From a virus (taxonomy: Duplodnaviria; Caudoviricetes): a DNA stretch of 64,000 nucleotides. The stretch spans positions 3,745-67,744 of IMG/VR virus record IMGVR_UViG_3300025961_000001; one strand, 5' to 3'. Shown piece by piece: positions 1 to 64,000 of this stretch. A program made the translations under genes and the position numbers. Under the pieces are notes generated by a model, which did not search any database, had not been told where the DNA came from, and saw only the letters and a program-made list of their open reading frames with translations. How positions within the stretch are numbered: position 1 is the stretch's first letter; every line of letters begins with the position of its first letter.

Positions 1-160
1 GACAGTTTCCAAGTTAAAACGTTACGGTTCAACCGGTTAATAAACTAAACGCACCTCGTTTCCTGTCCGGATCCAAGCCGAACCGTGCCTGCCCCGAACC
101 GGACTTGTTGAGCACGCTAAGTCTTGCGTAACCCTCGCCGTCCCACCTGCTTACGAATCG

Positions 161-226
161 TCCCTCCCCTCCCGTTCCTCCCCCGACCCACCACCGGCCC
201 ACCCCCACCACCCCCGGCTGCACCCC
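161..226. repeat. C-rich low-complexity tract (G-runs on - strand) in non-coding region
   Basis: tccctcccctcccg...cccccgacccaccacc...acccccaccaccccc...cacccc. Confidence 0.7.
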
Positions 227-363
227 TATGGTTAAAAAGAGGCCATCCGTACCTACATACAGGTGGGTAAGAAATTTATATGGAAACAGTTAGGTTAGAA
301 AATACAGTTGATGACAACATAACAATGATGTGGTGATGACATGAAAATAGTTACAGGTTGTTG

Positions 364-392
364 TTGACATGCTGATGCGTTGATGGAAAAGT
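364..392 (+). promoter_or_regulatory. sigma70-like promoter, probably giving a leaderless mRNA
   Basis: TTGACA-17 nt-AAAAGT; ATG at 401 follows 8 nt later. Confidence 0.5.
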
Positions 393-400
393 TACTTGTA

Positions 401-949
401 ATGAAAAAACTATTATCATGTCGTGTTGATGAAACATTGATGACAAAATTACTGATACGTGCGGCGGAGGATACGATCGCAACAAAAAGCAAGGTAGGGG
501 TTGGCGAAGTGATCGAGAGATTGCTTGATGCGAAGTTAACAGGTAACACTGTAGACAAAAATACCGGTAAAGATGATGACAGAGTTAAGCGTTTACAGGA
601 AGAGCTAGAGAACGCAGATAAGAACGTGCGCGAACTGATGAATCAAAAGCAGGCGTTGTTTGATGAGGTAAAGAAGCTTAGGGTAACACGAGCAGAAGAT
701 GACCCGAGTTTGGTTAAGCAAGCGGTAGAAGTGGCTACAAAGAACTGCCGAGAAGAGAACGAGCGGCTTAAGAAGAAGATCGCAGAGCTTGAGGATAAGG
801 TTAACCAGACTAATGCAGAGAAGCTAAAGGAAGAGCTTGGGGTTAAGGGAAAGCTCGTGAGTGGATCGCAGATTAGCGCGCCGATAACATCGGCCAGGAA
901 TCCGCAGGTTGGAAGTCTCGCCCGGGATGGTAAGGAGAACTTTTTATGA
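401..949 (+). CDS. Possible ribbon-helix-helix DNA-binding N-terminus plus coiled coil
   Basis: MKKLLSCRVDETLMTKL...VGEVIERLL fits an RHH pattern; heptad-rich remainder; start moved to ATG 401. Confidence 0.55.
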   Translation: MKKLLSCRVDETLMTKLLIRAAEDTIATKSKVGVGEVIERLLDAKLTGNTVDKNTGKDDDRVKRLQEELENADKNVRELMNQKQALFDEVKKLRVTRAEDDPSLVKQAVEVATKNCREENERLKKKIAELEDKVNQTNAEKLKEELGVKGKLVSGSQISAPITSARNPQVGSLARDGKENFL

Positions 950-1149
950 ACGAAATAGACTGGATTCAAAAGGATTCTAGGTGCAAATCGTTGCGCGCTG
1001 CGATTTACGCATTGGCACTAGAAAACAGAGCGCTCGAAGATAGGATAGATGAACTAGAGGATCAAATGTCCAGACTTGGAATGGAATACGAGACGCAGAT
1101 AGATAAGCTTAAAAAAGAGATCCTGAAGGCGGAGGGACGAGACCAATGA
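946..1149 (+). CDS. Hypothetical coiled-coil protein
   Basis: ATGA-coupled on both sides. Confidence 0.7.
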   Translation: MNEIDWIQKDSRCKSLRAAIYALALENRALEDRIDELEDQMSRLGMEYETQIDKLKKEILKAEGRDQ

Positions 1150-1376
1150 AAGCCTGGATTTTGATGCATTGGTTCTATCTATTTGTGGCCGCGTTTATCG
1201 TCATGGTTCTGGCTGGCCTGATTGCTGATACGACGCCTAAGAATAGCGTAGTGCATACGGTGTCAGGGCTAATTATGGCCGCGATATTCTTTCCATTGAC
1301 GGCGATCGTTGTGTACTACCAGGAGAAGAGAGATGAGGCGTATCACAGCCGCAGGAAAGGGAGACGCTACCGATGA
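1146..1376 (+). CDS. Small two-TM membrane protein
   Basis: Two hydrophobic segments, basic C-terminal tail. Confidence 0.7.
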   Translation: MKAWILMHWFYLFVAAFIVMVLAGLIADTTPKNSVVHTVSGLIMAAIFFPLTAIVVYYQEKRDEAYHSRRKGRRYR

Positions 1377-1975
1377 TAACTGACAAAGACATAATCATAG
1401 AACTCTTGCGCCAGCGGGAAGACTTGCAGGCTAAGCTAAGCGCGATTAATAGGGGTAATTTTTTATCTCTGCCGAAGCACATCCAGGATAAATTAAATAT
1501 AAAGCGATCCGACCTAAAAAAGCCAGCTGAGGAGTTTCATGAAGCCCTTAAGAGGGACTACAGGAGAATTGCTATTGAAAGTAATAACGAAGTAGTTGAT
1601 TTGAGAAAGAAGATAGAAGAACTAAAGAGTTACACCGAAGAGCTAGCAGATAAAGTATCTAAGATTACAGCAGAACGGGATAATCTTAAAAAGCAATACG
1701 AAGCACTAGAATATCAACGCGACGACCTTTCTAGCGTTCTCAAGGAGTGCAACTTTCCTGAGCTTAAGAAGCTGCTTAACGTTCCAGAAGGAGAGATACT
1801 ATCGACTCAGCTCGTAAAAAAGGTACAGGAATTGATTAGAGAAAGGGATCATTGGAAATCAATGCAGAATATGCTAGCCAAGAAAACTATAGATCTTAGA
1901 GATAAGTATGATGAGGCGTCCAAAGAGTTATTGGAACTTAGAGATAGATACGATAAACTGGTGGACGAACAATGA
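1373..1975 (+). CDS. Hypothetical coiled-coil protein
   Basis: 200 aa, heptad-rich, ATGA-coupled. Confidence 0.75.
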   Translation: MITDKDIIIELLRQREDLQAKLSAINRGNFLSLPKHIQDKLNIKRSDLKKPAEEFHEALKRDYRRIAIESNNEVVDLRKKIEELKSYTEELADKVSKITAERDNLKKQYEALEYQRDDLSSVLKECNFPELKKLLNVPEGEILSTQLVKKVQELIRERDHWKSMQNMLAKKTIDLRDKYDEASKELLELRDRYDKLVDEQ

Positions 1976-2256
1976 ACTGGTTTGTCTTCACTGTAGCCGC
2001 GTTCGCTGTCTTCCGAATTTCAGAACTAATCGTCTACGATAAGATATTCGCCTGGTTCCGCGAACTGTTCTCTGGCGTTAAGTTCATCAATGATCTAGTC
2101 ACCTGCTTTTACTGCTGCTCAATCTGGGTTGCGTTATTCGCTACTCTCTATGCTCACTATCTAGGCTACGTCGATTGGCTACACTCCTTCGGATACTTCG
2201 TAGCTCTCTCGGGTGCCGCTTGCGTGATCTACCGCGCTATACGCGAAAGGAAATAG
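1972..2256 (+). CDS. DUF1360-like membrane protein
   Basis: AVFRISELIVYDKIF..FR, LVTCFYCCSIWVA, ALSGAA signatures. Confidence 0.75.
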   Translation: MNWFVFTVAAFAVFRISELIVYDKIFAWFRELFSGVKFINDLVTCFYCCSIWVALFATLYAHYLGYVDWLHSFGYFVALSGAACVIYRAIRERK

Positions 2257-3690
2257 TTACAACCCAGCGTAACCAAGAGCCGAAGCAAACGCTTGAATCT
2301 TGTCCGAAGGAATAGCATAGATCCTTCCAACTGAATCGTAGACTCCGCCGAACTGTACTGCTAAAGCCTTACGCTTGTCGTCATCCGTCTGGGCACCGAC
2401 TGTGAACTGAGCAAAGAAACAGGTTGCGTCTCCGCCAGTCGATTTGCCGACAAGAGAGAAAACAGCCTGCATAGTACTGGATATAGTAATAGACCCTCCA
2501 CCTACTGAATAGGCTGGTCCGCTCTTTATTGGAGTAGTCTGAATCACGTTTCCATTGAGCTTTATGTCTACCTGATTTGACTGTCCCCAGTTTGCTCGGT
2601 TCGCCCACTTATACCCATAGACATACGTTCCAGCCGCGAGCGTAATCGTCTGACTAATCGATCCCTGATTCTGGATAAACGCCACCTGCCCTAGATCCTC
2701 ATTGCCGCTCGTGAAATCCGAGCCAGATCCCGTAAGCCCAGAGCCTTCGCTAAACGTCCAAGCTGAGCCTTTCGGATTGTAAACATAGGCCGTCTTTCCC
2801 ATTCCAACATTAGGCGTTTGAAAACTTGTGTCTAAAAGCGTTGTATTCATAGTGGCGTATGATCCTAAGAATTCCTTGGAAAAAAGGTCCATTGTGTTTT
2901 TAAAGTTAATCACTCCAGCCCCCTGAGTGTAGGGAGAATTAACTTTCACACATCCGCGCAAGATTAAGTCTTTGACTTCTTCACGTTGTATCGCGTAGCC
3001 AATCTTGTCTGCTTCGTAGAGTAAACGAAGCGCAATCGCGGCCACCTGAGGACAGGTAAGCGATGTATAACCATAAGCCACGCAATCCGGCTGTCTACCA
3101 TCCGGCGCTTCATGCCCAAAGTCCGCCGAACCAACCGCGATAACTTCAGGTGAATACGCTGGAAAATTCTGGAGATATCCACCAGAGTATAGCATGCCAA
3201 GATCTGGCAGCGCCGCGCAACAGACCTGATTCGTATTGTGCAAGTAATCCTTGAGCCGAGCGAATGTGTTCTGTTCAGGCGAAGTACCAGCCGGATAGCC
3301 CGTCACCGAATCCTTCGCTACGTTGTCCCCGAATGAACAGTTGATCACGATCCTAATCCCTGGATCAAGGTCATACGGCATCATAACCGGGAAGGGGTTT
3401 ACCGGCTGCGCATCCGACTTAAACCAAATCCGGCCATCACCCAAGCACGGCTTTCCTTTAAACCACGAAGAGTGTTCTACAAAAATATCTGTGCATATCT
3501 GGCCAGCAGGAGAACTAGCACCAGCCAGAAATCCTGCTACCGCCGTAGCATGCTGGCCTACGCCGAATCCAGTAGTAGGTCCAGTTGCTTCAATCTTAGC
3601 GTTAACCGTGACCGGGTTCGGCATCCAGTTATTCGCTGGCTCATTCCTAGGGCTTGCCTCGACTTGTCTGAATGCGTACCTAGTCGGCAT
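2257..3690 (-). CDS. Atypical subtilisin-like (S8) protease with C-terminal carbohydrate-binding-like beta domain
   Basis: HATAVAG (His motif), VINCSFG, FPAYSPEVIAVGS, YTSLTCPQVAA (Ser motif), QGAGVIN; C-terminal SFQTP...WTF...QVAFIQ..GSISQ domain. Confidence 0.75.
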   Translation of the reverse strand: MPTRYAFRQVEASPRNEPANNWMPNPVTVNAKIEATGPTTGFGVGQHATAVAGFLAGASSPAGQICTDIFVEHSSWFKGKPCLGDGRIWFKSDAQPVNPFPVMMPYDLDPGIRIVINCSFGDNVAKDSVTGYPAGTSPEQNTFARLKDYLHNTNQVCCAALPDLGMLYSGGYLQNFPAYSPEVIAVGSADFGHEAPDGRQPDCVAYGYTSLTCPQVAAIALRLLYEADKIGYAIQREEVKDLILRGCVKVNSPYTQGAGVINFKNTMDLFSKEFLGSYATMNTTLLDTSFQTPNVGMGKTAYVYNPKGSAWTFSEGSGLTGSGSDFTSGNEDLGQVAFIQNQGSISQTITLAAGTYVYGYKWANRANWGQSNQVDIKLNGNVIQTTPIKSGPAYSVGGGSITISSTMQAVFSLVGKSTGGDATCFFAQFTVGAQTDDDKRKALAVQFGGVYDSVGRIYAIPSDKIQAFASALGYAGL

Positions 3691-3691
3691 C

Positions 3692-4039
3692 TTATTTCCA
3701 GGCTTTTTGAAATTCCTGAATCGCGGCCACCAGAGCTTTTCCTGCTTCTGTGATCATTGGTCCATTATAGCGAAATCCCTGTGCGTCTGCTAGCGCAAAG
3801 ACCGATCTAAAGTCTTTGTGGTTCCAAATCTCTTGGTCTTTCTGTGCCATAGCAATGCTAGCGTCACAGAGCGCCTTCGCTGTAGCTTCCTTGTCTTGTG
3901 TTTTTTTCTTTTCGTCGTCTAGCGCTTTCGTGAGAACATCGACCTGAGATTGCAATGTCTCCGATCGAGTCTTCCATCCGTTCTCTGATTCTTGTTCGTC
4001 TGGTTCCATAAGTGGATTTCGGTGCGTGCTATTGATCAT
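3692..4039 (-). CDS. Hypothetical protein
   Basis: Coupled ORF in operon. Confidence 0.7.
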   Translation of the reverse strand: MINSTHRNPLMEPDEQESENGWKTRSETLQSQVDVLTKALDDEKKKTQDKEATAKALCDASIAMAQKDQEIWNHKDFRSVFALADAQGFRYNGPMITEAGKALVAAIQEFQKAWK

Positions 4040-4812
4040 GTGGGTAATAGTTTTTTTCTTACAATGTTAATGGCTTCAAAACCTTTGCTGCCGTGAAAAT
4101 AAACTGGGTGAATCTCCTGGTCCTTTAGTGGGTGATTGTTTGGATACCGCTTAGCTGAAAACAGATATTGCTCTAGGGATACTCCTTCGGGAAGTGGGTT
4201 GTGAACGCTATTGATCCGATAGTCGTTCCAAATCAATTTACTGGCGCGGGCCTTTGGCAAAATAATCGGGGCCTGATAGGTATCCCATGATCCATTCGCG
4301 TGCGTCCTAAAAAACTTGTTGTCCTTAACAAACTGTGGATCGATCAGCATGTTTCCATTGATGTGCTCGGAGTAACACCAGAACATACCCGAACTCATCC
4401 AAGCCCCAAGGATCTGCTGGCTTCCGCCGTGATGCCACTCATCATAGATCTCTTTGATCCAGGTCTTTCGTAGTGGCACGAAGTCTGGTTCCATTAGCAT
4501 GAACGCCGCGTAATCCCAACCCCTGTCTCGGTGACCTACGAATACGTCCGAGACGACCTCTCTAATCTGAGCGTTAGGACCAGCAGGCCATCCCGTCACA
4601 GCATCATTGCAGGTATGTGTGTAGACGTTAGCGAACTTCTTTTTGGCTAGCTCGACAAGGGATGGATCGTGCTTTGTTCCGTAGGCCGCGCTAAACATGA
4701 AGTCTGCGTAGGGACACACGCCGTCCTCTAGGTCTAGGATCAGCCGAGTGAGCGCAAAGGCTACGTCTCTGTCGCCAGGGGAAAACTGAAGAACTAGAAG
4801 TAGTTTTCTCAC
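4036..4812 (-). CDS. Putative GT-A-fold glycosyltransferase-like protein
   Basis: GWPAGPN, FMLMEPDFVP (ExD), HINGN, WD and FHG motifs. Confidence 0.5.
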   Translation of the reverse strand: MRKLLLVLQFSPGDRDVAFALTRLILDLEDGVCPYADFMFSAAYGTKHDPSLVELAKKKFANVYTHTCNDAVTGWPAGPNAQIREVVSDVFVGHRDRGWDYAAFMLMEPDFVPLRKTWIKEIYDEWHHGGSQQILGAWMSSGMFWCYSEHINGNMLIDPQFVKDNKFFRTHANGSWDTYQAPIILPKARASKLIWNDYRINSVHNPLPEGVSLEQYLFSAKRYPNNHPLKDQEIHPVYFHGSKGFEAINIVRKKLLPT

Positions 4813-5006
4813 TGGAGTTTAGCGATCTTACGTGATATGTCCATCTTCAACGTTCCGGCCAACATTAGACAAACCTTTAGGTCTCCTAAAGAACACGAAG
4901 CCAATTCACCAGGAACGCCGGTACTGACCGAAATAACGACATCTGGAAAATTCAAACGCAGTTCCTCCTCACACTTTTTAAACACATCTATTTGGTTTTC
5001 GGTCAT
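4809..5006 (-). CDS. Hypothetical protein
   Basis: ATGA-coupled 65 aa ORF. Confidence 0.6.
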   Translation of the reverse strand: MTENQIDVFKKCEEELRLNFPDVVISVSTGVPGELASCSLGDLKVCLMLAGTLKMDISRKIAKLQ

Positions 5007-5809
5007 GCTACGATCCTCCGTGCCATGCGCAACTGATGCTGGTAAAGTTCCCAGTGCTTTGGGTCTCTGCTTGAATGGCTCCAGAACTGGGTTACTTTGT
5101 GCGCCGTTTTTGGGTGCGACTGGATATCTGGTTTTTCGATCTCGATAAAGTTGTATAGTTTGTGGAGATCAGCATGGAAGTGAGCCCAGGCTCCAAGCGT
5201 AGGAAACTCAGCGAAGCCCTGCGGCCACGAGTTCTCCTGTTCAATGACGTACTGATTGAATGGGCACTTGTGAACATTCTCTATCTGTTCCCTCATAGAT
5301 TTATAAACTTCCCTTACGTGAACAGACGGATGACGCTGCATGGTCTCGAAGGGGAAAAACTCAACGCCAAGTCCAAGCGCCCGCACTACATTCTGCTGCC
5401 AGCGATGCTCCGCCCTACCATCCGGAAATGAGCTGTATTTCACCATTAATAGATCTGGCTTACCGTTTCGTATGTAATCCTCAGGCGTAACCGGCTCGTG
5501 AAACAAGCAATCCGAATCCATGTGCATGATGAAGTCTGCGTGCGGGCAATAAATGTCCGCGCTACAGATCATGACCTCGTGCATCAGCATGCCCTTACCC
5601 TTAAGGTCGATGTACTTCTTGACTCTGATTGGTGCGCCGTCCTTCGTGCGCCACGCTTCAAACGGAAGGAAAGAGCCTAGATCGTCCCATGGCACAATGA
5701 TTGTAACACCAGAGAAGCCGGAGGCGTACTTGGAAATGGATCGCAAGGACAGCGTGATCCACTCTAAATCAGGTAAGAAAGAAACGATTACGATCTCGGT
5801 GTTAGGCAC
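5003..5809 (-). CDS. Putative glycosyltransferase (GT-A, DUF6492-like)
   Basis: IVIVSF..D..W...SLRSI.KY, DFIMHMDSD (DxD), FAEF..LGAW, QFWSH. Confidence 0.65.
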   Translation of the reverse strand: MPNTEIVIVSFLPDLEWITLSLRSISKYASGFSGVTIIVPWDDLGSFLPFEAWRTKDGAPIRVKKYIDLKGKGMLMHEVMICSADIYCPHADFIMHMDSDCLFHEPVTPEDYIRNGKPDLLMVKYSSFPDGRAEHRWQQNVVRALGLGVEFFPFETMQRHPSVHVREVYKSMREQIENVHKCPFNQYVIEQENSWPQGFAEFPTLGAWAHFHADLHKLYNFIEIEKPDIQSHPKTAHKVTQFWSHSSRDPKHWELYQHQLRMARRIVA

Positions 5810-5814
5810 GTTCG

Positions 5815-5970
5815 TTATTTCCGTTTCTTAGGAATTTTAGCGTTCTTAGCTAGACCTTGAGCCTTGCGCGTAGCTGACGCTAGAATAGCTCCAGCACGTT
5901 CTTTAGAAATACCCTGGCGCTTAGCGATACTGGCCTGTACTTTGGCGAATCCTGGATGGGCTTTTGACAT
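5815..5970 (-). CDS. Small basic phage protein (51 aa)
   Basis: MSKAHPGFAKVQASIAKRQGISKERAGAILASATRKA...; start placed at ATG 5970. Confidence 0.7.
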   Translation of the reverse strand: MSKAHPGFAKVQASIAKRQGISKERAGAILASATRKAQGLAKNAKIPKKRK

Positions 5971-5989
5971 GGTGATTTTACTGTTTTGG

Positions 5990-6727
5990 TCAGCTAGACC
6001 GTTTGACTGTGCTTGCATAGAGAATAGGCTTGGCGTACTTGGTTTTTGGAATGCCTCCGCTCCCAAGAATCTTAAGCTCCGATAGCGTAGTCTTGTCGTA
6101 GTGTGTGTGCCGTCCGCGCTCGCCATGCACGGGATGGAACACCACTCGCCAATCGGTTAGATCAAAGTACCTGTTGCTCGGAAGCCGCTCGCGAAAATAG
6201 GCGTTAACCGTGTTGTCCCAAATGATTCGACCAATCGTAAGCTTTGTTGCCATCATGGCAGTCATTTCTTTATGGAGTACTTCCCAGATTCTCCTAGGAG
6301 CAATGAAAATATCCAGGCCGAAATCGTGAGGATCTCGCTTCGCATTGTCTAGACCTAGCAGTGGATCGTAGGTGTAGCGAAACGAAGTCGCGGCCCAGTT
6401 ACGTTTCATGTTGTGCGTTCTCACCACTTCCTCAACTAGATTGATGTCGCGGCCTAGAACAATATCCGAGTTAACGATCGCCATTGATGTCTCTGGATTG
6501 CCCTGCTTAATGGCCCAGTCTAACATCTCGTAGATCGTAGGTGGATTCTGCTGGGGCTTAACGAACTCAATCTGGAAGTTCTCCTTTAACCAAGTGTCGT
6601 TAGACGTATTGAAGTAAACTATACGACTTCCTAGTTTCTCCCAAGAATCAAGCGCCGCCAACTGAAGGTCGGCGTATTGCCGACTCTGGTTGAACGGACG
6701 AAGCGATGATAAGATGTACTCGATCAC
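5990..6727 (-). CDS. Putative glycosyltransferase-like protein
   Basis: Q..A..SW, IVNSDIVL, GLDIFI, IGRIIWDN, HPVH motifs. Confidence 0.55.
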   Translation of the reverse strand: MIEYILSSLRPFNQSRQYADLQLAALDSWEKLGSRIVYFNTSNDTWLKENFQIEFVKPQQNPPTIYEMLDWAIKQGNPETSMAIVNSDIVLGRDINLVEEVVRTHNMKRNWAATSFRYTYDPLLGLDNAKRDPHDFGLDIFIAPRRIWEVLHKEMTAMMATKLTIGRIIWDNTVNAYFRERLPSNRYFDLTDWRVVFHPVHGERGRHTHYDKTTLSELKILGSGGIPKTKYAKPILYASTVKRSS

Positions 6728-6729
6728 GA

Positions 6730-7635
6730 TCAGTAGATATAATCGCCAACGTGCCCTAGGATAAGGCTAGGATCCAAGTACGTTGGAATCCCGCAGAGCT
6801 TAGCACGGTGACACATAATCATGTCCTCTCCTTGGTCTGGAGTGTCGGCGTTGAAATAGCCATAGTGTCGGTCTGATTTTACGGGTTTAATCTGCGGGAA
6901 CAGTTCGTCGGCACGCTCACGCATCGTCTCGAAAACCGACCTATGAATACGCATCATTCCCATGCCAGCAAACCTAACCTCTTCCAGCGTATGTTCCCCG
7001 CCGGTCCTTAGAATCTCGTGATAGCGTGCGTCTTGTGATGGAGATTCAAACGCATTGGCTACTTGTGCCTTATGGCTTTCGTTCCTTCCAAAGTATAGCG
7101 CGGCTACGATCTTCTTGTCTGCTGGATGAGACATGATCCGGCTTATGGCGTTGAAGCTGGCATTAGGCTCAGGTAGATTGCATCCAATAGAACGAAGCAT
7201 TGCTCCGTTTCCGCACGGAAACACCATGTCGTCATCGACAAATATGAACCACTCGCTGTCAGTTCTAAGTGCCATATCGACTAGCATGTTCCTGGCCTCA
7301 GAGATTAGTGTTCTGAACTTAGGGAGAAATCCAATCTTTTCCGGTCCATATTGCGCGTAATTCACGAACAATGTCGCGTGCGTAAGCCCATTGTACGTAC
7401 GATAAATAGGGCTAAGAATGAGAACCCGCTTACCGGTAATATTCCAAATCTCAGGAGGCGTAATAGTAAGGAACTCATTAAGCACCATCTGTGCTGCAGA
7501 GATACTTGGCATGTTCTTACTTTTCTGCCACGCAATAGCCGTAGGCAGAGACACGCCAAAGAAGTCTGCCGCCTTGGTGGGACCAAGCTGATTGACTTTG
7601 TTGATGACTAAGCCGGCAAGATCAATAGCAGGCAT
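6730..7635 (-). CDS. Cro/CI-type HTH fused to a GT2-like glycosyltransferase
   Basis: N-terminal PTKAADFFGVSLPTAIAWQKSKNMPS; then ARN, FVDDDM, GMGMMRIHRSVF, GEDMIMC, LGHVG. Confidence 0.75.
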   Translation of the reverse strand: MPAIDLAGLVINKVNQLGPTKAADFFGVSLPTAIAWQKSKNMPSISAAQMVLNEFLTITPPEIWNITGKRVLILSPIYRTYNGLTHATLFVNYAQYGPEKIGFLPKFRTLISEARNMLVDMALRTDSEWFIFVDDDMVFPCGNGAMLRSIGCNLPEPNASFNAISRIMSHPADKKIVAALYFGRNESHKAQVANAFESPSQDARYHEILRTGGEHTLEEVRFAGMGMMRIHRSVFETMRERADELFPQIKPVKSDRHYGYFNADTPDQGEDMIMCHRAKLCGIPTYLDPSLILGHVGDYIY

Positions 7636-9095
7636 CAGAGTGAGTCGCTATCCTCGCCGCGTTCACGGGCGGTCACGGCTTTTTCAAACGCCTCTCCAAA
7701 GTCCAAATCAATCTTTCCGGTCTTACGAGGCTCTTCTGATTTACGAGAACCTGAAAGGATCGATCCTTCTTTGGGTGTAGTGCGCGTTCCGTTCTTAAGC
7801 TTAGAAAGCTCCGCTTCCAGCGCCTTAATCTTCGCGGCCTGCGCCCCGTTCTCTTTACGCAGATGATGCGCCTCTACTCCACCAAGAAGGATTTCCTTTA
7901 CCTTATCGGCCGAATTGGTCGGAGGATTTTTGATCATTGATCGAAGCTGCTTAGCGAATTCGTTGTGCTCTTCGATTTGTTTCTTCTGCTCTGCCGTAGC
8001 ACCAGCCGGTAAATCTTTATCCTTAAGCCAGTCCTTACTCTTAATCTGGGATTCGGCCCAATCCGAATACTCCTTGCGCGTTTTCTCAAGGTTGGCCTCT
8101 TGTTCCTGCTGAAACTTGGTGCGTTGCTCTTCCTGGCTCTTAAAATACTTCTCCGCTTCCGCTGTTTCTTTTTCAAAGAAACGCTTCTTCTCCGCACGAG
8201 TCATGGACTGCTGGGCCATAGCCGAACGGATCTCTTCGGCATCACCAACCGGCATGGCATTGAGCCATGTTTTTACGAGGTCTGCTGCTGTTTTTTCAAC
8301 AGTAACAATATCTCCGTTTGCATCGGATTCTTTGATCTTGTAGACCTTGTTTGATCGTGAGAACTCCGCGAAGCCTCCAGCCTTTTCGATTTCCTTTAAA
8401 GTTGGCTCGCCCAGCTGATATTTATTTAAGACTTCCTTGATCGTGCTCTCGGCCTGAACTACGGGAACTTCGAACTTAGTTTTTACCTCAGGATCAGTAT
8501 CGAGATCGTACCGCCGACGATAGCGCAGCAAATCCTTGCGCGTATTCTCCAGCTCCTCCTTCATCTTCGTAAGCTCTTCCGAGCCTTGCGTAGTCGCAGC
8601 CTTTGTCTGAAGCTCTTTAATGATAGCTTCTTTCTCGGCTAGGGTCTTGTCACGGAACTCTACCTTTTCCAGTAATTGACTGATGCGCCTAGCCGTAAGC
8701 GGCTTATCGTTTGGCGTAACCTTGAGCATGTCATCCGGCAATGGCTCAGGTTTCTGCTCCTGTTTAAGCTCGGTCTGTGCCTCTGGTTTTACCTCTTCTT
8801 TCTTCTCCTCTAGTTTCTGTTCAACCTTTGGCTCGCGCTGGCGGCGGTCTACCTTCTTTGGTTTCTCTGGTTCTTCCCCGCGCTCACGCTGGCCTTCCAT
8901 CTTTTCCGCAGCTTCTAGAAAGTCCGGCAATTCCGTGGATGGATTGCCCTTTGAGTCCAGCACTGTGTTGTTGGTAACAGCCGAGTCGTCTGGTCGCTCA
9001 ATAGGCTGAACCTGAGGTTGAGGCTTTAACGCTGCACTACGTCCATCTGCCGCACTATCGAAATCTTGGAGTTCTGGTGTGATTAAGGATGCCAT
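7635..9095 (-). CDS. Capsid scaffolding-like protein
   Basis: Acidic/Pro-rich N-terminus, long coiled coils, downstream of portal. Confidence 0.65.
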   Translation of the reverse strand: MASLITPELQDFDSAADGRSAALKPQPQVQPIERPDDSAVTNNTVLDSKGNPSTELPDFLEAAEKMEGQRERGEEPEKPKKVDRRQREPKVEQKLEEKKEEVKPEAQTELKQEQKPEPLPDDMLKVTPNDKPLTARRISQLLEKVEFRDKTLAEKEAIIKELQTKAATTQGSEELTKMKEELENTRKDLLRYRRRYDLDTDPEVKTKFEVPVVQAESTIKEVLNKYQLGEPTLKEIEKAGGFAEFSRSNKVYKIKESDANGDIVTVEKTAADLVKTWLNAMPVGDAEEIRSAMAQQSMTRAEKKRFFEKETAEAEKYFKSQEEQRTKFQQEQEANLEKTRKEYSDWAESQIKSKDWLKDKDLPAGATAEQKKQIEEHNEFAKQLRSMIKNPPTNSADKVKEILLGGVEAHHLRKENGAQAAKIKALEAELSKLKNGTRTTPKEGSILSGSRKSEEPRKTGKIDLDFGEAFEKAVTARERGEDSDSL

Positions 9096-9098
9096 AAA

Positions 9099-9359
9099 TT
9101 ATGGTTCAAGTGAGTCTGGTTTCTCTGAAGGCTCCCTCGCTGGGAGAGTTGTTAAAATGTTTTCCACATCCTCAAGCGCGGCCAAATAGCCTTTAAGTTC
9201 GATAGCTTGATGCATCATCTTTTGGACCTCATCGGCGTGTACTTTAGGGGCATGATGCCGACGTAAAAACTCTAGCCCTTCCATCAATAATCCAGAGCTA
9301 GCAAAGTCTCGGAAAGCACCTATGGTCTTCTTATCAAGAACAGGAGAGGGTTTTGCCAT
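9099..9359 (-). CDS. Small protein between portal and scaffold
   Basis: Position; helical GY.AALEDV pattern. Confidence 0.65.
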   Translation of the reverse strand: MAKPSPVLDKKTIGAFRDFASSGLLMEGLEFLRRHHAPKVHADEVQKMMHQAIELKGYLAALEDVENILTTLPAREPSEKPDSLEP

Positions 9360-9368
9360 TACTCGGCA

Positions 9369-9397
9369 AAACTGGATTCGCTAAATATTTCCGTCAA
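9369..9397 (-). promoter_or_regulatory. Putative promoter for scaffold/glycosyltransferase operon
   Basis: TTGACG-17-CAGTTT on -, ATG 9 nt later. Confidence 0.4.
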
Positions 9398-9425
9398 TGG
9401 TAAAGCTTAGAAAATAAGAAATATC

Positions 9426-11570
9426 TTAGCCGACTTGCTGAGGAAACGGAGCCACGTTGTTTGGAACCTGTGGTTGTCCCTGCTGCGCCACTGCCATCAT
9501 TGCTTGTTGCTGAGCCTGCGTTTGAGCGGCTTGAGCTTGCTGCTGTTGGAGCGCTTCGATCGATTTCTCGTAAGTCGCAATAAACGACTTCTTTTGATTG
9601 ATCTGCTCGGTTGGGATCATCTTAAGAGCAACCGCAGACTGATAGTGCGCCGCGTAGTGCTTCAACATGGCCTGCGCTACGTTGACCTTGCCAGCCTTGA
9701 TGACCGCATCCATTGCCGAAGGATAGCCTTCCTGCGGAGGTGTAGTCATAGTCTCCATATGCACCCAGTGATTGTCTTTCGCGATAACTGGCAGGTTGAT
9801 TCCGCTACCGATCGTTGTCAGTTCCTCAAGCTGTGTGCGTTGAGCAAGTGTTTGATCCTGGGTATCACCATCTGGGACCACCAAGTAATCCACCAAACTT
9901 TGACCGCCAACCGCACTAGCCATAAGTTTTGCGGCATTGGTCTGCCTGAACAAGGGATTGTTGAGCGTACTCTGAGCAAACTGCGCTTTTTGCGCGGCCA
10001 TGGCGGGTGTAAAGTCTGTGACCGACTGAATAGCCGGTTGCTCCACTAAGAGATCCAACTCCTCTGGGGTTAGCGCAATCCCATCATCGTTTCCTTCCAA
10101 AAGCTTTTTACGAACTTCCTTCGCTACCTTGTCATTACTGCCCTTCATTGTCAGCCGTTTGGTCATAGGCTGAATCAGATACGCAAACTGTTGCATCCAC
10201 CCCTCTAAAACATCACGCTGAACCTCCTGCTCCTGGGCCATAGCCGCGTTAATCTGCGCGGCCTTAATGTCTGATGGCTGGCTTGGAATATCTGGCAAGT
10301 AGGATCCGATGATCTGCTGCATCCATTGCCGCATCTGTTGCTCAAGTGCAATGTATCCCTGGGGGTTCGGGGCAATTCCACCTACGTTATTGGCAAACTG
10401 AGCTTCGGAAACAATGATTGAGGTGTCGTTAACCGTCATTTCCACCTTAGAAGCGTCCTTTGCCTGAGGCACCTGGAGCTTCATTTTATTCGACATCCTT
10501 AGATTATCAATTGAATCGCAGCGTACTTTTTCCAACTGAACTGCCATATCGTAGAGAAGCTGGCCCGCGCCCCAAGATCCGTGGATAGTGCCATCGCCGT
10601 ACCCAAAAACCATCGGGATAACTACGTCATTCATTGAATCGTAGGCATCTAGCTTTTCGTACAAGAGCGCCCAGTATGTTTCTGGCGCATCCTTCCACAG
10701 AATGTAGTGGCTTACTTTGCCCGTCCCCTCCAAAACAAAGAGGTGCTGGGTTTTTATTACCTTGTAGCCTTTTTCGTAGGAGTAATCCCAGACCTGTTCG
10801 CGGATAAGCTCTTCGAACTTCCGCATGTTCTCCATCGTCCACGATTGACTTGGCGTAGTCGCTCGGTGAACCGCAGCTGCCACAGCCTCTTTGTCCCAGT
10901 CGTCTTTGTTTCCATCCCGAGCCAACTTTAAAAGTTCGTCTGGCTGATACTCCCAAAGAAGAGTAAACCGAGCCAAATTGTCATCCATGATCTCGGCCCC
11001 GCGAGGCACAAATCCCCTATCCATCCGGACCATATGCGGACGCCATTGATAGGGATCGGTGAAGCAGCCGAATGTAAACCCGTAGTCTACTACTTCACTA
11101 GACAATCCGCGAACAAAGGTCGGAAACTTCCTCCACGCCTTAATCGCTTTTGTGATTGTCTCTCTAAAGAACTGAGTCTTTTCTTGTCCGAGCGGCCATC
11201 CCGGCGGTAACTCTGCTGCTGTGAGCGTCGACGCGGTCAATATCGGCATATAAAGCCGGGGTGCCGCTCTTTTAAGTTCTGTGGCTAAAGCGCGGGTAGA
11301 TATGTTGGTCTTATATGCTTTGCCCTGATCTTTAAGGCTTGCTCGGGAATAAGGCGTATCTCCTTGCTTCTTGGCCGTGATCCGTGCCGCATTCTGAATT
11401 AGCTTCTTGGCGTCCGTAATATCCCGCTCCACCATCTGGATTGCCTGCGACACCGAGCTCACCACTCGGTTTGTCTGCTCTAAGTCGCTCTCGTTGACTT
11501 CGGGATCGTTCCCGAATTCGTCCAGAGAGCCTGATGTTTCCAAATCCGAATAGGGGAGCTTGTCTGCCAT
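9426..11570 (-). CDS. Portal protein
   Basis: 714 aa, podovirus-like size, helical, Gln-rich C-terminal tail, upstream of scaffold. Confidence 0.75.
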   Translation of the reverse strand: MADKLPYSDLETSGSLDEFGNDPEVNESDLEQTNRVVSSVSQAIQMVERDITDAKKLIQNAARITAKKQGDTPYSRASLKDQGKAYKTNISTRALATELKRAAPRLYMPILTASTLTAAELPPGWPLGQEKTQFFRETITKAIKAWRKFPTFVRGLSSEVVDYGFTFGCFTDPYQWRPHMVRMDRGFVPRGAEIMDDNLARFTLLWEYQPDELLKLARDGNKDDWDKEAVAAAVHRATTPSQSWTMENMRKFEELIREQVWDYSYEKGYKVIKTQHLFVLEGTGKVSHYILWKDAPETYWALLYEKLDAYDSMNDVVIPMVFGYGDGTIHGSWGAGQLLYDMAVQLEKVRCDSIDNLRMSNKMKLQVPQAKDASKVEMTVNDTSIIVSEAQFANNVGGIAPNPQGYIALEQQMRQWMQQIIGSYLPDIPSQPSDIKAAQINAAMAQEQEVQRDVLEGWMQQFAYLIQPMTKRLTMKGSNDKVAKEVRKKLLEGNDDGIALTPEELDLLVEQPAIQSVTDFTPAMAAQKAQFAQSTLNNPLFRQTNAAKLMASAVGGQSLVDYLVVPDGDTQDQTLAQRTQLEELTTIGSGINLPVIAKDNHWVHMETMTTPPQEGYPSAMDAVIKAGKVNVAQAMLKHYAAHYQSAVALKMIPTEQINQKKSFIATYEKSIEALQQQQAQAAQTQAQQQAMMAVAQQGQPQVPNNVAPFPQQVG

Positions 11571-11605
11571 TAACCTACAAATGATTTATTTGCTTGCCAG
11601 TCAAT

Positions 11606-12100
11606 TCAAAGATCCAATAGCCCAGAGGGAATCTCTTTGGTTTTGCTGCAAATCAAAGTGGGCGGCTCTTGGCGGCGCGTTACGTGAACCTTTAGCCCAA
11701 CAAGCAGGCCGCGCATCTCCTCTTCATTTTCACGATGAAAATCGTGGCACACAATGAAGTCTGCGTTATCCACAAATACCCTGAACGAGGCTGCTCTAGT
11801 CCAAAATTCTCTGGATTGATCTAAGAAAACCACAGACCATCTAGTGTTAGGATATGGGTCGGTCCTATCGGAAAGGCCGATCTCGTGATACATGGATTTC
11901 AGATTAATAAAACGATTCATCCAGTTCACGTCAGACTCTAAAGAAACCAGCGTACGTTTCTGGCTTACACACATTGCGTGTAGTAATGGCGTTGAAAAGT
12001 TGCCCATCCCGAGCTCGCAGACTGGGCCGTAGGTATTACTAACACACGTTACCAGTGCAGGTAAGTGACTAGACCACATTGCCTCTTCATCGGGATTCAT
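11606..12100 (-). CDS. Class I SAM-dependent methyltransferase-like protein
   Basis: VCELGMGNFST (motif I), LVSLESD, VVFLD, IVCHD. Confidence 0.65.
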   Translation of the reverse strand: MNPDEEAMWSSHLPALVTCVSNTYGPVCELGMGNFSTPLLHAMCVSQKRTLVSLESDVNWMNRFINLKSMYHEIGLSDRTDPYPNTRWSVVFLDQSREFWTRAASFRVFVDNADFIVCHDFHRENEEEMRGLLVGLKVHVTRRQEPPTLICSKTKEIPSGLLDL

Positions 12101-13475
12101 TGTATTTTGGATCAGGGGTTATGGATCTAAAACACGTTATAGACTTCTGAAAGTAAAGCCCGCATCTTCCGCGCCCCTCCGATCTACCCTTAGCCTGTAT
12201 GGCGTCAACGTATAACTTATCAGAATCCTGGTCCAGAGGATCTTGAGGACAGCCCGAAATTGGATCATCCGGTGGGGGATAGAAGAAGATCACGTCATCA
12301 GCATCTTGTTCTATATTCCCGCTTTCCCTAATGTCGGAGAGTCTTGGCTCACGCTTCTCTCGTTCTAGTTCGCGGCTAACTTGGGCCAGCAGGACGACTG
12401 GAATCTTCAGGTCCATCGCGAGGTCCTTAAATGCCATCGTCATTCTGCCTAACGCAATGTCGCGGTTTTCTCCCTTCCCTAGTTCTGGATCGTAACGCTG
12501 AAGATAATCGATAAGAACGGCCTTCAGCTTCTTTGTTTGGGCTAGTGCATTTGTTCGCGCTATGACGTGTGAGAGTGTTCTATCGCGATCAAAGACATGC
12601 AGCGTCTTAGACGCCTGGACTTCTCCAAGCGCCGATATGAACTGATCTTGCTGTCTAGCATCAAGCTGGTTCTTCCTGAACAGCCGCCAGGAAATGCCAG
12701 ATAAGGTCTGAGCGAACAGCGGAGGCAATTGGTCAACTGGCATCTCGCGAGAGAATAGCGCAATATCTCCGTACTTTTCGGCCCAACTCCATGCCGCTTG
12801 CCGCGCTGCGCTTGACTTTCCGATCCCTGGACGAGCAGCAAAGATGATAAGACTACCAGGCTTAGCCTCGCCAAAGCGCTCATTCCATTCTCGCCAAGGC
12901 CACTCCAGGCCAATGTCGGTCTCGATGGGCATCCTGTTCTTGATCCTAATCGCTTTGTCGATTGATTGTTTTGCAGCCTCCGGAAGTGTCTTAATCACCT
13001 GCGTTGAGTGCCTGATCGAAAGGATTCGATTCATCTCGGTTGTGAACTTTTCGACTTCCGCATTCTCCGAGTAAGCTAACTCTGCCACGTTCCTGCCAGA
13101 CTGGATCAACTCCCGCATCACATATGTCTCACGCACACGATCTATGTGATAGTCTAGTTCCATCGTTGTTGGAACCTTTCCGCTCACTTCCATAAGGTAG
13201 GCTATGGCTGTTTTCCCATCCACCTGGATCGCCTCAAGTCTCTGCGTCTTTCTCAGTTCCTCGATCATCACATCCAGTGTGAGTTCTCTCCCGTGCCTGT
13301 GAAGCCAAAGAAACGCCTGGTAGATTTGCCTGTTAGCTGGCTCGTAGAAGCATTCCGGCGAGATGTGACCCTCCATCGCCTTAGCTAGCGAGTGTACTCC
13401 ATCAATGAAAATGCTGCTCAATAAGCTAGACTCAGAGTCTTTTGAATGGGGCGGAATCCTCTCGGAAACTGGCAT
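12087..13475 (-). CDS. dnaB: Replicative DnaB-like helicase
   Basis: PPHS N-terminus, Walker A ARPGIGKS, FSREM, IDYLQ, LAQVSR, PRLSDIRESGNIEQDAD; start moved to 13475. Confidence 0.93.
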   Translation of the reverse strand: MPVSERIPPHSKDSESSLLSSIFIDGVHSLAKAMEGHISPECFYEPANRQIYQAFLWLHRHGRELTLDVMIEELRKTQRLEAIQVDGKTAIAYLMEVSGKVPTTMELDYHIDRVRETYVMRELIQSGRNVAELAYSENAEVEKFTTEMNRILSIRHSTQVIKTLPEAAKQSIDKAIRIKNRMPIETDIGLEWPWREWNERFGEAKPGSLIIFAARPGIGKSSAARQAAWSWAEKYGDIALFSREMPVDQLPPLFAQTLSGISWRLFRKNQLDARQQDQFISALGEVQASKTLHVFDRDRTLSHVIARTNALAQTKKLKAVLIDYLQRYDPELGKGENRDIALGRMTMAFKDLAMDLKIPVVLLAQVSRELEREKREPRLSDIRESGNIEQDADDVIFFYPPPDDPISGCPQDPLDQDSDKLYVDAIQAKGRSEGRGRCGLYFQKSITCFRSITPDPKYNESR

Positions 13476-13611
13476 ATTGTTTGTTACCATAATCCCTGCT
13501 AAAATTTGTCTATCGACCGAAGATGCTTGGCGACTAAGAAATCTCTTAGCGTTTCGGTCAATCATAAAAAATAAGAGTTGCAAGCGGTAGAAAATTAATT
13601 TGACTTTTAAC

Positions 13612-13863
13612 ATGCAAGCGCCACTCACCGTTTTTGATCGCATCCAAGCCCGATTGGAAAAATCGGAAGGTGAAGGTACTACCGTGGTTAAGTTCATTCT
13701 TGGTAAATCTGAGATTGACTGCCTTAAGGAATGGTGCCGTGCGGACGAGATAGAGGTTTTGGATGAAGCTAGCGGAGCATTCACGTTTCGCGGCATCAGC
13801 ATTGAGCCAGTTAACTTCTACTCTTACTTCGCTTACGAGCTGCTCGAACTTGCTCTGGTGTAA
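13612..13863 (+). CDS. Hypothetical protein
   Basis: ORF divergent from dnaB. Confidence 0.6.
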   Translation: MQAPLTVFDRIQARLEKSEGEGTTVVKFILGKSEIDCLKEWCRADEIEVLDEASGAFTFRGISIEPVNFYSYFAYELLELALV

Positions 13864-14063
13864 TGCTGGATCGGTTCGGTGCGTTTCTTTACCAATTCGA
13901 CTTGGCTTGGTATCGGCGCACGATAATTCGTCTGTTCAAACGCAGATCAGACTCACTTTCCATATTGACTCAGGAAAAACCTAAGTCCATAGTGCCTATC
14001 AGCACACAGGAAACTGAAGGCGTAAAAAGTGCTAAGACTCCGAAGCCGGAGCGCTCAGATTAG
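13863..14063 (+). CDS. Hypothetical protein (uncertain; overlaps capsid promoter)
   Basis: TAATG coupling to upstream ORF. Confidence 0.35.
   Translation: MLDRFGAFLYQFDLAWYRRTIIRLFKRRSDSLSILTQEKPKSIVPISTQETEGVKSAKTPKPERSD
13965..13993 (+). promoter_or_regulatory. Putative major capsid promoter
   Basis: TTGACT-17-CATAGT, about 210 nt upstream of capsid ATG. Confidence 0.55.
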
Positions 14064-14206
14064 AATCGCCGACTAGTAGGAGACAGAGGCGTAGACATAC
14101 GCTGCTTACCGCCGCGAGCAGCAAGAGACGATGCGAGAATCGAGCTTTCTCGGTGCGCTGTCTTGTGTCGCCTTTACAAATCTATGTCGCCCCGAGAATC
14201 CCTAAA

Positions 14207-15439
14207 ATGGCTTCTTATTCCGCGTGCGCACTCACGCCCTCCGATTATGGTCAGCTCATTGCCGACCAGAATCCAGTAATCACTCTCTCGGTCATTCAGC
14301 ACTTGGCAATCAATTCGCCTTGGGCTAACTTCCTCGATGCAGGCACGGTTGAGGCTAACGTAGGTGAGAACATCGTCTCCCTCGCATCGGCCCGTACAGC
14401 TATCGGCCAATCTCAAGTTCAGCCTGTTTTCGGCGACTTGTCCCAAGCTTGCGGTACTCTCGGAAACGTGGCACAATGGGGCCAGTTCGAGTACACCACG
14501 AAGCTTCAAGTACTTCGCGGCACGTCACAACCAATTTGCGTAAACGCCACACGCTTCTCCGTAAAAAACTCGCTCGTCCAAGCAATCGAGTGGATGAAGC
14601 GAACAATCACGGACGTTTACAACGCAGACGTACGCTACAACCTTTTGTCGATGTCGGGCACAAAAGCCGTACTCCGCGCAACCGACACCCAAGTCTCCCA
14701 AGCTATCACTGGTGGTGAATGGCAAGTTTCCGTCCCATTCCGTGGCGGAGTACCAACAGCCCAGCTCACCTTCGCTTGGCTCAAAGCTCTTTCGGACTAC
14801 GCCCGCTACAACTATCAGCCAATGATGTTTGGCCAGGGTGCGGACGAATATGCGCTCTTCATCGGCTCTCCCGAGATCACCGATGTTATGCGAAACGAAG
14901 CAGGTGTTAACAACGTCCTATCGGTCACCACGGCTGGTTCTTTCAAGGACGGCAAAGACTCTCTCTGGAAGTACGCTTGGATCGATGTCAACTTTCGCGG
15001 CATCAAGCTGGCCATCGACCCGAAGCCCCTCCGCTTCGACACCGTTGGTGTTAACGGCTTCCCGATCTTCATCGAGCCATACACCAAGTCCACTTCGGAC
15101 TTTGGCTTCTACAACGCCAATAACTCTGCCTACCTCGGCGCACAATACGAAGTCGGCTTCTTGGTCTACAAGTCAGCCTTCCGCCGCCTCGTTCCAGCCA
15201 AGTACACAGGTGAGGGTGAAGCCAAATGGGCAACCCAAATGTTCGGTGGCGAGCTTAATTGGCGCAACGTCATTGACAACGCTTGTAACCCCTTCGGCGA
15301 TTTTGGTAATTTCATCTACCAAATTGCTCGTGCCTATCAGGCGCAAATGCCACACGTCGTTATCCCAATTTTGTATAAACGATGCAGCGGCGGCCTAGGT
15401 CTCGCCACGTGTGTCGGTGTCACTGATCTAAGCGGGTAG
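14207..15439 (+). CDS. Major capsid protein
   Basis: 410 aa, strongly biased codons (TTC/AAC/TAC/GAC), own promoter and terminator, heads the structural module. Confidence 0.75.
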   Translation: MASYSACALTPSDYGQLIADQNPVITLSVIQHLAINSPWANFLDAGTVEANVGENIVSLASARTAIGQSQVQPVFGDLSQACGTLGNVAQWGQFEYTTKLQVLRGTSQPICVNATRFSVKNSLVQAIEWMKRTITDVYNADVRYNLLSMSGTKAVLRATDTQVSQAITGGEWQVSVPFRGGVPTAQLTFAWLKALSDYARYNYQPMMFGQGADEYALFIGSPEITDVMRNEAGVNNVLSVTTAGSFKDGKDSLWKYAWIDVNFRGIKLAIDPKPLRFDTVGVNGFPIFIEPYTKSTSDFGFYNANNSAYLGAQYEVGFLVYKSAFRRLVPAKYTGEGEAKWATQMFGGELNWRNVIDNACNPFGDFGNFIYQIARAYQAQMPHVVIPILYKRCSGGLGLATCVGVTDLSG

Positions 15440-15950
15440 AGTTAACTGTTCTGTTGTTTCTCATGAATCTCCCGGTTTCAGGGCTTATCCTGGCCGGGGG
15501 ATTTTTTTGACTTAGGGTTTCCTCCAATGTCCAGCCTTCTTTGAGCCTCCTGGATATTCCTGATCTATCTATTCCTAGTTCTTTAGCCCAGTCCACAAAG
15601 CACATTGTCTTTCCGTCAGAAGGTCGAGTAAGGAGTTTGTTTGATCGCTTGTTCCTGGATTGGTCTTTCATTGTTCTCCACTCGCAGTTTTTTTTAGAAT
15701 AACCTAGAGAATTGTCCACACGCTCAAGTGTGTGGTCTAATGGCATATCGCCCATATCATGAAAGAATGCCATGAACCCGATTTTTGGATTACGCCAATC
15801 GGCACATACGCATATCCCTCGGGCTCCATAATATTTATAGAGCGGGCTGTTCTCGTTATGACATCTCTGAAGCATGGCATGGTAGGCGCGATAGACCCTA
15901 GACCTAGACATTCCATGTGTGGTCAAACTATCCGATGTAAACCTAGGCAT
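15420..15950 (-). CDS. HNH-type homing endonuclease-like protein
   Basis: HG.S..R.Y..Y.AM.QRC, YGARGI.VC..W, F..DMG, TLERVDNSLGYSKKNCEW, C-terminal HTH. Confidence 0.88.
   Translation of the reverse strand: MPRFTSDSLTTHGMSRSRVYRAYHAMLQRCHNENSPLYKYYGARGICVCADWRNPKIGFMAFFHDMGDMPLDHTLERVDNSLGYSKKNCEWRTMKDQSRNKRSNKLLTRPSDGKTMCFVDWAKELGIDRSGISRRLKEGWTLEETLSQKNPPARISPETGRFMRNNRTVNSTRLDQ
15466..15508 (+). terminator. Rho-independent terminator after capsid gene
   Basis: aatctcccggtttcaggg-ctta-tcctggccgggggatt followed by T-run. Confidence 0.75.
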
Positions 15951-16085
15951 GGTGATTACTCTCTGTCATCCTCTCCGAACGTTAAGTGCTCAGAAACCGG
16001 GGAGAGTCACCGGCTTTTCGGAAGCGATCCTATCCGAGCATCGAAAAGCGTTGAACACCGATCGTAATTCATCAATCTAAATTCA

Positions 16086-16265
16086 ATGCCAACGCCCTTA
16101 ACATCCGATCAAAACGATACTTTCCAAGTTTCGATTTATAAGATGGCGTATAACTTTTGGGTTCTTGCTGTGGCTGCTGGCTATTCAGGATCAGCACCAG
16201 ATCCTAAAGCATCGTATTCAGAATTACTCCAATTAACAGTTGATTATACCGCGCTACTCTCATGA
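16086..16265 (+). CDS. Small structural-module protein (59 aa, not in ORF track)
   Basis: MPTPLTSDQNDTFQVSIYKMAYN...; ATGA-coupled to 16262. Confidence 0.6.
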   Translation: MPTPLTSDQNDTFQVSIYKMAYNFWVLAVAAGYSGSAPDPKASYSELLQLTVDYTALLS

Positions 16266-18370
16266 GTCAAACATCGTCATCAAATGATACGCCAGCGATT
16301 TCGCTACGAAAGATAGTCGATAACACTTCAACTGGGGGAGGAGGCGGAGGTGGAGGAGGGAACGGCGTCTGGGGCCAAATCACAGGAACGTTGGCCAATC
16401 AGACGGATCTCCAGAACGCCTTGAACGCCAAGGCGAATGTCGGAAGTTTGGGCATGTTCGGTACGCTTTCGACAGTTAATTCGGAGATGGCAACTCCGTT
16501 TGTTCAACATCCGTGTCCAGCCGTAGGAACTAGTGTAACTCTTGCTACATTTACTGGCGCTGGGATAGTTGACATGATATGGATTACGCTAGGCACAAAT
16601 AGCGATGGTACGCTTATGTGGGATGGAAGACTTCAAGTATTCACGGATGGGGCCGCACTGCCCGATATAGATACCGATCTGGGCACACTATTTTTAACGG
16701 CCCTGGATGGTCATTTGGGATCAGCTAGGTGTGCCGCAACTCAGCACATTTCCTATGGAACCATGGGAGGCTCTGGAACAGGTATGAGTGGCGGGCTTAA
16801 ATTTCCTATTCCATATAGCAATGGCATTGTCATAAAGCTTCTGGCTCCTACCGGGAGTACGAGCCACCCAGATTCAGACTATACCCTATTCACTCAGATT
16901 TCAAACAAACCTGGGGTAGTTAGCGGATATCGCCTCAGATCAAATGCAGTCTCCTGGATCAATAGAAAGACATACACGAAAGACGATATAATCACATTTT
17001 TTAATCTAACCAATGCAGCCGGATGGTTGGTGTGGCAAAGCGTTGCGGTGCTCGGGCTAGCCGGTAGCGGAAATACGTACGATTATCTGGAACGAATTTG
17101 GTTTTGGGGAATAGACGGAGAATCAACAACTCCAGATGGCAATGGAGTCGTTACAACTAAATTTTCTTCGTCGGGCGGCGAGGACCTTTTTCTTTACGGT
17201 TGGTACTTCGCTAACGCCCAGGGTGTATATGGAACACCGTGGACGCTCTGCACGGCAACCAACAATGCCAATAAGACCACGGTAGCGGGATTCGATTTTT
17301 GGGCATCTTGCGGAGGACTCAAGTTTAGTTCTGCACTTAAGCCTGGATGGTCCCTTAAGCCATCGGCTGTTATAAACAATGGCCACGAAATGAGTTGGTG
17401 TTTCTTGTACTATATCGACACTTCTGTACCGTTTGCTCCGAGCGCCCCAGCCCTATCAGCCACTCCTGGAAATGGGCAGGTTACTCTATTAATTACTCCA
17501 CCTGTTTCCTATGGATCTCAAAAGATAACGAGCTATTCAGGCACCTATTCTCCCGGTGGCGGCACTTTCACCCCATCAGTAGGGGACACTTCAATCGTAA
17601 TCAGCGGTCTTACTAATGGAGTGGCATATACGTTTTCATTGACGGCTACTAATGCAATAGGCACTAGCTCTCCTGGAACCGTCGTTTCGACCCCGGTAAC
17701 AATCGCATTTCCAACTATAACTACCGGAACACTCATCGCCCGCTACGTCGCCAATGATATTACAGGAATTGCGGAAGGCGATCCGGTACCCTTGTGGTCG
17801 CCAAGTGCCGGAACAAGCGCCATTACTTTGGGAGAAACATTCTCAGGTAGTGGACCAAATTTTATAAGCAATGGAATAAACGGTCAAGCGATTGTGCGCT
17901 TCAATTCTAGCACCTTTAGGAGACTTGCGGCGAGTGCGAGTTTCAATCTTGCCGCTCCTGTAGTTGAGATTTTCGTTTTCAAACCGTCACAGGTTTCATC
18001 AAGTAATCAAATTTTCGATACGAATCCAGGGGGAGCCCACGGACGTTCGGCTGGCGGTATCAATGGTTCTGGCCAGTGGAACACGTATGCGGGTGGTGCT
18101 GATGCGGTATCGGCTGTTACTCCGACAATCGCTCCTCACGTTGTGGTAATGTGCCAAAACGGAGCTAACTGCTATCTGTCGATTGATGGAGTAAAAAGCA
18201 GTTTGCAAAATAGCGGAAGCGGGGGCTTTGACCTGCCTCAGGTAGGGTCTACCGCTGCACTCGATGGAGACATTGCTGAATTCATTGTAATTTCTGGCAA
18301 TATTTCAGATTCAGATCGCCGTTTAATCGAAGCTTACGAAAGTACCGTCTACAACATACCAGTAACGTAA
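16262..18370 (+). CDS. Fibre/spike protein with DUF2961 (GH172)-like, FN3 and LamG-like domains
   Basis: WGQITGTLANQTDLQNAL fibre motif; GAGIVDMIWIT, FPIPYS, IDGE, GGEDLF..WYF; FN3 GLTNGVAYTFSLTATNAIG; GDIAEFIV. Confidence 0.7.
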   Translation: MSQTSSSNDTPAISLRKIVDNTSTGGGGGGGGGNGVWGQITGTLANQTDLQNALNAKANVGSLGMFGTLSTVNSEMATPFVQHPCPAVGTSVTLATFTGAGIVDMIWITLGTNSDGTLMWDGRLQVFTDGAALPDIDTDLGTLFLTALDGHLGSARCAATQHISYGTMGGSGTGMSGGLKFPIPYSNGIVIKLLAPTGSTSHPDSDYTLFTQISNKPGVVSGYRLRSNAVSWINRKTYTKDDIITFFNLTNAAGWLVWQSVAVLGLAGSGNTYDYLERIWFWGIDGESTTPDGNGVVTTKFSSSGGEDLFLYGWYFANAQGVYGTPWTLCTATNNANKTTVAGFDFWASCGGLKFSSALKPGWSLKPSAVINNGHEMSWCFLYYIDTSVPFAPSAPALSATPGNGQVTLLITPPVSYGSQKITSYSGTYSPGGGTFTPSVGDTSIVISGLTNGVAYTFSLTATNAIGTSSPGTVVSTPVTIAFPTITTGTLIARYVANDITGIAEGDPVPLWSPSAGTSAITLGETFSGSGPNFISNGINGQAIVRFNSSTFRRLAASASFNLAAPVVEIFVFKPSQVSSSNQIFDTNPGGAHGRSAGGINGSGQWNTYAGGADAVSAVTPTIAPHVVVMCQNGANCYLSIDGVKSSLQNSGSGGFDLPQVGSTAALDGDIAEFIVISGNISDSDRRLIEAYESTVYNIPVT

Positions 18371-20808
18371 TGGCTCAGCCTATTCAAATCGGGGTTCCCA
18401 TGACTTCATGGGACGTGGGGGACATGCTAGCTGGATCGTCTCAAGGCCGGGCGGTGCGAGTGCCTGGAAGTATAAGCCCTGAATTGATGGTCTTTGCCCA
18501 GAAGGGAGACGGTAAAAAGTCCTCCGTTCCATTTTGGACTAGCGTAGGCTCAATCATTCCTGGGTTGGCTGCGATTGCAACGAGCGGCAGTGCTAATGAT
18601 CTCATTGCAGGCACGATCCCGCCGCTTAGGTTCCCGGCATTAACCGGAGACGTTACTACGCCTCGCGGTTCACTGGCTACGACAATTAGTCCGAATGCTG
18701 TGAGTAACGGCAAGTTAGCGAAGATGCCGCCTATGACGATTAAGGGGAATAACAGCATTCTTGATGCTGATCCCAAGGACCTGACTGTAGCCGAAGTTAA
18801 CGCGATGGGCATTGGAGGCGGCGGAGGTGGGTCTGGCACCGTGACGAGCGTTGGGCTTAGCATGCCTACTATATTTAGCGTGGCCGGTTCGCCAGTGACC
18901 GCCGCAGGTACGTTCACCGTAACGCTAGCGAATGAAGCAGCTAATACAGTATGGGCTGGTCCAGCTACGGGTGCGCCAGCAACGCCTACGTTTCGCGCCC
19001 TAGTCATTGCCGACATCCCGAGCCTTGCTACGCTTTACCAGCCAATAGACGCTACGCTTACAGCGCTCTCTGCTTTAGCTGACGCTGTTGGATTCCTGCA
19101 TAATGACGGCGCGGGAAATCTGACTTGGGCGGCGGCAGGCACAGGAACAGTTACAAGCGTATCGGTGGTTAGCGCCAATGGCTTTGCTGGAACTGTAGCA
19201 ACGGCTACCACGACTCCAGCAATCACGCTATCGACCAGTATAACTGGCGTACTCAAAGGAAACGGTACGGCGCTATCGGCGGCAGTTGCGGCTACAGACT
19301 ACGTAGCTCCAGGTGCGATCACTGCCGATGGGATTACGATGTCTACGGCTAGACTACTTGGCCGAACGACAGCAGGAACAGGAGCTATTGAGGAAATAAC
19401 GGTTGGGTCTGGGTTAACTTTAAGCGCAGGAGCTTTGACGGCTACTGGAGGAACCGGAGATTTCGTTGGGCCTGCTAGCGCTACGGATAACGCTGTAGTC
19501 CGTTTTGACGGTACAACAGGAAAGCTCGGGCAGAACTCATTATTTATCGTAGACGACAGCGGAAACGTTTCGGACGGGGGAACGCTACCGGCAAATACGG
19601 CTTTATATTTCGAAAGAACCGGATTTGCTATTGCAACACTTAATTCCACCGGACAGGACGCCCGACTAAGGCTGCAAAGGGCCGACAACACAAAAAGTGC
19701 GTGGCTTGAATTTATCCGCAATGACAACGGAACAGAATGGTTGATGGGTGCGCCGTGGAATGGAACTACTCCATCTGGGACTGAGTTTACAATTGATTAC
19801 TGGGATGGCTCAGTTGAACATCCATTTTTTCTTCTTTCAACTGCTGGCGCGTTAAAGTTTAACGCCTACACCACAGCAGGTCTACTATCTAACGATGCAT
19901 CTGGAAACGTAACAACCGCTACGGTAGGAAGCGGACTTAGCTTGAGTGCTGGCGTTCTAAGCGCTACCGGTGGAGGCGGAACACCAGCTGGTTCTAATAC
20001 TCAGATTCAGTTTAATAATTCAGGAGCGTTCGGAGCTTCAGCCGATCTTACTTGGGGCGGATCCACATCTGGCCTTACCGTTTCTGGGAATCCCCTTGCT
20101 GGGACTAATCCAACTTTCAAGATAACTGATTCTAACGCAAATGAGCCAGTTTGGATGAGGGTTGAACAGAGTAATATTTCAGCTGCTTTTGAACTTGGGG
20201 TCGCAGGTGCTGCCGGTCAATTTCTAACCGATGCTCACGCTGGCGATGGAATATTTAAAGGATTTGGCGCGGGTGGCCCAGGAATGGCAATTGGCGGAGG
20301 ACCAACATCGCCAGCCACTAGCTTATATATCAAGTACGTCTCTGGTTCTAAGGGGCGCGTAATTGTCGGCGGAGTGACGGATGACGGGGCAAACGATCTT
20401 CAGGTTTTAGATAATGCATTTATCAAGAACTCACTGACGATAGGGAACGGATTAGGAGCCGGGCCATTTCTAAAGATTAATAGCAGTACATATACACTTC
20501 TTCAATACGCTAGGGGAGGGGCTTCTAAATTTTCAACCGGAACGGCTAATGCGGCTAATGATTTTATAACAGGAACGGTTCAGGACGACATGGCGTTTAA
20601 GTCAGATGCTTCTAAGAGTATCGTTTTTTCAACTGATAATGGGACAAGTATTCTGATGAAGCTAATTGCTGGTCAGGGAGGGATTTTCTTAGGCGATCAA
20701 TCCGGAACGCCATCAACACCAACTGGAGGCGGGGTTTTGTTTGTAAGTTCTGGAGCACTTAAGTGGATTGGTAGTTCTGGAACAATTACAACTATTGCCG
20801 CAGCATGA
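18370..20808 (+). CDS. Tail fibre protein
   Basis: G/T/A-rich modules GTVTSV, ATDNAVVRFDGTTGK, PAGSNTQIQFNNSGAFG, PSTPTGGGVLFV. Confidence 0.8.
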   Translation: MAQPIQIGVPMTSWDVGDMLAGSSQGRAVRVPGSISPELMVFAQKGDGKKSSVPFWTSVGSIIPGLAAIATSGSANDLIAGTIPPLRFPALTGDVTTPRGSLATTISPNAVSNGKLAKMPPMTIKGNNSILDADPKDLTVAEVNAMGIGGGGGGSGTVTSVGLSMPTIFSVAGSPVTAAGTFTVTLANEAANTVWAGPATGAPATPTFRALVIADIPSLATLYQPIDATLTALSALADAVGFLHNDGAGNLTWAAAGTGTVTSVSVVSANGFAGTVATATTTPAITLSTSITGVLKGNGTALSAAVAATDYVAPGAITADGITMSTARLLGRTTAGTGAIEEITVGSGLTLSAGALTATGGTGDFVGPASATDNAVVRFDGTTGKLGQNSLFIVDDSGNVSDGGTLPANTALYFERTGFAIATLNSTGQDARLRLQRADNTKSAWLEFIRNDNGTEWLMGAPWNGTTPSGTEFTIDYWDGSVEHPFFLLSTAGALKFNAYTTAGLLSNDASGNVTTATVGSGLSLSAGVLSATGGGGTPAGSNTQIQFNNSGAFGASADLTWGGSTSGLTVSGNPLAGTNPTFKITDSNANEPVWMRVEQSNISAAFELGVAGAAGQFLTDAHAGDGIFKGFGAGGPGMAIGGGPTSPATSLYIKYVSGSKGRVIVGGVTDDGANDLQVLDNAFIKNSLTIGNGLGAGPFLKINSSTYTLLQYARGGASKFSTGTANAANDFITGTVQDDMAFKSDASKSIVFSTDNGTSILMKLIAGQGGIFLGDQSGTPSTPTGGGVLFVSSGALKWIGSSGTITTIAAA

Positions 20809-21179
20809 GCACACGAATAAGAGATCAAGCTATATCGGCAGACGTTCAAACTACCGGATCTACGCAAACCACGCTGCTCACTTGGACACCTCCGGATGGC
20901 TGTGTCTTCAGAATCTCGGCCAATGTCTTTGCACTCAAGGCCGACAATTCAACCGCCGCGTCCTGGCAGCTTCAAACGACGATGAAGCGGTTCAGTAACG
21001 TCGTATCTCTTCTTGGATCGGTGGGTGAGTTGCTATCAGGCCAGCGTGACGCAGGAGCCGCACTGTGGCTTGCTAGCATGGATACGTCTGGAGCAACTAT
21101 TCGCATTAGGATCACAGGCGGACTAGCTACGACGATCAATTGGAAGGGCTATATAAACGTAGACATATTTGCTCCATAG
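20805..21179 (+). CDS. Putative structural or fibre-associated protein
   Basis: Beta-rich, coupled to fibre gene. Confidence 0.6.
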   Translation: MSTRIRDQAISADVQTTGSTQTTLLTWTPPDGCVFRISANVFALKADNSTAASWQLQTTMKRFSNVVSLLGSVGELLSGQRDAGAALWLASMDTSGATIRIRITGGLATTINWKGYINVDIFAP

Positions 21180-21269
21180 GTTTTTGCCAATAAAATTAGA
21201 CGTTGCCATTTTTTGGATAAGGCGTTCTAATCTTTTCGTAAAATTGGTAACAAACCTAAAAAATTTCAC

Positions 21270-21488
21270 ATGAAGCGTTTTTCACTTACTGTGGCCGTTT
21301 CGGCTATTTTGTGTGGGTGTTCGGGTTGCGTGAGCGGGAATTGGCAGGGACTAGTTCCCGGAAAGGACGTTCACCTAAAGAACTTCAAGCAAGAGATCAC
21401 AACGCCCTGGGGGCATACATTAATCACAGCAGATTCATTGGATACTTCGGTTGCCGTGAATGGCACCGTTCCGCCGATTTCAAAATAA
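21270..21488 (+). CDS. Small lipoprotein
   Basis: MKRF plus hydrophobic signal plus lipobox-like LCGC/SGC. Confidence 0.65.
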   Translation: MKRFSLTVAVSAILCGCSGCVSGNWQGLVPGKDVHLKNFKQEITTPWGHTLITADSLDTSVAVNGTVPPISK

Positions 21489-21511
21489 AAACACTGGGAG
21501 GATGTTTCATT

Positions 21512-21979
21512 ATGGCTGAAGATCACGAAAGGCTTTCGACACACGCATTGAATGTGAAACTTGATGAGCTGGAGAAGCGCCGTCAAAAAGAGCGGCACGA
21601 AGCGAACAGCAGGATAATGGGAGCAATCCTTAAGCAGGGAGAGGAAAGCATCAAGGCAGCAGACCGTATAGACAAGATGGAGCTCACTATGGGTAACGTG
21701 GCAATGGAGGTGAAAGAATTGCGCGAGTCGATGTCGCCCTTCGTTGAGCTGGCCCGTGACCTCAAGTTTCGTCTTCTTGGAGATCCCTCCATGCAGACTA
21801 CGGGTCTAGTTAAGGATCACGAGCAACTAAAATTGGACATTCAAGCCGAGCTCTCAGAGATCAAGAAAAAGGGGGATCAAACGTTTAAGGAGCAGCGGGC
21901 GGCTATTTGGGGCGCAGCTACCACGTTCATCACGACAATAGGGCTAATCATTGTAGCATGGATTCAGCTTAAGAAATGA
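21512..21979 (+). CDS. Coiled-coil protein with C-terminal TM (holin-like)
   Basis: GGGAGG upstream; heptads; C-terminal AAIWGAATTFITTIGLIIVAW. Confidence 0.65.
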   Translation: MAEDHERLSTHALNVKLDELEKRRQKERHEANSRIMGAILKQGEESIKAADRIDKMELTMGNVAMEVKELRESMSPFVELARDLKFRLLGDPSMQTTGLVKDHEQLKLDIQAELSEIKKKGDQTFKEQRAAIWGAATTFITTIGLIIVAWIQLKK

Positions 21980-22064
21980 GATCTGGGTTGACGGCCAAGC
22001 GCAATCTGTTCGTATCTCGTTAAGATCGGGCTGTACTCTGGAAATCGCCAACCAGGTTTAAGAC

Positions 22065-22340
22065 ATGAGTTTTCCGATTCCAACTAACCAAAGTACGTCC
22101 GCCATTTGCGGCCAGTTCGCGGACCCAACAAATCCGGATCAAGGCCAGACGTTTCCTTTGCCGGTTAAACTTACCTGCGAACGACCAGATGCACCAATAA
22201 TCGAGTGCTCAGACGATCAGTACGTGACGGAATATAACCCAAGCACAGGCGGATTTACTGTAAGTTCTAGGCTTTTTGATGAAGACTGCGGAGTGATTAC
22301 CGATCAAAGCGGCCAACCTATCTTAACTATCATTACCTAA
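22065..22340 (+). CDS. Hypothetical structural protein
   Basis: In tail module. Confidence 0.6.
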   Translation: MSFPIPTNQSTSAICGQFADPTNPDQGQTFPLPVKLTCERPDAPIIECSDDQYVTEYNPSTGGFTVSSRLFDEDCGVITDQSGQPILTIIT

Positions 22341-22341
22341 C

Positions 22342-23151
22342 GTGCCGCAATTCGCCTCATACCCCCAGGTAACGATTATCGCGCCGACCGATACGTTTCT
22401 CATTAGCCAGCCAGTTGGCGGCGTAAAGCAGATTGAATTTCAAGATGTTGAGGCAAGCCTTTCGCTGACAGTTATTCCTGGCGTGGTTCCAATTGCTAAG
22501 GGCGGAACGGGATCAAGCCTGACTAGTCCTGGCCAAGACTCCATTGTTTTTTGGGATAATAGCGCGGCGGCAATCAAATTTCTTTCCGTTGGAGATGGGC
22601 TTCAAATCGTAGGCACAACGCTATCGGCCACGAGTTCGGGTGGGGGAGGCGGCGGCGGTGCCCCAGTTGGGGCAACGTACATCACTCAGCTTCCCAATGC
22701 TGAGCTTACAAATGAATTCGCGCTTTCAGCTTTAGCTACTGGATTGCTTAAGAATACAACCGCAACTGGAGTTTTGTCTATTGCTACTGCTGGAAGCGAT
22801 TACGCCATAGGGTCGGGAGCAGGAACGGATAACGCTATCGTTAGGCTAAATGGGACATCTGGAGGAGTGTTCCAAGACAGCAATGTTACGTTAGCGGATA
22901 ATGGCACTTCATTCGTGTTCTCTGGAGCAAGCGGACTCACAAGCAGTGGTTCAAACCAGAACGTGACACTAACCCCTTCTGGAACCGGCTTTGTTTCGGT
23001 AACTACTGGAGTAAAAACTGGAGCTCCTTCTGGCGCTGCTGGCCTTTGGCGTATGGGTAAAGTAACTGCAGGTGCAGTGACGCTAGACACCACGTCATAT
23101 GTGGAAATCCTTGTAGACGGAGCTGTGATTAAGTTGCTGAAAGCTAGCTAA
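22342..23151 (+). CDS. Short tail-fibre-like protein
   Basis: VPIAKGGTG, GTDNAIVRLNGTSG, LTPSGTG modules shared with 18370 gene. Confidence 0.7.
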   Translation: MPQFASYPQVTIIAPTDTFLISQPVGGVKQIEFQDVEASLSLTVIPGVVPIAKGGTGSSLTSPGQDSIVFWDNSAAAIKFLSVGDGLQIVGTTLSATSSGGGGGGGAPVGATYITQLPNAELTNEFALSALATGLLKNTTATGVLSIATAGSDYAIGSGAGTDNAIVRLNGTSGGVFQDSNVTLADNGTSFVFSGASGLTSSGSNQNVTLTPSGTGFVSVTTGVKTGAPSGAAGLWRMGKVTAGAVTLDTTSYVEILVDGAVIKLLKAS

Positions 23152-23156
23152 TTATT

Positions 23157-23567
23157 ATGCCACAATTTGGATCATATCCCATTAGGACATCAATCGATCC
23201 AGCCGACACAATCCTGTTTTGGCGAGATGCTGATGGCACCGTAAACCAGATCACACTAGCCGACCTAATCACTTCGATTCAAAGTAATACGGATGGCGCA
23301 CAAACGGTAACCTACGTAAATGCCGATACTACGCTTACCCCAGCACTGGGCTATGTCGTGGCAAACACGGGAGCAAATATCACGCTTACTCTTCCTTTAG
23401 CTGCCGCGAGTTCGGGCATAACGTTCGGAGTTCTGAACAAGGGCGTTGGTCACGTAACGGTAGAGCCATCTGGATCAGACACAATCGCTGGACAAGCAAG
23501 CATAACTCTAGGGCAATATGAAAGCGCCCGAATGACTAGTGATGGCAGCTCACTCTTCTCTCAATAA
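23157..23567 (+). CDS. Small fibre-like structural protein
   Basis: ITLTLPLAA...VTVEPSGSDTIAG...YES..SDG module; N-terminus paralogous to 22342. Confidence 0.7.
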   Translation: MPQFGSYPIRTSIDPADTILFWRDADGTVNQITLADLITSIQSNTDGAQTVTYVNADTTLTPALGYVVANTGANITLTLPLAAASSGITFGVLNKGVGHVTVEPSGSDTIAGQASITLGQYESARMTSDGSSLFSQ

Positions 23568-23571
23568 TTTT

Positions 23572-23961
23572 ATGGCTAAGAAAGAATCTCCAATGACTTC
23601 GCTAGAGATGCCGGGATTCGGTGTCGCTATTATGGGTAAAGAGCGCGGCCCCGAATATCCGTGCCTACGCATTCGTTCCAAAGAAGAGATTGAGTTGCCC
23701 GAGGGAGATTTCTTCTTTCTGGCGATTGGCCACGTTAAGCGCAAAGAAGAGGTAGAAGAGGACGACGGAAGCTACATGTATTGCTACGAAGTGGATGTTC
23801 ACGCGATTCAGCCTATTGAAGAAGTCGCTGACGAGAAGGTAATCGAGAAACCGGGCGGTAAACTTGAGGATGACTTTGACGCTGCCGCCGACAAGATGAT
23901 CAATCTCAAAGAAGAGGATAAGGAAGAGCCAGGCGATGATGAGGACGATGAGGAATACTGA
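23572..23961 (+). CDS. Acidic hypothetical protein
   Basis: YPCLRI...YEVDVHAI, acidic tail. Confidence 0.7.
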   Translation: MAKKESPMTSLEMPGFGVAIMGKERGPEYPCLRIRSKEEIELPEGDFFFLAIGHVKRKEEVEEDDGSYMYCYEVDVHAIQPIEEVADEKVIEKPGGKLEDDFDAAADKMINLKEEDKEEPGDDEDDEEY

Positions 23962-23963
23962 CC

Positions 23964-24908
23964 ATGTTCGTAGAAGATATCTATTCCTCAGCTCAAGATG
24001 CCCTTGGTAAATGTGACCAAACGGCTGTGTTCAGCGCGCTCACTTATGCGGTTAAGGTTATCGCCGACCAGAGCCTACTTGACCCCAGCCTAGGGACATT
24101 AGATCTCTGTGTATGCGAAGGTACTGTCACGCTTCCTGAAGATGTTGGCACGGTGCTAGAGGTTAACTCCTCGGGCCAGCCAACGCTTATCCGTAATCAG
24201 TTTTTCCAATACCACCCAGACGGACCAGGATCTCAAGCCTGCACGCCCTGCCAGTACGCTGATGAGCTTGGTTCAGTCGTGACCTATCGAGATCCTTCTG
24301 GGCCGGTTAAGCTGATCGCTGAAGTGGAAAGCGCGGCAGACAACGGAAAGATGTTGCGCGTCTATGGCACGTCTAACGGGAAGCCGATCTACACTGCCGG
24401 AAAAACCGGCGCACTAGAGGAAGGCTTTCTCGTTCCTACGATCTTCGGATATTCGCAGCCCAACCCCCTGGTCGGAACCATCGACAACATTTACCGGATA
24501 AGAAAAGATCTTACCAACGGCTTCGTTAAGCTCATAGCAATCAACTCGGACGGTACGCCCCATACCTCGATTGGTTACTATGGGCCTAACGAAACTGTTC
24601 CTAGTTATCGTAGGCTGAGAGTCGCGGCCCAAAACTGGGTAAGGATCAAGTACAAGAAGCGCGACCTAAAGGTTCGTTCTCTCAAAGATTGGATCAACAT
24701 CGACAATGAAGAGGCGCTATTACTCGCGATCAAGGCAGTAAAGTTTAGGAAGGATAACCAGTTCGAACAAGGCAGAGCAGCAGAAGGCGAAGCGATTCGT
24801 TTGATCAACAATCAGGCTCAGTCGGAGACTCCAGGTGGAATTAAGCCTCCGCAAATTTTGTACAATGACTGGCCCGTTGAATGCGGAAACGATCGTCTCA
24901 TTTATTGA
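23964..24908 (+). CDS. Head-tail adaptor (tail tubular protein A-like)
   Basis: Position before nozzle; TLPEDV..VLEVN; helical C-terminus. Confidence 0.55.
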   Translation: MFVEDIYSSAQDALGKCDQTAVFSALTYAVKVIADQSLLDPSLGTLDLCVCEGTVTLPEDVGTVLEVNSSGQPTLIRNQFFQYHPDGPGSQACTPCQYADELGSVVTYRDPSGPVKLIAEVESAADNGKMLRVYGTSNGKPIYTAGKTGALEEGFLVPTIFGYSQPNPLVGTIDNIYRIRKDLTNGFVKLIAINSDGTPHTSIGYYGPNETVPSYRRLRVAAQNWVRIKYKKRDLKVRSLKDWINIDNEEALLLAIKAVKFRKDNQFEQGRAAEGEAIRLINNQAQSETPGGIKPPQILYNDWPVECGNDRLIY

Positions 24909-24912
24909 GTAA

Positions 24913-26871
24913 ATGTCCGACCAACAATTACTTGTTGATGGTAGCGACTACCTGAGCCTTGGCGCAAATTCTTACGTCTCTCCAACTAAGATTTCGGATA
25001 ACTGTTTTGTTAGCGGAATGAACGTGACGGTTCGCGGCGGAGTTGTCCAAACGCGGCCAGGCACAAAAACTCTGTTCACTTTACCCCGTGGAAATTTTCA
25101 AGGGGTCACTTTCTACAAGCCCGCATCAGGTGTAGGCCATCTAGTTTTTGTGGTTTCTGGAGACGTGTACACCTCGGCGTATCCGTTCGAAACTTACTCG
25201 CTGCTTAAGGGTGTTAAGTTTAGCCTAACGGCAAGGTTCATTGCGTGGGAGACCTGTCTGAAAACAACTAGCTACGATGCGGCTGGTGTCCTCATTTTTG
25301 AGGACAATCCATACTCTGTCTTGCTAATGCAGGATGGGCTTACGCGAGCAGCCTACTGGGACGGCACGGTGGCGCGACACCTTAATCCAACAAAGAGTAC
25401 GCTGCTAGACTCTGATGGAAACCTGGTAACCCAGATCGGCCTAGACGAAACACCGATGGGGCTTTGGATGAAGTGGAGCAATAATCGGCTTTGGGTAAGT
25501 CGCGGCAACCAGATCTTCGCTTCAGACATAGGAAACCCACTGAAGTTTACCGAGACCCAGTATCTGAATGAAGGCCGTGCCTTCTATCTTCCGGATGAAT
25601 GCACGGGGATTGTGGAGATTGAGGACAGTAACGGAATACCTCAGGGAATAGTTTGCTTCACAGAGCGGACGGGCACACTGCTTCTCTCATCAATCCAGGA
25701 TAGAACTCAGTGGCTAGCTACGCAGCACTTCCAGGTTACGATCTTGCCCGAAGTTGGATGTGTGTCGGCGCGGTCTATCGTTAAGCAATATGGGCTAGTC
25801 TGGTGGATGAGCGCCAAGGGAATGATAAGCATGAACAGCGCCACGCAGAGTAACGTGAGCTCTCGAATCGACATCCAGGATAACCAGATGTTTGATTCAA
25901 AGTTTAACCTTTCCTATGATCTAAGTGGAGTATGCGGATGCTTTATCGAAAATTACTTGGTTGAATCCGTACCGAACGGAGACAAGTACAATAGGCATAC
26001 CTGGGTTTTAGACCAAGCTCCGTTTGAGGGAAACCAGAATGCCTGGTGTGGATATTGGGCGGGCTGGAGACCGATTGAGTGGGCACGGGGCATCATCGGA
26101 TCAGAGGAGCGCGTTTTCTTTGGATCAGTTGACTATGATAACAATCTCAGGGTTTGGGAGGCGTTCCTATCGGATAAGACCGACAACGGCGTGGCAATCA
26201 CGTCCTTTGTTCAGACTAAGCAACACCTATTTCAAAATCGCGACTACAAGACTTTCAACTATGCCGAGATCGAGGCTAAAGAGATTGTAGGCGAAACATC
26301 ATTTATGGTTGCTGTGGGCGGAAGTAAGGGTGCCTTTCAGCCATGCATGACCAAGGAGGTTGTGGCGACAAAGGGCCAGGTTTACTCTGGAGTTAAGTAC
26401 GGTGCATCTGGAAATAGATTCGCAGGTAGCAGGAGCCAGATGAGGATTATGAAAACCCAGACTCCCGAGCAGCCATCGCTCTGCAACGAGGACTGCATTG
26501 AATCTGAGTTTAAGGGAATGGTCGATAAGTCGTTTGGATTACTTATCGTTTGGTCTGGGATTGCTGGGCTTTCGGCCTACAGAATGTTTTCCTATGGCTT
26601 TACTACGCCATACCAGGGCACGTGCGAGGACAACGAGGTTCAGCCCAACCTACTTACGCCCGATGGATGCGGATCAAAGAGTTTCTTCGACACGGATAAG
26701 CCCATATCAGAATACACGGCGACTTCTACATTTTCTCAAGTTAGCACGGTTACCGGACAGCAGGTGTCGTACACGGCCACGCGCAAATCATGGACTAGCC
26801 AAGAGGACGCGAACCGTAATGCCGACATCGCGGCACGCAATTACGTTTACCAGGAGATCGGACTCTTTTGA
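24913..26871 (+). CDS. Tail nozzle (tail tubular protein B / P22 gp10-like)
   Basis: N...RGG...TRPG N-terminus, NRLWV...IFASDIGNP, VGCVSARSI propeller motifs. Confidence 0.7.
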   Translation: MSDQQLLVDGSDYLSLGANSYVSPTKISDNCFVSGMNVTVRGGVVQTRPGTKTLFTLPRGNFQGVTFYKPASGVGHLVFVVSGDVYTSAYPFETYSLLKGVKFSLTARFIAWETCLKTTSYDAAGVLIFEDNPYSVLLMQDGLTRAAYWDGTVARHLNPTKSTLLDSDGNLVTQIGLDETPMGLWMKWSNNRLWVSRGNQIFASDIGNPLKFTETQYLNEGRAFYLPDECTGIVEIEDSNGIPQGIVCFTERTGTLLLSSIQDRTQWLATQHFQVTILPEVGCVSARSIVKQYGLVWWMSAKGMISMNSATQSNVSSRIDIQDNQMFDSKFNLSYDLSGVCGCFIENYLVESVPNGDKYNRHTWVLDQAPFEGNQNAWCGYWAGWRPIEWARGIIGSEERVFFGSVDYDNNLRVWEAFLSDKTDNGVAITSFVQTKQHLFQNRDYKTFNYAEIEAKEIVGETSFMVAVGGSKGAFQPCMTKEVVATKGQVYSGVKYGASGNRFAGSRSQMRIMKTQTPEQPSLCNEDCIESEFKGMVDKSFGLLIVWSGIAGLSAYRMFSYGFTTPYQGTCEDNEVQPNLLTPDGCGSKSFFDTDKPISEYTATSTFSQVSTVTGQQVSYTATRKSWTSQEDANRNADIAARNYVYQEIGLF

Positions 26872-27839
26872 AATCGAGTAGCAGCACATCTTTCAAAAAG
26901 CTTTCTCCCTATGCGCCAAGGGTAGTATCGCTTAACTACGTAGCTTTCCCGATAGACAATAACGCATTGATTGGAAGCGTTCCTCCTGACGGAACAGTTT
27001 CAATTCTTTGCAGAAACAGGGCTGGAACCGCTACGCTATGTGGATTTTCTGAATTTACGACGCCAAGCACTCCGCCAAAGAAGTACAAAACAAATACCAA
27101 TTCGGGAAAGATTCTTATTTGTATTCACGGAGAACCGGACTGCACCGTAGCTATCGGAACAACAGATTCCTACGACTACGACAACGCTGAAACATGGCAG
27201 TACGATGTATCTAACTGTACTGTAAACACATCACATTACACTCATTACGTTATAGATGGGCCAGACTTAACTTGCGTCTGGAGTAACACTGGAACCCCGC
27301 ACGTAGAGGTCAATGGAGTCGGTGCGATTGGAGATCCGGAAGAGATTCATCCCGGCTACACTATATTTAGAAGCCCTACGGTATATAATTACGTTCCAAA
27401 TACTTCTTATTGTCAGCAAATATTCCCATATAATTTAAGTTTTTCCGGAGAACAATTTCAAACCCTAAGCAATGAGGACACGGAAGAAGACGCAATCGAA
27501 AGAGTTTTTCCAGATCCCGACTCAGGCTGGTCTGCATTTCAGTCTCCAGAGGGTGAAGGTTGTTGCACTACGTCTAGGCAGCTTAGGGCACCTGATAGTT
27601 TTAGCCTAAGTTTTAGGCAGGTTGAGTTTAAAGTAGATGGTGAGGGATGGGCGTTTAACCCAACCATCAACGTTGTGGTCTATCGCAGGCTTATAGGCAG
27701 TGTTGATTGGGAAAACTGGCAGACACTGACATACACACCTACAGTAGTTGGTGGAGGCTTTTCTTTCATTGATTCGGTTCCTGAGTTGGTCGGTTACGAA
27801 ACCTATGTATCTGCACCAGGAACATGTGCTCCTTTGTGA
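26868..27839 (+). CDS. Cys/Thr-rich putative tail protein
   Basis: 323 aa ORF coupled to nozzle gene. Confidence 0.6.
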   Translation: MKSSSSTSFKKLSPYAPRVVSLNYVAFPIDNNALIGSVPPDGTVSILCRNRAGTATLCGFSEFTTPSTPPKKYKTNTNSGKILICIHGEPDCTVAIGTTDSYDYDNAETWQYDVSNCTVNTSHYTHYVIDGPDLTCVWSNTGTPHVEVNGVGAIGDPEEIHPGYTIFRSPTVYNYVPNTSYCQQIFPYNLSFSGEQFQTLSNEDTEEDAIERVFPDPDSGWSAFQSPEGEGCCTTSRQLRAPDSFSLSFRQVEFKVDGEGWAFNPTINVVVYRRLIGSVDWENWQTLTYTPTVVGGGFSFIDSVPELVGYETYVSAPGTCAPL

Positions 27840-27845
27840 AAAGCC

Positions 27846-28052
27846 ATGCGACTAAAACCCTCAAAAGTTGTGTTTCACACAAGCTCTAAAAATATTGGGC
27901 TAGGTGATGCTGTTGAAGCTATTGCTAAACCCATAGCCCGCACCATAGACGCATTGATCGGATCTAAAATTCAGGAATGCGGAGCCTGTCAAAAGAGAAA
28001 AGACTCTCTTAACAAGGTAATGCCTAATATCTCAAATCCTTTCTCAAAATAA
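27846..28052 (+). CDS. Small CxxC protein
   Basis: GLGDAVEAIAKP...CGACQKRKDSLN. Confidence 0.7.
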   Translation: MRLKPSKVVFHTSSKNIGLGDAVEAIAKPIARTIDALIGSKIQECGACQKRKDSLNKVMPNISNPFSK

Positions 28053-28092
28053 GGTTGAGAAAATAACCTAAGTGCCCCAAACAACATAGTCA

Positions 28093-29073
28093 ATGGCCAC
28101 AGTGATCCCAGTTTCTTTTCGAGTTGCGCCGTTTCCTGATAACGCTGATTACACGCCGCAGGAGTTTGCCGATGCGCTAGTGGCCAGACTTTCGATAGAA
28201 TCACCGACCACGATCTCTTTCTTCGTTTCGGGACCAACCGCACCCACAAGCAACGTAGGCCCGTGGCTTAAGAATGGAGTTACTTGGTACGTTTGGGATA
28301 CACCAACGGCTTCATATGTTCCTCAGGTAATTGAGAGCCAGAGCCTAAGATACATATTTCAGAACGGAGCACCGGATCACAATTTTTACACATTTTGGGG
28401 AAGTCTTAACGGAACCGGAAAGGCTCAGTCTATCCAATACTTTTGGAACGGAGATTGGCACGATGTTTACGAGGACACGTTTGCCCTGTACACAAAGACC
28501 GTGGACATGAACACGGCAATAGATAACAAGATTGCAACTGCGCTGGTTCCGTACTCTACGACGATTCAGATGAACACGGCCATTCAGGCGGCTGTTCAAG
28601 GAGTAGCCTTCGGTAAGGGCGCGTTCCAGGTTGTCATGGGGTCATCTCAACATCAGGCTATTGCTGTTTCTGATAGCGGCACGATTACGCCTATCTTCAA
28701 CGTGGTCACAGCAGATCCAGACGGCTGCTTCTCCGGCAGCAAATATACCTGCCCAGCCAACGGCTACTACATCTTCAACGTCATCCTTCAGGTAAATGCA
28801 GATGACTCGAACACAACTGACCTTGGAACTATCTGCAATATCCTTAAAAACGCTGGGGTAGGAATTGCTGGAAATGTACTCCAATCTCAAGCCGATCCAT
28901 CGGCAGCAATGGCCCAAGCGGTAACGGTGGGGCCCGTTCTCATGAATATTGGAGACCAAGTTTACGTTACCCTGGATTACACGATCACGGTAACGGCCCC
29001 GTCTGGCATCTTGGTTGGTGGCGGCGGTCCTGCCGGAGCACAGTTTAGCGGGCTAATGGTTCGAAGCGCATGA
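28093..29073 (+). CDS. Fibre-like protein with C-terminal C1q/BclA-like domain
   Basis: IFNVV..DPDGCF..SKYTCPANGYYIF...FSG; internal MNTAI repeat. Confidence 0.65.
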   Translation: MATVIPVSFRVAPFPDNADYTPQEFADALVARLSIESPTTISFFVSGPTAPTSNVGPWLKNGVTWYVWDTPTASYVPQVIESQSLRYIFQNGAPDHNFYTFWGSLNGTGKAQSIQYFWNGDWHDVYEDTFALYTKTVDMNTAIDNKIATALVPYSTTIQMNTAIQAAVQGVAFGKGAFQVVMGSSQHQAIAVSDSGTITPIFNVVTADPDGCFSGSKYTCPANGYYIFNVILQVNADDSNTTDLGTICNILKNAGVGIAGNVLQSQADPSAAMAQAVTVGPVLMNIGDQVYVTLDYTITVTAPSGILVGGGGPAGAQFSGLMVRSA

Positions 29074-29678
29074 TCAAGTCCTATCAAGTTTTCGATAATT
29101 TCTTAGACACGTCTGTCCTAGATATGCCAAGCTTGGTGCGCGACTCGGCTATTCATGCGGGCTTTGGAAACTGGATTCCAGGTAAAGACGAAACCTCGGC
29201 CAGCCTAGACGGCATGGGCTTTGGCGGAAATCACGCGATTCTCACAAAAGCGCTAATGAACGCTACGGGAGTTATCGCTGTTCCCAACCTGACACATTTT
29301 CGGCTAACGACGAAGCACACAGAGCGCGCCACGATTCACTCAGACGCACACGCGGCACCCTACACCTGCATAGCCTACCTTACGCAGAATAAAAATCAAG
29401 GGGCTACGGCATTCTGGAAGCACAAAGAAACTGGTCTAACTGCCCTTCCTGCTAATCTAAATCAAGAGACAGCTGCAATGCTCCGCGATGACATGGCGAA
29501 AAGCAGCATGGAAGACTGGGAAATTACCGACATCGTTAAGGGCGAGTATAACCGAGCGCTAGTTTTTAATGCACCGCTTTTTCACTGCCGATATCCAATG
29601 GAAGATCCGGGCACAGACCTTGAATCGGGTCGTTTAGTCTGGATTTGCCACTACTTCAACCTACAGGAGATGAAATGA
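29070..29678 (+). CDS. 2OG-Fe(II) oxygenase (DUF6445-like)
   Basis: VFDNFL, IHSD (HxD), YLT, GATAFW.H, YNRALVFNAPLFH, RLVW. Confidence 0.8.
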   Translation: MIKSYQVFDNFLDTSVLDMPSLVRDSAIHAGFGNWIPGKDETSASLDGMGFGGNHAILTKALMNATGVIAVPNLTHFRLTTKHTERATIHSDAHAAPYTCIAYLTQNKNQGATAFWKHKETGLTALPANLNQETAAMLRDDMAKSSMEDWEITDIVKGEYNRALVFNAPLFHCRYPMEDPGTDLESGRLVWICHYFNLQEMK

Positions 29679-30145
29679 GCGCCATAGAACTCACCGACTC
29701 CGAGAAGATCATGCGAGCGGTTAACTCCTCAAAGATCAACCGCCTAGAGGCATTGATGCAGGCAGGCTATCCTCCAGTCTACCCAGAGGTCACGCACCAC
29801 TTCACCAAAGGCGACGGTGTAAACGGGAAGATGTACGTTAGATCAATCCTAATGAAAAGGGGTATCTGCGTTACTTCTAAGATTCACACGTGGGAACATC
29901 CCTTCTTTGTTATGACTGGGTCTATGACCTGGTTCAATGAAGTCGAGGGCATGGACGAAGCTGTTCACATTCAGGCTCCTTACTTCGGCATAACTAAACC
30001 TGGAACGCGCCGCGCCATTCTAATTCATGAGGACGTGATTATGACCGCTTGCTATGCTACCGATCTAGAAGATGTGGCGGAGATTGAGCGGACAATAATC
30101 TATCCACACGAAGTTCCGCCTAACACTTTTGAACTGACACAATGA
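29675..30145 (+). CDS. Cupin-like protein
   Basis: HHF..YVRSI...TSKIH..EH, APY.GI.KPGTRR...HED. Confidence 0.7.
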   Translation: MSAIELTDSEKIMRAVNSSKINRLEALMQAGYPPVYPEVTHHFTKGDGVNGKMYVRSILMKRGICVTSKIHTWEHPFFVMTGSMTWFNEVEGMDEAVHIQAPYFGITKPGTRRAILIHEDVIMTACYATDLEDVAEIERTIIYPHEVPPNTFELTQ

Positions 30146-31233
30146 AACGATTTAAACAGGCGCATCAGAAACATACGGAAGAGATTGTTTCTAGTTATAG
30201 TTTGCAACAGCAACAAGTATGGGTCGCTGCAGGGGTAGCTGTAGTCGGAATAGCCGCAGGGACGGTGTCACAAGCGGACGCTAGCCGCAAGGCGCAGCAC
30301 GCGGCACAAGACGCAGCTAAGGCTGGGAAGGTTGACGTGAACGCCGTAGGGCAACAGGCAACAGATCAAGCGCTACAGAACTACAAGACCTCACGGGCAC
30401 TAGAACAGCAGTACACGCCAGAAGTTGCTAATCTTAGAACTAACTCGGTTCAGGATTTATTGGCCGCGCTTGGGCCAAATCAGTACAATCAGAGAGCGGG
30501 TCAGATCCTCATGAACCAGGGGAATGCGCAGAACTTTACTGCCGCGACTCCAGAAGGTTTACAGGCCGCAGCAAACGCCGCGCAAGCTAATCTCGCTTCG
30601 GGTAATACTCTGCCAACAGCAAGACTCTCTACGGAGATGAGTAATTTGGCAACGCGAAATGCGCTAGCTAATGCGGGAAACACTGCTCCTGGGTCTCTCT
30701 CTTTGGGCCGCGATTTGACGGCGCGTGATCTTGGACTAACGAGTCTTCAACTCGGTCAGCAAGCGCAGCAGAACTTGCTTAACCAGATCAATAGCGCGGC
30801 GAGCACGGGACAGGCGTTAGGTAACTTTAATCTCGCTAACAATCAACAGCAGATTGGGCAGAGTCAATTCGCACAACAGAACGCACTCCAGCAAGCAGCA
30901 GCGTTACAAGCCCTGAGTGCTGGAGACTTTGCAAAGTATCTGAGTGCGGCCCAGTTTGGTCAAAGCATCCAGTCGCCTATTGTCGGACTTGATCCCAGTG
31001 CCGTAGCTAACCTGAGTGTCGGCAATTCTAATTTGGCGGCGAACGCCGGGCAGCAATCGGCAGCATTCAAAGCTCAGCAGGGAAATAACTACGCTCAACT
31101 CTTAGGTCAACTTGGCGGCGTTGGAGCTGGTGCTATTTCAAGCTACAATAAGCAGCAAAGTAGCTATCCATCGTATAATGCTGGTGGATCTTCAACCGGC
31201 ACGGCATATGATTTTACAAATAAGTCAGATTAA
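30142..31233 (+). CDS. DNA ejection / internal virion protein (P22 gp7-like)
   Basis: WVAAGVAVVG hydrophobic N-region, Q/A/N-rich body. Confidence 0.65.
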   Translation: MKRFKQAHQKHTEEIVSSYSLQQQQVWVAAGVAVVGIAAGTVSQADASRKAQHAAQDAAKAGKVDVNAVGQQATDQALQNYKTSRALEQQYTPEVANLRTNSVQDLLAALGPNQYNQRAGQILMNQGNAQNFTAATPEGLQAAANAAQANLASGNTLPTARLSTEMSNLATRNALANAGNTAPGSLSLGRDLTARDLGLTSLQLGQQAQQNLLNQINSAASTGQALGNFNLANNQQQIGQSQFAQQNALQQAAALQALSAGDFAKYLSAAQFGQSIQSPIVGLDPSAVANLSVGNSNLAANAGQQSAAFKAQQGNNYAQLLGQLGGVGAGAISSYNKQQSSYPSYNAGGSSTGTAYDFTNKSD

Positions 31234-31244
31234 AAATAAATAAC

Positions 31245-32345
31245 ATGGCTAGCACGAGTGGCTTCGGCGTCCAAGTGATGCCAAATATTCAATTCGCTGA
31301 TGGAGCGCAATTGGCTGGGCGTGGACCAGGCGAGGCTATTGCTGGGTTTAATTCTGGCATTGGAGCCGTAAACGCCATTCAGAATACGCGGCAGAAAGCT
31401 ATTCTTGCGCCAATTGAGCAGGAAGCTGCGAGGGCACGTTTGGCACAAATCCAGGCCGAAACTGAATTGGCTCAGGCCCAAGCACCATATCGTGCCGCAT
31501 TGGCTAGGATTGAAACGGCCAAAGCGAGCCAACCGTTCAGGACAAAGCAGGGAGAATCTATTGTTCAGGTTCCTAGGCTGGACGCGAACGGACAACCGAC
31601 GGGACAGTATGATCAAGTAATTCAGGAAAGCGGTGTGCAATACGATCCAGTTACGGGTACAAGCAGTCCATACACGGCAAACATGAAGCCGCTGGTTACG
31701 GCTGAAACGGCTGCGCTAAATAATTCCCTTATAGGTTCTCGACAATCTACTGCGGAATATCAGCAAGACCAAGCTGCTGCGAGAGCCGAGGCTAACAGAA
31801 TTGCTGCGCTTAACGCTCAGACCAATCAGGATCGGGCTAAGGCTCAGGCTGACTTGTATGCTCAGAGAATCAACCATTACAAGGCCCTTGAGGCGCAAGG
31901 TAAGGTTCAGATCTTTCAGACAGTAGACGCCAATGGCAATTTGGTTCTAAATCCTGTAGACGTTAAAACGCGGCAGGCGCTCCCTCCTATCAGTCTGAAC
32001 GCTAAACCGAATCGTTCGGTTGATCCGTTTGCGGCAATGATGTCAGGAGATGGTAAGGTGGGTGCCGTTAAGCCAAAGAGTGAGAGTATGGCAACAGCAG
32101 CCACGAATTGGGTGAAGAATAAGATCAATTCATTCACTTCGCCGTCTCCCGCTGCGGATCAACCAGTGACTACGCTTCCCATAATTCCGGCTGGTTCCGT
32201 TGGCCAAGCACCACCAAACCCTGGACCTCCAGACATTCCAGATGACAGTGAGATCGATAATCTCCTCGGGTTTAATCCGACTCCAGTAGCTCAGCCTAAT
32301 GCAGCTCCCGTGTCGCCCTACAAAATTCGTGTGGTTAAACCCTAA
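31245..32345 (+). CDS. Internal virion / ejection protein
   Basis: A/Q-rich helical protein between ejection genes. Confidence 0.6.
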   Translation: MASTSGFGVQVMPNIQFADGAQLAGRGPGEAIAGFNSGIGAVNAIQNTRQKAILAPIEQEAARARLAQIQAETELAQAQAPYRAALARIETAKASQPFRTKQGESIVQVPRLDANGQPTGQYDQVIQESGVQYDPVTGTSSPYTANMKPLVTAETAALNNSLIGSRQSTAEYQQDQAAARAEANRIAALNAQTNQDRAKAQADLYAQRINHYKALEAQGKVQIFQTVDANGNLVLNPVDVKTRQALPPISLNAKPNRSVDPFAAMMSGDGKVGAVKPKSESMATAATNWVKNKINSFTSPSPAADQPVTTLPIIPAGSVGQAPPNPGPPDIPDDSEIDNLLGFNPTPVAQPNAAPVSPYKIRVVKP

Positions 32346-35300
32346 TGCCTACTTATGAGGTAACAGGTCCCTCCGGTACGGTCATTGAAATGGAGGGAGC
32401 TAATCCGCCCAGCCAAGCGGATATTGATGCCGCGTTTGCGAGTATCCAACAAACAGCTTCGCCTGCGGCACCGACTTCGTCTGGTGGTGCTGATTTGGCG
32501 AGGATGGCAAGTGCTGCTTATAACGCGCCTGCTCCTAATATCGGAGCAAATCTAAACCTCCGTGATGCTCGTGCAGCAGGAGGACAGACCTTAAGCTTAT
32601 CTCAGGCTAGCCCAATTGCTCGTGAACGTGCGTATGATGTCCTTGGCGGGATTACTGGTCAAGGCGGATCTGAAGCCGCGCAGTTCACTAAGGAGTTTAG
32701 GGCAGCGCCAGTAGGCCAAGCGTTTCAAGACCGAGATCTAGGCGCTATCGTTAAGACTGGCGACAATACTTTTAGGCGTGTTGGCCAAGCTCCGCAGCGT
32801 GAACAAACGGAAGGGGATATTTCTACCCAACTTTTAAATCAGGTATCCAACGCAGATATCGGTGGCGCTCTTAGTACGCTTCAACCCGGATTTAACCGAG
32901 CTGGTAATCTGGCTGTCCGTAGCGGTGGATTGGTTGCGTCAACGCTTGCTCCAGAGCTTAGACTCCCAGGGCTTATTCTTGGATCTACGGGTGAACTAGC
33001 GGGCCAAGCAATCGACGCTGAAAGCGCGGGGCAAGATCCACTCAATTGGCGTAACTACAGTTTACCAGGTATAGTTGGTGCTGGTTTAGTGAGTACAGTT
33101 GGATCTGGCGCTACGGCTCCTACGCTTAGGCAGGCGGCAGCACAAGGCCTCCTTGAGGGTGGTGCGCTAGAGGCTCCGTATCAACTATCGAGTTTAACGG
33201 CTGGACCAACGCAGCCTGAAATTGATCCTAATACGGGACTACCTATTGGCGCGGCTAAATACGAAGGAAACGCTACGGATCTACTACCTACGCTAGCCAT
33301 GGGCCTAGGTGCTCGTGGAGGTCACGCTATTGCGAACGCTATTTCAGATCTAAGAAATCCTCGTTTGCCGCAAATTGAGTCTGCTCCAGCTAGCTACACG
33401 GACCAAGGAATAATCAATGCTCAGGCGGCGCGGCAAGCTGAAGGCAACGCGGCACTTGCTGACGCATTTCAAGGCGAACAACGAGCGCTACAGGGCATAG
33501 ATACAGGCTATCAGAATGCCGTAGAGCTACAGGCTCCAGTCCAAGCGCAGAACGTTCTTGATGCCGCCGAAGCACAAGGAGCAGTTAACGCACAGAGACA
33601 GGGTGCGATTCTGGATAACCCGGCTACGCCGCAAAGCGCTCAAGCACTTCGAGAGCAATTAGCACTTGAACAGCAAGCGGCTGATCGTGCAGTGCAGCAG
33701 CAGAATATTTTGAGACAGGCGTCTGGCCTGGATTTACAGGAAGCAATGCGGGCTAATCAGATTCAGCCTAGCACGCTTACGCCGATTGAAACCTCTCCTC
33801 AAGAACTGGCAGCTAGGCAGATTAGAGAACTGGACGCTCAACGGGCTACCGCGCTTCCGTTAAACGCTGAGCTTTCATCTCAGGCCAATAGGATGAACGA
33901 GCAATACGGGCGGGCGCTTCCTATTGCTCTTCCGACAATTGCTGGCGTAGGTGTTGGTGGTGCTATTGGATCAACGCAAGGCGATACGCCACAAGAGCGA
34001 TTTCAAAATACAGTTCTTGGTGCTGTTGGTGGTGGTCTGCTTGGCGCGGGCGGAACGGCTGCTGCTCGGCTAGCTCAACCAGAGCTTAATGCTGGCGAAC
34101 AGGTATTGGCTAAAGCGGCTAAGCCACCGAGTCTAGCCAACATTGTAGCTGAAACTGCTTCTCACGTCGAAGGAAGTCCTGCTAGTACGCAGGCCGCAGC
34201 TAATGCGCTCACTCAGACTCCAAAACTACCTACGATCTCAGAGGCTACCGCGCAGCAATCGGCATTGGTTCAAGGTCTTAAGGAGATGGGGTATAGCGAT
34301 AACGACATTGTCGATATAAAACGTAACAACACACCTGAAAAAATCAGTGAAACCATTAATCGTAACCCTAGTAACACTAGGGTCGCAATATTGAACGAAG
34401 AGGGGAATGTTGTTGGTCAAAGCGAAGACCTATTCCAAAAAATTAAGGCATATAAAAGCGCGTATCCGTCCGAGATGACTGGAGAAGAATTTAATCGTCT
34501 ACGTCAACAAGATCAAATTGGAGGAAATCAAAATGCCATTCAAAAGCAAAGCGCAACAAGCGAAGTGTTACGCCCTGAAAGCACAGGGGAAAGCGGGAAA
34601 TTGGAACTGCCTAGCGTGGAGTCACGAAACGCCCAATCAGAAATCGTTGCCGGAACACAAGCCCTCGACCAAGCAATCCAAAACATCGAACAAGCACCGC
34701 CGCTAAAGCCGCTGCCCGAAGACACAGAGTTTCTGTATGAGCAAAAGTATGACACCAAGTCAGGGCCAAAGTCCGAGCGGTATTACCAGGTTGACCGAAC
34801 GCCCGACAATCCAAGAGGAAGAACTGTTGATGAAGCAACCCTGCGCTCGGAGGGGTACGATACTTCTGGACTCCCAGGACCCGAAGAGAATCCAGCAAAT
34901 TCTGGATCTTCTCAATTCTCGGGTGCTATTGGAGCTGGCGGAACTCAAGGCGCAGTCACAGGAAAAGCGTTAGGCATACTTGCCGGTGGCGCTACCGGCG
35001 GCACGCTTGGCTTTCTTGGGTCCAACGAGAAAGACGATAAGCTAGTCCACGCTGTAGCCGGGGCAATCATTGGCGGAATCGGCGCTGCTGCTTTGATGAA
35101 AGGGGCGGACGCCATAACCAGGGCCAAGGTTGGGCAAGAACTAGATGTTCTGCGCCGCAACATAATCAATGAGAATATCCCGCGCTTAAGGAACGCATCG
35201 GAAGAATCCGCTAATGCTGTGTTTCGTTATGCCAATGCGCCACAGGCGGCCGAGGACGTAGCGAAAGACATGCAGGCTAGGGTGCTTGGAAGTCAGTATA

Positions 35301-37750
35301 AAAGCCCGGAGTTCTCAAAGAGGCTAGGTTCTGTTTGGGTCGAAGAACAGCAGAGGGGGCTAAAAAATAGTTTGGAGGAGGCCGCAAACAACGCGTCCAC
35401 TCCAGAGGAAGCTGCGCAGCTACGCAAGCAGGCATCTAAAGTAGTAAGCACAATTGGGCGTGAAAGCGTATTCAAGAATGAGGCCGAATTTCAGGCCGCG
35501 TTAAATGATCCACAGATCAAACAGGCCAACGAGATTTTTAAGCAGACCGTTCAGCCCGCAGCCGAGGCGCGTCATTTGCTCACGGGCGGATTTGATTCCA
35601 GAGAAGAGTATGAGGCCGCGATTCAAGAAGCGCTAAAAAACGGAGATCCACTTCCAACTGTAAAGCTTGCTGCCCCAGGACCAAATACTGGAGTTTTCAT
35701 AAACCAGCAGCCAATATTTGAAGAGGCTAAAGAAGTTACTGGCGGATCATCGCCAAAGGGCAACCTCCGAAATCCGCTTCAGCGCCGGTCTGCATTTTCT
35801 AAAGTTCGTAAGGGCACCGCAGAAGAGTACAACATTGACGCCAATAGCCTGATTGATCGGATGGTCAAAGGTAACTATGAGGATGCTGCTAAGCGGAACA
35901 TGTATACACAGCTTGAAAAAGACGGGCTGGGTGTAGCGTTACCTCCCGGAGAGAGACCAGCCGACTTAGATACTGGCCGTTACGGTGGATCTATCCCTAT
36001 TGAGCAACGTGGATCTGGGAGTGAGAATATCCAATTTTGGCCAGATAAATCTATTGAAAGAGAGCTACGCACAGCTCTGAACACGGATGGACCGTTGAGC
36101 AAAGCAGGGATAGCTCATCAATTGCGCGGAGCAATGAACCTGATTCAGATGCGCGGTCTAACCGATCCGGTTGTGCACGGGGCCAACATTATTGCTGGTA
36201 TCGCGTCTGCTCCCGGTGGAGAAAACTTCCTTACTCAAGTGTTTAGGGGCATGCCGATAGCATCCTCGTTCGATGCTCTTGGAAAAGTGGGGATGAAGGT
36301 TGTTGACCTTATCAAGGACACCCCAGAAATCCGGTCGCAAATTGCCAATCTTTCTGAAATCGGAAGCATTAGGCCGGTCTACGAAGGGGACACAAATCGT
36401 ATCAGTCGATTCCTCCACACGGTAGACAAAGCCGGTAGGTTGGCCTTAGATGATCTGTATCAGACCTTGGTTGATCGTGGATTGGTCCAAGAGTCAGAAG
36501 CTGGTAGGCGCGACTTTGCCAATAGGATTGGTCAGTACAATAGCCGTTTGCTTGGCAAGTATGACGCTATCCTAAAGGAGTCTGGATTATCGCCGTTCCT
36601 GGTTGCTGGTAAAAACTTCAATTCTATTGGCCTTAAACAAGTCGGAGCACTTGGCGGGCTATCCACTGGAGGAGTGAAGGCTGCGTCCAAAGCAGCAAGC
36701 TTGCAGCTTAGGGCAGCACAGACAATCGGAGCCTACAGCACACTTGTCGCCATTCCAGCGGTGATTAACTATCTGGCCTGGGGAGATCCGGGCGGACCAG
36801 AAGGAACCCCACTTGGTAAGATTGCACTAAATGAAAGTGACGATGGAAAGCGCTACTACTTTGATCCTGCACAGCTCACACTTCTTCGGCGCGGACTTCG
36901 CAGTACAGGCCTGCAAGCGGTCCTAACCGGCGCACAAACTGGCGACAATCTAAACAACGTAGGTGGTCAAGCATGGCGAGACGTAAGAAACGCGCTCATT
37001 CACCCATACGCTGGTCCAGTCCCAACCGCTGCAGTCACCGCTTTAACGGGATATAACCCAACATTCCATCGCGTAGCGGAGACCGTAACCCCTATTGGTC
37101 AAAGCCCAGACACGCTAAGGCAGCTTGGAGCTAATGCGAGTGCCGCGTTTAGAAACCTAAATCCGGTTCAAGGAGCCTTCGCGGAATCAGCTACGCCTAA
37201 AGCTGGAGAAGAGGCGTTTGGCCCAGGAGAATCAATTCTACCTGGAGTCGGAAACATGCTCATGGATCTTGCTGGCGCTGGTGGTCTGCGTAGGGCGACA
37301 CCGCTGAGTGAAGATACGGGCGCGCTTCACGAGGCTCAAGACGAACGCTTCGAGGCCAACAGAAACCGCAAGAAGCTTATCGAGTCAATTATCGCAGGAA
37401 GCACAGACGCCAATGGCCAACTGGATCTGTCTCAGGTTCGGGCGCACATTCAAATGCCAGAGATTCAACAGGCGATCCGAGAGAACCCACTGCAAGCCCA
37501 GCTTCTCAAGAACGAGATTCGTACCGCAGTTAAACAAAAACTCCAAGGCCAACAGAAGTCAGACGTTGAAAGTAAGTTCAATGTCGCTGAAGGAGAACGT
37601 GCCCAGTTTTACCTGAACCGAATCTCGAATCTTTCGCCAGAAGAAGCGCAACAGTACCTGCGAGATCAGAAGGCAAAAGGATATTTGACTAGGAAGGTCT
37701 TGCAACAAATGAATTATTTACGATCGAGACAACCCGCTGGTGTTCCGTGA
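32345..37750 (+). CDS. Large internal virion / ejection protein (1801 aa)
   Basis: MPTYEVTGPSG...EG.NPPSQ N-terminus, glycine-zipper hydrophobic hairpins, last in ejection cluster. Confidence 0.75.
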   Translation: MPTYEVTGPSGTVIEMEGANPPSQADIDAAFASIQQTASPAAPTSSGGADLARMASAAYNAPAPNIGANLNLRDARAAGGQTLSLSQASPIARERAYDVLGGITGQGGSEAAQFTKEFRAAPVGQAFQDRDLGAIVKTGDNTFRRVGQAPQREQTEGDISTQLLNQVSNADIGGALSTLQPGFNRAGNLAVRSGGLVASTLAPELRLPGLILGSTGELAGQAIDAESAGQDPLNWRNYSLPGIVGAGLVSTVGSGATAPTLRQAAAQGLLEGGALEAPYQLSSLTAGPTQPEIDPNTGLPIGAAKYEGNATDLLPTLAMGLGARGGHAIANAISDLRNPRLPQIESAPASYTDQGIINAQAARQAEGNAALADAFQGEQRALQGIDTGYQNAVELQAPVQAQNVLDAAEAQGAVNAQRQGAILDNPATPQSAQALREQLALEQQAADRAVQQQNILRQASGLDLQEAMRANQIQPSTLTPIETSPQELAARQIRELDAQRATALPLNAELSSQANRMNEQYGRALPIALPTIAGVGVGGAIGSTQGDTPQERFQNTVLGAVGGGLLGAGGTAAARLAQPELNAGEQVLAKAAKPPSLANIVAETASHVEGSPASTQAAANALTQTPKLPTISEATAQQSALVQGLKEMGYSDNDIVDIKRNNTPEKISETINRNPSNTRVAILNEEGNVVGQSEDLFQKIKAYKSAYPSEMTGEEFNRLRQQDQIGGNQNAIQKQSATSEVLRPESTGESGKLELPSVESRNAQSEIVAGTQALDQAIQNIEQAPPLKPLPEDTEFLYEQKYDTKSGPKSERYYQVDRTPDNPRGRTVDEATLRSEGYDTSGLPGPEENPANSGSSQFSGAIGAGGTQGAVTGKALGILAGGATGGTLGFLGSNEKDDKLVHAVAGAIIGGIGAAALMKGADAITRAKVGQELDVLRRNIINENIPRLRNASEESANAVFRYANAPQAAEDVAKDMQARVLGSQYKSPEFSKRLGSVWVEEQQRGLKNSLEEAANNASTPEEAAQLRKQASKVVSTIGRESVFKNEAEFQAALNDPQIKQANEIFKQTVQPAAEARHLLTGGFDSREEYEAAIQEALKNGDPLPTVKLAAPGPNTGVFINQQPIFEEAKEVTGGSSPKGNLRNPLQRRSAFSKVRKGTAEEYNIDANSLIDRMVKGNYEDAAKRNMYTQLEKDGLGVALPPGERPADLDTGRYGGSIPIEQRGSGSENIQFWPDKSIERELRTALNTDGPLSKAGIAHQLRGAMNLIQMRGLTDPVVHGANIIAGIASAPGGENFLTQVFRGMPIASSFDALGKVGMKVVDLIKDTPEIRSQIANLSEIGSIRPVYEGDTNRISRFLHTVDKAGRLALDDLYQTLVDRGLVQESEAGRRDFANRIGQYNSRLLGKYDAILKESGLSPFLVAGKNFNSIGLKQVGALGGLSTGGVKAASKAASLQLRAAQTIGAYSTLVAIPAVINYLAWGDPGGPEGTPLGKIALNESDDGKRYYFDPAQLTLLRRGLRSTGLQAVLTGAQTGDNLNNVGGQAWRDVRNALIHPYAGPVPTAAVTALTGYNPTFHRVAETVTPIGQSPDTLRQLGANASAAFRNLNPVQGAFAESATPKAGEEAFGPGESILPGVGNMLMDLAGAGGLRRATPLSEDTGALHEAQDERFEANRNRKKLIESIIAGSTDANGQLDLSQVRAHIQMPEIQQAIRENPLQAQLLKNEIRTAVKQKLQGQQKSDVESKFNVAEGERAQFYLNRISNLSPEEAQQYLRDQKAKGYLTRKVLQQMNYLRSRQPAGVP
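34533..34706 (+). CDS. Small basic protein overprinted in an alternative frame of the ejection gene
   Basis: GGAGG at 34520-34524, 8 nt before ATG; MPFKSKAQQAKCYALKAQGKAGNWNCLAWSHETPNQKSLPEHK. Confidence 0.65.
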   Translation: MPFKSKAQQAKCYALKAQGKAGNWNCLAWSHETPNQKSLPEHKPSTKQSKTSNKHRR

Positions 37751-37783
37751 AGGTTTGATCGTTCGTTCAGATTAGTTTATTGC

Positions 37784-37811
37784 TTGACTCTGATTGCGCA
37801 ATCGAAATGAT
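37784..37811 (+). promoter_or_regulatory. Putative promoter with palindromic operator GATTGCGCAATC
   Basis: TTGACT at 37784; palindrome 37792-37803 in spacer; ATG at 37820. Confidence 0.5.
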
Positions 37812-37819
37812 TCGCGTCA

Positions 37820-38671
37820 ATGAGTACAGCATTATTGACGATTAAGCAAATTAAGGAGATGCCAGCAATGGTGATTCCGGGTGTTCAAGGAACACTTGTT
37901 GAAGTAAAGGAGCACAAGCAGGTGCAAGGTGCTAAGGGGCCTACCACAGTACAAAGCTTCAAAATCCAGGAAGGAAATGACTGGCTGTTTGGAGACGCCT
38001 GGGGCATGCAGGACTTATCGCCGTGGCGCGGGCAGCACGTTATCTTCGTCTCCAATAAGACGGGGAACAACAAGATCGCTGGGGTACAGATTAAGGAGAA
38101 GCCGAGCCAGGATGGATCCAAGACGTACAAGAATCTGAGCATATCTGGCGTGGCCACGCTGCACGACAAAGATACCTACGAATCCAGCAAGGGCGTTCCA
38201 GCTCCGCAACAGCAGGCTCCGGTCGCGGCACCACCACAAGCTCAGCAGCAAGCGCCGTTCGTGCCTAAGCCTGCGATAAAGCAACCGCCGCAGAAAGATA
38301 TGCCATTGATGACCTACGCACAGGCGTTTCCTAATTCAGTTAACGGTCAGACTGTGGGTATGAGCGTTAAGGCGGCAATTGATATTCTGATTGCATCTGG
38401 AGCCGTTAAAGACGGTAAGTTTGCTGACGATGCTTTGTTCGATGCCGTTCACCGCTTAGCTTCTGGGATCATTGGCGTTTCCCAACGACTGGAGCGCGGA
38501 CACCTTTGGTCACCTGACCCGTCGCCAAGTCCCGCCTACACGCAAGCAGACACAGCAGGCATTGAATCCTTTGAGCGCGCTATTCCACAGCCGCGATCTA
38601 AACCGACTCCCGGGCCTGGCGGCTCAGCCTTCCAAGCTAGCCAAGACGACGGAGAGGACGTGCCATTCTGA
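37820..38671 (+). CDS. Single-stranded DNA-binding protein
   Basis: OB-like N-terminus, P/Q linker, acidic C-terminus DDGEDVPF. Confidence 0.7.
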   Translation: MSTALLTIKQIKEMPAMVIPGVQGTLVEVKEHKQVQGAKGPTTVQSFKIQEGNDWLFGDAWGMQDLSPWRGQHVIFVSNKTGNNKIAGVQIKEKPSQDGSKTYKNLSISGVATLHDKDTYESSKGVPAPQQQAPVAAPPQAQQQAPFVPKPAIKQPPQKDMPLMTYAQAFPNSVNGQTVGMSVKAAIDILIASGAVKDGKFADDALFDAVHRLASGIIGVSQRLERGHLWSPDPSPSPAYTQADTAGIESFERAIPQPRSKPTPGPGGSAFQASQDDGEDVPF

Positions 38672-38835
38672 TGTATATGGAAAACGAAGAAACCCAAGAA
38701 ATTATTAAAGAGATAAACGCTTTGATGAAAGCTCAATCAAGAGAAACCGCCAAGCTTATTTTGTGGCTAGTGACAATAAGCTCCCTGCTTGGCGGATTGG
38801 CAGGGGCTTTAGTCGTAGCCCTTTTAAAGAAATGA
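38671..38835 (+). CDS. Small single-TM protein (54 aa, not in ORF track)
   Basis: MYMENEETQEII...LILWLVTISSLLGGLAGALVVALLKK; TGATG and ATGA coupling on either side. Confidence 0.6.
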   Translation: MYMENEETQEIIKEINALMKAQSRETAKLILWLVTISSLLGGLAGALVVALLKK

Positions 38836-39041
38836 ACGCCGATCAATCCAACTTAGGTAAACTTACGAAGGTAAAGAACAAGCGGCCACGTGGCAACGAA
38901 CAGAAGGAATATCTGGCCACGAAACTAGAATTCCCCGAGCACGGTGTACAGGACCTAATGTTTCGCCCGGACGAACTTATACGCCCCCTTAAGCGAGCGC
39001 TTAGACAGAAAGACGATTTACCAGCTAGCAACTCAAACTAA
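38832..39041 (+). CDS. Hypothetical protein
   Basis: ATG coupled to upstream stop. Confidence 0.6.
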   Translation: MNADQSNLGKLTKVKNKRPRGNEQKEYLATKLEFPEHGVQDLMFRPDELIRPLKRALRQKDDLPASNSN

Positions 39042-39047
39042 AAACCT

Positions 39048-39848
39048 ATGAGCCATTGGTACAAACCGAATCCAGATGGAACAATAACTACGCATCACGA
39101 TTCAGATTTGCGTGATGCTCGAAAGATGGGGCTTTACTGCTCAATCACTACGATAGAAAAAGCAATTCGAGTAAACCCTGGACTTACCAGGTGGATGGAG
39201 GGGGAGATCATTAAGGCAACCATCGCTTATCCAAAGATGGAGTGGGAGGACCTCAAGGCTTACGTAGATCGAATTAAGAAAGCGTCTGGAAAGATTGCCG
39301 AGACTGCCGCCGATTTTGGTACGAGATTGCATGATGCGCTCCAGCATTTTCCTCAGTATCCAATGGACCTCCAGATTATCCCATACTTTGAAAAATATGC
39401 TGCTTGGCATGACGCTAACATCGTAGAGATTATTGGATCTGAGCTCGTGCTAGCCAATGATCAGATAGCGGTAGCTGGAACCCTAGATAAAGTTGTCAGG
39501 CACAAGACACACGGACTCCTGGTCATCGACTACAAATCTCAGGACGTAAAAGCCAAACCGGCTTTCTATTCAAGTTGGGCAAGACAATTAAGTTTCTATG
39601 CCAAAACATGGGCCAAGAAGAACTGCTGCGAAACGCCTAGGCTTATGTCGCTAATCGTCGATAGCAACGAACCAAAGGCTCCAATAGCTCAGCTATGGTC
39701 GGATGAGGATGCCGAGAAAGCATGGAAGGAGACTGTTGCTCATGCTTGGCTGTGGGCTGCTGAGCGCGACTTTTGGGCAAACGGACCGTGGGAGATCGCG
39801 GATGTGCTCAACGAAACAGCGGACTTTCAAAACGACATACCTGTATGA
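39048..39848 (+). CDS. PD-(D/E)XK RecB/Cas4-like exonuclease
   Basis: GTRLH, SELVL, AGTLD, IDYKS, QLSFY. Confidence 0.85.
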   Translation: MSHWYKPNPDGTITTHHDSDLRDARKMGLYCSITTIEKAIRVNPGLTRWMEGEIIKATIAYPKMEWEDLKAYVDRIKKASGKIAETAADFGTRLHDALQHFPQYPMDLQIIPYFEKYAAWHDANIVEIIGSELVLANDQIAVAGTLDKVVRHKTHGLLVIDYKSQDVKAKPAFYSSWARQLSFYAKTWAKKNCCETPRLMSLIVDSNEPKAPIAQLWSDEDAEKAWKETVAHAWLWAAERDFWANGPWEIADVLNETADFQNDIPV

Positions 39849-40123
39849 ATCGGCGCAAACGAATAGCCACGAACCGCACGGAGTTCAGCCGGTACGTTGA
39901 CGACAATCCTACCTGCATCCCAGAATGGGAGGAACTTCGATTGGCGTACTTCGGTAAGAAACATGGGCAGAGACCAGCATTCGGGTTTTACATTCGCTCG
40001 TACTACGCGGATAAGTTTCTGATCAAGTACGATAGTTGGTGGTTAAACCATCCTGAGCTCTGGAGCGGAGGAGTAAATCAAGATATCTTAGCCAATGCAC
40101 ACACAACCCGTTCAGTCGCGTGA
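39845..40123 (+). CDS. Hypothetical protein
   Basis: ATGA-coupled. Confidence 0.55.
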   Translation: MNRRKRIATNRTEFSRYVDDNPTCIPEWEELRLAYFGKKHGQRPAFGFYIRSYYADKFLIKYDSWWLNHPELWSGGVNQDILANAHTTRSVA

Positions 40124-40403
40124 ACCAGGGGAACCCAAGATCTATACTCCATACTCGAATCCTTTGACGTGGAACATAGAATCAAGCTCGTCTGCGCATG
40201 AATCTCATATGGTTGATCTTGGCGCATATGGATGTCGAGGGGAGTGCTCTTGCATATATTGGCGAACAACTGTTGGGCCGAAAGTGAAGAAGGGTCAGTG
40301 GGTTACATGTAAGCATATTAATTTGGCTAAAATGCGAATGACGGATTGGGTTATAAGGGAGTTTGCCAAGCGAGACACAAACACTAAATCTGAACACCTG
40401 TGA
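40095..40403 (+). CDS. SWIM zinc-finger protein
   Basis: H.VDL....GECSC..W...CKHI. Confidence 0.65.
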   Translation: MHTQPVQSREPGEPKIYTPYSNPLTWNIESSSSAHESHMVDLGAYGCRGECSCIYWRTTVGPKVKKGQWVTCKHINLAKMRMTDWVIREFAKRDTNTKSEHL

Positions 40404-40744
40404 AACGATCGCCACTAAATAGAAGCACAAAGCCACTTAAGCGGACGCAGCTAAAGCGCGTGTCCAAACATATGTCTGCCGCGCTAAAGGAATACTATGC
40501 GCTACGTAAGGACTACCTGGCAGAGCATCCATTTTGTGAGTGCCAGTGGGCACTTCTCGACGATTCGTCATTCGTAGTATCTGGGGATCCATGCCAAGAA
40601 GCTTCCAGTGAGATTCACCACATGAAACGAAGGGGAAAATACCTCAACGATACCTATACCTGGATGGCTGTTTGCCGCGACCATCACACTGCAATAGAAA
40701 GACACGCAACCGCCGCACGAAAAGTCGGACTTATTTTAACATGA
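40400..40744 (+). CDS. HNH nuclease-like protein
   Basis: HPFCE..C...EIHH..RR...WMAVCRDHH. Confidence 0.75.
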   Translation: MKRSPLNRSTKPLKRTQLKRVSKHMSAALKEYYALRKDYLAEHPFCECQWALLDDSSFVVSGDPCQEASSEIHHMKRRGKYLNDTYTWMAVCRDHHTAIERHATAARKVGLILT

Positions 40745-41085
40745 TTCAACCAATTCAACCAATCAATATCGTTACAAAGAAAACGCTGCGTGAGACAGTC
40801 CGCGCACAGAAAGCGGCCATCCAAAAGCTAGAGGGAAACCTGCGCATTCTCCTAGTTATGATCGAAGCAGTGCGCTCAGAGTACAACTTATCGCAAGAGA
40901 AGGTTGAGGAGATCACCAGCAAGTTCATCAACGCTCACGTAGAACGAGACGCCGAAGGAAAGATAGACATGTCGGAGTTTTTGGGCGCGGCTGACGGCAT
41001 GAAGGAACAGTTGATTAAGCTCAAAGAAACCATTGCGAACGGAGAGATACCACCTATCGTTAAACCTGAACAAAAACCAGAATGA
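40741..41085 (+). CDS. Hypothetical protein
   Basis: ATGA-coupled. Confidence 0.6.
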   Translation: MIQPIQPINIVTKKTLRETVRAQKAAIQKLEGNLRILLVMIEAVRSEYNLSQEKVEEITSKFINAHVERDAEGKIDMSEFLGAADGMKEQLIKLKETIANGEIPPIVKPEQKPE

Positions 41086-41267
41086 AGACCGCCGACAATC
41101 TTAAGAGGGCATTGGAATATTGCGAAAAGCAAATGCGGTGTATTTGGGGTGACGATACGCTATCCCGCGATTATCAGGAAATACATAGACAATGGGCAAT
41201 TGAAACAGCTAAGAAAGCTATTACCGAATACGAAGCAGATAAGACAATGCTGGAGACAAAACCATGA
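41082..41267 (+). CDS. Hypothetical protein
   Basis: ATGA-coupled. Confidence 0.55.
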   Translation: MKTADNLKRALEYCEKQMRCIWGDDTLSRDYQEIHRQWAIETAKKAITEYEADKTMLETKP

Positions 41268-41542
41268 GCATGACGCTAGGCCAACAGCAAGCAATGGTAG
41301 AAGCGATGGAACAGCTAGAGAAACATCTAGCGCACGCCACCATGTCTCACCGAGTCTGCATGGTAATGGCTGAAGCACTACGCCAAAAGCTATGCATGTC
41401 CCGGTTAGAGGTAGAGAAACTAATGGACGAGTTTGCTCGTGAAAACGCGGTAAGCATACGCGAGGAGTTATCGCTAGAGTACAAGGACGGAGTGTTTACG
41501 CCCGCTGGCGTGAGTGCGCCGATTGATCCAGAAAGGAACTAA
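41264..41542 (+). CDS. Hypothetical protein
   Basis: ATGA-coupled. Confidence 0.6.
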   Translation: MSMTLGQQQAMVEAMEQLEKHLAHATMSHRVCMVMAEALRQKLCMSRLEVEKLMDEFARENAVSIREELSLEYKDGVFTPAGVSAPIDPERN

Positions 41543-41543
41543 G

Positions 41544-42062
41544 ATGAGCGAAGAGTGGTACGACATTCCTGGTAGGGATGGTTATAAAATAACCCGCACT
41601 GGATTGGTTAAGCGCATGGCGTTTGAAACGCGGCATAGATCCGGTGGTGTGTGCAGAATAAAAGAACGCATTCTTAGAATGAACCTCGATACTAACGGGT
41701 ATCCCTATTACTCCATGATGGGAACAACGGTGAATGTTCATAGGCTTCTAGCGATCACATTTATCCCAAATCCTGAAGAGTTAGAGCAGGTCAATCACAA
41801 GAACGGAATCAAGACAGATATTGATCTAGATAACCTTGAGTGGTGTACACCCACACAAAACCTCCAGCATAGGTGTTGGGTACTCGGTCATAACCTTGGA
41901 GAGAAATGCCCGATGGCTAAGTTCAATACCAGTGAAGTTTTAGAAATGAGAAATGCGTGGGCGAACGGGGAATCTCAAGTGTCCATTGCTAAGCGCTACA
42001 ACACCTACCAGTCTACCGTACAGAAGATCGTTAATCGCATTTCCTGGGCACACGTCGCATGA
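41544..42062 (+). CDS. NUMOD4-HNH homing endonuclease
   Basis: EEWYDIPG..GYKI...G.V, VHRLLA..FIPNP...VNHKNG.K.D....NLEW, C-terminal HTH. Confidence 0.9.
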   Translation: MSEEWYDIPGRDGYKITRTGLVKRMAFETRHRSGGVCRIKERILRMNLDTNGYPYYSMMGTTVNVHRLLAITFIPNPEELEQVNHKNGIKTDIDLDNLEWCTPTQNLQHRCWVLGHNLGEKCPMAKFNTSEVLEMRNAWANGESQVSIAKRYNTYQSTVQKIVNRISWAHVA

Positions 42063-43966
42063 ATTTGGAACAAGTAAGCCTGGTTCATGATGCCTTAGCC
42101 GAAGGGGATTGGATAGCTGCCGCATGTCTTGCACTACGTGCGGACGAGGTTGACGTGGTGGTTACCGAAAAGAAGGAAGCCGAGCTTGTGATTAGGACAC
42201 TTCTCCAGAACCTACTGGATTCCGATGATTATCTCGTAGCCGCTGGTTTGCTCTGGAGTAGAACGCAGTTTGACCCGCGACCGAGCGTAACACAGGACAT
42301 ATTCAAAGCCATTCATGAGAACAATCGACTTCTCATTATGGCTGGATCTTCGCTATCTAAGACCTATTCCGCTGGTGTCTACCTAACTTTGGATTTCTTG
42401 CGAGACCCGCTGTACACCAATATTAAGCTCGTTTCGGCGAACGAGGACAACCTAAGAAAGAACCTTCACTCCCACATTTCGGCGCTATTTAAGACTATGG
42501 CAATACCTATGACGCATGAACTTATCGTGCGCGATTCAGATCTCACAATTAGCGTTAAAGGGTGGATAGCAGAGATGGGTATTTCAGGCATTGCGATTAA
42601 GCAGGGTGTCATTTCTTCTGGTGGACTACGTGGACATAAGCCCAAGCCCCTTAGGAAGTTAGAGCATAAACGATTCGGTATGTCCTCGCGGGTAAGGATA
42701 CTCATCGACGAAGCTCAGGATTCCCCGGCTGCTGCGTTCGGTGACCTTCAAACCTCGGAAGCATCCATGGATGGGCTTGATCTAATCAAGATCATTTCCT
42801 GTTTTAACCCAGTGGATTTATCCAAGAAGGTTGTGGAAATGGCGGAGCCGATTGAGGGATGGCATCCAGAACAACTGGAGACGCTGCACTACTACCAGGC
42901 TAAATCGGGGTATCAGGTGCTTAGATTGGATGCCGCGAGATTCGAGAACGTAGTTCAGAGAAAAGTGGTCTATCCAAATTTCTTCACGTACCAAGCCTAC
43001 CTAGGCTTCATGCGCGGAGGGGACAACAGCGCGGCCTACTACGTGGCTAGAGGATTTCCCCCCATGAAGGATAGCGCCAATACAGTAATTCCTCCCGAGT
43101 GGCTACAAACACAAAGAGGAGAAGCAGTCTACGTGTCTGCGGTAAAGAACCTGCTCTCGGCTGACTTAGCATTTCAAGGAAGAGACAAAGCGGTGATGGT
43201 TCTGGCGCGATGGGGCCTAGCTGCTGGCTGGCGTAAAGAGCGCGGAGAAATGGTGTTCTTTGAGGACAGGCTTAACCCTGGAGAGCGGAAGGCTAGACAC
43301 GTACTGACGATAGATCAAGTTTTCATCCTACCAAAAAGTGACGACACAGTAACCATGACTCAGGAACTTATGGGCCGCGCTAAGCAACTCATGGTTGATC
43401 CTGAAAACGTCTGCCTTGATATGACCGGAAACGCTCTAGGTGTTTGGTCCCACACTACGAAGTTCTGGGGCAATGTACTCGGTATTAATTGGGGCGAGAA
43501 AGCTACGGAGCTCAGAGTTTTGTCTGACGACATGGGAACGGCGAACGACGTCTACGACAACTTGCCCACAGAGCTATGGTTTTCGTTTAAGCGCTGGCTA
43601 GACCCGCGAGTTTGCGGCATACTGATCAATCCGATTATACCGACTACGCCGCTATACCGGCAGCTTAGCTCTCGGCGTTACTCTACGGTCAAGGATCACA
43701 AGAGCCGTGTAGAGTCCAAGGACAATTACCGTGCTCGTAATGGTGGAATTTCACCAGATGAGGCGGACGCATTTATAATGCTTCCGCATCTCATAAGGAG
43801 TCGATTCCCAACCATCCCCGGAATGATGGAAGCTTCAAGTAAAAAGCTACCGACCGGAAACGAAACCGACAGCAATACGGTCTCCCATAAAACGCTCGAT
43901 CAGCCAGACTATTTATTCGATGAGAATGACCAGCACGCTCAGGATACACTAGACTACGTAGAATAA
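42059..43966 (+). CDS. terL: Terminase large subunit
   Basis: Variant Walker A AGSSLSKT, Walker B ILIDEAQ, FNP coupling motif, nuclease ADLAFQGRD, D.TG, ESK...SPDEADA. Confidence 0.85.
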   Translation: MNLEQVSLVHDALAEGDWIAAACLALRADEVDVVVTEKKEAELVIRTLLQNLLDSDDYLVAAGLLWSRTQFDPRPSVTQDIFKAIHENNRLLIMAGSSLSKTYSAGVYLTLDFLRDPLYTNIKLVSANEDNLRKNLHSHISALFKTMAIPMTHELIVRDSDLTISVKGWIAEMGISGIAIKQGVISSGGLRGHKPKPLRKLEHKRFGMSSRVRILIDEAQDSPAAAFGDLQTSEASMDGLDLIKIISCFNPVDLSKKVVEMAEPIEGWHPEQLETLHYYQAKSGYQVLRLDAARFENVVQRKVVYPNFFTYQAYLGFMRGGDNSAAYYVARGFPPMKDSANTVIPPEWLQTQRGEAVYVSAVKNLLSADLAFQGRDKAVMVLARWGLAAGWRKERGEMVFFEDRLNPGERKARHVLTIDQVFILPKSDDTVTMTQELMGRAKQLMVDPENVCLDMTGNALGVWSHTTKFWGNVLGINWGEKATELRVLSDDMGTANDVYDNLPTELWFSFKRWLDPRVCGILINPIIPTTPLYRQLSSRRYSTVKDHKSRVESKDNYRARNGGISPDEADAFIMLPHLIRSRFPTIPGMMEASSKKLPTGNETDSNTVSHKTLDQPDYLFDENDQHAQDTLDYVE

Positions 43967-43967
43967 A

Positions 43968-44393
43968 ATGACACCAGAAAAACAAGCTTGGTTAGACCTT
44001 AACCGTAGGTGCTCGGACAAGAACTGGCCTAGGTATAAAGACTGGGGTGGGCGCGGAATCTCAGTGTATCCTCGCTGGGTTTACGACTATGAGGATTTTC
44101 TTGCTCACGTTGGATTTAGGCCGAGTCCAGAGCACAGCATAGACAGGATTTCGAATGATGGAAATTATGTGCCTGGAAACGTAAAGTGGTCTACCAGAAA
44201 AGAGCAGCGGGCGAACAGGCGTGAATCTAATTTTAAGACTGGAACGTATTTCTACGAGAACGTTAAAGGTTCATTTAGTGGCGTGTGTAAAAGCGTAGGA
44301 GTGTGCGCCGTTTCAGTTAAGCGAAGGATGCGGCTATTTGGGTGGACGTTTTCTCAGGCCATATTTTATTTCGTCCAAAAGAAAAGCTGGTAG
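43968..44393 (+). CDS. HNH-type endonuclease-like protein
   Basis: RRC...YKDWGGRGI.V..RW...FL.HVG.RPS..HSIDRISNDGNYVPGNVKWST. Confidence 0.85.
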   Translation: MTPEKQAWLDLNRRCSDKNWPRYKDWGGRGISVYPRWVYDYEDFLAHVGFRPSPEHSIDRISNDGNYVPGNVKWSTRKEQRANRRESNFKTGTYFYENVKGSFSGVCKSVGVCAVSVKRRMRLFGWTFSQAIFYFVQKKSW

Positions 44394-44395
44394 CC

Positions 44396-44965
44396 GTGAT
44401 TAAGCTAAGACGAGATTATCCAAAGGCCCCACCGGGTGGATGGAACTACCAAGACCCTTCCGGTGTTGTGATAACTAGCTCAAGCCTCGATGGTCTTTTA
44501 GAGGAGATCTCCAGCTTCAGGCTTAAAAACTCTTTGCCGCCGGGAAGGCCAGAGTATGAGCTTACCCTTTATTTCGTGGAACGGTATCCCGATTTCGTGG
44601 AACGCACGGATAAGCCTATCGATGAACCAACTAAGACCATCGAAGATCGATTAACCGATTTTACTAATAAGCTCTGGAGATCTCCGCCAGGTAAGCTTAT
44701 CCCGCTCAAGCTGGCAATCAAGCGCATTGAAACCTGTATGGCTTGCCCGCACAGGAGAGACTGGAGCTCTAGCAACGACGACCAGGACAAAGAAATTGTG
44801 CGTAAGCTAGTGATCCTGAGCCAAGGTGGTTACCGCGCAGAGCTTGGGTATTGTGCCGCGTTTCGCGCTCACCCTGGGCTGCTCGTACTTATCAAAGAGC
44901 CTGACGTTAGAAATCCCCCCATGGAGTGTTGGGTGTCCCGGCCTGATAGCCTCGTTGACGAATAG
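44396..44965 (+). CDS. Cys-containing hypothetical protein
   Basis: PPGGWNY, R...CMACPH, GYC, ECW; GTG start just after upstream stop. Confidence 0.65.
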   Translation: MIKLRRDYPKAPPGGWNYQDPSGVVITSSSLDGLLEEISSFRLKNSLPPGRPEYELTLYFVERYPDFVERTDKPIDEPTKTIEDRLTDFTNKLWRSPPGKLIPLKLAIKRIETCMACPHRRDWSSSNDDQDKEIVRKLVILSQGGYRAELGYCAAFRAHPGLLVLIKEPDVRNPPMECWVSRPDSLVDE

Positions 44966-44985
44966 GTGATACGCTTGGCCGCATT

Positions 44986-45174
44986 ATGGTCGAAAGTTTA
45001 ATCGCTATTCTAATCGTTGGGTTGATCCTCGCTTTGATTTACTTCATTGCTACAAAACTACCGTTTATGGGTGGAGTCCCGCTTCAGATACTGGGAATAA
45101 TCCTAGCTATAGTTTGGATTATTTACGCCCTTGATAGGATCGGTATTCTAGGCAGTACGCACGTCAGGCTTTAG
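44986..45174 (+). CDS. Small two-TM membrane protein
   Basis: Two very hydrophobic helices separated by LPF.GG. Confidence 0.7.
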   Translation: MVESLIAILIVGLILALIYFIATKLPFMGGVPLQILGIILAIVWIIYALDRIGILGSTHVRL

Positions 45175-45366
45175 CCACGGAATGTCTATTTCCTTCGGCA
45201 TTCGCCTAACCAGTATGGTAGTTATTGCCGCCGAGTACTCAGCCCAGTCTTTTTCATCTGGGTTGGGCTTATTCCACGGTCGCATGAGGGCCTCATGAAT
45301 CCACTGTTGGCTATGGTTTGGATTTGCGGCTATGATATCTCTGATATCGTCTCTTTTAAATGACAT
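45148..45366 (-). CDS. Hypothetical protein
   Basis: ATG start after AT-rich gap. Confidence 0.5.
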   Translation of the reverse strand: MSFKRDDIRDIIAANPNHSQQWIHEALMRPWNKPNPDEKDWAEYSAAITTILVRRMPKEIDIPWLKPDVRTA

Positions 45367-45391
45367 AAGTTATTGAATATTAAGCACTTGA

Positions 45392-48300
45392 TCAATTCAT
45401 ATTATCAAGTGATATGCGAAACGGAGCACCACCCACACGGAATGAACCCGTATAAGACCATCCTTTTTGTCCGGTTGGATCTGGAGGAGAGTAGAAACCA
45501 CCATAGATAGTTACGCCGCGAGCGGAGTCGTAGATTGCGCCGCGACTCACGCCGCCAAACTGGATGCCGTGAATGATGTTTTGGCTGTAGTCTCCGATGT
45601 GGAGTGCTAGGTTTCGGGTGGCAACGCAGGCGCAAACTGGGTCCTGAATTCTCTTGTCGGTGATCTTTCGGTACATGCCGCCGATTACGCCGCGATTTCC
45701 AGCAAACCTGGTGACGTAGGAATAGACTGCGCGGTCTGCGCGGGCTACGGCGAAGAAACTCTGACCGAAGGCTTGAGGGTTCTGCCCTTCGTCCATGACG
45801 CCAGCGGCTTGGACTTGGCCGTAGTAGGAGTCAAAGCGGGACCAGAACATTTGGGTGATGTTGCAGCCCACTGAGCCGACCTGGAATGAACCATAGATCT
45901 GGACGGGAGCGCCGGAGAAGTAGCCAAACTTGTACCTATCCATGAAGGGCGCAATGGAACAGACGTGAACTAGCCCGGACTCTGTGCCGATTAGGATCTT
46001 TTCAAAGTCTGCAGACCAATCGCCAAAGTGAGAGTTGGTTAATCCACCTGAAGCTAATAGGCACGTAGGCTTAGTTACCTTAGCCGAGTAAACAAGGGTA
46101 GGCTTTAGGCCAGCGTTGCCACCCTGCCAGTTTGAGGGGAACGTGCCAGCGTTCATCGCGTTCTGCGTGGCCTGCCAGGTTGTCTGGTCTGGCTCTAGGT
46201 ACTTATTCCAGATGTCCAGGATAAAGGCTGTGCAATCGTAGACCAAGAATTCTCCTTCGGTTTTAGAAGCTACGGCAATGCATCCAGAGCGAGCAAATGA
46301 AGAGTACGTGCCAGAATTATCCAGGGAACTATTGCGGTAGCCTGCGCGTTGGCCCGCGTCAGCTAGGTTGATTAGGCCGGGATCTGGATTGACCGGCTTA
46401 AGCGTAGCGTCTGTGGCCATGCAGATAGACGTTGGAAAGTTAACGCGCACACCATCCATGTTGAAGAGATCGAACTCATCAATGCGCTGGCACTTGGTCC
46501 AAGAGCCTTCGTTACTAAAGCCGATGTAGGGAGGACTGTGCCCGGGTAGGCCCCAACCTTGCATAGCGAATACGACAACCTTGGCTACGTGGCGATTGGT
46601 ATCCCAGACGATAGAGGCTTTGAACTCGTTCATCGTTGAGATAGCGAATGGTCCGGGGACTTCGCCGGGAAGAAAACCTCCTACGGGAACAGGAAACTTA
46701 TCTCCATCGCGGGAAGTATCGAGTGGCTGAGTTGTGCCCGCGCCGTAAGCATCGTCAATCCAGGCTTCCGAAGAGTTGATGAAGTTGGCTCGGTCTGACC
46801 AGATTGGGTTACTAGGAAGTCGGCTAAGAGCGGTAGCTAGGGGCTCTCCTGCTGCGCCGTAAGGGTCCTGGCGCTTGTAGAGATGGGCGTATAGGGTCCA
46901 TAGCGTAGAATCGCGCAGGAAGCCCCCAGAATTGCGCTTAGGCTGTAGGGCAAAGCAGAGGTTATACTGAGCTGAGCCTTGGAACTTATCCAGGCCGCAG
47001 TGATTGATGCGGTCCTCGGAGTGGAATGTAACTGTGCCGCCGTCTGAGTTGTAGTCTCCACCCTGGAGGCTCATCCAGTAATCGTCGTTAAGCCGGATAG
47101 TCCTTTGCCGGTGATCCAGCATGAGGAGGTTGCGGATATATGGATCTGGATTCCAGTTGGCGGGGTCGTTGGGATCTACGCAATAGTTTGGTAGGCCAAA
47201 AAAGTAATTGTTAACACCTGGATCAACGGCGGGGTGAGTTGGCCCGTCTGTGCGCGGGATGACTTGCGCGGCGCAGTTAACGGGGTGCATGTCATGCCCT
47301 GGGTCCTGGAGAGATCCGTCGATAGGGGGCACGGGCACACCTTCGCCAAGCCTATCGTAGATCTGAGAGTCGTACTTGAGCTCTTTAGTGAATAGCTCGT
47401 CTCGATCCTCGGTGCCGTTAGGGTTCTTCTCCTGCCAGGTTGGACCCCAGTGGCGCGACCAGGCGCGGGGATCCTCGGTCTTCCAATAGGCTGCGTAGCC
47501 TGCCGCGTTTACAGCGCCGTCCTGATTGCGCGCTACAGGCATACTGGCTACGGGCTTAAGAGCGTACTTCATGCCCATAGCGTCGCCATTCGCTAGTGCC
47601 GCGATTCCTTCGTACCAAGGATGTACGCCGTCAAACTGTTGATCTGGGTGGGTGGTGAAGTGAACGAAGAGCGAGCGATTGCCCTGCCGGATAGTAGTCT
47701 GGTTGCAGACCTGATCCAACATTGGCAGGTAGGACTCCAAGAGCTGCAAGCTAGCCTTGGTCCATAGCCCATTATAGGATCCCTCCTGGATATTGATCGG
47801 GTATTGCAGGACTACGGTCTGTTCGCCTTCGGTGACCAATGCCTGGCAGATAGCCTGCATCTTGGCCTTGAAGACTTCTTTGACTAAGGCTACGCCTACC
47901 TTGGAATCGTTGTGCCCGAAGCGCACAAGGGTAACCTTAGCGCCTGACGCCTTAATCGCGGCACACTTAGCTGAGAGGAGTCCTGGAGTATCGACAATGT
48001 AAGCCGAGGATGCGCCGTCTACGGAAGCATTGATCTTAAGGGTACAGGTTTCGCCTGTGGCGGTGGTTGCTGCCGCTGCCACGAGGTCGGCGGGGTTACC
48101 CTGGCCACTCTTATCAAAGTACATTGAATCGCCCATTAGCGCGAAAGGAATAGGCCCTGCCGCGTAAGGTAGGGGTACGTCTAGGATAGGACCTGAAGGA
48201 ATAACTGGCGGTGGATCGTAAGGAGGTGGACCCGGATCTACTGGAGGAGGAGGTGGTGGCGGCGGAGTAACGGGAGGAGGAGTAACAGGACCGCCCGCGC

Positions 48301-48703
48301 CTCCAGCGCCGCCTCCGCCTGTACCTGGGACTACACCTGCAACAATCGAGAGAGTTAACGTAGCCGAGACTACCCAAGAGTTAGGAGCCTTCCGCATGTC
48401 ACACGCAGCTCTCAGGGTATAGGTGCCTTCTTCGTTAAAGGTATAGGTGCCCTGCTTAATCGAGATGGATCTATTGCCGCCTAGAATGCCTTCACTCCAA
48501 CTCCAAGCTTGTCTGTTCTCCGAATCCGTTAGCGTGATGTAGTGGCTTTTAAGATCTCCGTCCGCGTCTGTGGCGACTGATTCAAACTTTAAGGTTGAGC
48601 CTTTGGAGAACTGTGTTTCCTGCTGAATCGGAAGGAGGTACACCTGCACATTCGGCTGACTTGGTACGTGCGGCGGCTTTTTTTTGTCAGTAGGAGGAGG
48701 CAT
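45392..48703 (-). CDS. Large modular protein: Ig/PKD-like domain, Pro-rich linker, SGNH hydrolase, beta-rich C-terminal domain
   Basis: ATDADGDL...YTF...GTYTL; poly-Pro; MGDSM, G, FGHND, DGVHP SGNH blocks. Confidence 0.75.
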   Translation of the reverse strand: MPPPTDKKKPPHVPSQPNVQVYLLPIQQETQFSKGSTLKFESVATDADGDLKSHYITLTDSENRQAWSWSEGILGGNRSISIKQGTYTFNEEGTYTLRAACDMRKAPNSWVVSATLTLSIVAGVVPGTGGGGAGGAGGPVTPPPVTPPPPPPPPVDPGPPPYDPPPVIPSGPILDVPLPYAAGPIPFALMGDSMYFDKSGQGNPADLVAAAATTATGETCTLKINASVDGASSAYIVDTPGLLSAKCAAIKASGAKVTLVRFGHNDSKVGVALVKEVFKAKMQAICQALVTEGEQTVVLQYPINIQEGSYNGLWTKASLQLLESYLPMLDQVCNQTTIRQGNRSLFVHFTTHPDQQFDGVHPWYEGIAALANGDAMGMKYALKPVASMPVARNQDGAVNAAGYAAYWKTEDPRAWSRHWGPTWQEKNPNGTEDRDELFTKELKYDSQIYDRLGEGVPVPPIDGSLQDPGHDMHPVNCAAQVIPRTDGPTHPAVDPGVNNYFFGLPNYCVDPNDPANWNPDPYIRNLLMLDHRQRTIRLNDDYWMSLQGGDYNSDGGTVTFHSEDRINHCGLDKFQGSAQYNLCFALQPKRNSGGFLRDSTLWTLYAHLYKRQDPYGAAGEPLATALSRLPSNPIWSDRANFINSSEAWIDDAYGAGTTQPLDTSRDGDKFPVPVGGFLPGEVPGPFAISTMNEFKASIVWDTNRHVAKVVVFAMQGWGLPGHSPPYIGFSNEGSWTKCQRIDEFDLFNMDGVRVNFPTSICMATDATLKPVNPDPGLINLADAGQRAGYRNSSLDNSGTYSSFARSGCIAVASKTEGEFLVYDCTAFILDIWNKYLEPDQTTWQATQNAMNAGTFPSNWQGGNAGLKPTLVYSAKVTKPTCLLASGGLTNSHFGDWSADFEKILIGTESGLVHVCSIAPFMDRYKFGYFSGAPVQIYGSFQVGSVGCNITQMFWSRFDSYYGQVQAAGVMDEGQNPQAFGQSFFAVARADRAVYSYVTRFAGNRGVIGGMYRKITDKRIQDPVCACVATRNLALHIGDYSQNIIHGIQFGGVSRGAIYDSARGVTIYGGFYSPPDPTGQKGWSYTGSFRVGGAPFRISLDNMN

Positions 48704-48777
48704 AAGCTGAGTGTTTGTTAACGGAGCATAGTACCACCGAACCGCGCACAGCAAGGGTGTTCCCTCATAGTTTACGG

Positions 48778-49284
48778 CTAATTAACGTTTTGGTTCATTG
48801 GAAATGGTGGCTCTTTAATCACGAGAGAGATGCCCGCTTGGACATCTATTGGCTTGGTGGCTACCACAGGCTTGCGCTCAGTTGGAGGATAGAACTTGTC
48901 CAGGGATTCTAGCGGCATCTTAGGCTCTGGCTTACGCTCATCAACCCAGAGTCCTTTAATCTTTAGGAATTGTTCAGCTCGTTCAGCAGCGCTGGCGTGT
49001 GCCGCGATCCAGTGAGATACGCTTGCGTCGTCTCGGTTATGGAAGGCTAGGCGCCTGGCATAGCTCGCGTGCTCTTTAGGGGTAAGCGTGTTTTCCGCTT
49101 CCCTCATGGCGTTTAGGTCGTTTAGGTAATCTGGGAGTATGTGGGAATCGTCGATAATCTCATCTGCTCTTCGGCGAAAGACTGACCTAGCGTACGCTGA
49201 GCCTTCAGGTGAGTACCAGGATTCAATCGTTGATCTCCAACCGCATGCCCGCGCAATAGCTTCTCTCTGAGTTTCTAGTGTCAT
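48778..49284 (-). CDS. Phage ABA-sandwich-like protein
   Basis: AIARACGW...PDYLNDLNAM.EAE...A.A.ERA..FL. Confidence 0.65.
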   Translation of the reverse strand: MTLETQREAIARACGWRSTIESWYSPEGSAYARSVFRRRADEIIDDSHILPDYLNDLNAMREAENTLTPKEHASYARRLAFHNRDDASVSHWIAAHASAAERAEQFLKIKGLWVDERKPEPKMPLESLDKFYPPTERKPVVATKPIDVQAGISLVIKEPPFPMNQNVN

Positions 49285-49502
49285 GGCTCAAAAGGTTCGT
49301 TAATTGTGAATGAGTTGTAGGGGTACTCAGGCTGTTTCTTGCTTGGCCGGATTATGCCTCTTTAAAATAGGATATTCCAGGCTGCTGCGCGTTTAGGGTT
49401 AGACGTTGCTTCCCAGTCTGTGATCACTGGATTACGTTTGATACGGGCTATGCACCAAGCCTCATTGGCTGCGCGGGTTCGCATGTCTGGTAGGTTGCTC
49501 AT
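49281..49502 (-). pseudogene. 73-codon ORF interrupted by an in-frame TAA
   Basis: ATGA-coupled at both ends; single TAA at 49362-49364. Confidence 0.55.
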
Positions 49503-49891
49503 GATTCGTCCTCATCTAATGTTTCTCGGCACGCATCTAGCTCTATTCTAAGCTTCATTACGCCATCATGGAACTGCTCCCATTGCCGCCCTGGCAGTTT
49601 GTTGCTAGCAGTAATTTCAATGCCTGCGTCTTCAGCCAGTGCGCGGGTAAGCTCAAAGTCTCCTTCGCGTAACTCGCGGTAGTAGTCTATCTCCTTTTTA
49701 AGCCTGGTGTTCTCTTCCAGCAGTTCTTTGTACCTTTCCATCGTTCTAACCAGCATGTTGGCTCCGTAGACCATCGCTGCTTTATCCTTGGTTTCTGGCA
49801 TTACGAAACTTAGGTCCGCTTCTGGCCCGGCTTTAACCCATTCGGGATTAAGCTTTGGTTGGTCTGTCGTTTTATCTGAGTCTGTGCTCAT
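49499..49891 (-). CDS. Hypothetical protein
   Basis: ATGA-coupled. Confidence 0.6.
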   Translation of the reverse strand: MSTDSDKTTDQPKLNPEWVKAGPEADLSFVMPETKDKAAMVYGANMLVRTMERYKELLEENTRLKKEIDYYRELREGDFELTRALAEDAGIEITASNKLPGRQWEQFHDGVMKLRIELDACRETLDEDES

Positions 49892-50115
49892 GGTTGTGCC
49901 GCTAGGGTTAAGGATCCGGTGTGGACTCCACAGAATGGACAGTAAGTCGGAGCGACATCTGGACCGGGGTTAATCCTTCCAGCTCTGCTTCTCTCAATCT
50001 TAACAGTCTTTAGGTTCAAGCTTGCGTGGAGCGTTTCCGCGCCAAACGAGACAGCTAGCGCATAACCATGCGGCTTAAGCTTCTCGTTTACTTTTGCTAT
50101 GCATTCACAGTTCAT
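49888..50115 (-). CDS. Small Zn-ribbon protein
   Basis: MNCEC...YCPFCG. Confidence 0.7.
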   Translation of the reverse strand: MNCECIAKVNEKLKPHGYALAVSFGAETLHASLNLKTVKIERSRAGRINPGPDVAPTYCPFCGVHTGSLTLAAQP

Positions 50116-50158
50116 AGTTGTTTTTGTTCTCTGTCGTTTTTGGTTGTTCTGTTCTCTG

Positions 50159-50494
50159 TTACTTCTTTGACTTACGCTTACTGGTTGCCATTTCTCTAAC
50201 TGGGACCGATTCTAGGAATCCAAAGGCTGCTGTTTCTTCCGAAGGAGTCGCGGCATCTTCCGGTTCCTTGCCGGCTTCCGGTATCGCCTGGTGTGCCGGT
50301 ATCTCATACTCTATCCATCCCGGTCTGAAGTTAATAAGTAGCGAGTCCTTGTGCCACTCTTGGTCTCCCGAGATGCACTTGGTTATCTTACGTCCTCGGT
50401 AGATCTCAAGGGCTTTAGCCATAGCTGAGCCTGCATCGTATCCTTTTACGTCTACCCGTTTTCCATCTGACAGTGTGATTTTGTAAGTTATCAT
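50159..50494 (-). CDS. Hypothetical protein
   Basis: A/C-rich leader, ATG start. Confidence 0.65.
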   Translation of the reverse strand: MITYKITLSDGKRVDVKGYDAGSAMAKALEIYRGRKITKCISGDQEWHKDSLLINFRPGWIEYEIPAHQAIPEAGKEPEDAATPSEETAAFGFLESVPVREMATSKRKSKK

Positions 50495-50534
50495 GTTTAT
50501 AGGTTGTTCTGTTCGTTATTTAAGGCATCTTAAA

Positions 50535-50741
50535 TTAAGCTTTCTTTCCGGTTCTGTTTAGGCTTCTCATCTTCTTGATAGCTCTCTCATCCTTAGTTCC
50601 ACCAGACGCTAGGTACAAGCACGCCTGTAACCAAGATCTAGGGTAGTAGTTTGATTGTATCTCTCGATACGGAGCTACCAGCTCTTCCCATTTGTCCGGG
50701 TAGAACTTTTTGATTAAGGTTAATGCCGATTCTTTGTTCAT
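50535..50741 (-). CDS. Hypothetical protein
   Basis: A-rich leader, ATG start. Confidence 0.55.
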   Translation of the reverse strand: MNKESALTLIKKFYPDKWEELVAPYREIQSNYYPRSWLQACLYLASGGTKDERAIKKMRSLNRTGKKA

Positions 50742-50764
50742 TTTGTTTTTCGATTATGCCCGTC

Positions 50765-51330
50765 GTTGCCGGGCTAAGTTTAGCTTGGGATAGAGGGAGT
50801 GAGAAGAGCGTATTTCCCCCTAACCCCATAGGATTAGGAGGTAAAGTGAAAGCCCGGTCTGTCGGTCGTTTCGCTTCGCTGCCAAAGATTCTTGGTCGCT
50901 GGTGGTATGACTGCTTTGCCAGCTCTCTTTAGCCTTTCCCCGATCAAAGAACCATTCCGTTGATCGCGTCATTTACTGCTTAGCTTCCGGAATTGCACCG
51001 CCAGCCTAAGCACCGTTGGATGTCCGGACCGCTTGGAGTCGGGAAGCACTGAAGAGCGAGCCTAGCGCCTGTACCTAGGCCATAATCGGGCAACTCGGTT
51101 CTAGAAACCTAATCCCGGTTGGAACGTATTTAATACGCCTTCGCTCATCAGTGCCGCCCTGCTGTTCGACAGCACGGACACCGATTTTCTAACACTGGAG
51201 CGCTTATTGTGTTCGCGGTCCAGTTAATTTTTACCAGTGCTACCTTCCTAACCCACTCGGCTTTGAGTGCGGCGGCTTGTGGGCCAATCGGTAGATGGGG
51301 TCTTGGAGTCGATGGCGGGACTCGCACGCT
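50765..51330 (-). ncRNA. Candidate large structured non-coding RNA (or structured DNA origin)
   Basis: No credible ORF; many nested stems including 13/14 bp helix 51046-51059 with 51141-51154; T-loop-like CGG-TGCAATT-CCG. Confidence 0.5.
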
Positions 51331-51337
51331 TCAAGTT

Positions 51338-51520
51338 TTAGAAGCTCCGGGTGCGTTTTATCCTTTCTTTCCAGGCTTGTTTAGCCTCTGGTGTTCCATA
51401 CCCGTACTTAGCGCGATCGTTAAGAAACTTCTTTCTAGCCTCTTCCCACTCACGCTTAGCCGCAGCATCGTCCTTTGCCTGCTTGGCCGTGAACTGATTT
51501 AATCTGGGTACGTTTGGCAT
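51338..51520 (-). CDS. Small basic helical protein
   Basis: 60 aa ORF between RNA elements. Confidence 0.5.
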   Translation of the reverse strand: MPNVPRLNQFTAKQAKDDAAAKREWEEARKKFLNDRAKYGYGTPEAKQAWKERIKRTRSF

Positions 51521-51557
51521 TGCAGTGAATGCTTCCGTAGCCGGTGTCCCTCACGTC

Positions 51558-51665
51558 CTGAGTTGACCCGACTGGATTCGAACCAGCATGGCCGCGCGAC
51601 CAGCTCTAACGCCCAGGTTGCAACCTAAGACGCTGCGTCTACCATTCCGCCACGGGTCAACTCAG
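51558..51665 (-). ncRNA. tRNA-like element (class II D/T/variable arms, aberrant anticodon arm, no CCA)
   Basis: TGGCGGAATGGTAGACGC D-arm; GCTGG-TTCGAAT-CCAGT T-arm; 13 bp closing stem. Confidence 0.75.
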
Positions 51666-51800
51666 AAAATGAAAGAACGTCTTTAATCTCACAAAGGCTC
51701 TCACGACCAGACTAGGTTAGGCTGTAACGTGCCGCCAAAGGTCTGTGCGTTACCACAAATTGTCTTCAGCATAGCTAGCGCTGGTCCTGGGAGACTTTGT

Positions 51801-51912
51801 AAAAGCAAAGAACCGACCTCGGCTAGAAGATCGGTTCTTAGGAATTTCGCTCGGTCTTATTTGATGTTCGACCGAGAAAGTATGCTTAGAATCAATCCGA
51901 CTAGCCATCGGA
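51801..51912 (-). promoter_or_regulatory. Attenuator-like leader with complementary hairpin loops
   Basis: TCCGA-TGGCTAG-TCGGA and AAGAACCGATCTT-CTAGCC-GAGGTCGGTTCTT-TGCTTTT. Confidence 0.55.
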
Positions 51913-52003
51913 CGCAAGCCGGATCAAAAGAATCCCATTGAAACGATCAAGCGAAATCTGAAAAATATTTCGACTCTCCTCTGAAAATAGGGTCTACTCC
52001 CTC

Positions 52004-52354
52004 ATGAACTTCTTCTGTTGGGACACAGATAGGTTAGCCACTAAAGAAGATATTCATCGTCTAGAGAACCTGTTACGTCAGATCGAACACAATATCCTCA
52101 ATCGAATCTCTCATATCTCCATGAAAATCTCCGAGTTAGAAGCAAAGCTCGCCTCGTATGGCGACACCCTTACCAAGATCCAAGCGGAAGTCCAGGCCCT
52201 CAAGGACTCCATCAACACGGACCCCGATGTACCCCAAGCAGTCGTAGACTCGGTTGCCCGCATTGATAGCCTACTCACGTCCATTGACGAGATTAACCCT
52301 GACGTTACCGATGTCACGGATTCAGGGACAGGCGGCACTACCCTGCGCGGTTAA
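52004..52354 (+). CDS. Coiled-coil hypothetical protein
   Basis: LTKIQAEVQALKDS...VPQAVVDSV; followed by terminator. Confidence 0.7.
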   Translation: MNFFCWDTDRLATKEDIHRLENLLRQIEHNILNRISHISMKISELEAKLASYGDTLTKIQAEVQALKDSINTDPDVPQAVVDSVARIDSLLTSIDEINPDVTDVTDSGTGGTTLRG

Positions 52355-52365
52355 GCCTACCAAAG

Positions 52366-52403
52366 AAAAACCCCTGACTGGTTGGTTACAGCCCAGGGGT
52401 TTT
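52366..52403. terminator. Bidirectional intrinsic terminator
   Basis: AAAAACCCCTG...CAGGGGTTTT between convergent units. Confidence 0.75.
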
Positions 52404-52409
52404 AGTTAA

Positions 52410-52508
52410 GAGCGGGAGGGTTTGCACCTCCAATTTGGCAGCGATTCTTATTTCGGATATTGCCAGTTCCGGATTCTCGCTTGGGTATGCACTGGTTCCC
52501 GTTCGCTC
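52410..52508 (-). ncRNA. Second, more degenerate tRNA-like cloverleaf
   Basis: GAGCG/CGCTC closing stem, GGG..CCC arm, AGCGA/TCGCT arm, GGAGG-TGCAAAC-CCTCC T-arm. Confidence 0.5.
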
Positions 52509-52654
52509 AAAATAGATCCGGTTGCTACGATTAACGCCGACCGGGGCTGGCGTGGTACAAACAAAGGAACAGAGGCTGCGCAGTCATCGTTGCTGAAACC
52601 CTAGCGAGCGGCTGGTTATGAACAAAAACAGAAGCTCTAAAAACAACTCACGCT

Positions 52655-52683
52655 AAGCTTGCGCCTCGATCGGCTCAGGTCAA
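52655..52683 (-). promoter_or_regulatory. Putative promoter of a non-coding transcript
   Basis: TTGACC-17-AAGCTT on -. Confidence 0.4.
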
Positions 52684-52684
52684 G

Positions 52685-53137
52685 CTAAACCCCGAAGCGC
52701 TTCTTCCACGCGCTGGGGACCCAGCCAATAGTACGCTCGGCTCCCGGCTGAAATCTAAAGTGCCCCGCTTCATCAATGCAGGCGAGCGTAACATTGTACG
52801 GCTTACCCGCCGGGTCCAAATGGCCAATCATGACTGTCTCACCAACCGGCGGTTTCTCCTGGCTCAATAACTTCCACTCGCTTGCTTTGGTTTCAGTGGC
52901 CATAATATCCAACGCTGGCTGCTTCTGCGTGCGTGTCAATTCTGATGGCGTCATGACTCGGTCATAGTGGACTTCTACGCTCCTAGGGGCCTTCTCGTGC
53001 CCGTGGCACACATATCTCGCGTACATGCCATCCTTACATGGCACATCCAAAGTTGAGATAGTCTCGCCCGCTTTGATCTCAAGCGATTCTTTTCGTCCAT
53101 CCCACTCGCCGCCCGTAAAGAATATCTGGGTTTTCAT
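52685..53137 (-). CDS. Hypothetical protein (DUF551-like C-terminus)
   Basis: F.GG.WDG N-terminus; W..LSQEKPP.GETV...W. Confidence 0.6.
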   Translation of the reverse strand: MKTQIFFTGGEWDGRKESLEIKAGETISTLDVPCKDGMYARYVCHGHEKAPRSVEVHYDRVMTPSELTRTQKQPALDIMATETKASEWKLLSQEKPPVGETVMIGHLDPAGKPYNVTLACIDEAGHFRFQPGAERTIGWVPSAWKKRFGV

Positions 53138-53460
53138 CGGTAGTCGTAAATCTTGAGGTTATGTTTCTTGGCGCGAGCGGCCATATCGGCTGTTCCTTTT
53201 CCTCCTGGAAAGAGAACGCAGGCCTCGGCATACTTTGCCATCTCTTCGTTTCGGATTGGCCCTGCTGCGCGTCCGTGCTTGGTCCAGTTAGCAGGAAAGA
53301 GCTTTATGGGAATACCATTGGTCTCAGCAAAAAGTTCCGCGCATCGATCAGCACCCGTCGCGCCGCCTGAGACTACCTCGGTGATCGAAAGCCTGTGAAG
53401 ATTTAGGCAATCATCTGGGGTGAATTCGTAATCGCGGCCACCAGCTATGATAGTTTTCAT
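53134..53460 (-). CDS. SLOG-superfamily protein (DUF2493-like)
   Basis: IIAGGRDY, VSGGATGAD, FPANW..HGRAAGPIRNEEM, FPGGKGTADM. Confidence 0.88.
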   Translation of the reverse strand: MKTIIAGGRDYEFTPDDCLNLHRLSITEVVSGGATGADRCAELFAETNGIPIKLFPANWTKHGRAAGPIRNEEMAKYAEACVLFPGGKGTADMAARAKKHNLKIYDYR

Positions 53461-53624
53461 CGGCGATTCAAAACCTCCGCATAGGCGCGCCGCGCAAACA
53501 CAAGCTGACGATACGCAGACCCAACGCGCCAAGATTCAACTAGGACCCTTAGCCCGCTTGCTCTGCTGAACCGTTCCCAGGCTGCTAGGTAGTCGTCAAT
53601 GTAGGGTTGTAGGAATTTATTCAT
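53457..53624 (-). CDS. Hypothetical protein (55 aa, not in ORF track)
   Basis: MNKFLQPYIDDYLAAWERF...; ATGA-coupled at both ends. Confidence 0.5.
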   Translation of the reverse strand: MNKFLQPYIDDYLAAWERFSRASGLRVLVESWRVGSAYRQLVFARRAYAEVLNRR

Positions 53625-53860
53625 TGGATTTTTGTAGCTCTGAACTTGTGAACGCCCGAAGATGAATCATACCATATATTAACTCTATATCCCCTGGGAA
53701 CAAGCTCGTCGGTTAATTGGTTAACAAGTTCGAAGCATTCTGCATTTGATACGCCATCATCGTATTCGAATTCTATTCGATCGGGCATAAGCGCGGCAAA
53801 TTTATCGCCTTTAGTCTGGATAGCTACGAGTGCTGTTTTTAACTGTTCTGTCGTTGTCAT
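53621..53860 (-). CDS. Hypothetical protein
   Basis: ATGA-coupled. Confidence 0.6.
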   Translation of the reverse strand: MTTTEQLKTALVAIQTKGDKFAALMPDRIEFEYDDGVSNAECFELVNQLTDELVPRGYRVNIWYDSSSGVHKFRATKIQ

Positions 53861-54450
53861 GATTGCTCCTGTTCTACAATCACTTCTTTTGCCTGTGCTC
53901 GTATCTTATTGTTTGACTCTTCTACTTTGTGCTGGGTTTTCTTCCCCAAATCGGCTATCTTCTTCATGCGTTCTTCTAGCGACATGCCAGCGCCTTCCAT
54001 CAAGCCTTTAGCGGCAGCACCTAGCATTTGTCCTGCTAGATTACCGATAGCTGAATGACCTACTGCTGACTCTGGTGCTTCTGTTCCCTTATGCGCGGCT
54101 TCAACCATTTCAGATACGAGACTCCCGGCCTTCATGAAATCAGCTAACGCCTTAGGCTCAAGCACCAGGTTTGAGCTAAGCATGAAGTCAACGTTCTGTG
54201 AGTACGCCTTCATGAGCTTCGCAGCAAGTAACTGCCTCTCTGCTTTAGCGCTATCCTGATTGATAGGTACGCGGAACTGCATGCCAGACTCAGCGCGGAT
54301 AGTGAGAGCACCAATGAACTTCTTTTCCGATTTACGCAGTGATCTCCGCTTAGACTTAACGACTGGCGGCTGAATCGGGGCAAGACTAAGCGACTCCTCT
54401 GGTGCGAACGATTGCGCTAATGCTTGCTCCTGTGTGATTGGTTGGCTCAT
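53857..54450 (-). CDS. Helical hypothetical protein (possible small terminase)
   Basis: 197 aa helical; no diagnostic motif. Confidence 0.5.
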   Translation of the reverse strand: MSQPITQEQALAQSFAPEESLSLAPIQPPVVKSKRRSLRKSEKKFIGALTIRAESGMQFRVPINQDSAKAERQLLAAKLMKAYSQNVDFMLSSNLVLEPKALADFMKAGSLVSEMVEAAHKGTEAPESAVGHSAIGNLAGQMLGAAAKGLMEGAGMSLEERMKKIADLGKKTQHKVEESNNKIRAQAKEVIVEQEQS

Positions 54451-54668
54451 GAGAATTGGTGTTGTTCGGCAGCGCGCTCTAGAGAGCTATTGATCCGTTG
54501 AATTGACTCTAAGTCTCCTCTTACAAAAAAGTGGTACTCAAACCAGTCTCGATTCATTTGGTACTCGAATTCATAGCCCATAAACCTAAGGCCGTCGAGG
54601 TACGTTTTGAACTTCTTGGCTAACAGCCAGCCAATGACGTAGTGCTGCGCGTAATTTTGTGAGGTCAT
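54447..54668 (-). CDS. Hypothetical protein
   Basis: ATGA-coupled. Confidence 0.6.
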   Translation of the reverse strand: MTSQNYAQHYVIGWLLAKKFKTYLDGLRFMGYEFEYQMNRDWFEYHFFVRGDLESIQRINSSLERAAEQHQFS

Positions 54669-54859
54669 GATTTTGGTTTAATCGCGTACCGTTCGAATAG
54701 GTATCTAACGACTCGGTCTTTTTCTATTGCGGTCAAGATCTCGGAGCTCCAGGTGTTTTCTATAGCAAGCACCGTCAAATAAATCGTAGCTAGTTCATTA
54801 TCGCCAAGTCCGTCTGGTATGGCGAAAGTAATCTGAAGTGGTTTTCGTTCGTCGCTCAT
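54665..54859 (-). CDS. Hypothetical protein
   Basis: ATGA-coupled. Confidence 0.6.
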   Translation of the reverse strand: MSDERKPLQITFAIPDGLGDNELATIYLTVLAIENTWSSEILTAIEKDRVVRYLFERYAIKPKS

Positions 54860-55299
54860 AATGTAAACTCCCCACGAACAAAACTAGTTCTGATTGTTGC
54901 GCCGTTCACGCCAAGCAGGCGTCCTATGTTCTCATAACAACGTTTGATCGGTAGCTTGGTTTGTTTCTGAAGATCGTGAGCCCTACGTACTACCTCGCGC
55001 TTAAGCTCCAAAGGATACTTCGAATTGTTGGCCTTGCGCATGAGCACAACCTGACCTTGATTTTGCTTCTCAATCTTAGTTACAAAAAGGTGTTTGCGTA
55101 GCGACTCTAAACCTACACCCGTCTCTTCGGACGCAGCTTGGATTCCTATTTCCTTGGCCCTAACTGCGGCTAGGTTGAGAAGCTCCAGGGGATATTTCCT
55201 GCGCCGAATGTTAGCGGCGGCACGCACATTGGTCTGTGCTAGCTGCCCGAGCTCTGAGTTTGCGGCAACCATGCGTATGCCTGATATGGGTTGGTTCAT
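54856..55299 (-). CDS. Tandem HTH DNA-binding protein
   Basis: Two KYPLEL...GV...(L/I)R repeats. Confidence 0.65.
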   Translation of the reverse strand: MNQPISGIRMVAANSELGQLAQTNVRAAANIRRRKYPLELLNLAAVRAKEIGIQAASEETGVGLESLRKHLFVTKIEKQNQGQVVLMRKANNSKYPLELKREVVRRAHDLQKQTKLPIKRCYENIGRLLGVNGATIRTSFVRGEFTL

Positions 55300-55745
55300 G
55301 ATAGTCGTTTAAGGTATTTTGTGATTGCAGCCATTGCTTCCTCAAGTGAATAGGCTACGAAAACGAAGTAGCCCTGGCCGGAGACTAGATCTAGCCACTC
55401 ACTTTGAGCATCCGAAACCATTCCATTTGGAGCCTTCAATTCGATTGCCATCCCATGCCACTGCGAACGCGGCACAAAAAGTATGTAGTCCGAAACGCCC
55501 GCTACTTTTCCCATTCGCTTAAGCCTAGCTCCACGAATAAAGTCCTGCTTGCTTGTCTTAGATCCTTCGTTAGGCACATGCACCAGTAATCGGGAATCGG
55601 GCACACCAAACCCCTTGTGTGCAAAATTGAACCACTTTACCAGAGACTCAGCTATCTGGCCTTCTGGCTGTTTCTTGCGCTGCTGGCGTTTGAACTTAGC
55701 GCGCCATTCTTTGAGTGCATCTTCCGGAAGAAACGCAGCATTCAT
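55296..55745 (-). CDS. VRR-NUC domain nuclease
   Basis: HVPNEG, KRMG..AGVSD, IELKAP.G.VS..Q..W. Confidence 0.88.
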   Translation of the reverse strand: MNAAFLPEDALKEWRAKFKRQQRKKQPEGQIAESLVKWFNFAHKGFGVPDSRLLVHVPNEGSKTSKQDFIRGARLKRMGKVAGVSDYILFVPRSQWHGMAIELKAPNGMVSDAQSEWLDLVSGQGYFVFVAYSLEEAMAAITKYLKRLS

Positions 55746-55996
55746 GGTTTGTCCTCGATTAAGATGTCGCACGAGATGGGCTGTTCTGGCATACCTAAAT
55801 GCATGTGCTCACCGAAAATCTGCATTGCCTGCCAAAGTTGCATCTCAGTAAATCCTTCGCTGTCCTTCTCTAGTGGTCTAGCTTTAATTCCATAGCTGGC
55901 GTAAAACTTTTCTCGAATCGATTGGCCTAATGGCGTGATCTTAATTTTCACGTAATAATTTAGGTTGTATGGCTTGTAAACAGATGCGCAGTTCAT
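55742..55996 (-). CDS. Hypothetical phage protein
   Basis: NLN.YVKIK.T..G...GFTEMQLW..MQIFG. Confidence 0.7.
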   Translation of the reverse strand: MNCASVYKPYNLNYYVKIKITPLGQSIREKFYASYGIKARPLEKDSEGFTEMQLWQAMQIFGEHMHLGMPEQPISCDILIEDKP

Positions 55997-55997
55997 T

Positions 55998-56747
55998 TTA
56001 GTAAAGGCGTCTGACGGTAGCGTTGAAACCAACGAATGTAAGTGCTGCCTGTGTGAATACATTTATGCGGATCTTGTCTCCTGCCGCGTAGGTCCCGCGC
56101 ACAATAGCTTGAAGCCCGTAATGCACGTAAGCCCCGTTCCCACTAGGCGTCATTGCCCACAGTGTCTTATTGTCCTTGTTATCAATCCCGGCGGTCAAGC
56201 CTACGCCTACGTTAGCTGGAGGCTGATCTACTGTTCTTGCGGTAATCAGGATCTCATATACCCCGCCTTCGCCTGCCGCGATTAGATACGTGTTGCTTGC
56301 GTTATCCCAGTGGGTGCCAGGATCGTTAACCTTAATCAAAGGAACGATTGCAAAGTCAGGAAATTGTGCCACTGGTGGACTATAGGAACCACACGACAAC
56401 TCGGCATACTGTTTACTCAGGTCCGGCGCATAGACAGGAGTCGGAGTAGTCGCGGCACTCACTGTAAGTGTACCAATTTCTGACGTAGCTGAGCCTGCTT
56501 GATTTAGTACGACGGCTGAATAGTCGCCCGAGTCCGCTACAGTTACGCTAGGAATAACGTAGGGATTTGCTGTAGCCCCAGGGATAGGCACTCCCGCCTT
56601 ACGCCAGGCATACGTGAAAGGAGCAGTTCCCCCCGCCGTAGTAATTGAGAACGTTACTGACTGACCAACCGTTGCGCTAGCAGACGAGCCGAATAGGCTG
56701 CTTGCCGCGCCGCACAAGAAAAACAGGGGATAGGAGTAGGGTTTCAT
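55998..56747 (-). CDS. Signal peptide, I-set Ig domain and C1q-like domain
   Basis: GQSVTFS....GTAPFTYAWRK.G.PIPGAT....I..V...DSGDYS.VV.N.AGSATS; D...HWD.....Y.....GVY.I. Confidence 0.75.
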   Translation of the reverse strand: MKPYSYPLFFLCGAASSLFGSSASATVGQSVTFSITTAGGTAPFTYAWRKAGVPIPGATANPYVIPSVTVADSGDYSAVVLNQAGSATSEIGTLTVSAATTPTPVYAPDLSKQYAELSCGSYSPPVAQFPDFAIVPLIKVNDPGTHWDNASNTYLIAAGEGGVYEILITARTVDQPPANVGVGLTAGIDNKDNKTLWAMTPSGNGAYVHYGLQAIVRGTYAAGDKIRINVFTQAALTFVGFNATVRRLY

Positions 56748-56827
56748 TTTTTATTGATTAGAGCTATCACGAGGATTATTGCGGCGATCCCCATCGCTAT
56801 TGCTATGGCTGGAAAAACGTAGATCAT
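56744..56827 (-). CDS. 27-aa single-TM peptide (not in ORF track)
   Basis: MIYVFPAIAIAMGIAAIILVIALINKK; ATGA-coupled at both ends. Confidence 0.5.
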   Translation of the reverse strand: MIYVFPAIAIAMGIAAIILVIALINKK

Positions 56828-57000
56828 GGCCGAACGATAAAAAGTGCTGGAATTACCATGCTTAAAACTGCCAGTGCAATAGTAGACCATTTAACGCGCC
56901 CTTTGTCGCAGTAGTCCCAAAAGCAACCGCAAGAGAAAAATCCCAACACAAAAAATATAGCGCACCGTCCCAAAAACTGAAAGTTAGTTAGACAGATCAT
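56824..57000 (-). CDS. Small two-TM protein (58 aa, not in ORF track)
   Basis: MICLTNFQFLGRCAIFFVLGFF...; ATGA-coupled. Confidence 0.5.
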   Translation of the reverse strand: MICLTNFQFLGRCAIFFVLGFFSCGCFWDYCDKGRVKWSTIALAVLSMVIPALFIVRP

Positions 57001-57227
57001 TGCTTTTCCTCCGCCAACTTCAAAAGCGCGTCGAGCGCGGCTTCGGGTATCGACTCACCGAATGCGTACGCTTCACGAATCTTTTCTCCCATCGCTTCAA
57101 TCATGACCTTGCGGCTCGTTAGAGTAAGCGGTAAGCAAAGGTATTTTGTTGCGCCTCTATAATTGTCGTATCCGGCAAGCTCGTACTGAGAGTACCGAAT
57201 CACCGGCTTCAGTTTGTTTTTAGGCAT
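56997..57227 (-). CDS. Hypothetical protein
   Basis: Coupled ORF. Confidence 0.55.
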   Translation of the reverse strand: MPKNKLKPVIRYSQYELAGYDNYRGATKYLCLPLTLTSRKVMIEAMGEKIREAYAFGESIPEAALDALLKLAEEKQ

Positions 57228-57231
57228 GGGA

Positions 57232-57477
57232 TTAAATCTCCGGGAAGTCTTCGGCTTCTGAGAATACCAGCGCTCTCTTTCCGCAGGTCTTACAGATTAC
57301 AGCGCCGTATTTGGATTCGGGATCATCGTGACCCCGTCCGCCTTGGCCGAAAATCTTGTTCATTCGTTTGGTATCAACATCCGCATCCCAATAAAAATGA
57401 TGATAGGGAGCCGCATCGTACGTCGGCATTGGGCATTCTCCGACCGCTTCGCAGGTTGGATATTTTCCTTTTTTCAC
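57232..57477 (-). CDS. Small Cys/His protein
   Basis: GTGA-coupled; CKTCG. Confidence 0.55.
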   Translation of the reverse strand: MKKGKYPTCEAVGECPMPTYDAAPYHHFYWDADVDTKRMNKIFGQGGRGHDDPESKYGAVICKTCGKRALVFSEAEDFPEI

Positions 57478-58739
57478 GTCGCGCCTCCCGTGTCCGCCCT
57501 GGCGCGTTCAAGGAAATCGCACATGGCAAAAATATTTTTCCTAAATTTACGGATTTCCTCTTCGCCGATGTTATCCAGGAACGCAGGGTAGTGCTTCGAT
57601 AACTCGGGATGTCTCTCCTCGATTCTCCGAATCCATGTTCCTGCTGAAACGAGGAGAGAAATTACTTCCTCAAGAGGGACATCCCGCGCTGAGACTTCGC
57701 GTTTTATCTGTTGTCCGGCCTTGGCGCGCTCGGCTTCGAGCTCGGTTAGCACTTGATTACTGAACGTTTTAATATGCCGTTTTTCTAGCTCTTCGATCAG
57801 CTCCCGCGCCGAGATTTCGCGCTTGGGCTGGGCCTCCGGAAAAATCGCCTTCACTAATTTATCGTAAGCATCTCGCTCTTCTTCGTTCTCCGGAATTGAA
57901 CCACGCAACGGCTCTCCAAGAAGATCGTTCTTCACGAGGTATTCCATTGCCTTTTGAGGCAAGTCACTCTGGAACGGCTTTTTATTAAACAACCGGACTA
58001 AACGGCAAACCAGTGTTCTCAAATCGTCCACTATCGGCTGAAGGTCGCGCTTGGGCTGGGCCGGGCACAATTCGGCAATAACCTTGGCACCGGTGTCGAG
58101 GAGCTTAACCAATTCCTCTGATGTCTTCGGCGGGTGATCTAGCGTCAGCTCGATAATGTCAGCAGCCGCCTCCCGCATCCAGTCCCCCGGCTTAGCTGGC
58201 TCTTTCGGCGCGTTCTTTCCTGCCAAGGCCTCACGAGCCCGATTTTCGATCCATTGAAGCGTGTCAGCCGCATCGTCAGGATCTCCATTGATAGAGCAAC
58301 TGTTGGCTATATCAACTAGCACCGCTTCAAGTAAGGTTTTGGGCTTCGCTGGCACGGCCTTCGCGGCTTCGATCTGCTCGCGCAACGGTGAAGGTGTGAG
58401 CTTGTGGCGTTGAAGGTAGTCTAGAGCCGCAACGCGGGCTTGCTTATCAGGCGGAAGAAGTGCGCAAAGTCGCATCACCAAAACGGCTAGATTTTCAATC
58501 TGGAACTTGTCGCCGTCTCGTTCAGACGGTGGACTCACTCCAACATATGTGATCTGCTTCACGGCTTCTTCGTAGGCGGCTAGGGCTGTTCCTAACGCTT
58601 TATACGAAGCGTCTCCGCTCACTAGTGCACCGTTATTAATGTGGGAACGTTCGATGTTATGGCGGAAGTCGCGCACAGCTTCAGCCAGCGCAGCGATAGG
58701 CTGCTTTGCCGCAGCGGCGGGGTCGTTGGGTGTGCTCAT
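57474..58739 (-). CDS. Mosaic protein with two EaA/Ead-like modules
   Basis: Duplicated L..LV.RL....A..YL.+..L...PLR; AQPKR linkers. Confidence 0.7.
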   Translation of the reverse strand: MSTPNDPAAAAKQPIAALAEAVRDFRHNIERSHINNGALVSGDASYKALGTALAAYEEAVKQITYVGVSPPSERDGDKFQIENLAVLVMRLCALLPPDKQARVAALDYLQRHKLTPSPLREQIEAAKAVPAKPKTLLEAVLVDIANSCSINGDPDDAADTLQWIENRAREALAGKNAPKEPAKPGDWMREAAADIIELTLDHPPKTSEELVKLLDTGAKVIAELCPAQPKRDLQPIVDDLRTLVCRLVRLFNKKPFQSDLPQKAMEYLVKNDLLGEPLRGSIPENEEERDAYDKLVKAIFPEAQPKREISARELIEELEKRHIKTFSNQVLTELEAERAKAGQQIKREVSARDVPLEEVISLLVSAGTWIRRIEERHPELSKHYPAFLDNIGEEEIRKFRKNIFAMCDFLERARADTGGAT

Positions 58740-58951
58740 GGGTGCTGTGGTAGTTTTGGCAATCGATAGGTTCTTGCTGTGCATGTCACCCTGAGCCGAG
58801 TTTGCTCGTCGCCCAAATCGACTAGGCCAGCCTGATCGAAAAGAACGTTTTCCACGCTCGATTTGAACGCATCCCAATTGGTATCCTCTCCCTTTCGTTC
58901 AGCAATTGCGTAGGCTGCTCTCAATAGCATATTAGATTCGTTGGGCATCAT
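58736..58951 (-). CDS. Hypothetical protein
   Basis: LLRAAYAIAERKGEDTNWDAF. Confidence 0.65.
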   Translation of the reverse strand: MMPNESNMLLRAAYAIAERKGEDTNWDAFKSSVENVLFDQAGLVDLGDEQTRLRVTCTARTYRLPKLPQHP

Positions 58952-59217
58952 GGCGTCTCCCCCTTCGGCTGGGCCGCTGCGGCGGGCTGCGGTCGTTTCA
59001 TGTCCCCAGGGCAAAAACACTCGTAGTCTTCCTGCGTCCAGTGTTTAACCGCGTCGTCACACTCAGGATGGTATTTCATGCAATTCAAGTCGCCGTAACT
59101 TACCCCAGTACGCGTTCCATATATTGAGCCAATCGGGATATCTTCGTTGCAGTAAAAGCACACGTGCTTCTTGCGAGCGACAACTCGGTCTTTGCTTGAT
59201 AAAAATACCCAGCTCAT
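58948..59217 (-). CDS. Small Zn-finger protein
   Basis: ARKKHVCFYC...I..G..Y...HPEC. Confidence 0.7.
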   Translation of the reverse strand: MSWVFLSSKDRVVARKKHVCFYCNEDIPIGSIYGTRTGVSYGDLNCMKYHPECDDAVKHWTQEDYECFCPGDMKRPQPAAAAQPKGETP

Positions 59218-59435
59218 CCCTGTCCTTCATTTGGTTTTGTGGAGGACTGCTCTTCGAATTTGGTCCATTGGATACCGTGGTTTTCACGCAAATAATCTCT
59301 TATCACGGCAGCGCGAACGCGGCGCGATAGCCCACTCTTAGGTTTGCAAAATGAGACCGATGAACGTTGGCCGTCTTTGGTAGAATTCCACACCTCACAA
59401 CTCACGTAGTTTTTCGCGATCTTATAGATTTTCAT
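59214..59435 (-). CDS. Hypothetical protein
   Basis: ATGA-coupled; ends KPNEGQG. Confidence 0.6.
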   Translation of the reverse strand: MKIYKIAKNYVSCEVWNSTKDGQRSSVSFCKPKSGLSRRVRAAVIRDYLRENHGIQWTKFEEQSSTKPNEGQG

Positions 59436-59629
59436 CCCTGTCCCTCGTTTGGTTTTTCTGTCTCGTCCCACTGATCGTGGTAAAGCGCCTCGTGAAGCCG
59501 GTCGTAAACCTGGTCTCGTGTGAGTCGTGTGAGCGGACTCTTACCTTCCCAACTTCCGTGTAAATCCCGCATCAGGCTTTCAATCGCGGCGGTTAGGCGC
59601 TCGCACTTAGATTTGTAGTCTTCGCTCAT
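59432..59629 (-). CDS. Hypothetical protein
   Basis: ATGA-coupled; ends KPNEGQG. Confidence 0.6.
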   Translation of the reverse strand: MSEDYKSKCERLTAAIESLMRDLHGSWEGKSPLTRLTRDQVYDRLHEALYHDQWDETEKPNEGQG

Positions 59630-59985
59630 GATGGTTTCTTTAATCCTCGGTTTGTTCGCTTCAAAATTGCATCGTTAATCCAATCGTTAGACGGGAATAC
59701 TCGACACTCAGCTATGCCACGGCCCTTCATCTTCCGTAGCGTCTGCCTCATTTGATAAAGCAACTCTGAAAGTGCTTCGTTCTTTGCCTGTAGTTGCTGC
59801 GGCTCTTTCTTTAGGTCCTCAATATGGGAAAGGCAGAACTTCCACGTTTTTTCGAGGCTGGTGTAATCGTTTCGAAGTCGTGATAACTCACGCCGTAGTT
59901 TCGCTTTCTGGCATTCAAGAATTATGCAAACCAAAGCAAATCCAAGTCCCGTGACAATAAAAGCCTCAGCGGCTGGAAAGCTCAC
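59626..59985 (-). CDS. N-terminal TM plus coiled-coil protein
   Basis: Hydrophobic N-terminus; GTGA-coupled. Confidence 0.55.
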   Translation of the reverse strand: MSFPAAEAFIVTGLGFALVCIILECQKAKLRRELSRLRNDYTSLEKTWKFCLSHIEDLKKEPQQLQAKNEALSELLYQMRQTLRKMKGRGIAECRVFPSNDWINDAILKRTNRGLKKPS

Positions 59986-60263
59986 GGATTAGCCTCCGGT
60001 TTTGCGGTGTCGCCGTTCATAGCTTCATCAATAGACTTCCTCGTTACCCTGGCGCGTTTCTGAAACTCAATCTCCACGCCCGGCTCCATCGAGCAATCAA
60101 TCGGAAGCACTGGCCCGCTTTCCAGCCAGTCTAGACGCTTTGAATCTTTGATTAGTTCACGAATCGCCTTGGCGAAATACGGTGCGCTGCGATTATTTTT
60201 ATCGAACGCGTCGAGGTGAGGCTCAAGAAGGTCGACGGCCCAGCTTGTAGAGGTTGTTTTCAT
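59982..60263 (-). CDS. Hypothetical phage protein
   Basis: DSKRLDWLE...R.SIDEAM. Confidence 0.65.
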   Translation of the reverse strand: MKTTSTSWAVDLLEPHLDAFDKNNRSAPYFAKAIRELIKDSKRLDWLESGPVLPIDCSMEPGVEIEFQKRARVTRKSIDEAMNGDTAKPEANP

Positions 60264-60778
60264 GATTTGACCTCCTCGTTTGGTTTTGCGGTGTCGGCTG
60301 CGAGCGCTGCGGAGATTATCCGCTCTGTCTCATCGTACGCGTTTTCCCACTGCGGAATTGCCGGGTTCCAGCGAAGTGCCAGCGCATCTCGCGCCTGTTC
60401 GAGCGCAGCTTGCAGGTGTTCGGCGCGGGCCTTCAACTCTGAGTTGCTCGCCCACATAGCCACGATCGCTTTCGTGGTCTCCTCAATGTAGTCAATATGG
60501 TCAGGATTAACGCTAGCGGCTTCTGCGTGAGCTGTTAGTTTTTCTGCTGTGTACTCGTCAATCTGCTCCAGCTCAGCCACGCGCTTGCGCAGCGACTCGA
60601 TTTCGGCGCGGTCTTTCGGCTCTGACAGTATTGTCAACGCCAAAAGTGCCGCTCCTTTACCTGTAGGCTGCGACGACACGCGATAATCTTCGAATATCGG
60701 TAACGTGATGAGAAGTTCCCATACAGCACGCCAGGCGCTCGCTTGTTGGTGGATATCGTCTGATTGTTCTATATTCAT
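60260..60778 (-). CDS. Hypothetical coiled-coil protein
   Basis: ATGA-coupled. Confidence 0.65.
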   Translation of the reverse strand: MNIEQSDDIHQQASAWRAVWELLITLPIFEDYRVSSQPTGKGAALLALTILSEPKDRAEIESLRKRVAELEQIDEYTAEKLTAHAEAASVNPDHIDYIEETTKAIVAMWASNSELKARAEHLQAALEQARDALALRWNPAIPQWENAYDETERIISAALAADTAKPNEEVKS

Positions 60779-61023
60779 TTCTTGTCAAACTCGCAAACGC
60801 AGTTAACCGGGATAATGCAATCAGGAGACGGATCACCTGGGCTTGGGTCGCCTGGTGGCTCTGGCCACTCGCACGGCAGACTTCCAAGCGGACGAATTGC
60901 TTTACTTGGTTTATGGCCAGCTAGTGGGTCAAAGATTGCTGCCGCGCGGGTCATGTTGCAGCACAGGAACAACGTCGATAGGACGGCGAAGCAAAAGCGT
61001 TTGCTGTTTTTTAATGTTTTCAT
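60775..61023 (-). CDS. Putative secreted Pro/Cys-rich peptide
   Basis: Signal-peptide-like N-terminus ending RAAA; PGDPS tandem repeat. Confidence 0.55.
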   Translation of the reverse strand: MKTLKNSKRFCFAVLSTLFLCCNMTRAAAIFDPLAGHKPSKAIRPLGSLPCEWPEPPGDPSPGDPSPDCIIPVNCVCEFDKK

Positions 61024-61589
61024 GATTGGAATCCTATTTTAGCTACAGCCTCATGGGATGAGGCTCTCAGTTTCTTGAGGAAATCGATGTCGTCTTTGGT
61101 CTTGGGAAGAACGTTTCCATACCGAAGGCAGACTATGCGCGGTTGAACGATTAAAAATGTCACTTGATCGCTATGCTTGAACTCCGGCTCGTCCGAGTGA
61201 TCAAAATCGTCGTCTGGTGGATAGGGTTTATCTAGATCTGATTCGACCTCTTCAATCGTGGTGTACATGCCGTGAACTCCTGATGTAGAAAACAAACAAA
61301 AGTTCATTTCGTTTGCCTCTCCGTTTGGGAAAAATGATCTTAGTGCTGCCATTGATTTCAGATCGCTCGCACGGGATTTACCTGAGTGGTGATTAACGTA
61401 AAACGTGTTGTAGTGCGCCCCTTCTTTTTGGTGCACCGACTTCCAGTCTTCGGATGATGCTGGCTCAAACATTGGTCCTGAAACTGAAGCTTGTAATTTT
61501 TGGTTGCTCATTTTGGAATTGGGTTCGTGAAATCTAAAATTGGTTGGTTGGTTTTGTGCGCGGGACTTTTCGCAAGTGCCGCTGTTCAT
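61020..61589 (-). CDS. Hypothetical phage protein (start may be 61511)
   Basis: NFCLFSTSGVHG.YTTIEE...TFLIVQPR. Confidence 0.7.
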   Translation of the reverse strand: MNSGTCEKSRAQNQPTNFRFHEPNSKMSNQKLQASVSGPMFEPASSEDWKSVHQKEGAHYNTFYVNHHSGKSRASDLKSMAALRSFFPNGEANEMNFCLFSTSGVHGMYTTIEEVESDLDKPYPPDDDFDHSDEPEFKHSDQVTFLIVQPRIVCLRYGNVLPKTKDDIDFLKKLRASSHEAVAKIGFQS

Positions 61590-61811
61590 GTTTACGCTTC
61601 TGATGGTTTTCCTGGTGGTCCTACTCTGCCTACCGGCGGCGGCACTGGTGAACCTGGAAGCGCGGTACCGGACCCTATCGAATATCCGTATGATCCTTCG
61701 GTAGACCCGTTTTGCTGGTAGTTTCTTTGACGTGTAAGTCTTCCTGACGTGCCAGCCCTACCGATTGCGATGTAGTCTCGCATTTCGGTAGGGCCTATGA
61801 CCGGGAAGAGA

Positions 61812-62201
61812 TTATGGGTAGAACCGTCCATCTCCATGCTCCTGCGCCAGACGATCTACGTCTAGCTCGGTTAGCGCTTGGTGGTCCTGTTCGGCAAACA
61901 CCTCATCAAGGTATCGCTTTTCGTCTTCAGAGCGTTCTACGGTCTTAGGAATGCCCGAGAACACGCTTTCAATGCCCTTGATCATAGCTGCGTTTAGGCG
62001 CATGCGTATGTCCAAGTCGCAGGACATGCAGCGGGGGCGTTGCATGTAAAGATCTAGAACGTATTGGCTAGAGCCTTCTGGAGCTCCGGCGTATTCTCCA
62101 TGCGTCTCGCAGTCGCAGAAAAAGCAAGGAAAGCATTCTCCTTTACCCGCCTTGTGCGCCGCTAGCTCGTCCCAGTCTGGTTGTTTGACTTGTTTGTTCA
62201 T
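61812..62201 (-). CDS. Cys-rich hypothetical protein
   Basis: CFFC...CMSC; first gene after promoter. Confidence 0.6.
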   Translation of the reverse strand: MNKQVKQPDWDELAAHKAGKGECFPCFFCDCETHGEYAGAPEGSSQYVLDLYMQRPRCMSCDLDIRMRLNAAMIKGIESVFSGIPKTVERSEDEKRYLDEVFAEQDHQALTELDVDRLAQEHGDGRFYP

Positions 62202-62231
62202 ATAGTTGAGTTTCGTTTAACTATGAGAAAG

Positions 62232-62259
62232 GCTATGGTTTAATTGCGCAATCAGTCAA
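62232..62259 (-). promoter_or_regulatory. Putative promoter with palindrome ATTGCGCAAT
   Basis: TTGACT-GATTGCGCAATTAAAC-CATAGC on -. Confidence 0.5.
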
Positions 62260-62693
62260 GCGTTTTCGGTATTCCAAAGACCAAGTACACGAAGGAAAGC
62301 TTCAGCGCGCTGGGATGCGGTGGCGTGAATTTCGTGCCACCCATTCTCCCAGTCTAGTGGACTTTCTTCTCTCGCTGATGGGCCAACGGCCATTATTAGC
62401 TGAATTATGAATTGCTTTCGCTGTTCGTAGCTCAGCGTCTTTTCCGCCTCGTGCATAGCATTTAAGTCTTCGAGGTAGTTGGGAGTATTAGGCTGATCCA
62501 AACGGCGTTTGTCTGCGTCGGCATAGCCGCAAGTACAACCGATCGGAATGGGTGAGTGGCCATCATCATAACCGTGGTTCCTAATGTAATCTCCACACCA
62601 ACAAACCTCACGGTCTATTTGATGGTTACATCCACTGCAAATGTGAACCCCGCACGCCTCCGCGATAGCAATGCGTTGTTGTTCTTTAGTCAT
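62256..62693 (-). CDS. ABA-sandwich-like protein with Cys/His insert (paralog of 48778-49284)
   Basis: QRIAIAEACG...PNYLEDLNAMHEAEK.L...HATASQRAEAFLR.LGLW. Confidence 0.7.
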   Translation of the reverse strand: MTKEQQRIAIAEACGVHICSGCNHQIDREVCWCGDYIRNHGYDDGHSPIPIGCTCGYADADKRRLDQPNTPNYLEDLNAMHEAEKTLSYEQRKQFIIQLIMAVGPSAREESPLDWENGWHEIHATASQRAEAFLRVLGLWNTENA

Positions 62694-62881
62694 AATGATT
62701 TCAGCCACGCCCGCTTTTTCTTGAGCGGAACGCGGCTTATTTTAAAGCGCCAATTTTTGACAGGCATGGACAAACCTAGTTCTTTACACGTGGCACGATC
62801 AAGGACAAGCTCAAGGCCATTGCCAAGAGGCACAGCCCTGAGCTTGTCTTCGGACGGTTCGAAGCGATCTCTACTTTTCAT
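62690..62881 (-). CDS. Hypothetical protein
   Basis: Coupled ORF. Confidence 0.5.
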   Translation of the reverse strand: MKSRDRFEPSEDKLRAVPLGNGLELVLDRATCKELGLSMPVKNWRFKISRVPLKKKRAWLKSL

Positions 62882-63086
62882 CTTCGTATTCCTTCAATGC
62901 GGCGTGCATAGCTTCCAGTTTAGCTGGTTCAAATACGCCCCATGCATCTCCTGGATAAAGCCAGACCTGAGCATAGTTAGCCCATTCTCTGTGCTTAGTT
63001 TTGCCTGTATGAGTTTCCACGATGACAGCATTCTGAAGGAAGACTTTTACGGCTTCAGCTAGCGCAGCAGCTTTATCCTGGTTCAC
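62871..63086 (-). CDS. Hypothetical protein
   Basis: GTGA-coupled. Confidence 0.5.
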   Translation of the reverse strand: MNQDKAAALAEAVKVFLQNAVIVETHTGKTKHREWANYAQVWLYPGDAWGVFEPAKLEAMHAALKEYEDEK

Positions 63087-63211
63087 TTCAGGTCACGCTC
63101 CACTTCTGAGACGATCACGCGAGACTGCTTCGCTACGTTGTACGTATATATAAAAATCGCGGCACCAAAGCACAGCGACATAGCCATAAGGATAAGGTTG
63201 AGGCGTTTCAT
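63083..63211 (-). CDS. 42-aa single-TM peptide (not in ORF track)
   Basis: MKRLNLILMAMSLCFGAAIFIY...; coupled at both ends. Confidence 0.5.
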   Translation of the reverse strand: MKRLNLILMAMSLCFGAAIFIYTYNVAKQSRVIVSEVERDLK

Positions 63212-63834
63212 TTGAGATCTAGGAATTTGTTGAGCTCGAAGTGTGGAACAATCTGGACATGTTTATCGTCTAGACGTTGAATTCTAGCGCCGTCTAGCTG
63301 AAGCCCGAGAATGAGTGACTTGAGCGCTTTGTGAACGCCCTGGATTCGGTGGTAGGTCTCGGAGTGCGCGAGCGTCTTGTTATTCGGGGCAAGAATTGCA
63401 AAAAAGAACTGTTGGTCTTTTGATTTACGGATACGGAACTTTACGAGTTTGTGTGACATGTTGTTTTTATTTGTGACTGAAAAAGAGAACGGCCAGCATC
63501 GAAATGTTCTAAGCGCAATTTTCCCGTCATCAAAAGTGATTGTGTAAGTGAAATCGCAGACCCATTCTTTTTCTGTCTTAGGAGATAGAACGTAGATACC
63601 TCCAATTGGATATTGGCATTTGAAATGCGCTAGGCATTGCGCCGCGAAATCGCCCATGCCATTCGCGACTTTTGCCGGATCAGAATCGCGCAGTCCATTT
63701 ACGATCTTAAAGTTGGCGCAGAAGCGTTTGAGTTCTTCGCCGTGAGACTTTGGATGGCCATCCGACTGCCGATAAAACGAAATCAGCAGGTTGTTTTCTT
63801 CGTCGTATATCCTAGTTTTTGCAGGTGTTCCCAT
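63208..63834 (-). CDS. In-frame fusion of a conserved phage domain and a YegP/DUF1508-like domain
   Basis: MGT...YRQSDGHP..HG...ANGMG.FAAQ; then F.I.KSKD.QFFF...A.N..TLA.SE.Y from ATG 63459. Confidence 0.65.
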   Translation of the reverse strand: MGTPAKTRIYDEENNLLISFYRQSDGHPKSHGEELKRFCANFKIVNGLRDSDPAKVANGMGDFAAQCLAHFKCQYPIGGIYVLSPKTEKEWVCDFTYTITFDDGKIALRTFRCWPFSFSVTNKNNMSHKLVKFRIRKSKDQQFFFAILAPNNKTLAHSETYHRIQGVHKALKSLILGLQLDGARIQRLDDKHVQIVPHFELNKFLDLK

Positions 63835-64000
63835 AAAGGTTAAAGGTTTCCTAGAAAGTTTAGTGCCCATCGAACGCCAAAGGACAGAGAATACGCGATA
63901 GCTACGCCTAGGACGCACAAAGTCAGCATTCCTAGGCCGAGATAGGCTAGGTCTGTCCAGAAGGCTAGGAAGCGCCCCTCAGCCTGCTGGCTTCGCCTCA

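Follow-up and report, generated by a model that had tools for sequence, protein, structure and literature searches.

A probable gene for a small basic protein nested out of frame within a giant virion-module gene of a tailed phage

Introduction

In the spanin gene pairs Rz/Rz1 of phage lambda and 18.5/18.7 of phage T7, a small gene lies wholly within a larger late gene, in the +1 frame and with its own start, and both frames are translated. Among related phages, spanin genes occur in embedded, overlapped and separate layouts. Genes B (within A) and E (within D) of phiX174 are the classic overprinted novelties of tiny genomes. Small basic proteins associated with DNA in the virion core, such as the T4 internal proteins or adenovirus proteins VII and mu, form another well-known class.

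Here we describe a locus that resembles each of these systems in part. The window, that is, the whole stretch of DNA that was analysed, comprises 64,000 nt (positions 3,745-67,744) of the Caudoviricetes record IMGVR_UViG_3300025961_000001. We propose, with a probability of about 0.78, that positions 34533-34706 of this window truly encode a protein, in a frame shifted by one base within a gene of the virion module that encodes 1801 aa, and that this nested gene is an older gene for a small basic protein, carried on a cassette and expressed by internal initiation.

Like Rz1, the nested ORF is embedded in the +1 frame of a larger late gene. Unlike Rz1, as read from the sequence, its 57 aa contain no visible lipoprotein signal or lipobox, and the charged start (MPFKSKAQQAK) has no hydrophobic leader. 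In addition, the hosts of this family are unrelated scaffold-position and giant virion genes, the nested gene appears to be the older and more conserved partner, and a functional link between the two products is only conjectural. An Rz1-type spanin identity was thus rejected, given the missing lipobox Cys, the modelled helical hairpin and the 1801-aa host ORF. With B/A and E/D of phiX174 the locus shares out-of-frame nesting in a morphogenesis-related gene and the dominance of one frame over the substitutions; unlike phiX174, the genome is 67.7 kb long and the nested family has hundreds of free-standing members. The likeness to the T4 internal proteins and to adenovirus VII/mu is a functional analogy only, consisting of small size, a strongly basic composition, variable K/R/S-rich tails and a position alongside structural genes; the nested protein, whose place in the virion is putative, has no sequence or fold relation to them. 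A literature search for 'MPFKSKAQ' gave 0 papers, and no paper on the family was found in the available portions of the literature on overprinted, nested, out-of-frame or embedded phage genes.

Results

Start site and parts of the nested ORF

The host gene (32345..37750, + strand) is an 1801-aa ORF in a block of virion-module genes. The nested gene (34533..34706, + strand) has 57 codons plus TAA and lies in the +1 frame relative to the host, its ATG being offset from the host start by 2188 nt (3x729+1); its 57-aa product, P0001, contains 12 K+R vs 2 D+E. Codons 1-43 (34533..34661, + strand) encode a conserved N-terminal mini-domain, marked in alignments A1 and A2 by the MPFKSKAQ start, C12, W24, C26, W29, T33 and L39-P40, while codons 44-57 (34662..34703, + strand) encode a basic C-terminal tail that is modelled as extended. 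The nested stop codon (34704-34706) falls within the conserved host flank.

A Shine-Dalgarno-like (SD-like) GGAGG at 34520..34524 (+ strand) stands 8 nt before the nested ATG at 34533, in A-rich surroundings with little predicted structure. The MFE of the 60-nt window centred on this ATG is -4.2 kcal/mol, vs -12.5 +/- 4.3 for 1782 windows of the host gene, which places it among the least structured top 2%. An earlier note on this DNA had reported the GGAGG, the 8-nt spacer, the ATG and the 57-aa ORF, and all were recovered, with the first 43 residues as quoted there and the host-frame peptide at the overlap reading NAIQKQSATSEVLRPE as stated. The SD-like motif is retained in the close relatives L084 and L088, and SD-like motifs also lie 5' of the nested ATG in five further loci (L017, L058, L077, L081 and L096). 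The significance of the GGAGG is uncertain because starts in this genome do not generally carry SD motifs, 46 of the 58 long-ORF starts having no 4-mer SD-like motif within 22 nt upstream. That GGAGG is rare before starts, as the same note had it, holds approximately, since one start in 58 carries it and these starts, chosen mechanically, are longest-ORF guesses. Over the + strand, GGAGG occurs 60 times, with an ATG 4-10 nt downstream in 4/60.

The length of the nested ORF is by itself unremarkable; the host gene contains 10 same-strand ORFs of at least 40 aa in alternative frames, two of which are longer. These two (34737-34973 and 37308-37616), which share the frame of the nested ORF, were rejected as genes because they have no PHROG match and 34737-34973 changes wholesale where relatives differ.

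A large family of small basic proteins

A profile of 56 family members, built without the query, was compared with the 1138 stop-to-stop segments of at least 30 aa in the six frames of the window. The sole match was the segment at +34479-34703 (E 6.7e-24, 80.5 bits), aligned from the Met, and the runner-up segment had an E value of 0.067. Throughout the complete 67,744-bp virus record, the nested ORF is the single copy of the MPFKSKAQ family. Profile A1 retrieved 506 cluster representatives at E<=1e-3, of which 80 also pass E<=1e-10; among the matches listed, the match begins at residue 1 or 2 in 136 of 150 relatives, in proteins of 41-1708 aa. The earlier note's statement that this is a recurrent standalone small phage protein is therefore borne out, both by the independent profile and by the cluster representatives, which include stand-alone copies. 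P0001 keeps all the near-invariant residues of the family (P2, S5 and T33; M1, F3, Q8, C12, W24, C26, L39 and P40).

Members of the family occur as stand-alone basic proteins of 41-100 aa, as the N-terminal domain of longer proteins, some of them of the MuF-type polyvalent kind, and as nested copies. The net charge of the tail is at least +3 in 49 of 57 short members, with a median of +6. Among the long members, 5/67 contain Phage_Mu_F and 7/67 DUF5661, and one, a polyvalent protein, combines MuF with InPase, peptidase C39 and an ADP-ribosyltransferase-like match that falls below the Pfam cut-off. The family thus resembles MuF-type minor head and polyvalent proteins in that the mini-domain forms the N-terminus of the five Phage_Mu_F relatives and in its head or packaging setting; unlike these proteins, the nested protein of the window has no MuF domain. 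In the available text of the polyvalent-protein paper (Iyer et al. 2017, PMC5512222), the words 'overlapping', 'frameshift' and 'linker' do not occur.

No Pfam family matches P0001 at E<=1, and only one PHROG family does so, at E 0.16. The longer relatives L011, L023 and L024 match phrog_1375 (PHROGs v4, function unassigned) weakly over residues 3-34 (E 5e-5 to 5e-3), a family to which P0001 has no match at E<=1. The MPFKSKAQ family is large and unnamed, with no Pfam model for it that any tested member matches. In the ESM Atlas, the nested protein reaches a feature score of 0.89 with one cluster, 37% of whose members have DUF3008 (PF11450), and its other matches there are to unnamed viral clusters only. 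An identity with DUF3008 was rejected, as none of the 57 A2 members matches it at E<=10 and P0001 lacks a Pfam match.

Selection on the two frames

In nested copies, the periodicity of substitutions switches to the small frame. For 28 distinct ~400-aa hosts, the overlap shows 3.36/1.76/1.56 Fitch changes per site at host positions 1/2/3, and the sequence downstream of it, in the same 28 genes, shows 2.41/1.61/5.27. Invariant nested residues show many synonymous changes, nine of them at T29, for example. Giant hosts behave similarly: among 8 representatives (28 pairs), identity amounts to 609/965 when the nested frame is read and to 351/965 when the same nucleotides are read in the host frame, and the nested frame is the more conserved in 28/28 pairs, although the alignment was built on the nested frame and favours it. 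Moreover, the Phe3 codon is TTC in 18/18 distinct nested copies vs 14/25 free copies (Fisher p 0.00097), a bias linked to dual coding, since TTT would create TAA in the host frame.

These patterns also bear on whether the conserved entity could be something other than a small protein, either the host-frame peptide motif [DN]A[IV]Q[KE]QS... or an element of the nucleic acid itself, for example a structured RNA or a site in the DNA. The motif does recur wherever the small ORF is nested, but it is forced by the codons of MPFKSKAQ, and a host frame whose third positions are the most constrained and whose first positions are the freest carries the signature of the other frame. Furthermore, the family is present with no overlapping frame in 22+10 of 83 sequences and in 37+25 of 77 loci, and the region is predicted to be unusually unstructured, which argues against a nucleic-acid element. 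We therefore regard this explanation as extremely improbable and take the conserved entity to be the small protein.

Within the lineage of the window, the test of selection on the nested frame comprises two informative core substitutions only. The window differs from L084/L088 in the core at 34589 and 34622, and both differences are synonymous in the nested frame and non-synonymous in the host frame (p about 0.02, because the baseline use of host position 1 is 14.4%). The tail behaves in the opposite way: its four differences between the window and L088 all fall at host codon position 3, three of them leave the host protein unchanged, and each of the four alters a residue of the tail. Tail substitutions thus track the host frame, not the nested frame. 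The same two core variants occur in a contig of run X2, and a contig of run X4 is identical to the window over 34366-34798; across the DNA contigs of the runs compared, every allele is of either the window type or the L084 type. The earlier proposal of a real nested gene gains support from this own-frame selection, as seen in the Fitch counts, the giant-host identities and the two nested-synonymous core differences.

Nesting across phages

We surveyed nesting in 83 sequences (80 viral loci, one GenBank phage, L084 and the window). The copy is nested in 47 of them, and in 47/47 the host lies in frame nested+2. The hosts are ~400-aa genes in 30 cases and ORFs of at least 900 aa in 12, and the remaining 5 are cut by contig ends. 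The non-nested sequences comprise 22 stand-alone copies, 10 N-terminal domains of longer proteins and 4 uncertain cases. In the metagenome set, nesting was scored for hosts in frame nested+2 only, and four loci (L134, L149, L159 and L138) have open frames of 251-405 aa in the other alternative frame. The ~400-aa host gene is placed between the portal and virion-structural genes. Around 59 stand-alone copies, the named PHROG matches of 83 flanking ORFs are mostly to terminase large subunit, portal or head-tail adaptor, and HNH endonuclease; most of these ORFs have no PHROG match, and 28 families are represented altogether.

We suggest that the small protein would be synthesized by internal translation initiation on the late mRNA, using its own SD-like motif and the unusually unstructured start, with no frameshifting. 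A frameshift product could take two forms, with the N-terminal 730 aa of the host joined to the mini-domain, or with ribosomes that start at the nested ATG slipping -1 near the tail to join the mini-domain to the C-terminal part of the host. Such products would be in keeping with the common in-frame fusions of the mini-domain to long proteins, with the A-runs at the ends of AT-rich nested copies, and with P0111, a short database protein in which the small-frame peptide runs on into sequence resembling the host frame of the ~400-aa genes. However, a stop codon lies immediately 5' of the nested ATG, in its own frame, in seven nested loci (L044, L051 and L053-L057), so that ribosome entry by frameshifting is impossible there, and homology begins exactly at the Met. 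As to slippage near the tail, the window's tail has no A-run, and the only X XXY YYZ heptamer seen by eye is at codons 21-23, inside the mini-domain. Nested ORFs and stand-alone proteins end in the same kind of basic tail, and host proteins show no BLASTP similarity to the C-terminal parts of in-frame members. Frameshifting is, on this evidence, very unlikely, and internal initiation is preferred.

The host gene and the cassette

Outside the cassette described below, substitutions between the host gene and its L088 orthologue are distributed 52/13/295 over host codon positions 1/2/3, so that the host gene is itself translated and under constraint in its frame. The 1801-aa protein has Gly/Ala-rich membrane-like stretches downstream of the cassette and no relative in Pfam, PHROGs or PDB; the ~400-aa host proteins have no Pfam or PHROG match, and a nucleotide search of window region 33500-35700 against GenBank phages gave no match. 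PHROGs identified no portal or terminase in the window, where the supposed portal has no PHROG match. BLASTP of the host proteins against 153 family proteins gave no match at E<=0.01, which leaves unsupported the idea that the downstream part of the host was once the C-terminal portion of a family member fused in frame.

Nucleotide alignment and three-frame translation delimit, with approximate boundaries, a swapped cassette of ~220 nt (34485..34703, + strand) that contains a leader, the SD and the small ORF up to, but not including, the stop codon. The window, L084 and L088 carry this cassette; in L083, L085 and L086, whose host genes are near-identical to that of the window, the same flanks, likewise conserved, enclose an unrelated segment of 74 codons instead. 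No second family copy was found in the records of these three (9-53% complete), and the L086 record, of 35.8 kb and 53% complete, holds no other copy of the small gene. Because three of the five close relatives lack the cassette and the L086 record has no copy elsewhere, the small gene is at best accessory. Stops in this frame in close relatives had been named beforehand as evidence against the gene. They do occur in these same three of five relatives, but their cause is the unrelated segment, not a decayed copy.

It could be argued that the window carries a recently captured, non-functional copy, open only through recency, and that the host protein alone matters in this phage. The absence of the cassette from three of five close relatives would fit, as would the mere two informative core substitutions, the tail substitutions that follow the host frame and the SD motifs untypical of this genome. 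Against this, both core substitutions are silent in the nested frame and change the host protein, the start region ranks in the top 2% for lack of structure, and the SD is kept in L084 and L088. In addition, nested copies of other lineages are clearly under purifying selection, and nesting as such is thus not inactivating. A dead copy therefore seems unlikely to us, and a functional nested gene remains the preferred reading.

Structure model and possible role

The AlphaFold2 model of the nested protein has a mean pLDDT of ~90 over residues 1-40, with helices at 6-18 and 26-32. A Foldseek search of PDB with this model found no match at E<=10, and the matches in BFVD were weak and confined to uncharacterised viral proteins (best E 4e-3). 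The best Z in a wide fold comparison by VIA was 2.3, and the family profile had 0 matches among PDB sequences. The protein would then consist of a two-helix N-terminal mini-domain of about 40 residues from the initiator Met, followed by a variable and highly basic tail. The mini-domain could act as an assembly or anchoring module, and the tail could bind nucleic acid.

From the sequence and its setting we infer that the nested ORF is probably translated and that its product may be located in the virion and may bind DNA. The genomic context suggests, tentatively and at somewhat less than even odds, a protein of the head or of packaging that would accompany the DNA within the capsid. The DNA-condensing core protein first suggested for this locus would fit the very basic tails found across the family.

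Discussion

The earlier note described the nested gene as overprinted, and our data point to the reverse direction. The nested family is free-standing and widespread, and the host frame shows no constraint of its own beyond openness. Because the small family is old and widespread in free-standing form, and because the host frame over it is otherwise unconstrained, it is more likely that the small gene is older than the host frame and that the giant ORF reads across it. De novo overprinting, with a younger frame arising in an older gene, is contradicted by the 506 cluster representatives, the many free-standing copies and the replaceable host segment. At this locus, the ~220-nt cassette would have taken the place of a dispensable part of the host protein, and over the cassette the host frame would act as a linker whose sole visible constraint is the absence of a stop.

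It is tempting to speculate, although we consider it doubtful as a whole, that the leader and the small gene form a self-contained cassette that is exchanged between phages and that settles, always in one relative frame, where late virion genes tolerate it, in linkers or 5' regions. Giant and scaffold-position genes would then repeatedly have grown over, or received, the older gene, and its product would be packaged in association with the portal or the DNA, with internal initiation coupling its production to that of the virion. Its role would be accessory, for example guarding or anchoring the ejected DNA end against host defences.

The locus would also illustrate a route opposite to classical overprinting, in which long ORFs extend over pre-existing small genes or gain them by cassette exchange. 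The small frame would hold the selective upper hand, and the long frame need only stay open. In addition, the family is systematically invisible to gene callers when nested, and a conserved late gene is therefore absent from phage virion proteomes, pangenomes and family censuses.

The prediction of a nested gene is directly testable in cultured Flavobacterium phages. The available part of PMC7077304 does not mention the Flavobacterium elemo phages. In 40/40 GenBank records listed for cultured Flavobacterium phages, the only annotation over the match is a giant 'structural protein' feature, and the nested gene is unannotated, as had been anticipated when it was suggested that gene callers would miss it.

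A family gene in an alternative frame

The GGAGG motif (34520-34524, +), the ATG at 34533, the 57-codon ORF that it opens (TAA stop at 34704-34706, +) and the 1801-aa host ORF (32345-37750, +) were read from the sequence and lie where the earlier note had placed them, the nested frame being shifted one base rightward from the host's. Because the host gene contains ten same-strand alternative-frame ORFs of at least 40 aa, two of them longer than the nested one, length alone is uninformative, and homology is the distinguishing feature. Among the 1138 six-frame stop-to-stop segments of at least 30 aa in the window, a profile built from 56 short members of the family, with the window's own peptide left out, matched only the nested frame (E 6.7e-24, aligned from the Met; runner-up, E 0.067). 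The virus record is complete (67,744 bp, with terminal repeats), and this is its sole copy of the family. The two longer ORFs in the same +1 frame, 34737-34973 (78 aa, +) and 37308-37616 (102 aa, +), are probably not genes: neither matched a PHROG, and in relatives the first stays uninterrupted only over near-identical DNA and is wholly altered where the related loci L084 and L088 diverge.

The earlier note took the peptide (P0001) for a recurrent small phage protein, and database searches bear this out. A word-indexed search gave four called proteins of 46-67 aa with 54-73% identity to it, and their profile, searched against 1.84 billion cluster representatives, matched 506 at E<=1e-3, of which 80 reached E<=1e-10; among the matches listed, the match starts at residue 1 or 2 in 136 of 150 representatives. 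We compiled 153 family proteins, 62 of at most 100 aa and 67 of at least 150 aa. Short members consist of a domain of ~40 residues followed by a strongly basic tail (net charge at least +3 in 49 of 57; median +6). Long members (n=67) include seven with DUF5661 and five with Phage_Mu_F, and one protein of 1708 aa joins InPase, peptidase C39 and MuF, together with an ADP-ribosyltransferase-like match below Pfam's cut-off. No Pfam model matched the family domain itself, and a lead from Atlas to DUF3008 gained no support, as that family is listed for 0/57 members. Three longer relatives weakly matched phrog_1375, which P0001 did not. AlphaFold2, run on a 57-sequence alignment, predicts a confident small fold (mean pLDDT 84.7, ~90 over residues 1-40) with two helices (residues 6-18 and 26-32) followed by an extended tail; a PDB fold search of the model (Foldseek, VIA) returned no match, and a BFVD search returned weak matches, all to uncharacterised viral proteins.

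Several members show further features. Locus L107 carries tandem paralogues (2809-3918 and 4001-4666; 369 and 221 aa) that each begin with the family domain and are preceded by identical 18-mers. A GPRGG.Y..-type motif is appended in P0086, P0107, P0118, P0124, P0134, P0146, P0153 and L022, one bearer coming from a contig that carries a giant-virus MAG label. Pfam PBCV_basic_adap was matched by 4/57 members, and P0016 and P0100 have C-terminal Cys-rich basic motifs.

Nesting is recurrent

A tblastn search with the peptide found homologues in 70 GenBank phage records, 68 of them from Flavobacterium phages. As the earlier note anticipated, gene callers miss the nested gene: in 40/40 rows listed, the match falls under a 'structural protein' feature alone, and one record holds an unannotated 42-codon family ORF in the +1 frame of a ~3690-codon CDS. 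Scanning viral contigs gave at least 80 loci (98/600 pattern matches confirmed). Eighty of these, together with the GenBank record holding the 42-codon ORF, L084 and the window, form a set of 83, where the gene is nested in ~400-aa genes in 30 cases, in ORFs of at least 900 aa in 12 and in hosts cut by the contig end in five; it stands alone in 22, forms the N-terminal domain of a 113-248-aa protein in ten and is uncertain in four, which are GC-rich with overlapping frames of 150-340 aa. All 47 nested copies share one geometry, the host being read in the nested frame plus 2. A metagenome scan was less nested (37 stand-alone, 25 N-terminal, 14 nested, one uncertain), counting the 77/80 loci with an ORF found by pattern and classifying nesting for nested+2 hosts only. 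Four GC-rich loci (L134, L149, L159 and L138), whose copies look stand-alone and belong to the 'RRKFAQLLVEGK' subfamily, have open frames of 251-405 aa in nested+1, the remaining alternative frame; they may represent a second nesting geometry or be spurious ORFs of GC-rich DNA.

Rz1 within Rz is an embedded gene architecture, and the nested gene of the window is likewise embedded in a larger gene; unlike Rz1, it is not a spanin. Nor does it look like classical overprinting, as the earlier label 'overprinted' would have it, since the small gene is more likely the older of the two. The portion of the literature available to us held no paper on the MPFKSKAQ family or its nesting.

The small frame shapes the overlap

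Fitch changes were counted on a tree of 28 distinct ~400-aa hosts, codon-aligned on the host protein. Downstream of the overlap they were 2.41, 1.61 and 5.27 at host positions 1, 2 and 3, and over nested codons 1-36 they were 3.36, 1.76 and 1.56. Position 3 is thus the least changed and position 1 the most changed within the overlap, which therefore has small-frame periodicity. Across these hosts, residues M1-Q8, A11, C12, P18, W20, C22, K23, W25 and T29 are invariant, with up to nine synonymous changes each. In eight giant-host representatives, the same nucleotides give 63% identity (609/965) in the nested frame, on which the alignment was built, vs 36% (351/965) in the host frame; all 28 pairs favour the nested frame. 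The single mark left by the host frame is the Phe3 codon, which is TTC in 18/18 distinct nested copies, even though their loci have a median GC of only 33%, vs 14/25 free copies (p 0.00097); with TTT, the host frame would be stopped by TAA. Together, the Phe3 bias and the small-frame periodicity argue that both frames are read, with the amino acids apparently shaped by the small frame only.

Start site and expression

No SD-like motif precedes 46 of the 58 long-ORF starts in the window, which suggests a host organism relying little on SD pairing. The nested ATG is preceded by GGAGG at canonical distance, a motif kept in L084 and L088; other giant hosts, in SD-using backgrounds, have AAGGAGG, AAGGAG or GAGGAG. 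Folding of the 60 nt around this ATG is -4.2 kcal/mol vs a gene mean of -12.5, and equally open windows make up 2% of 1782 host-gene windows and 1/53 ATG-centred ones. The nested gene would be expressed from its own start, using the GGAGG and the open start region. At seven nested loci the ATG comes straight after an in-frame stop codon, which makes entry by frameshift impossible there. Exit is another matter: AT-rich nested copies terminate in A-runs, where -1 slippage into the host frame may occur, and the database protein P0111 resembles such a junction, but the tail in the window has no slippage site. P0111 (62 aa) runs from the small-frame peptide into sequence like the host frame of ~400-aa genes (compared with L006 and L078), and could reflect a natural one-base indel, A-run slippage or sequencing error.

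A cassette in this lineage

Searches found five relatives of the host gene, L083-L086 (81-89% identity) and L088. The window, L084 and L088 share a cassette set between conserved flanks and extending from ~48 nt upstream of the ATG to the final sense codon; the nested stop falls in the shared flank. The nested frame, proposed earlier as a real gene, is kept with the cassette in L084 and L088 and absent from L083, L085 and L086, where an unrelated 74-codon segment occupies the place and has 7-8 stops in the +1 frame. The window and L088 show 360 differences outside the cassette (52/13/295 at host codon positions 1/2/3) and six within the nested ORF, two in the core (codons 1-43) and four in the tail (codons 44-57). 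Both core differences (34589 and 34622) fall at host position 1, where they leave the small-frame residues unchanged and replace those of the host (E to Q, S to P); all four tail differences fall at host position 3, three being silent in the host frame and 4/4 altering a tail residue. Judged by its two differences, the core appears to follow the small frame (p ~0.02 from baseline); the tail does not.

Contigs with the window stretch occur in coded runs that are labelled rhizosphere metagenome. Contigs of run X4 are identical to the window across 34366-34798, and a contig of run X2 has both L084-type changes.

Possible function

Basic tails, MuF-type fusions, portal-adjacent nesting and the named neighbours of stand-alone copies suggest a role in the head or in packaging, and we tentatively propose, at roughly 35-40%, that the product is a packaged, DNA-associated small head protein. 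The ~400-aa host genes adjoin portal genes: they sit downstream of the large terminase, between portal and virion-structural genes, a gene order from which we infer the scaffolding-gene position. The majority of the 83 ORFs flanking 59 stand-alone copies had no PHROG match; the best-represented named PHROGs among them were large terminase (phrog_2, four; phrog_979, three; two further PHROGs, one each), portal (phrog_156, four; phrog_1216, two), head-tail adaptor (three) and HNH endonucleases (several PHROGs).

PHROGs identified no portal or terminase in the window, and neither its 714-aa ORF (9426-11570, -) nor its 486-aa ORF had a match. The 571-aa ORF at 12087-13802 (-) encodes a DnaB-like replicative helicase (phrog_19, E 4.5e-67), and the 266-aa ORF at 39048-39848 (+) matched exonuclease families (phrog_298, E 1.5e-19). 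The 202-aa ORF at 29070-29678 (+) matched phrog_1644, a 'minor coat protein' family (E 1.6e-14), and had a weaker match to an endonuclease V family.

Follow-up and report, generated by a model that had tools for sequence, protein, structure and literature searches.

P1/P7 c4 and P4 CI are small RNAs encoded in phage leaders. They arise by RNase P-type processing of a tRNA-like stem, and their complementary boxes co-vary between heteroimmune relatives. The complementary loops of phi29 pRNA also co-vary among related phages. In the guanidine-IV (mepA) riboswitch, a kissing loop hinders completion of the terminator stem and gives read-through (PMC11611296). RNA C and RNA D of phage T4 are described as "RNAs of yet unknown functions" (PMC9697503).

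The locus analysed here shares a kissing contact with the guanidine-IV riboswitch, the loop of an upstream hairpin pairing with that of a terminator hairpin. However, its loops are hypervariable (five versions) and hold no conserved ligand pocket, its 6-8 Watson-Crick pairs would on paper need no ligand, an extra hairpin lies between the partners, an RNA cassette rather than a transporter gene follows, and Rfam gave no riboswitch match (50300-53000 at E<=10; four relatives at E<=5). In contrast to c4 and CI, the complementary boxes are two hairpin loops 75 nt apart in one leader, not a ribosome-binding site or target gene start; the Rfam C4 model did not match, and there is neither an integrase nor a sign of lysogeny. 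The phi29 pRNA model did not match either, the fold is different, the third hairpin is a terminator, and the genome has terminal repeats with no sign of phi29-type biology. T4 RNA C/D and other non-decoding tRNA-like RNAs of phages are stable small RNAs that lie among the phage's tRNA genes or derive from them, and the RNA described below is likewise a tRNA-derived body that cannot decode. Unlike them, it belongs to a phage with no canonical tRNA, occupies a conserved helix socket that relatives fill with different RNAs, and is preceded by a kissing-loop leader; T4 RNA C/D show no sequence or model match to it. GOLLD and ROOL were not matched at E<=10 (50300-53000) or at gathering thresholds (whole window). 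Our literature searches gave no report of a leader or socket of this kind in phages, which does not prove absence; PMC10690425 gives 10,006 candidate RNAs. The best explanation, which we consider reasonably likely, is a modular minus-strand ncRNA locus in which a terminator gated by kissing loops leads to a processed, non-decoding tRNA-like RNA.

Genomic setting of the locus

The window is a stretch of 64 kb from a complete 67,744-bp phage genome with terminal repeats (rhizosphere metagenomes). The tyrosine integrase profile (Phage_integrase) had no match in this phage, and hence there is no sign of lysogeny; this lineage of soil and rhizosphere is probably virulent. Two minus-strand RNA units lie within 52686-50742 and flank a conserved plus-strand gene for a small coiled-coil protein. 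As the sequence-only reading had noted, the region is poor in ORFs: the only credible ones in 52684-50742 encode 60 aa (51520-51338, minus) and 116 aa (52004-52354, plus), and the ORFs inside 51337-50742 have negative codon scores. The dedicated minus-strand ncRNA locus that it proposed is supported, and compensatory changes speak for the leader, for the cassette RNA of a relative and for an array module. Terminators with U-tracts occur on one strand only, and the helices carry G.U pairs that the opposite strand would turn into A.C, which favours minus as the RNA strand. Judged by comparison with relatives, this stretch is a real, fast-changing locus of folded ncRNA. Its main feature, which could not be seen from the one sequence, is that it forms a mosaic of exchangeable modules in conserved sockets.

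No known family accounts for it. All 4227 Rfam families were scanned over 50300-53000 at E<=10, where nothing besides the tRNA model matched, and on four relatives at E<=5, where nothing did. The 2.6-kb region had no blastn match among 50,697 phage records. The neighbouring 150-aa gene had no relative among viral contigs, and a search with the SLOG gene gave 32 loci, none of which shared anything else with the island. With the 55-aa and coiled-coil alignments as queries, only the G001/L051 source was recovered again. Two scans of genome contigs gave no match, so no prophage and no host was found. A retron msr-msd or a DGR would require a reverse transcriptase, and a DGR also a template repeat matching a variable repeat; there was no RVT_1 match, no DGR-like pair and no repeat linking the island to a target gene. 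A bacterial Y RNA (YrlA with Rsr/Ro60) would require a TROVE-domain protein gene nearby and a match to a Y RNA model; the complete genome had no TROVE match, and Rfam gave no Y RNA match.

Logan contigs from other runs carry the same joints as these variants (51591 to 51644, 51671 to 51807, and 51839 to 51929/30), which supports them independently. The window's tRNA-like cargo, module M1 and the ORF-poor ~600 nt have near-identical copies only (>=97%), so the folds of these three are predictions from energy and the tRNA model.

A leader with co-varying kissing loops

51913..51958, minus strand: 5' part of the unit 2 leader, conserved and carrying a GCTTGA box (alignment A2)
51808..51912, minus strand: three-hairpin kissing-loop leader, ~105 nt (co-variation, terminator scan, folding)
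52004..52354, plus strand: small coiled-coil protein gene, 116 aa (homologues in relatives)

The conserved 5' part probably contains a promoter. A sigma-70 scan listed two sites where 2.2 would be expected, and neither is on the minus strand. Hairpin 1 (51912-51896) has the loop GGCTAG (51906-51901). Hairpin 3 (51839-51808), a terminator hairpin listed by the terminator scan and followed by a U-rich tract, has the loop CTAGCC (51826-51821), and hairpin 2 (51876-51850) lies between these pairing partners.

The pairing of the two loops co-varies, with five versions in the only six contigs that carry the leader, some of them closely related: GGCTAG/CTAGCC, GTACTAG/CTAGTAC, GGCAAG/CTTGCC, CCTGCGAA/TTCGCAGG and GTATCAG/CTGATAC. 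Cognate loops form 6-8 perfect base pairs and non-cognate loops 2-5, except between the window and L049, which have one common version; the loops of L049 and L050 differ by a single exact compensatory swap. Pairing of the observed length was reached in 13-163 of 5000 shuffles per contig. In alignment A2, 92.5% of the cells are paired (82.6 +/- 1.8 in shuffles; 0/500 reach) and 11 pairs are changed on both sides (0/500 reach), and sliding the partner columns left 36-53% paired. The sequence-only reading saw a loop-loop terminator and named absence of co-variation among the findings that would refute the RNA island; the terminator, at 51912-51808, is real, and co-variation is present in these loops, in module M3 and in the L047/L051 cargo. 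The leader fold has a z of -3.44. Cut to 105 nt, the window leader has a nested alternative as its minimum-free-energy structure rather than the kissing form, and the co-variation fits a kissing complex or an alternative long-range helix of the same bases alike. The kissing-loop terminator leader is a compact, probable control element without an Rfam entry.

The loops evolve much faster than the stems around them: 7 of the 11 pairs in the stem of hairpin 3 are invariant and 4 of 7 loop pairs are changed on both sides. Such loops could be the address labels of a trans-acting RNA, the leader RNA of one phage pairing with nascent leaders of its own type (hairpin 1 with hairpin 3 and vice versa) and so setting immunity, exclusion or dosage among co-infecting relatives, as c4 of P1/P7 and CI of P4 do. 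They could also join RNAs hand in hand into multimers as in phi29 pRNA. The number of loop versions among so few closely related contigs agrees with this, as does the likeness of the tRNA-like cargo, with its long terminal helix, to the RNase P-processed c4 and CI RNAs. We nevertheless regard address labels as unlikely, given that the partners are on one RNA at a distance that favours cis pairing, that no second loop target was found and the window has only a single such leader, that none of the Rfam families matched, and that without an integrase lysogeny is not indicated. A gate acting in cis on its own terminator is the reading we prefer.

Among the 41 terminator-like hairpins of the window, two have an upstream hairpin with a complementary loop. 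This leader is one; the second lies at 29765 and looks like a chance find, as shuffled loops give 1.1 on average.

The coiled-coil gene is divergent from the leader and is the sole protein gene retained within the island in all relatives (L047, L048, L049, L050, L051). The conserved core of its product starts at M40 (MKISEL...), and every Pfam match was under its cut-off. An AF2 model has two helices of 59 and 20 residues (pLDDT 79.3), and a Rop-like reading found no support, with no Foldseek match against the PDB at E<=0.001. A role as specificity partner of the loops was rejected, as the window and L050 share the protein and not the loops, whereas the window and L049 share the loops and not the protein.

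An exchangeable cassette with a sealed tRNA-Leu derivative

51672..51806, minus strand: optional helix-closed spacer module of ~135 nt, from leader to socket (presence or absence in relatives)
51558..51665, minus strand: cassette socket with tRNA-like cargo (tRNA model, relatives)
51659-51562, minus strand: tRNA-Leu-type body in the socket (ARAGORN, Rfam tRNA model)
51529..51557, minus strand: conserved 3' flank of the socket, GGACGTGAGGGACACCGGCTACGGAAGC (alignment)

The window, L049 and L047 have the spacer module, and L050, L048 and L051 lack it; an X2 contig has the joint 51671 to 51807, that is, across the module. Its fold has a z of -3.90, with 2/200 shuffles as good. The socket is closed by a helix of 13 bp here (CTGAGTTGA...TCAACTCAG) and 13-16 bp overall, whose outer 9 bp are common to all relatives and whose inner 4 bp hold two compensatory pair differences between types. 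Five distinct interiors of 108-220 nt occupy it: a tRNA-Leu derivative here and four other RNAs in relatives. The L050 interior is homologous to the window's cargo at its 5' and 3' ends, and between the L047 and L051 cargos 7 of the 14 pairs of one helix differ, all still paired. Socket and cargo fold with a z of -3.88 (0/200 shuffles as good). Each of the five other contigs has the GGACGTGAGGGACACCGGCTACGGAAGC flank at 93-100% identity, and the adjoining sequence on both sides is unrelated; in the slot downstream, protein genes are swapped too.

There is one copy of the palindrome GGTTGCAACC in the window, as many as chance would give. An integron attC has the R'' box RYYYAAC at its 5' end and the R' box GTTRRRY at its 3' end, and a tyrosine integrase goes with it. 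The socket was rejected as an attC, as GTTGAGC...GCTCAAC has the opposite order and Phage_integrase had no match.

The sequence-only reading counted two cloverleaf-like folds without a usable anticodon. One of them is the body in the socket, which RF00005 matches at 38.7 bits (cut-off 29, E 5.5e-6; the same match in the whole genome). It is also the one aberrant tRNA-like gene called by ARAGORN, as 'tRNA-???' with 'tgca'. The other, module M1, was not confirmed, with no tRNA-model match at E<=10 and a fold no better than shuffles (z -0.93). The cargo has kept its acceptor stem, both the D arm and the T arm, the long variable arm and a discriminator A, and CCA is not encoded. The anticodon loop has 13 nt where the RF00005 model has 5, leaving no three-base anticodon. 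The 15 nt between the strands of the anticodon stem pair with themselves into a closed hairpin, AGGT-TGCA-ACCT, with a 4-nt loop, and a cargo so closed cannot decode. In the D-arm region, 27 nt align with a phage tRNA-Leu at 96%. Against the 50,697 phage records, blastn gave partial matches only (0/37 records cover >=80%). This phage has no canonical tRNA, so that the aberrant cargo is the sole tRNA-model match, and a default Rfam run over the whole window at gathering thresholds missed even that. At an 80% threshold, ARAGORN made many calls, some inside coding genes, which we treat as noise.

An RNA still active in translation or aminoacyl transfer, as a quadruplet-reading or intron-containing tRNA or as a leucine acceptor for a non-ribosomal reaction, is highly improbable. 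The intact arms and discriminator would suit it, as would the four-base call and the tRNA-Arg(tct) with a 10-nt intron that ARAGORN gives when introns are allowed, and bacterial LeuRS is not known to read the anticodon. However, the presumed anticodon region is paired, an Arg anticodon is implausible on a Leu-type body (the call was rejected), and TGCA is a palindrome, with the same TTGCAA hairpin tip in the unrelated cargos of L047 and L051. Moreover, the tRNA model does not match the socket RNAs of relatives, and searches for a CCA-adding enzyme, PTH2 or an aminoacyl-transfer gene were negative. The cargo is better read as a non-decoding derivative.

Unit 1 and its module array

52518..52686, minus strand: conserved non-coding element of ~165 nt that opens unit 1 (alignment of six sequences)
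52410..52508, minus strand: module M1, a predicted four-way junction of 99 nt (MFE)
52361..52400, both strands: intrinsic terminator hairpin, common to unit 1 (minus) and the convergent plus-strand gene (terminator scan)

The ~165-nt element opens with AGCTTGACC directly behind the 150-aa gene's stop codon, and its final ~35 nt (52553-52518) do not vary in any of the six contigs. It is 76% identical to its counterpart in the relative G001, where the flanking genes differ, and holds no conserved ORF, as an indel puts the two sequences in different frames. The six-sequence alignment gave no convincing consensus fold or co-variation. Element, M1 and terminator together fold no better than shuffles (z -0.36), and no complement of its terminator loop was found by eye. 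Boxes like AGCTTGACC are not enriched (23 vs 15.6 expected; 4/100 shuffles reach 23).

An array of interchangeable small folded modules follows, 0-4 in five relatives and one here, and then the terminator hairpin, which is kept at the end of every array variant. M1 has a GAGCG/CGCTC closing helix, and the loop of its 3' hairpin, GGAGG-TGCAAAC-CCTCC, is T-loop-like; the module is missing from G001 and is module four of a longer array in L050 (97% identity). M1, M2 and M3 recur in differing orders among contigs, and the terminal helix of M3 co-varies. Unit 1 follows the same exchangeable-module principle as unit 2.

Sharp, shared module boundaries could also mark DNA exchange sites, used by homing endonucleases or short homology. 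In a mosaic accessory region, the sites would be the palindromic helix with its flanks and the invariant stretch that ends the ~165-nt element, and the interiors would be decaying tRNA genes and junk with no function as RNA. HNH/AP2-type endonuclease genes lie within the islands of relatives, the downstream slot exchanges protein genes as well, and the cargo here clearly comes from a tRNA-Leu gene. Being invariant, the socket's outer 9 bp give no co-variation signal, and a perfect 13-bp inverted repeat with swapped interiors could equally serve DNA recombination. Against this, compensatory and G.U changes preserve helices in the leader, the L047/L051 cargo and M3, two compensatory pairs fall in the socket's inner 4 bp, the U-tract terminators are confined to one strand, modules fold 3.4-4.25 sd better than shuffles, and no tyrosine recombinase is encoded. 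We think it improbable that DNA sites alone explain the locus. The two readings are compatible, and the ends of functional RNAs may double as exchange points.

Proposed function

In the modular RNA locus that we favour, the loop of hairpin 1 (6-8 nt) would pair with that of hairpin 3, the intrinsic terminator. By analogy with the guanidine-IV riboswitch, this contact most likely sets the extent of transcriptional read-through. Read-through would reach a socket of constant build, with a 13-16 bp helix between conserved flanks, and there an exchangeable RNA would be presented, here predicted to be a non-decoding leucine-tRNA derivative with a sealed anticodon loop. The length of the terminal helix and the U-rich sequences that link the modules suggest excision of the RNAs from a precursor; cleavage by tRNA-processing enzymes or RNase E would yield stable tRNA-like RNAs. 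These may titrate or decoy a host enzyme that handles tRNA. A more speculative and rather doubtful extension is that the socket is purpose-built for swappable tRNA-derived RNAs, with a fixed processing helix and flanks. The fast-changing loop address would keep the gate private from co-infecting relatives, and cargos and array would form an arsenal of decoys or inhibitors against host tRNA-directed enzymes or defences, traded by recombination like protein anti-defence genes.

Accessory regions of phages are usually read as small protein genes, whereas the variable content here is largely RNA. A single conserved socket holds at least five different folded RNAs, with near-identical genomic context around it, and the array modules are shuffled as well. 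Should these RNAs have a function, phages would be trading RNA as cargo in the way they trade anti-defence proteins. The tRNA-Leu derivative is a clear new case for the old question of non-decoding RNAs of the T4 RNA C/D type. Standard tRNA and Rfam pipelines give little or nothing at this locus, which is an annotation gap.

The ORF-poor stretch

51338..51520, minus strand: basic orphan ORF of 60 aa (ORF list)
50742..51337, minus strand: ORF-poor ~596 nt of locally stable modules (folding z)
51155-51045, minus strand: helix-closed module of 111 nt, with a 14-bp closing helix and three hairpins (fold)
50927-50804, minus strand: helix-closed module of 124 nt (fold)

The 60-aa ORF found only itself among 5.8 billion protein clusters, had no Pfam or PHROG match, and has a codon score of +0.08. 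A coding reading of the ~600 nt beyond it was rejected: the ORFs within 51337-50742 score -0.02 to -0.24 (long genes average +0.18), with no Pfam or PHROG match and no repeats. No diverged homologue of this stretch was found.

Of the four T-loop sites in the sequence-only reading, three are hairpins with T-loop-like loops of 7 nt (52426, 51582 and 50997), and the one at ~51315-51330 is a hairpin with a 5-nt loop and no T-loop. Three such hairpins compare with 0.40 in shuffles (11/2000 reach 3) in a post hoc test; window-wide, the T-loop consensus is at chance level (12 matches vs 12.6 expected).

The stability behind the claim of a large RNA with ~570 nt of nested helices holds, as 51337-50742 folds with a z of -3.19 on the minus strand (1/100 shuffles as good) and -2.03 on the plus strand. 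In the predicted folds, however, it looks more like a string of separate helix-closed modules of ~110-125 nt than one large RNA. The 111-nt and 124-nt modules have z values of -4.25 and -4.15 (0/200 shuffles as good for either), and the segment 51044-50937 is no better than shuffles (z -0.16). In one X2 contig the two strands of the 14-bp helix are retained but the interior, 51059-51141, is not.

Genome setting of the RNA island

The island lies within a block of the window (45-64 kb) that is coded wholly on the minus strand. The window spans bases 3745-67744 of a 67,744-bp IMG/VR virus record that has direct terminal repeats and is rated complete, and few of its phage genes were recognised by PHROG and Pfam. 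Rhizosphere and soil metagenome runs carry the stretch; 16 were listed, none of them recorded as RNA. The complete genome had no match to tyrosine integrase, reverse transcriptase, TROVE/Ro60, CCA-adding enzyme or PTH2. The scarcity of ORFs noticed in the sequence-only reading was borne out, as just two credible ORFs lie between 52684 and 50742:

51520-51338, minus strand: 60-aa ORF
52004-52354, plus strand: 116-aa coiled-coil ORF, on the strand opposite to the RNA units

Relatives carry three unrelated N-terminal extensions of the coiled-coil gene (window 52004-52120), and its distant homologues P0007 and P0008 have a hydrophobic N-terminal helix in place of the extension. Upstream of the island, a 132-aa SLOG/YspA-like gene (window 53134-53532; PF10686, 41.6 bits) is present in contig L049, missing from G001 and replaced in L047; the 32 loci homologous to it in other phages have nothing else in common with the island region.

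The whole window had no match in Rfam at gathering thresholds. A permissive scan of 50300-53000 returned the tRNA model and one chance-level row (bxd_5 at 13.6 bits, cut-off 50). The default run on 64 kb had missed this tRNA match, 9.7 bits above its cut-off and found on the shorter stretch, which is a filter effect. Beyond tRNA, no Rfam 15 family was matched by the island or by the relatives' sequences scanned.

Relatives reveal a mosaic locus

Two partial relatives were reached via a structural protein: G001 (49 kb, ~75% nucleotide identity to the window) and G002 (36 kb, ~90% identity), which stops before the island. A pattern scan with a 23-mer taken at the invariant end of a 165-nt element recovered five metagenome contigs, and a scan with the 3' flank of the socket added one further viral contig, L051. 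The unit 2 leader was thus compared in six sequences (window, L049, L047, L050, L048 and L051), as was the 165-nt element (window, L049, L047, L050, L048 and L046, which is G001). The junctions 51591 to 51644, 51671 to 51807 and 51839 to 51929/30 also occur in Logan contigs of other runs, with loose ends at 52509. Because the same junctions appear there independently, artefacts of one assembly do not explain the variants.

Where a 111-aa gene ends (window 50118-50157), a 40-nt junction shows 100% identity to L050 and 89% to L051, with unrelated sequence for ~0.7-1.4 kb upstream, marking another conserved swap-slot boundary. HNH/AP2-type homing-endonuclease-like genes, which the window lacks, occur within or next to the island in relatives (L042:16329-16880, L042:17526-18095, L048 oriented 1254-1757 and L051 oriented ~1150-1700). 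These genes may drive the island's mosaicism.

Loop pairing in the unit 2 leader co-varies

The RNA nature of the locus and its kissing loop are well supported. In all six leader contigs, a conserved GCTTGA box is followed by three hairpins, placed in the window as follows:

51912-51896, minus strand: hp1
51876-51850, minus strand: hp2
51839-51808, minus strand: hp3, 12-13 bp, then a U-rich tract; a terminator according to the scan

The loop of hp1 is complementary to that of hp3 in 6/6 contigs, in five sequence versions.

Loop sequences of hp1 and hp3
Window and L049: GGCTAG (hp1), CTAGCC (hp3)
L047: GTACTAG (hp1), CTAGTAC (hp3)
L050: GGCAAG (hp1), CTTGCC (hp3)
L048: CCTGCGAA (hp1), TTCGCAGG (hp3)
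L051: GTATCAG (hp1), CTGATAC (hp3)

We compared all loops in a matrix in which the region was bounded by conserved landmarks, with no choice of loops by eye. Cognate loops formed 6-8 perfect pairs and non-cognate loops 2-5, except for window and L049, which have one common version. For each contig, 13-163 of 5000 shuffles of the hp3 interior attained the observed pairing length. In a MAFFT alignment of the leader, 92.5% of 173 cells were paired (82.6 ± 1.8 in shuffles, 0/500 as high), with a one-column misalignment of L048 accounting for some of the unpaired cells; sliding the partner columns left 36-53% paired. Changes on both sides affected 11 of the 30 pairs (0/500 shuffles), including 4/7 in the kissing helix and 5/7 in hp2. 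The hp3 stem is invariant at 7 of 11 pairs, and the other four have one-sided, G.U-type changes. The otherwise very similar L049 and L050 differ by one exact compensatory loop swap and, in hp2, by two pairs inserted on both strands.

These comparisons establish that the predicted hp1-hp3 loop pairing is conserved and co-varies on the minus-strand RNA. The loop-loop terminator proposed earlier was therefore upheld, since the loop pairing co-varies and hp3 is terminator-like in the scan. Co-variation alone fits a kissing complex and a nested long-range helix of the same bases equally and cannot separate them. The nested form is the minimum free energy (MFE) structure of the window leader cut to 105 nt, and hp3 is intact when folded with more context. 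Compensatory changes in hp1's own stem favour two standing hairpins. The loop sequences of these hairpins change fast within near-identical stems, which suggests an address function and for that reason raises a trans-acting reading as a rival; the window contains no second kissing-loop leader.

In the window only, at 51925-51896, ATCCGGCT upstream of hp1 is able to pair with AGTCGGAT. This alternative helix would sequester the hp1 loop and is the MFE choice when the leader is folded in longer context.

The leader is like the guanidine-IV riboswitch in architecture only. In having complementary boxes that co-vary, it resembles the immunity RNAs c4 and CI and the phi29 pRNA.

A conserved socket holds exchanged cargos

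The socket (a closing helix, 51558-51665 on the minus strand, with conserved flanks) directly follows the hp3 U-tract in L050, L048 and L051. An optional 135-nt helix-closed module precedes it in the window, L049 and L047 (fold z -3.90 in the window). The outer socket helix strands, CTGAGTTGA ... TCAACTCAG, are constant in all six contigs, and the 3' flank is 93-100% conserved. The inner four pairs of the helix have two compensatory pair differences between the window type and the others. Within this conserved socket, structured interiors have been exchanged.

Cargos of the socket
Window and L049: 108 nt socket-to-socket, tRNA-Leu-like RNA
L050: 130 nt; first ~20 nt, T arm and 3' strand homologous to the window cargo, middle different
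L047 and L051: 183 nt, RNA with a 16-bp closing helix
L048: 220 nt, multi-hairpin RNA

Between L047 and L051, 7 of 14 pairs of one internal helix differ and all are still paired (one double change, six via G.U). Because these pairs persist, six through G.U, the RNA strand is the window's minus strand. The tRNA model had no match to the other cargos at E<=5. A TTGCAA palindrome tips hairpins with different stems in the cargos of the window (51616-51625), L047 and L051; with only two cargo families, this may be coincidence, and a self-pairing (dimerisation) tip is possible.

The window cargo derives from tRNA-Leu and lacks a decoding loop. ARAGORN called a single gene in the whole window, 'tRNA-???' with 'tgca', at 51562-51659 (minus strand). 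The Rfam tRNA model scored the cargo at 38.7 bits (cut-off 29, E 5.5e-6), with 13 nt at five model loop positions. The body is of the long-variable-arm type, and its D-arm region is 96% identical to a phage tRNA-Leu over 27 nt; no phage record covered 80% of the cargo. Between the anticodon-stem strands, 15 nt pair as AGGT/ACCT around TGCA, and six perfect pairs extend the acceptor stem into the flanks (13 bp in total). Of two cloverleafs without a usable anticodon in the sequence-only reading, this self-paired one stood; the other, module M1, folds no better than shuffles (z -0.93; comparison copy at only 97%).

Of the four sites read as T-loops, three form hairpins around a 7-nt T[GT]C[AG]A loop, and the fourth is not of this kind. 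The minus strand of the island has three such hairpins (at least 3 bp); shuffles average 0.40, and 11 of 2000 reach three, in a test that was post hoc. Across the window, the T-loop consensus occurs at chance level (12 matches, 12.6 expected).

We infer that the cargos would be excised and serve as stable tRNA-like RNAs. A putative decoy role fits a tRNA body retained without its anticodon; the relatives' RNAs in the same socket no longer resemble tRNA. Among the closest known things to this cargo are T4 RNA C and D, small RNAs that do not decode and whose functions PMC9697503 describes as yet unknown. Candidate structured RNAs in IMG/VR have been surveyed (PMC10690425).

Variable module strings in unit 1

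The ~165-nt non-coding element (window 52686-52518) is also in G001, directly behind a conserved 55-aa gene. Alignment and folding established no structure for it. Past its invariant end come variable strings of modules, U-rich linkers and one common terminator, which in G001 directly follows the element.

Module arrays
G001: no modules
Window: M1
L049: M2-M3-M5
L050: M2-M4-M3-M1
L047: diverged M3 and another module
L048: short segment of its own

M2 (L049:1318-1413; L050 oriented 670-765) is predicted to form a four-way junction, with a canonical T arm (CTTGG-TTCGATT-CCAAG) as the first hairpin and a run of T after the closing helix. M3 (L049:1415-1489; L050 reverse strand, oriented 898-972; L047:7755-7831) is a ~70-nt RNA-like unit that no tRNA finder called. 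Its 8-bp terminal helix co-varies between L049/L050 and L047, with the versions GGCGGTTT/AAACTGCC and GGTGGTTT/AAACCACC. The helix is followed by ACCA and a U-rich linker, resembling a tRNA 3' end.

The ORF-poor 600 nt

The ORF-poor ~600 nt had been read as one large structured RNA. The stretch does fold well (z -3.19 for the minus and -2.03 for the plus strand), and local folding splits it into modules:

51155-51045, minus strand: module, z -4.25
51044-50937, minus strand: segment folding no better than shuffles, z -0.16
50927-50804, minus strand: module, z -4.15

All fetched copies were at least 99% identical. A contig of run X2 retains the two strands of the 14-bp helix that closes 51155-51045 and lacks the 83-nt interior (shorter aligned side, only 30 nt), which hints at a possible second socket. 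L050 and L051 have unrelated sequence in this slot; part of it is ORF-poor (z -2.43) and part is a small gene.

The end of the G001 contig carries a tandem repeat (GTCGCAGCGTAGGTCGCA..., period ~21-24 nt; L042:18860-19010), which falls within a 293-aa ORF with repeated DATYAATR units.
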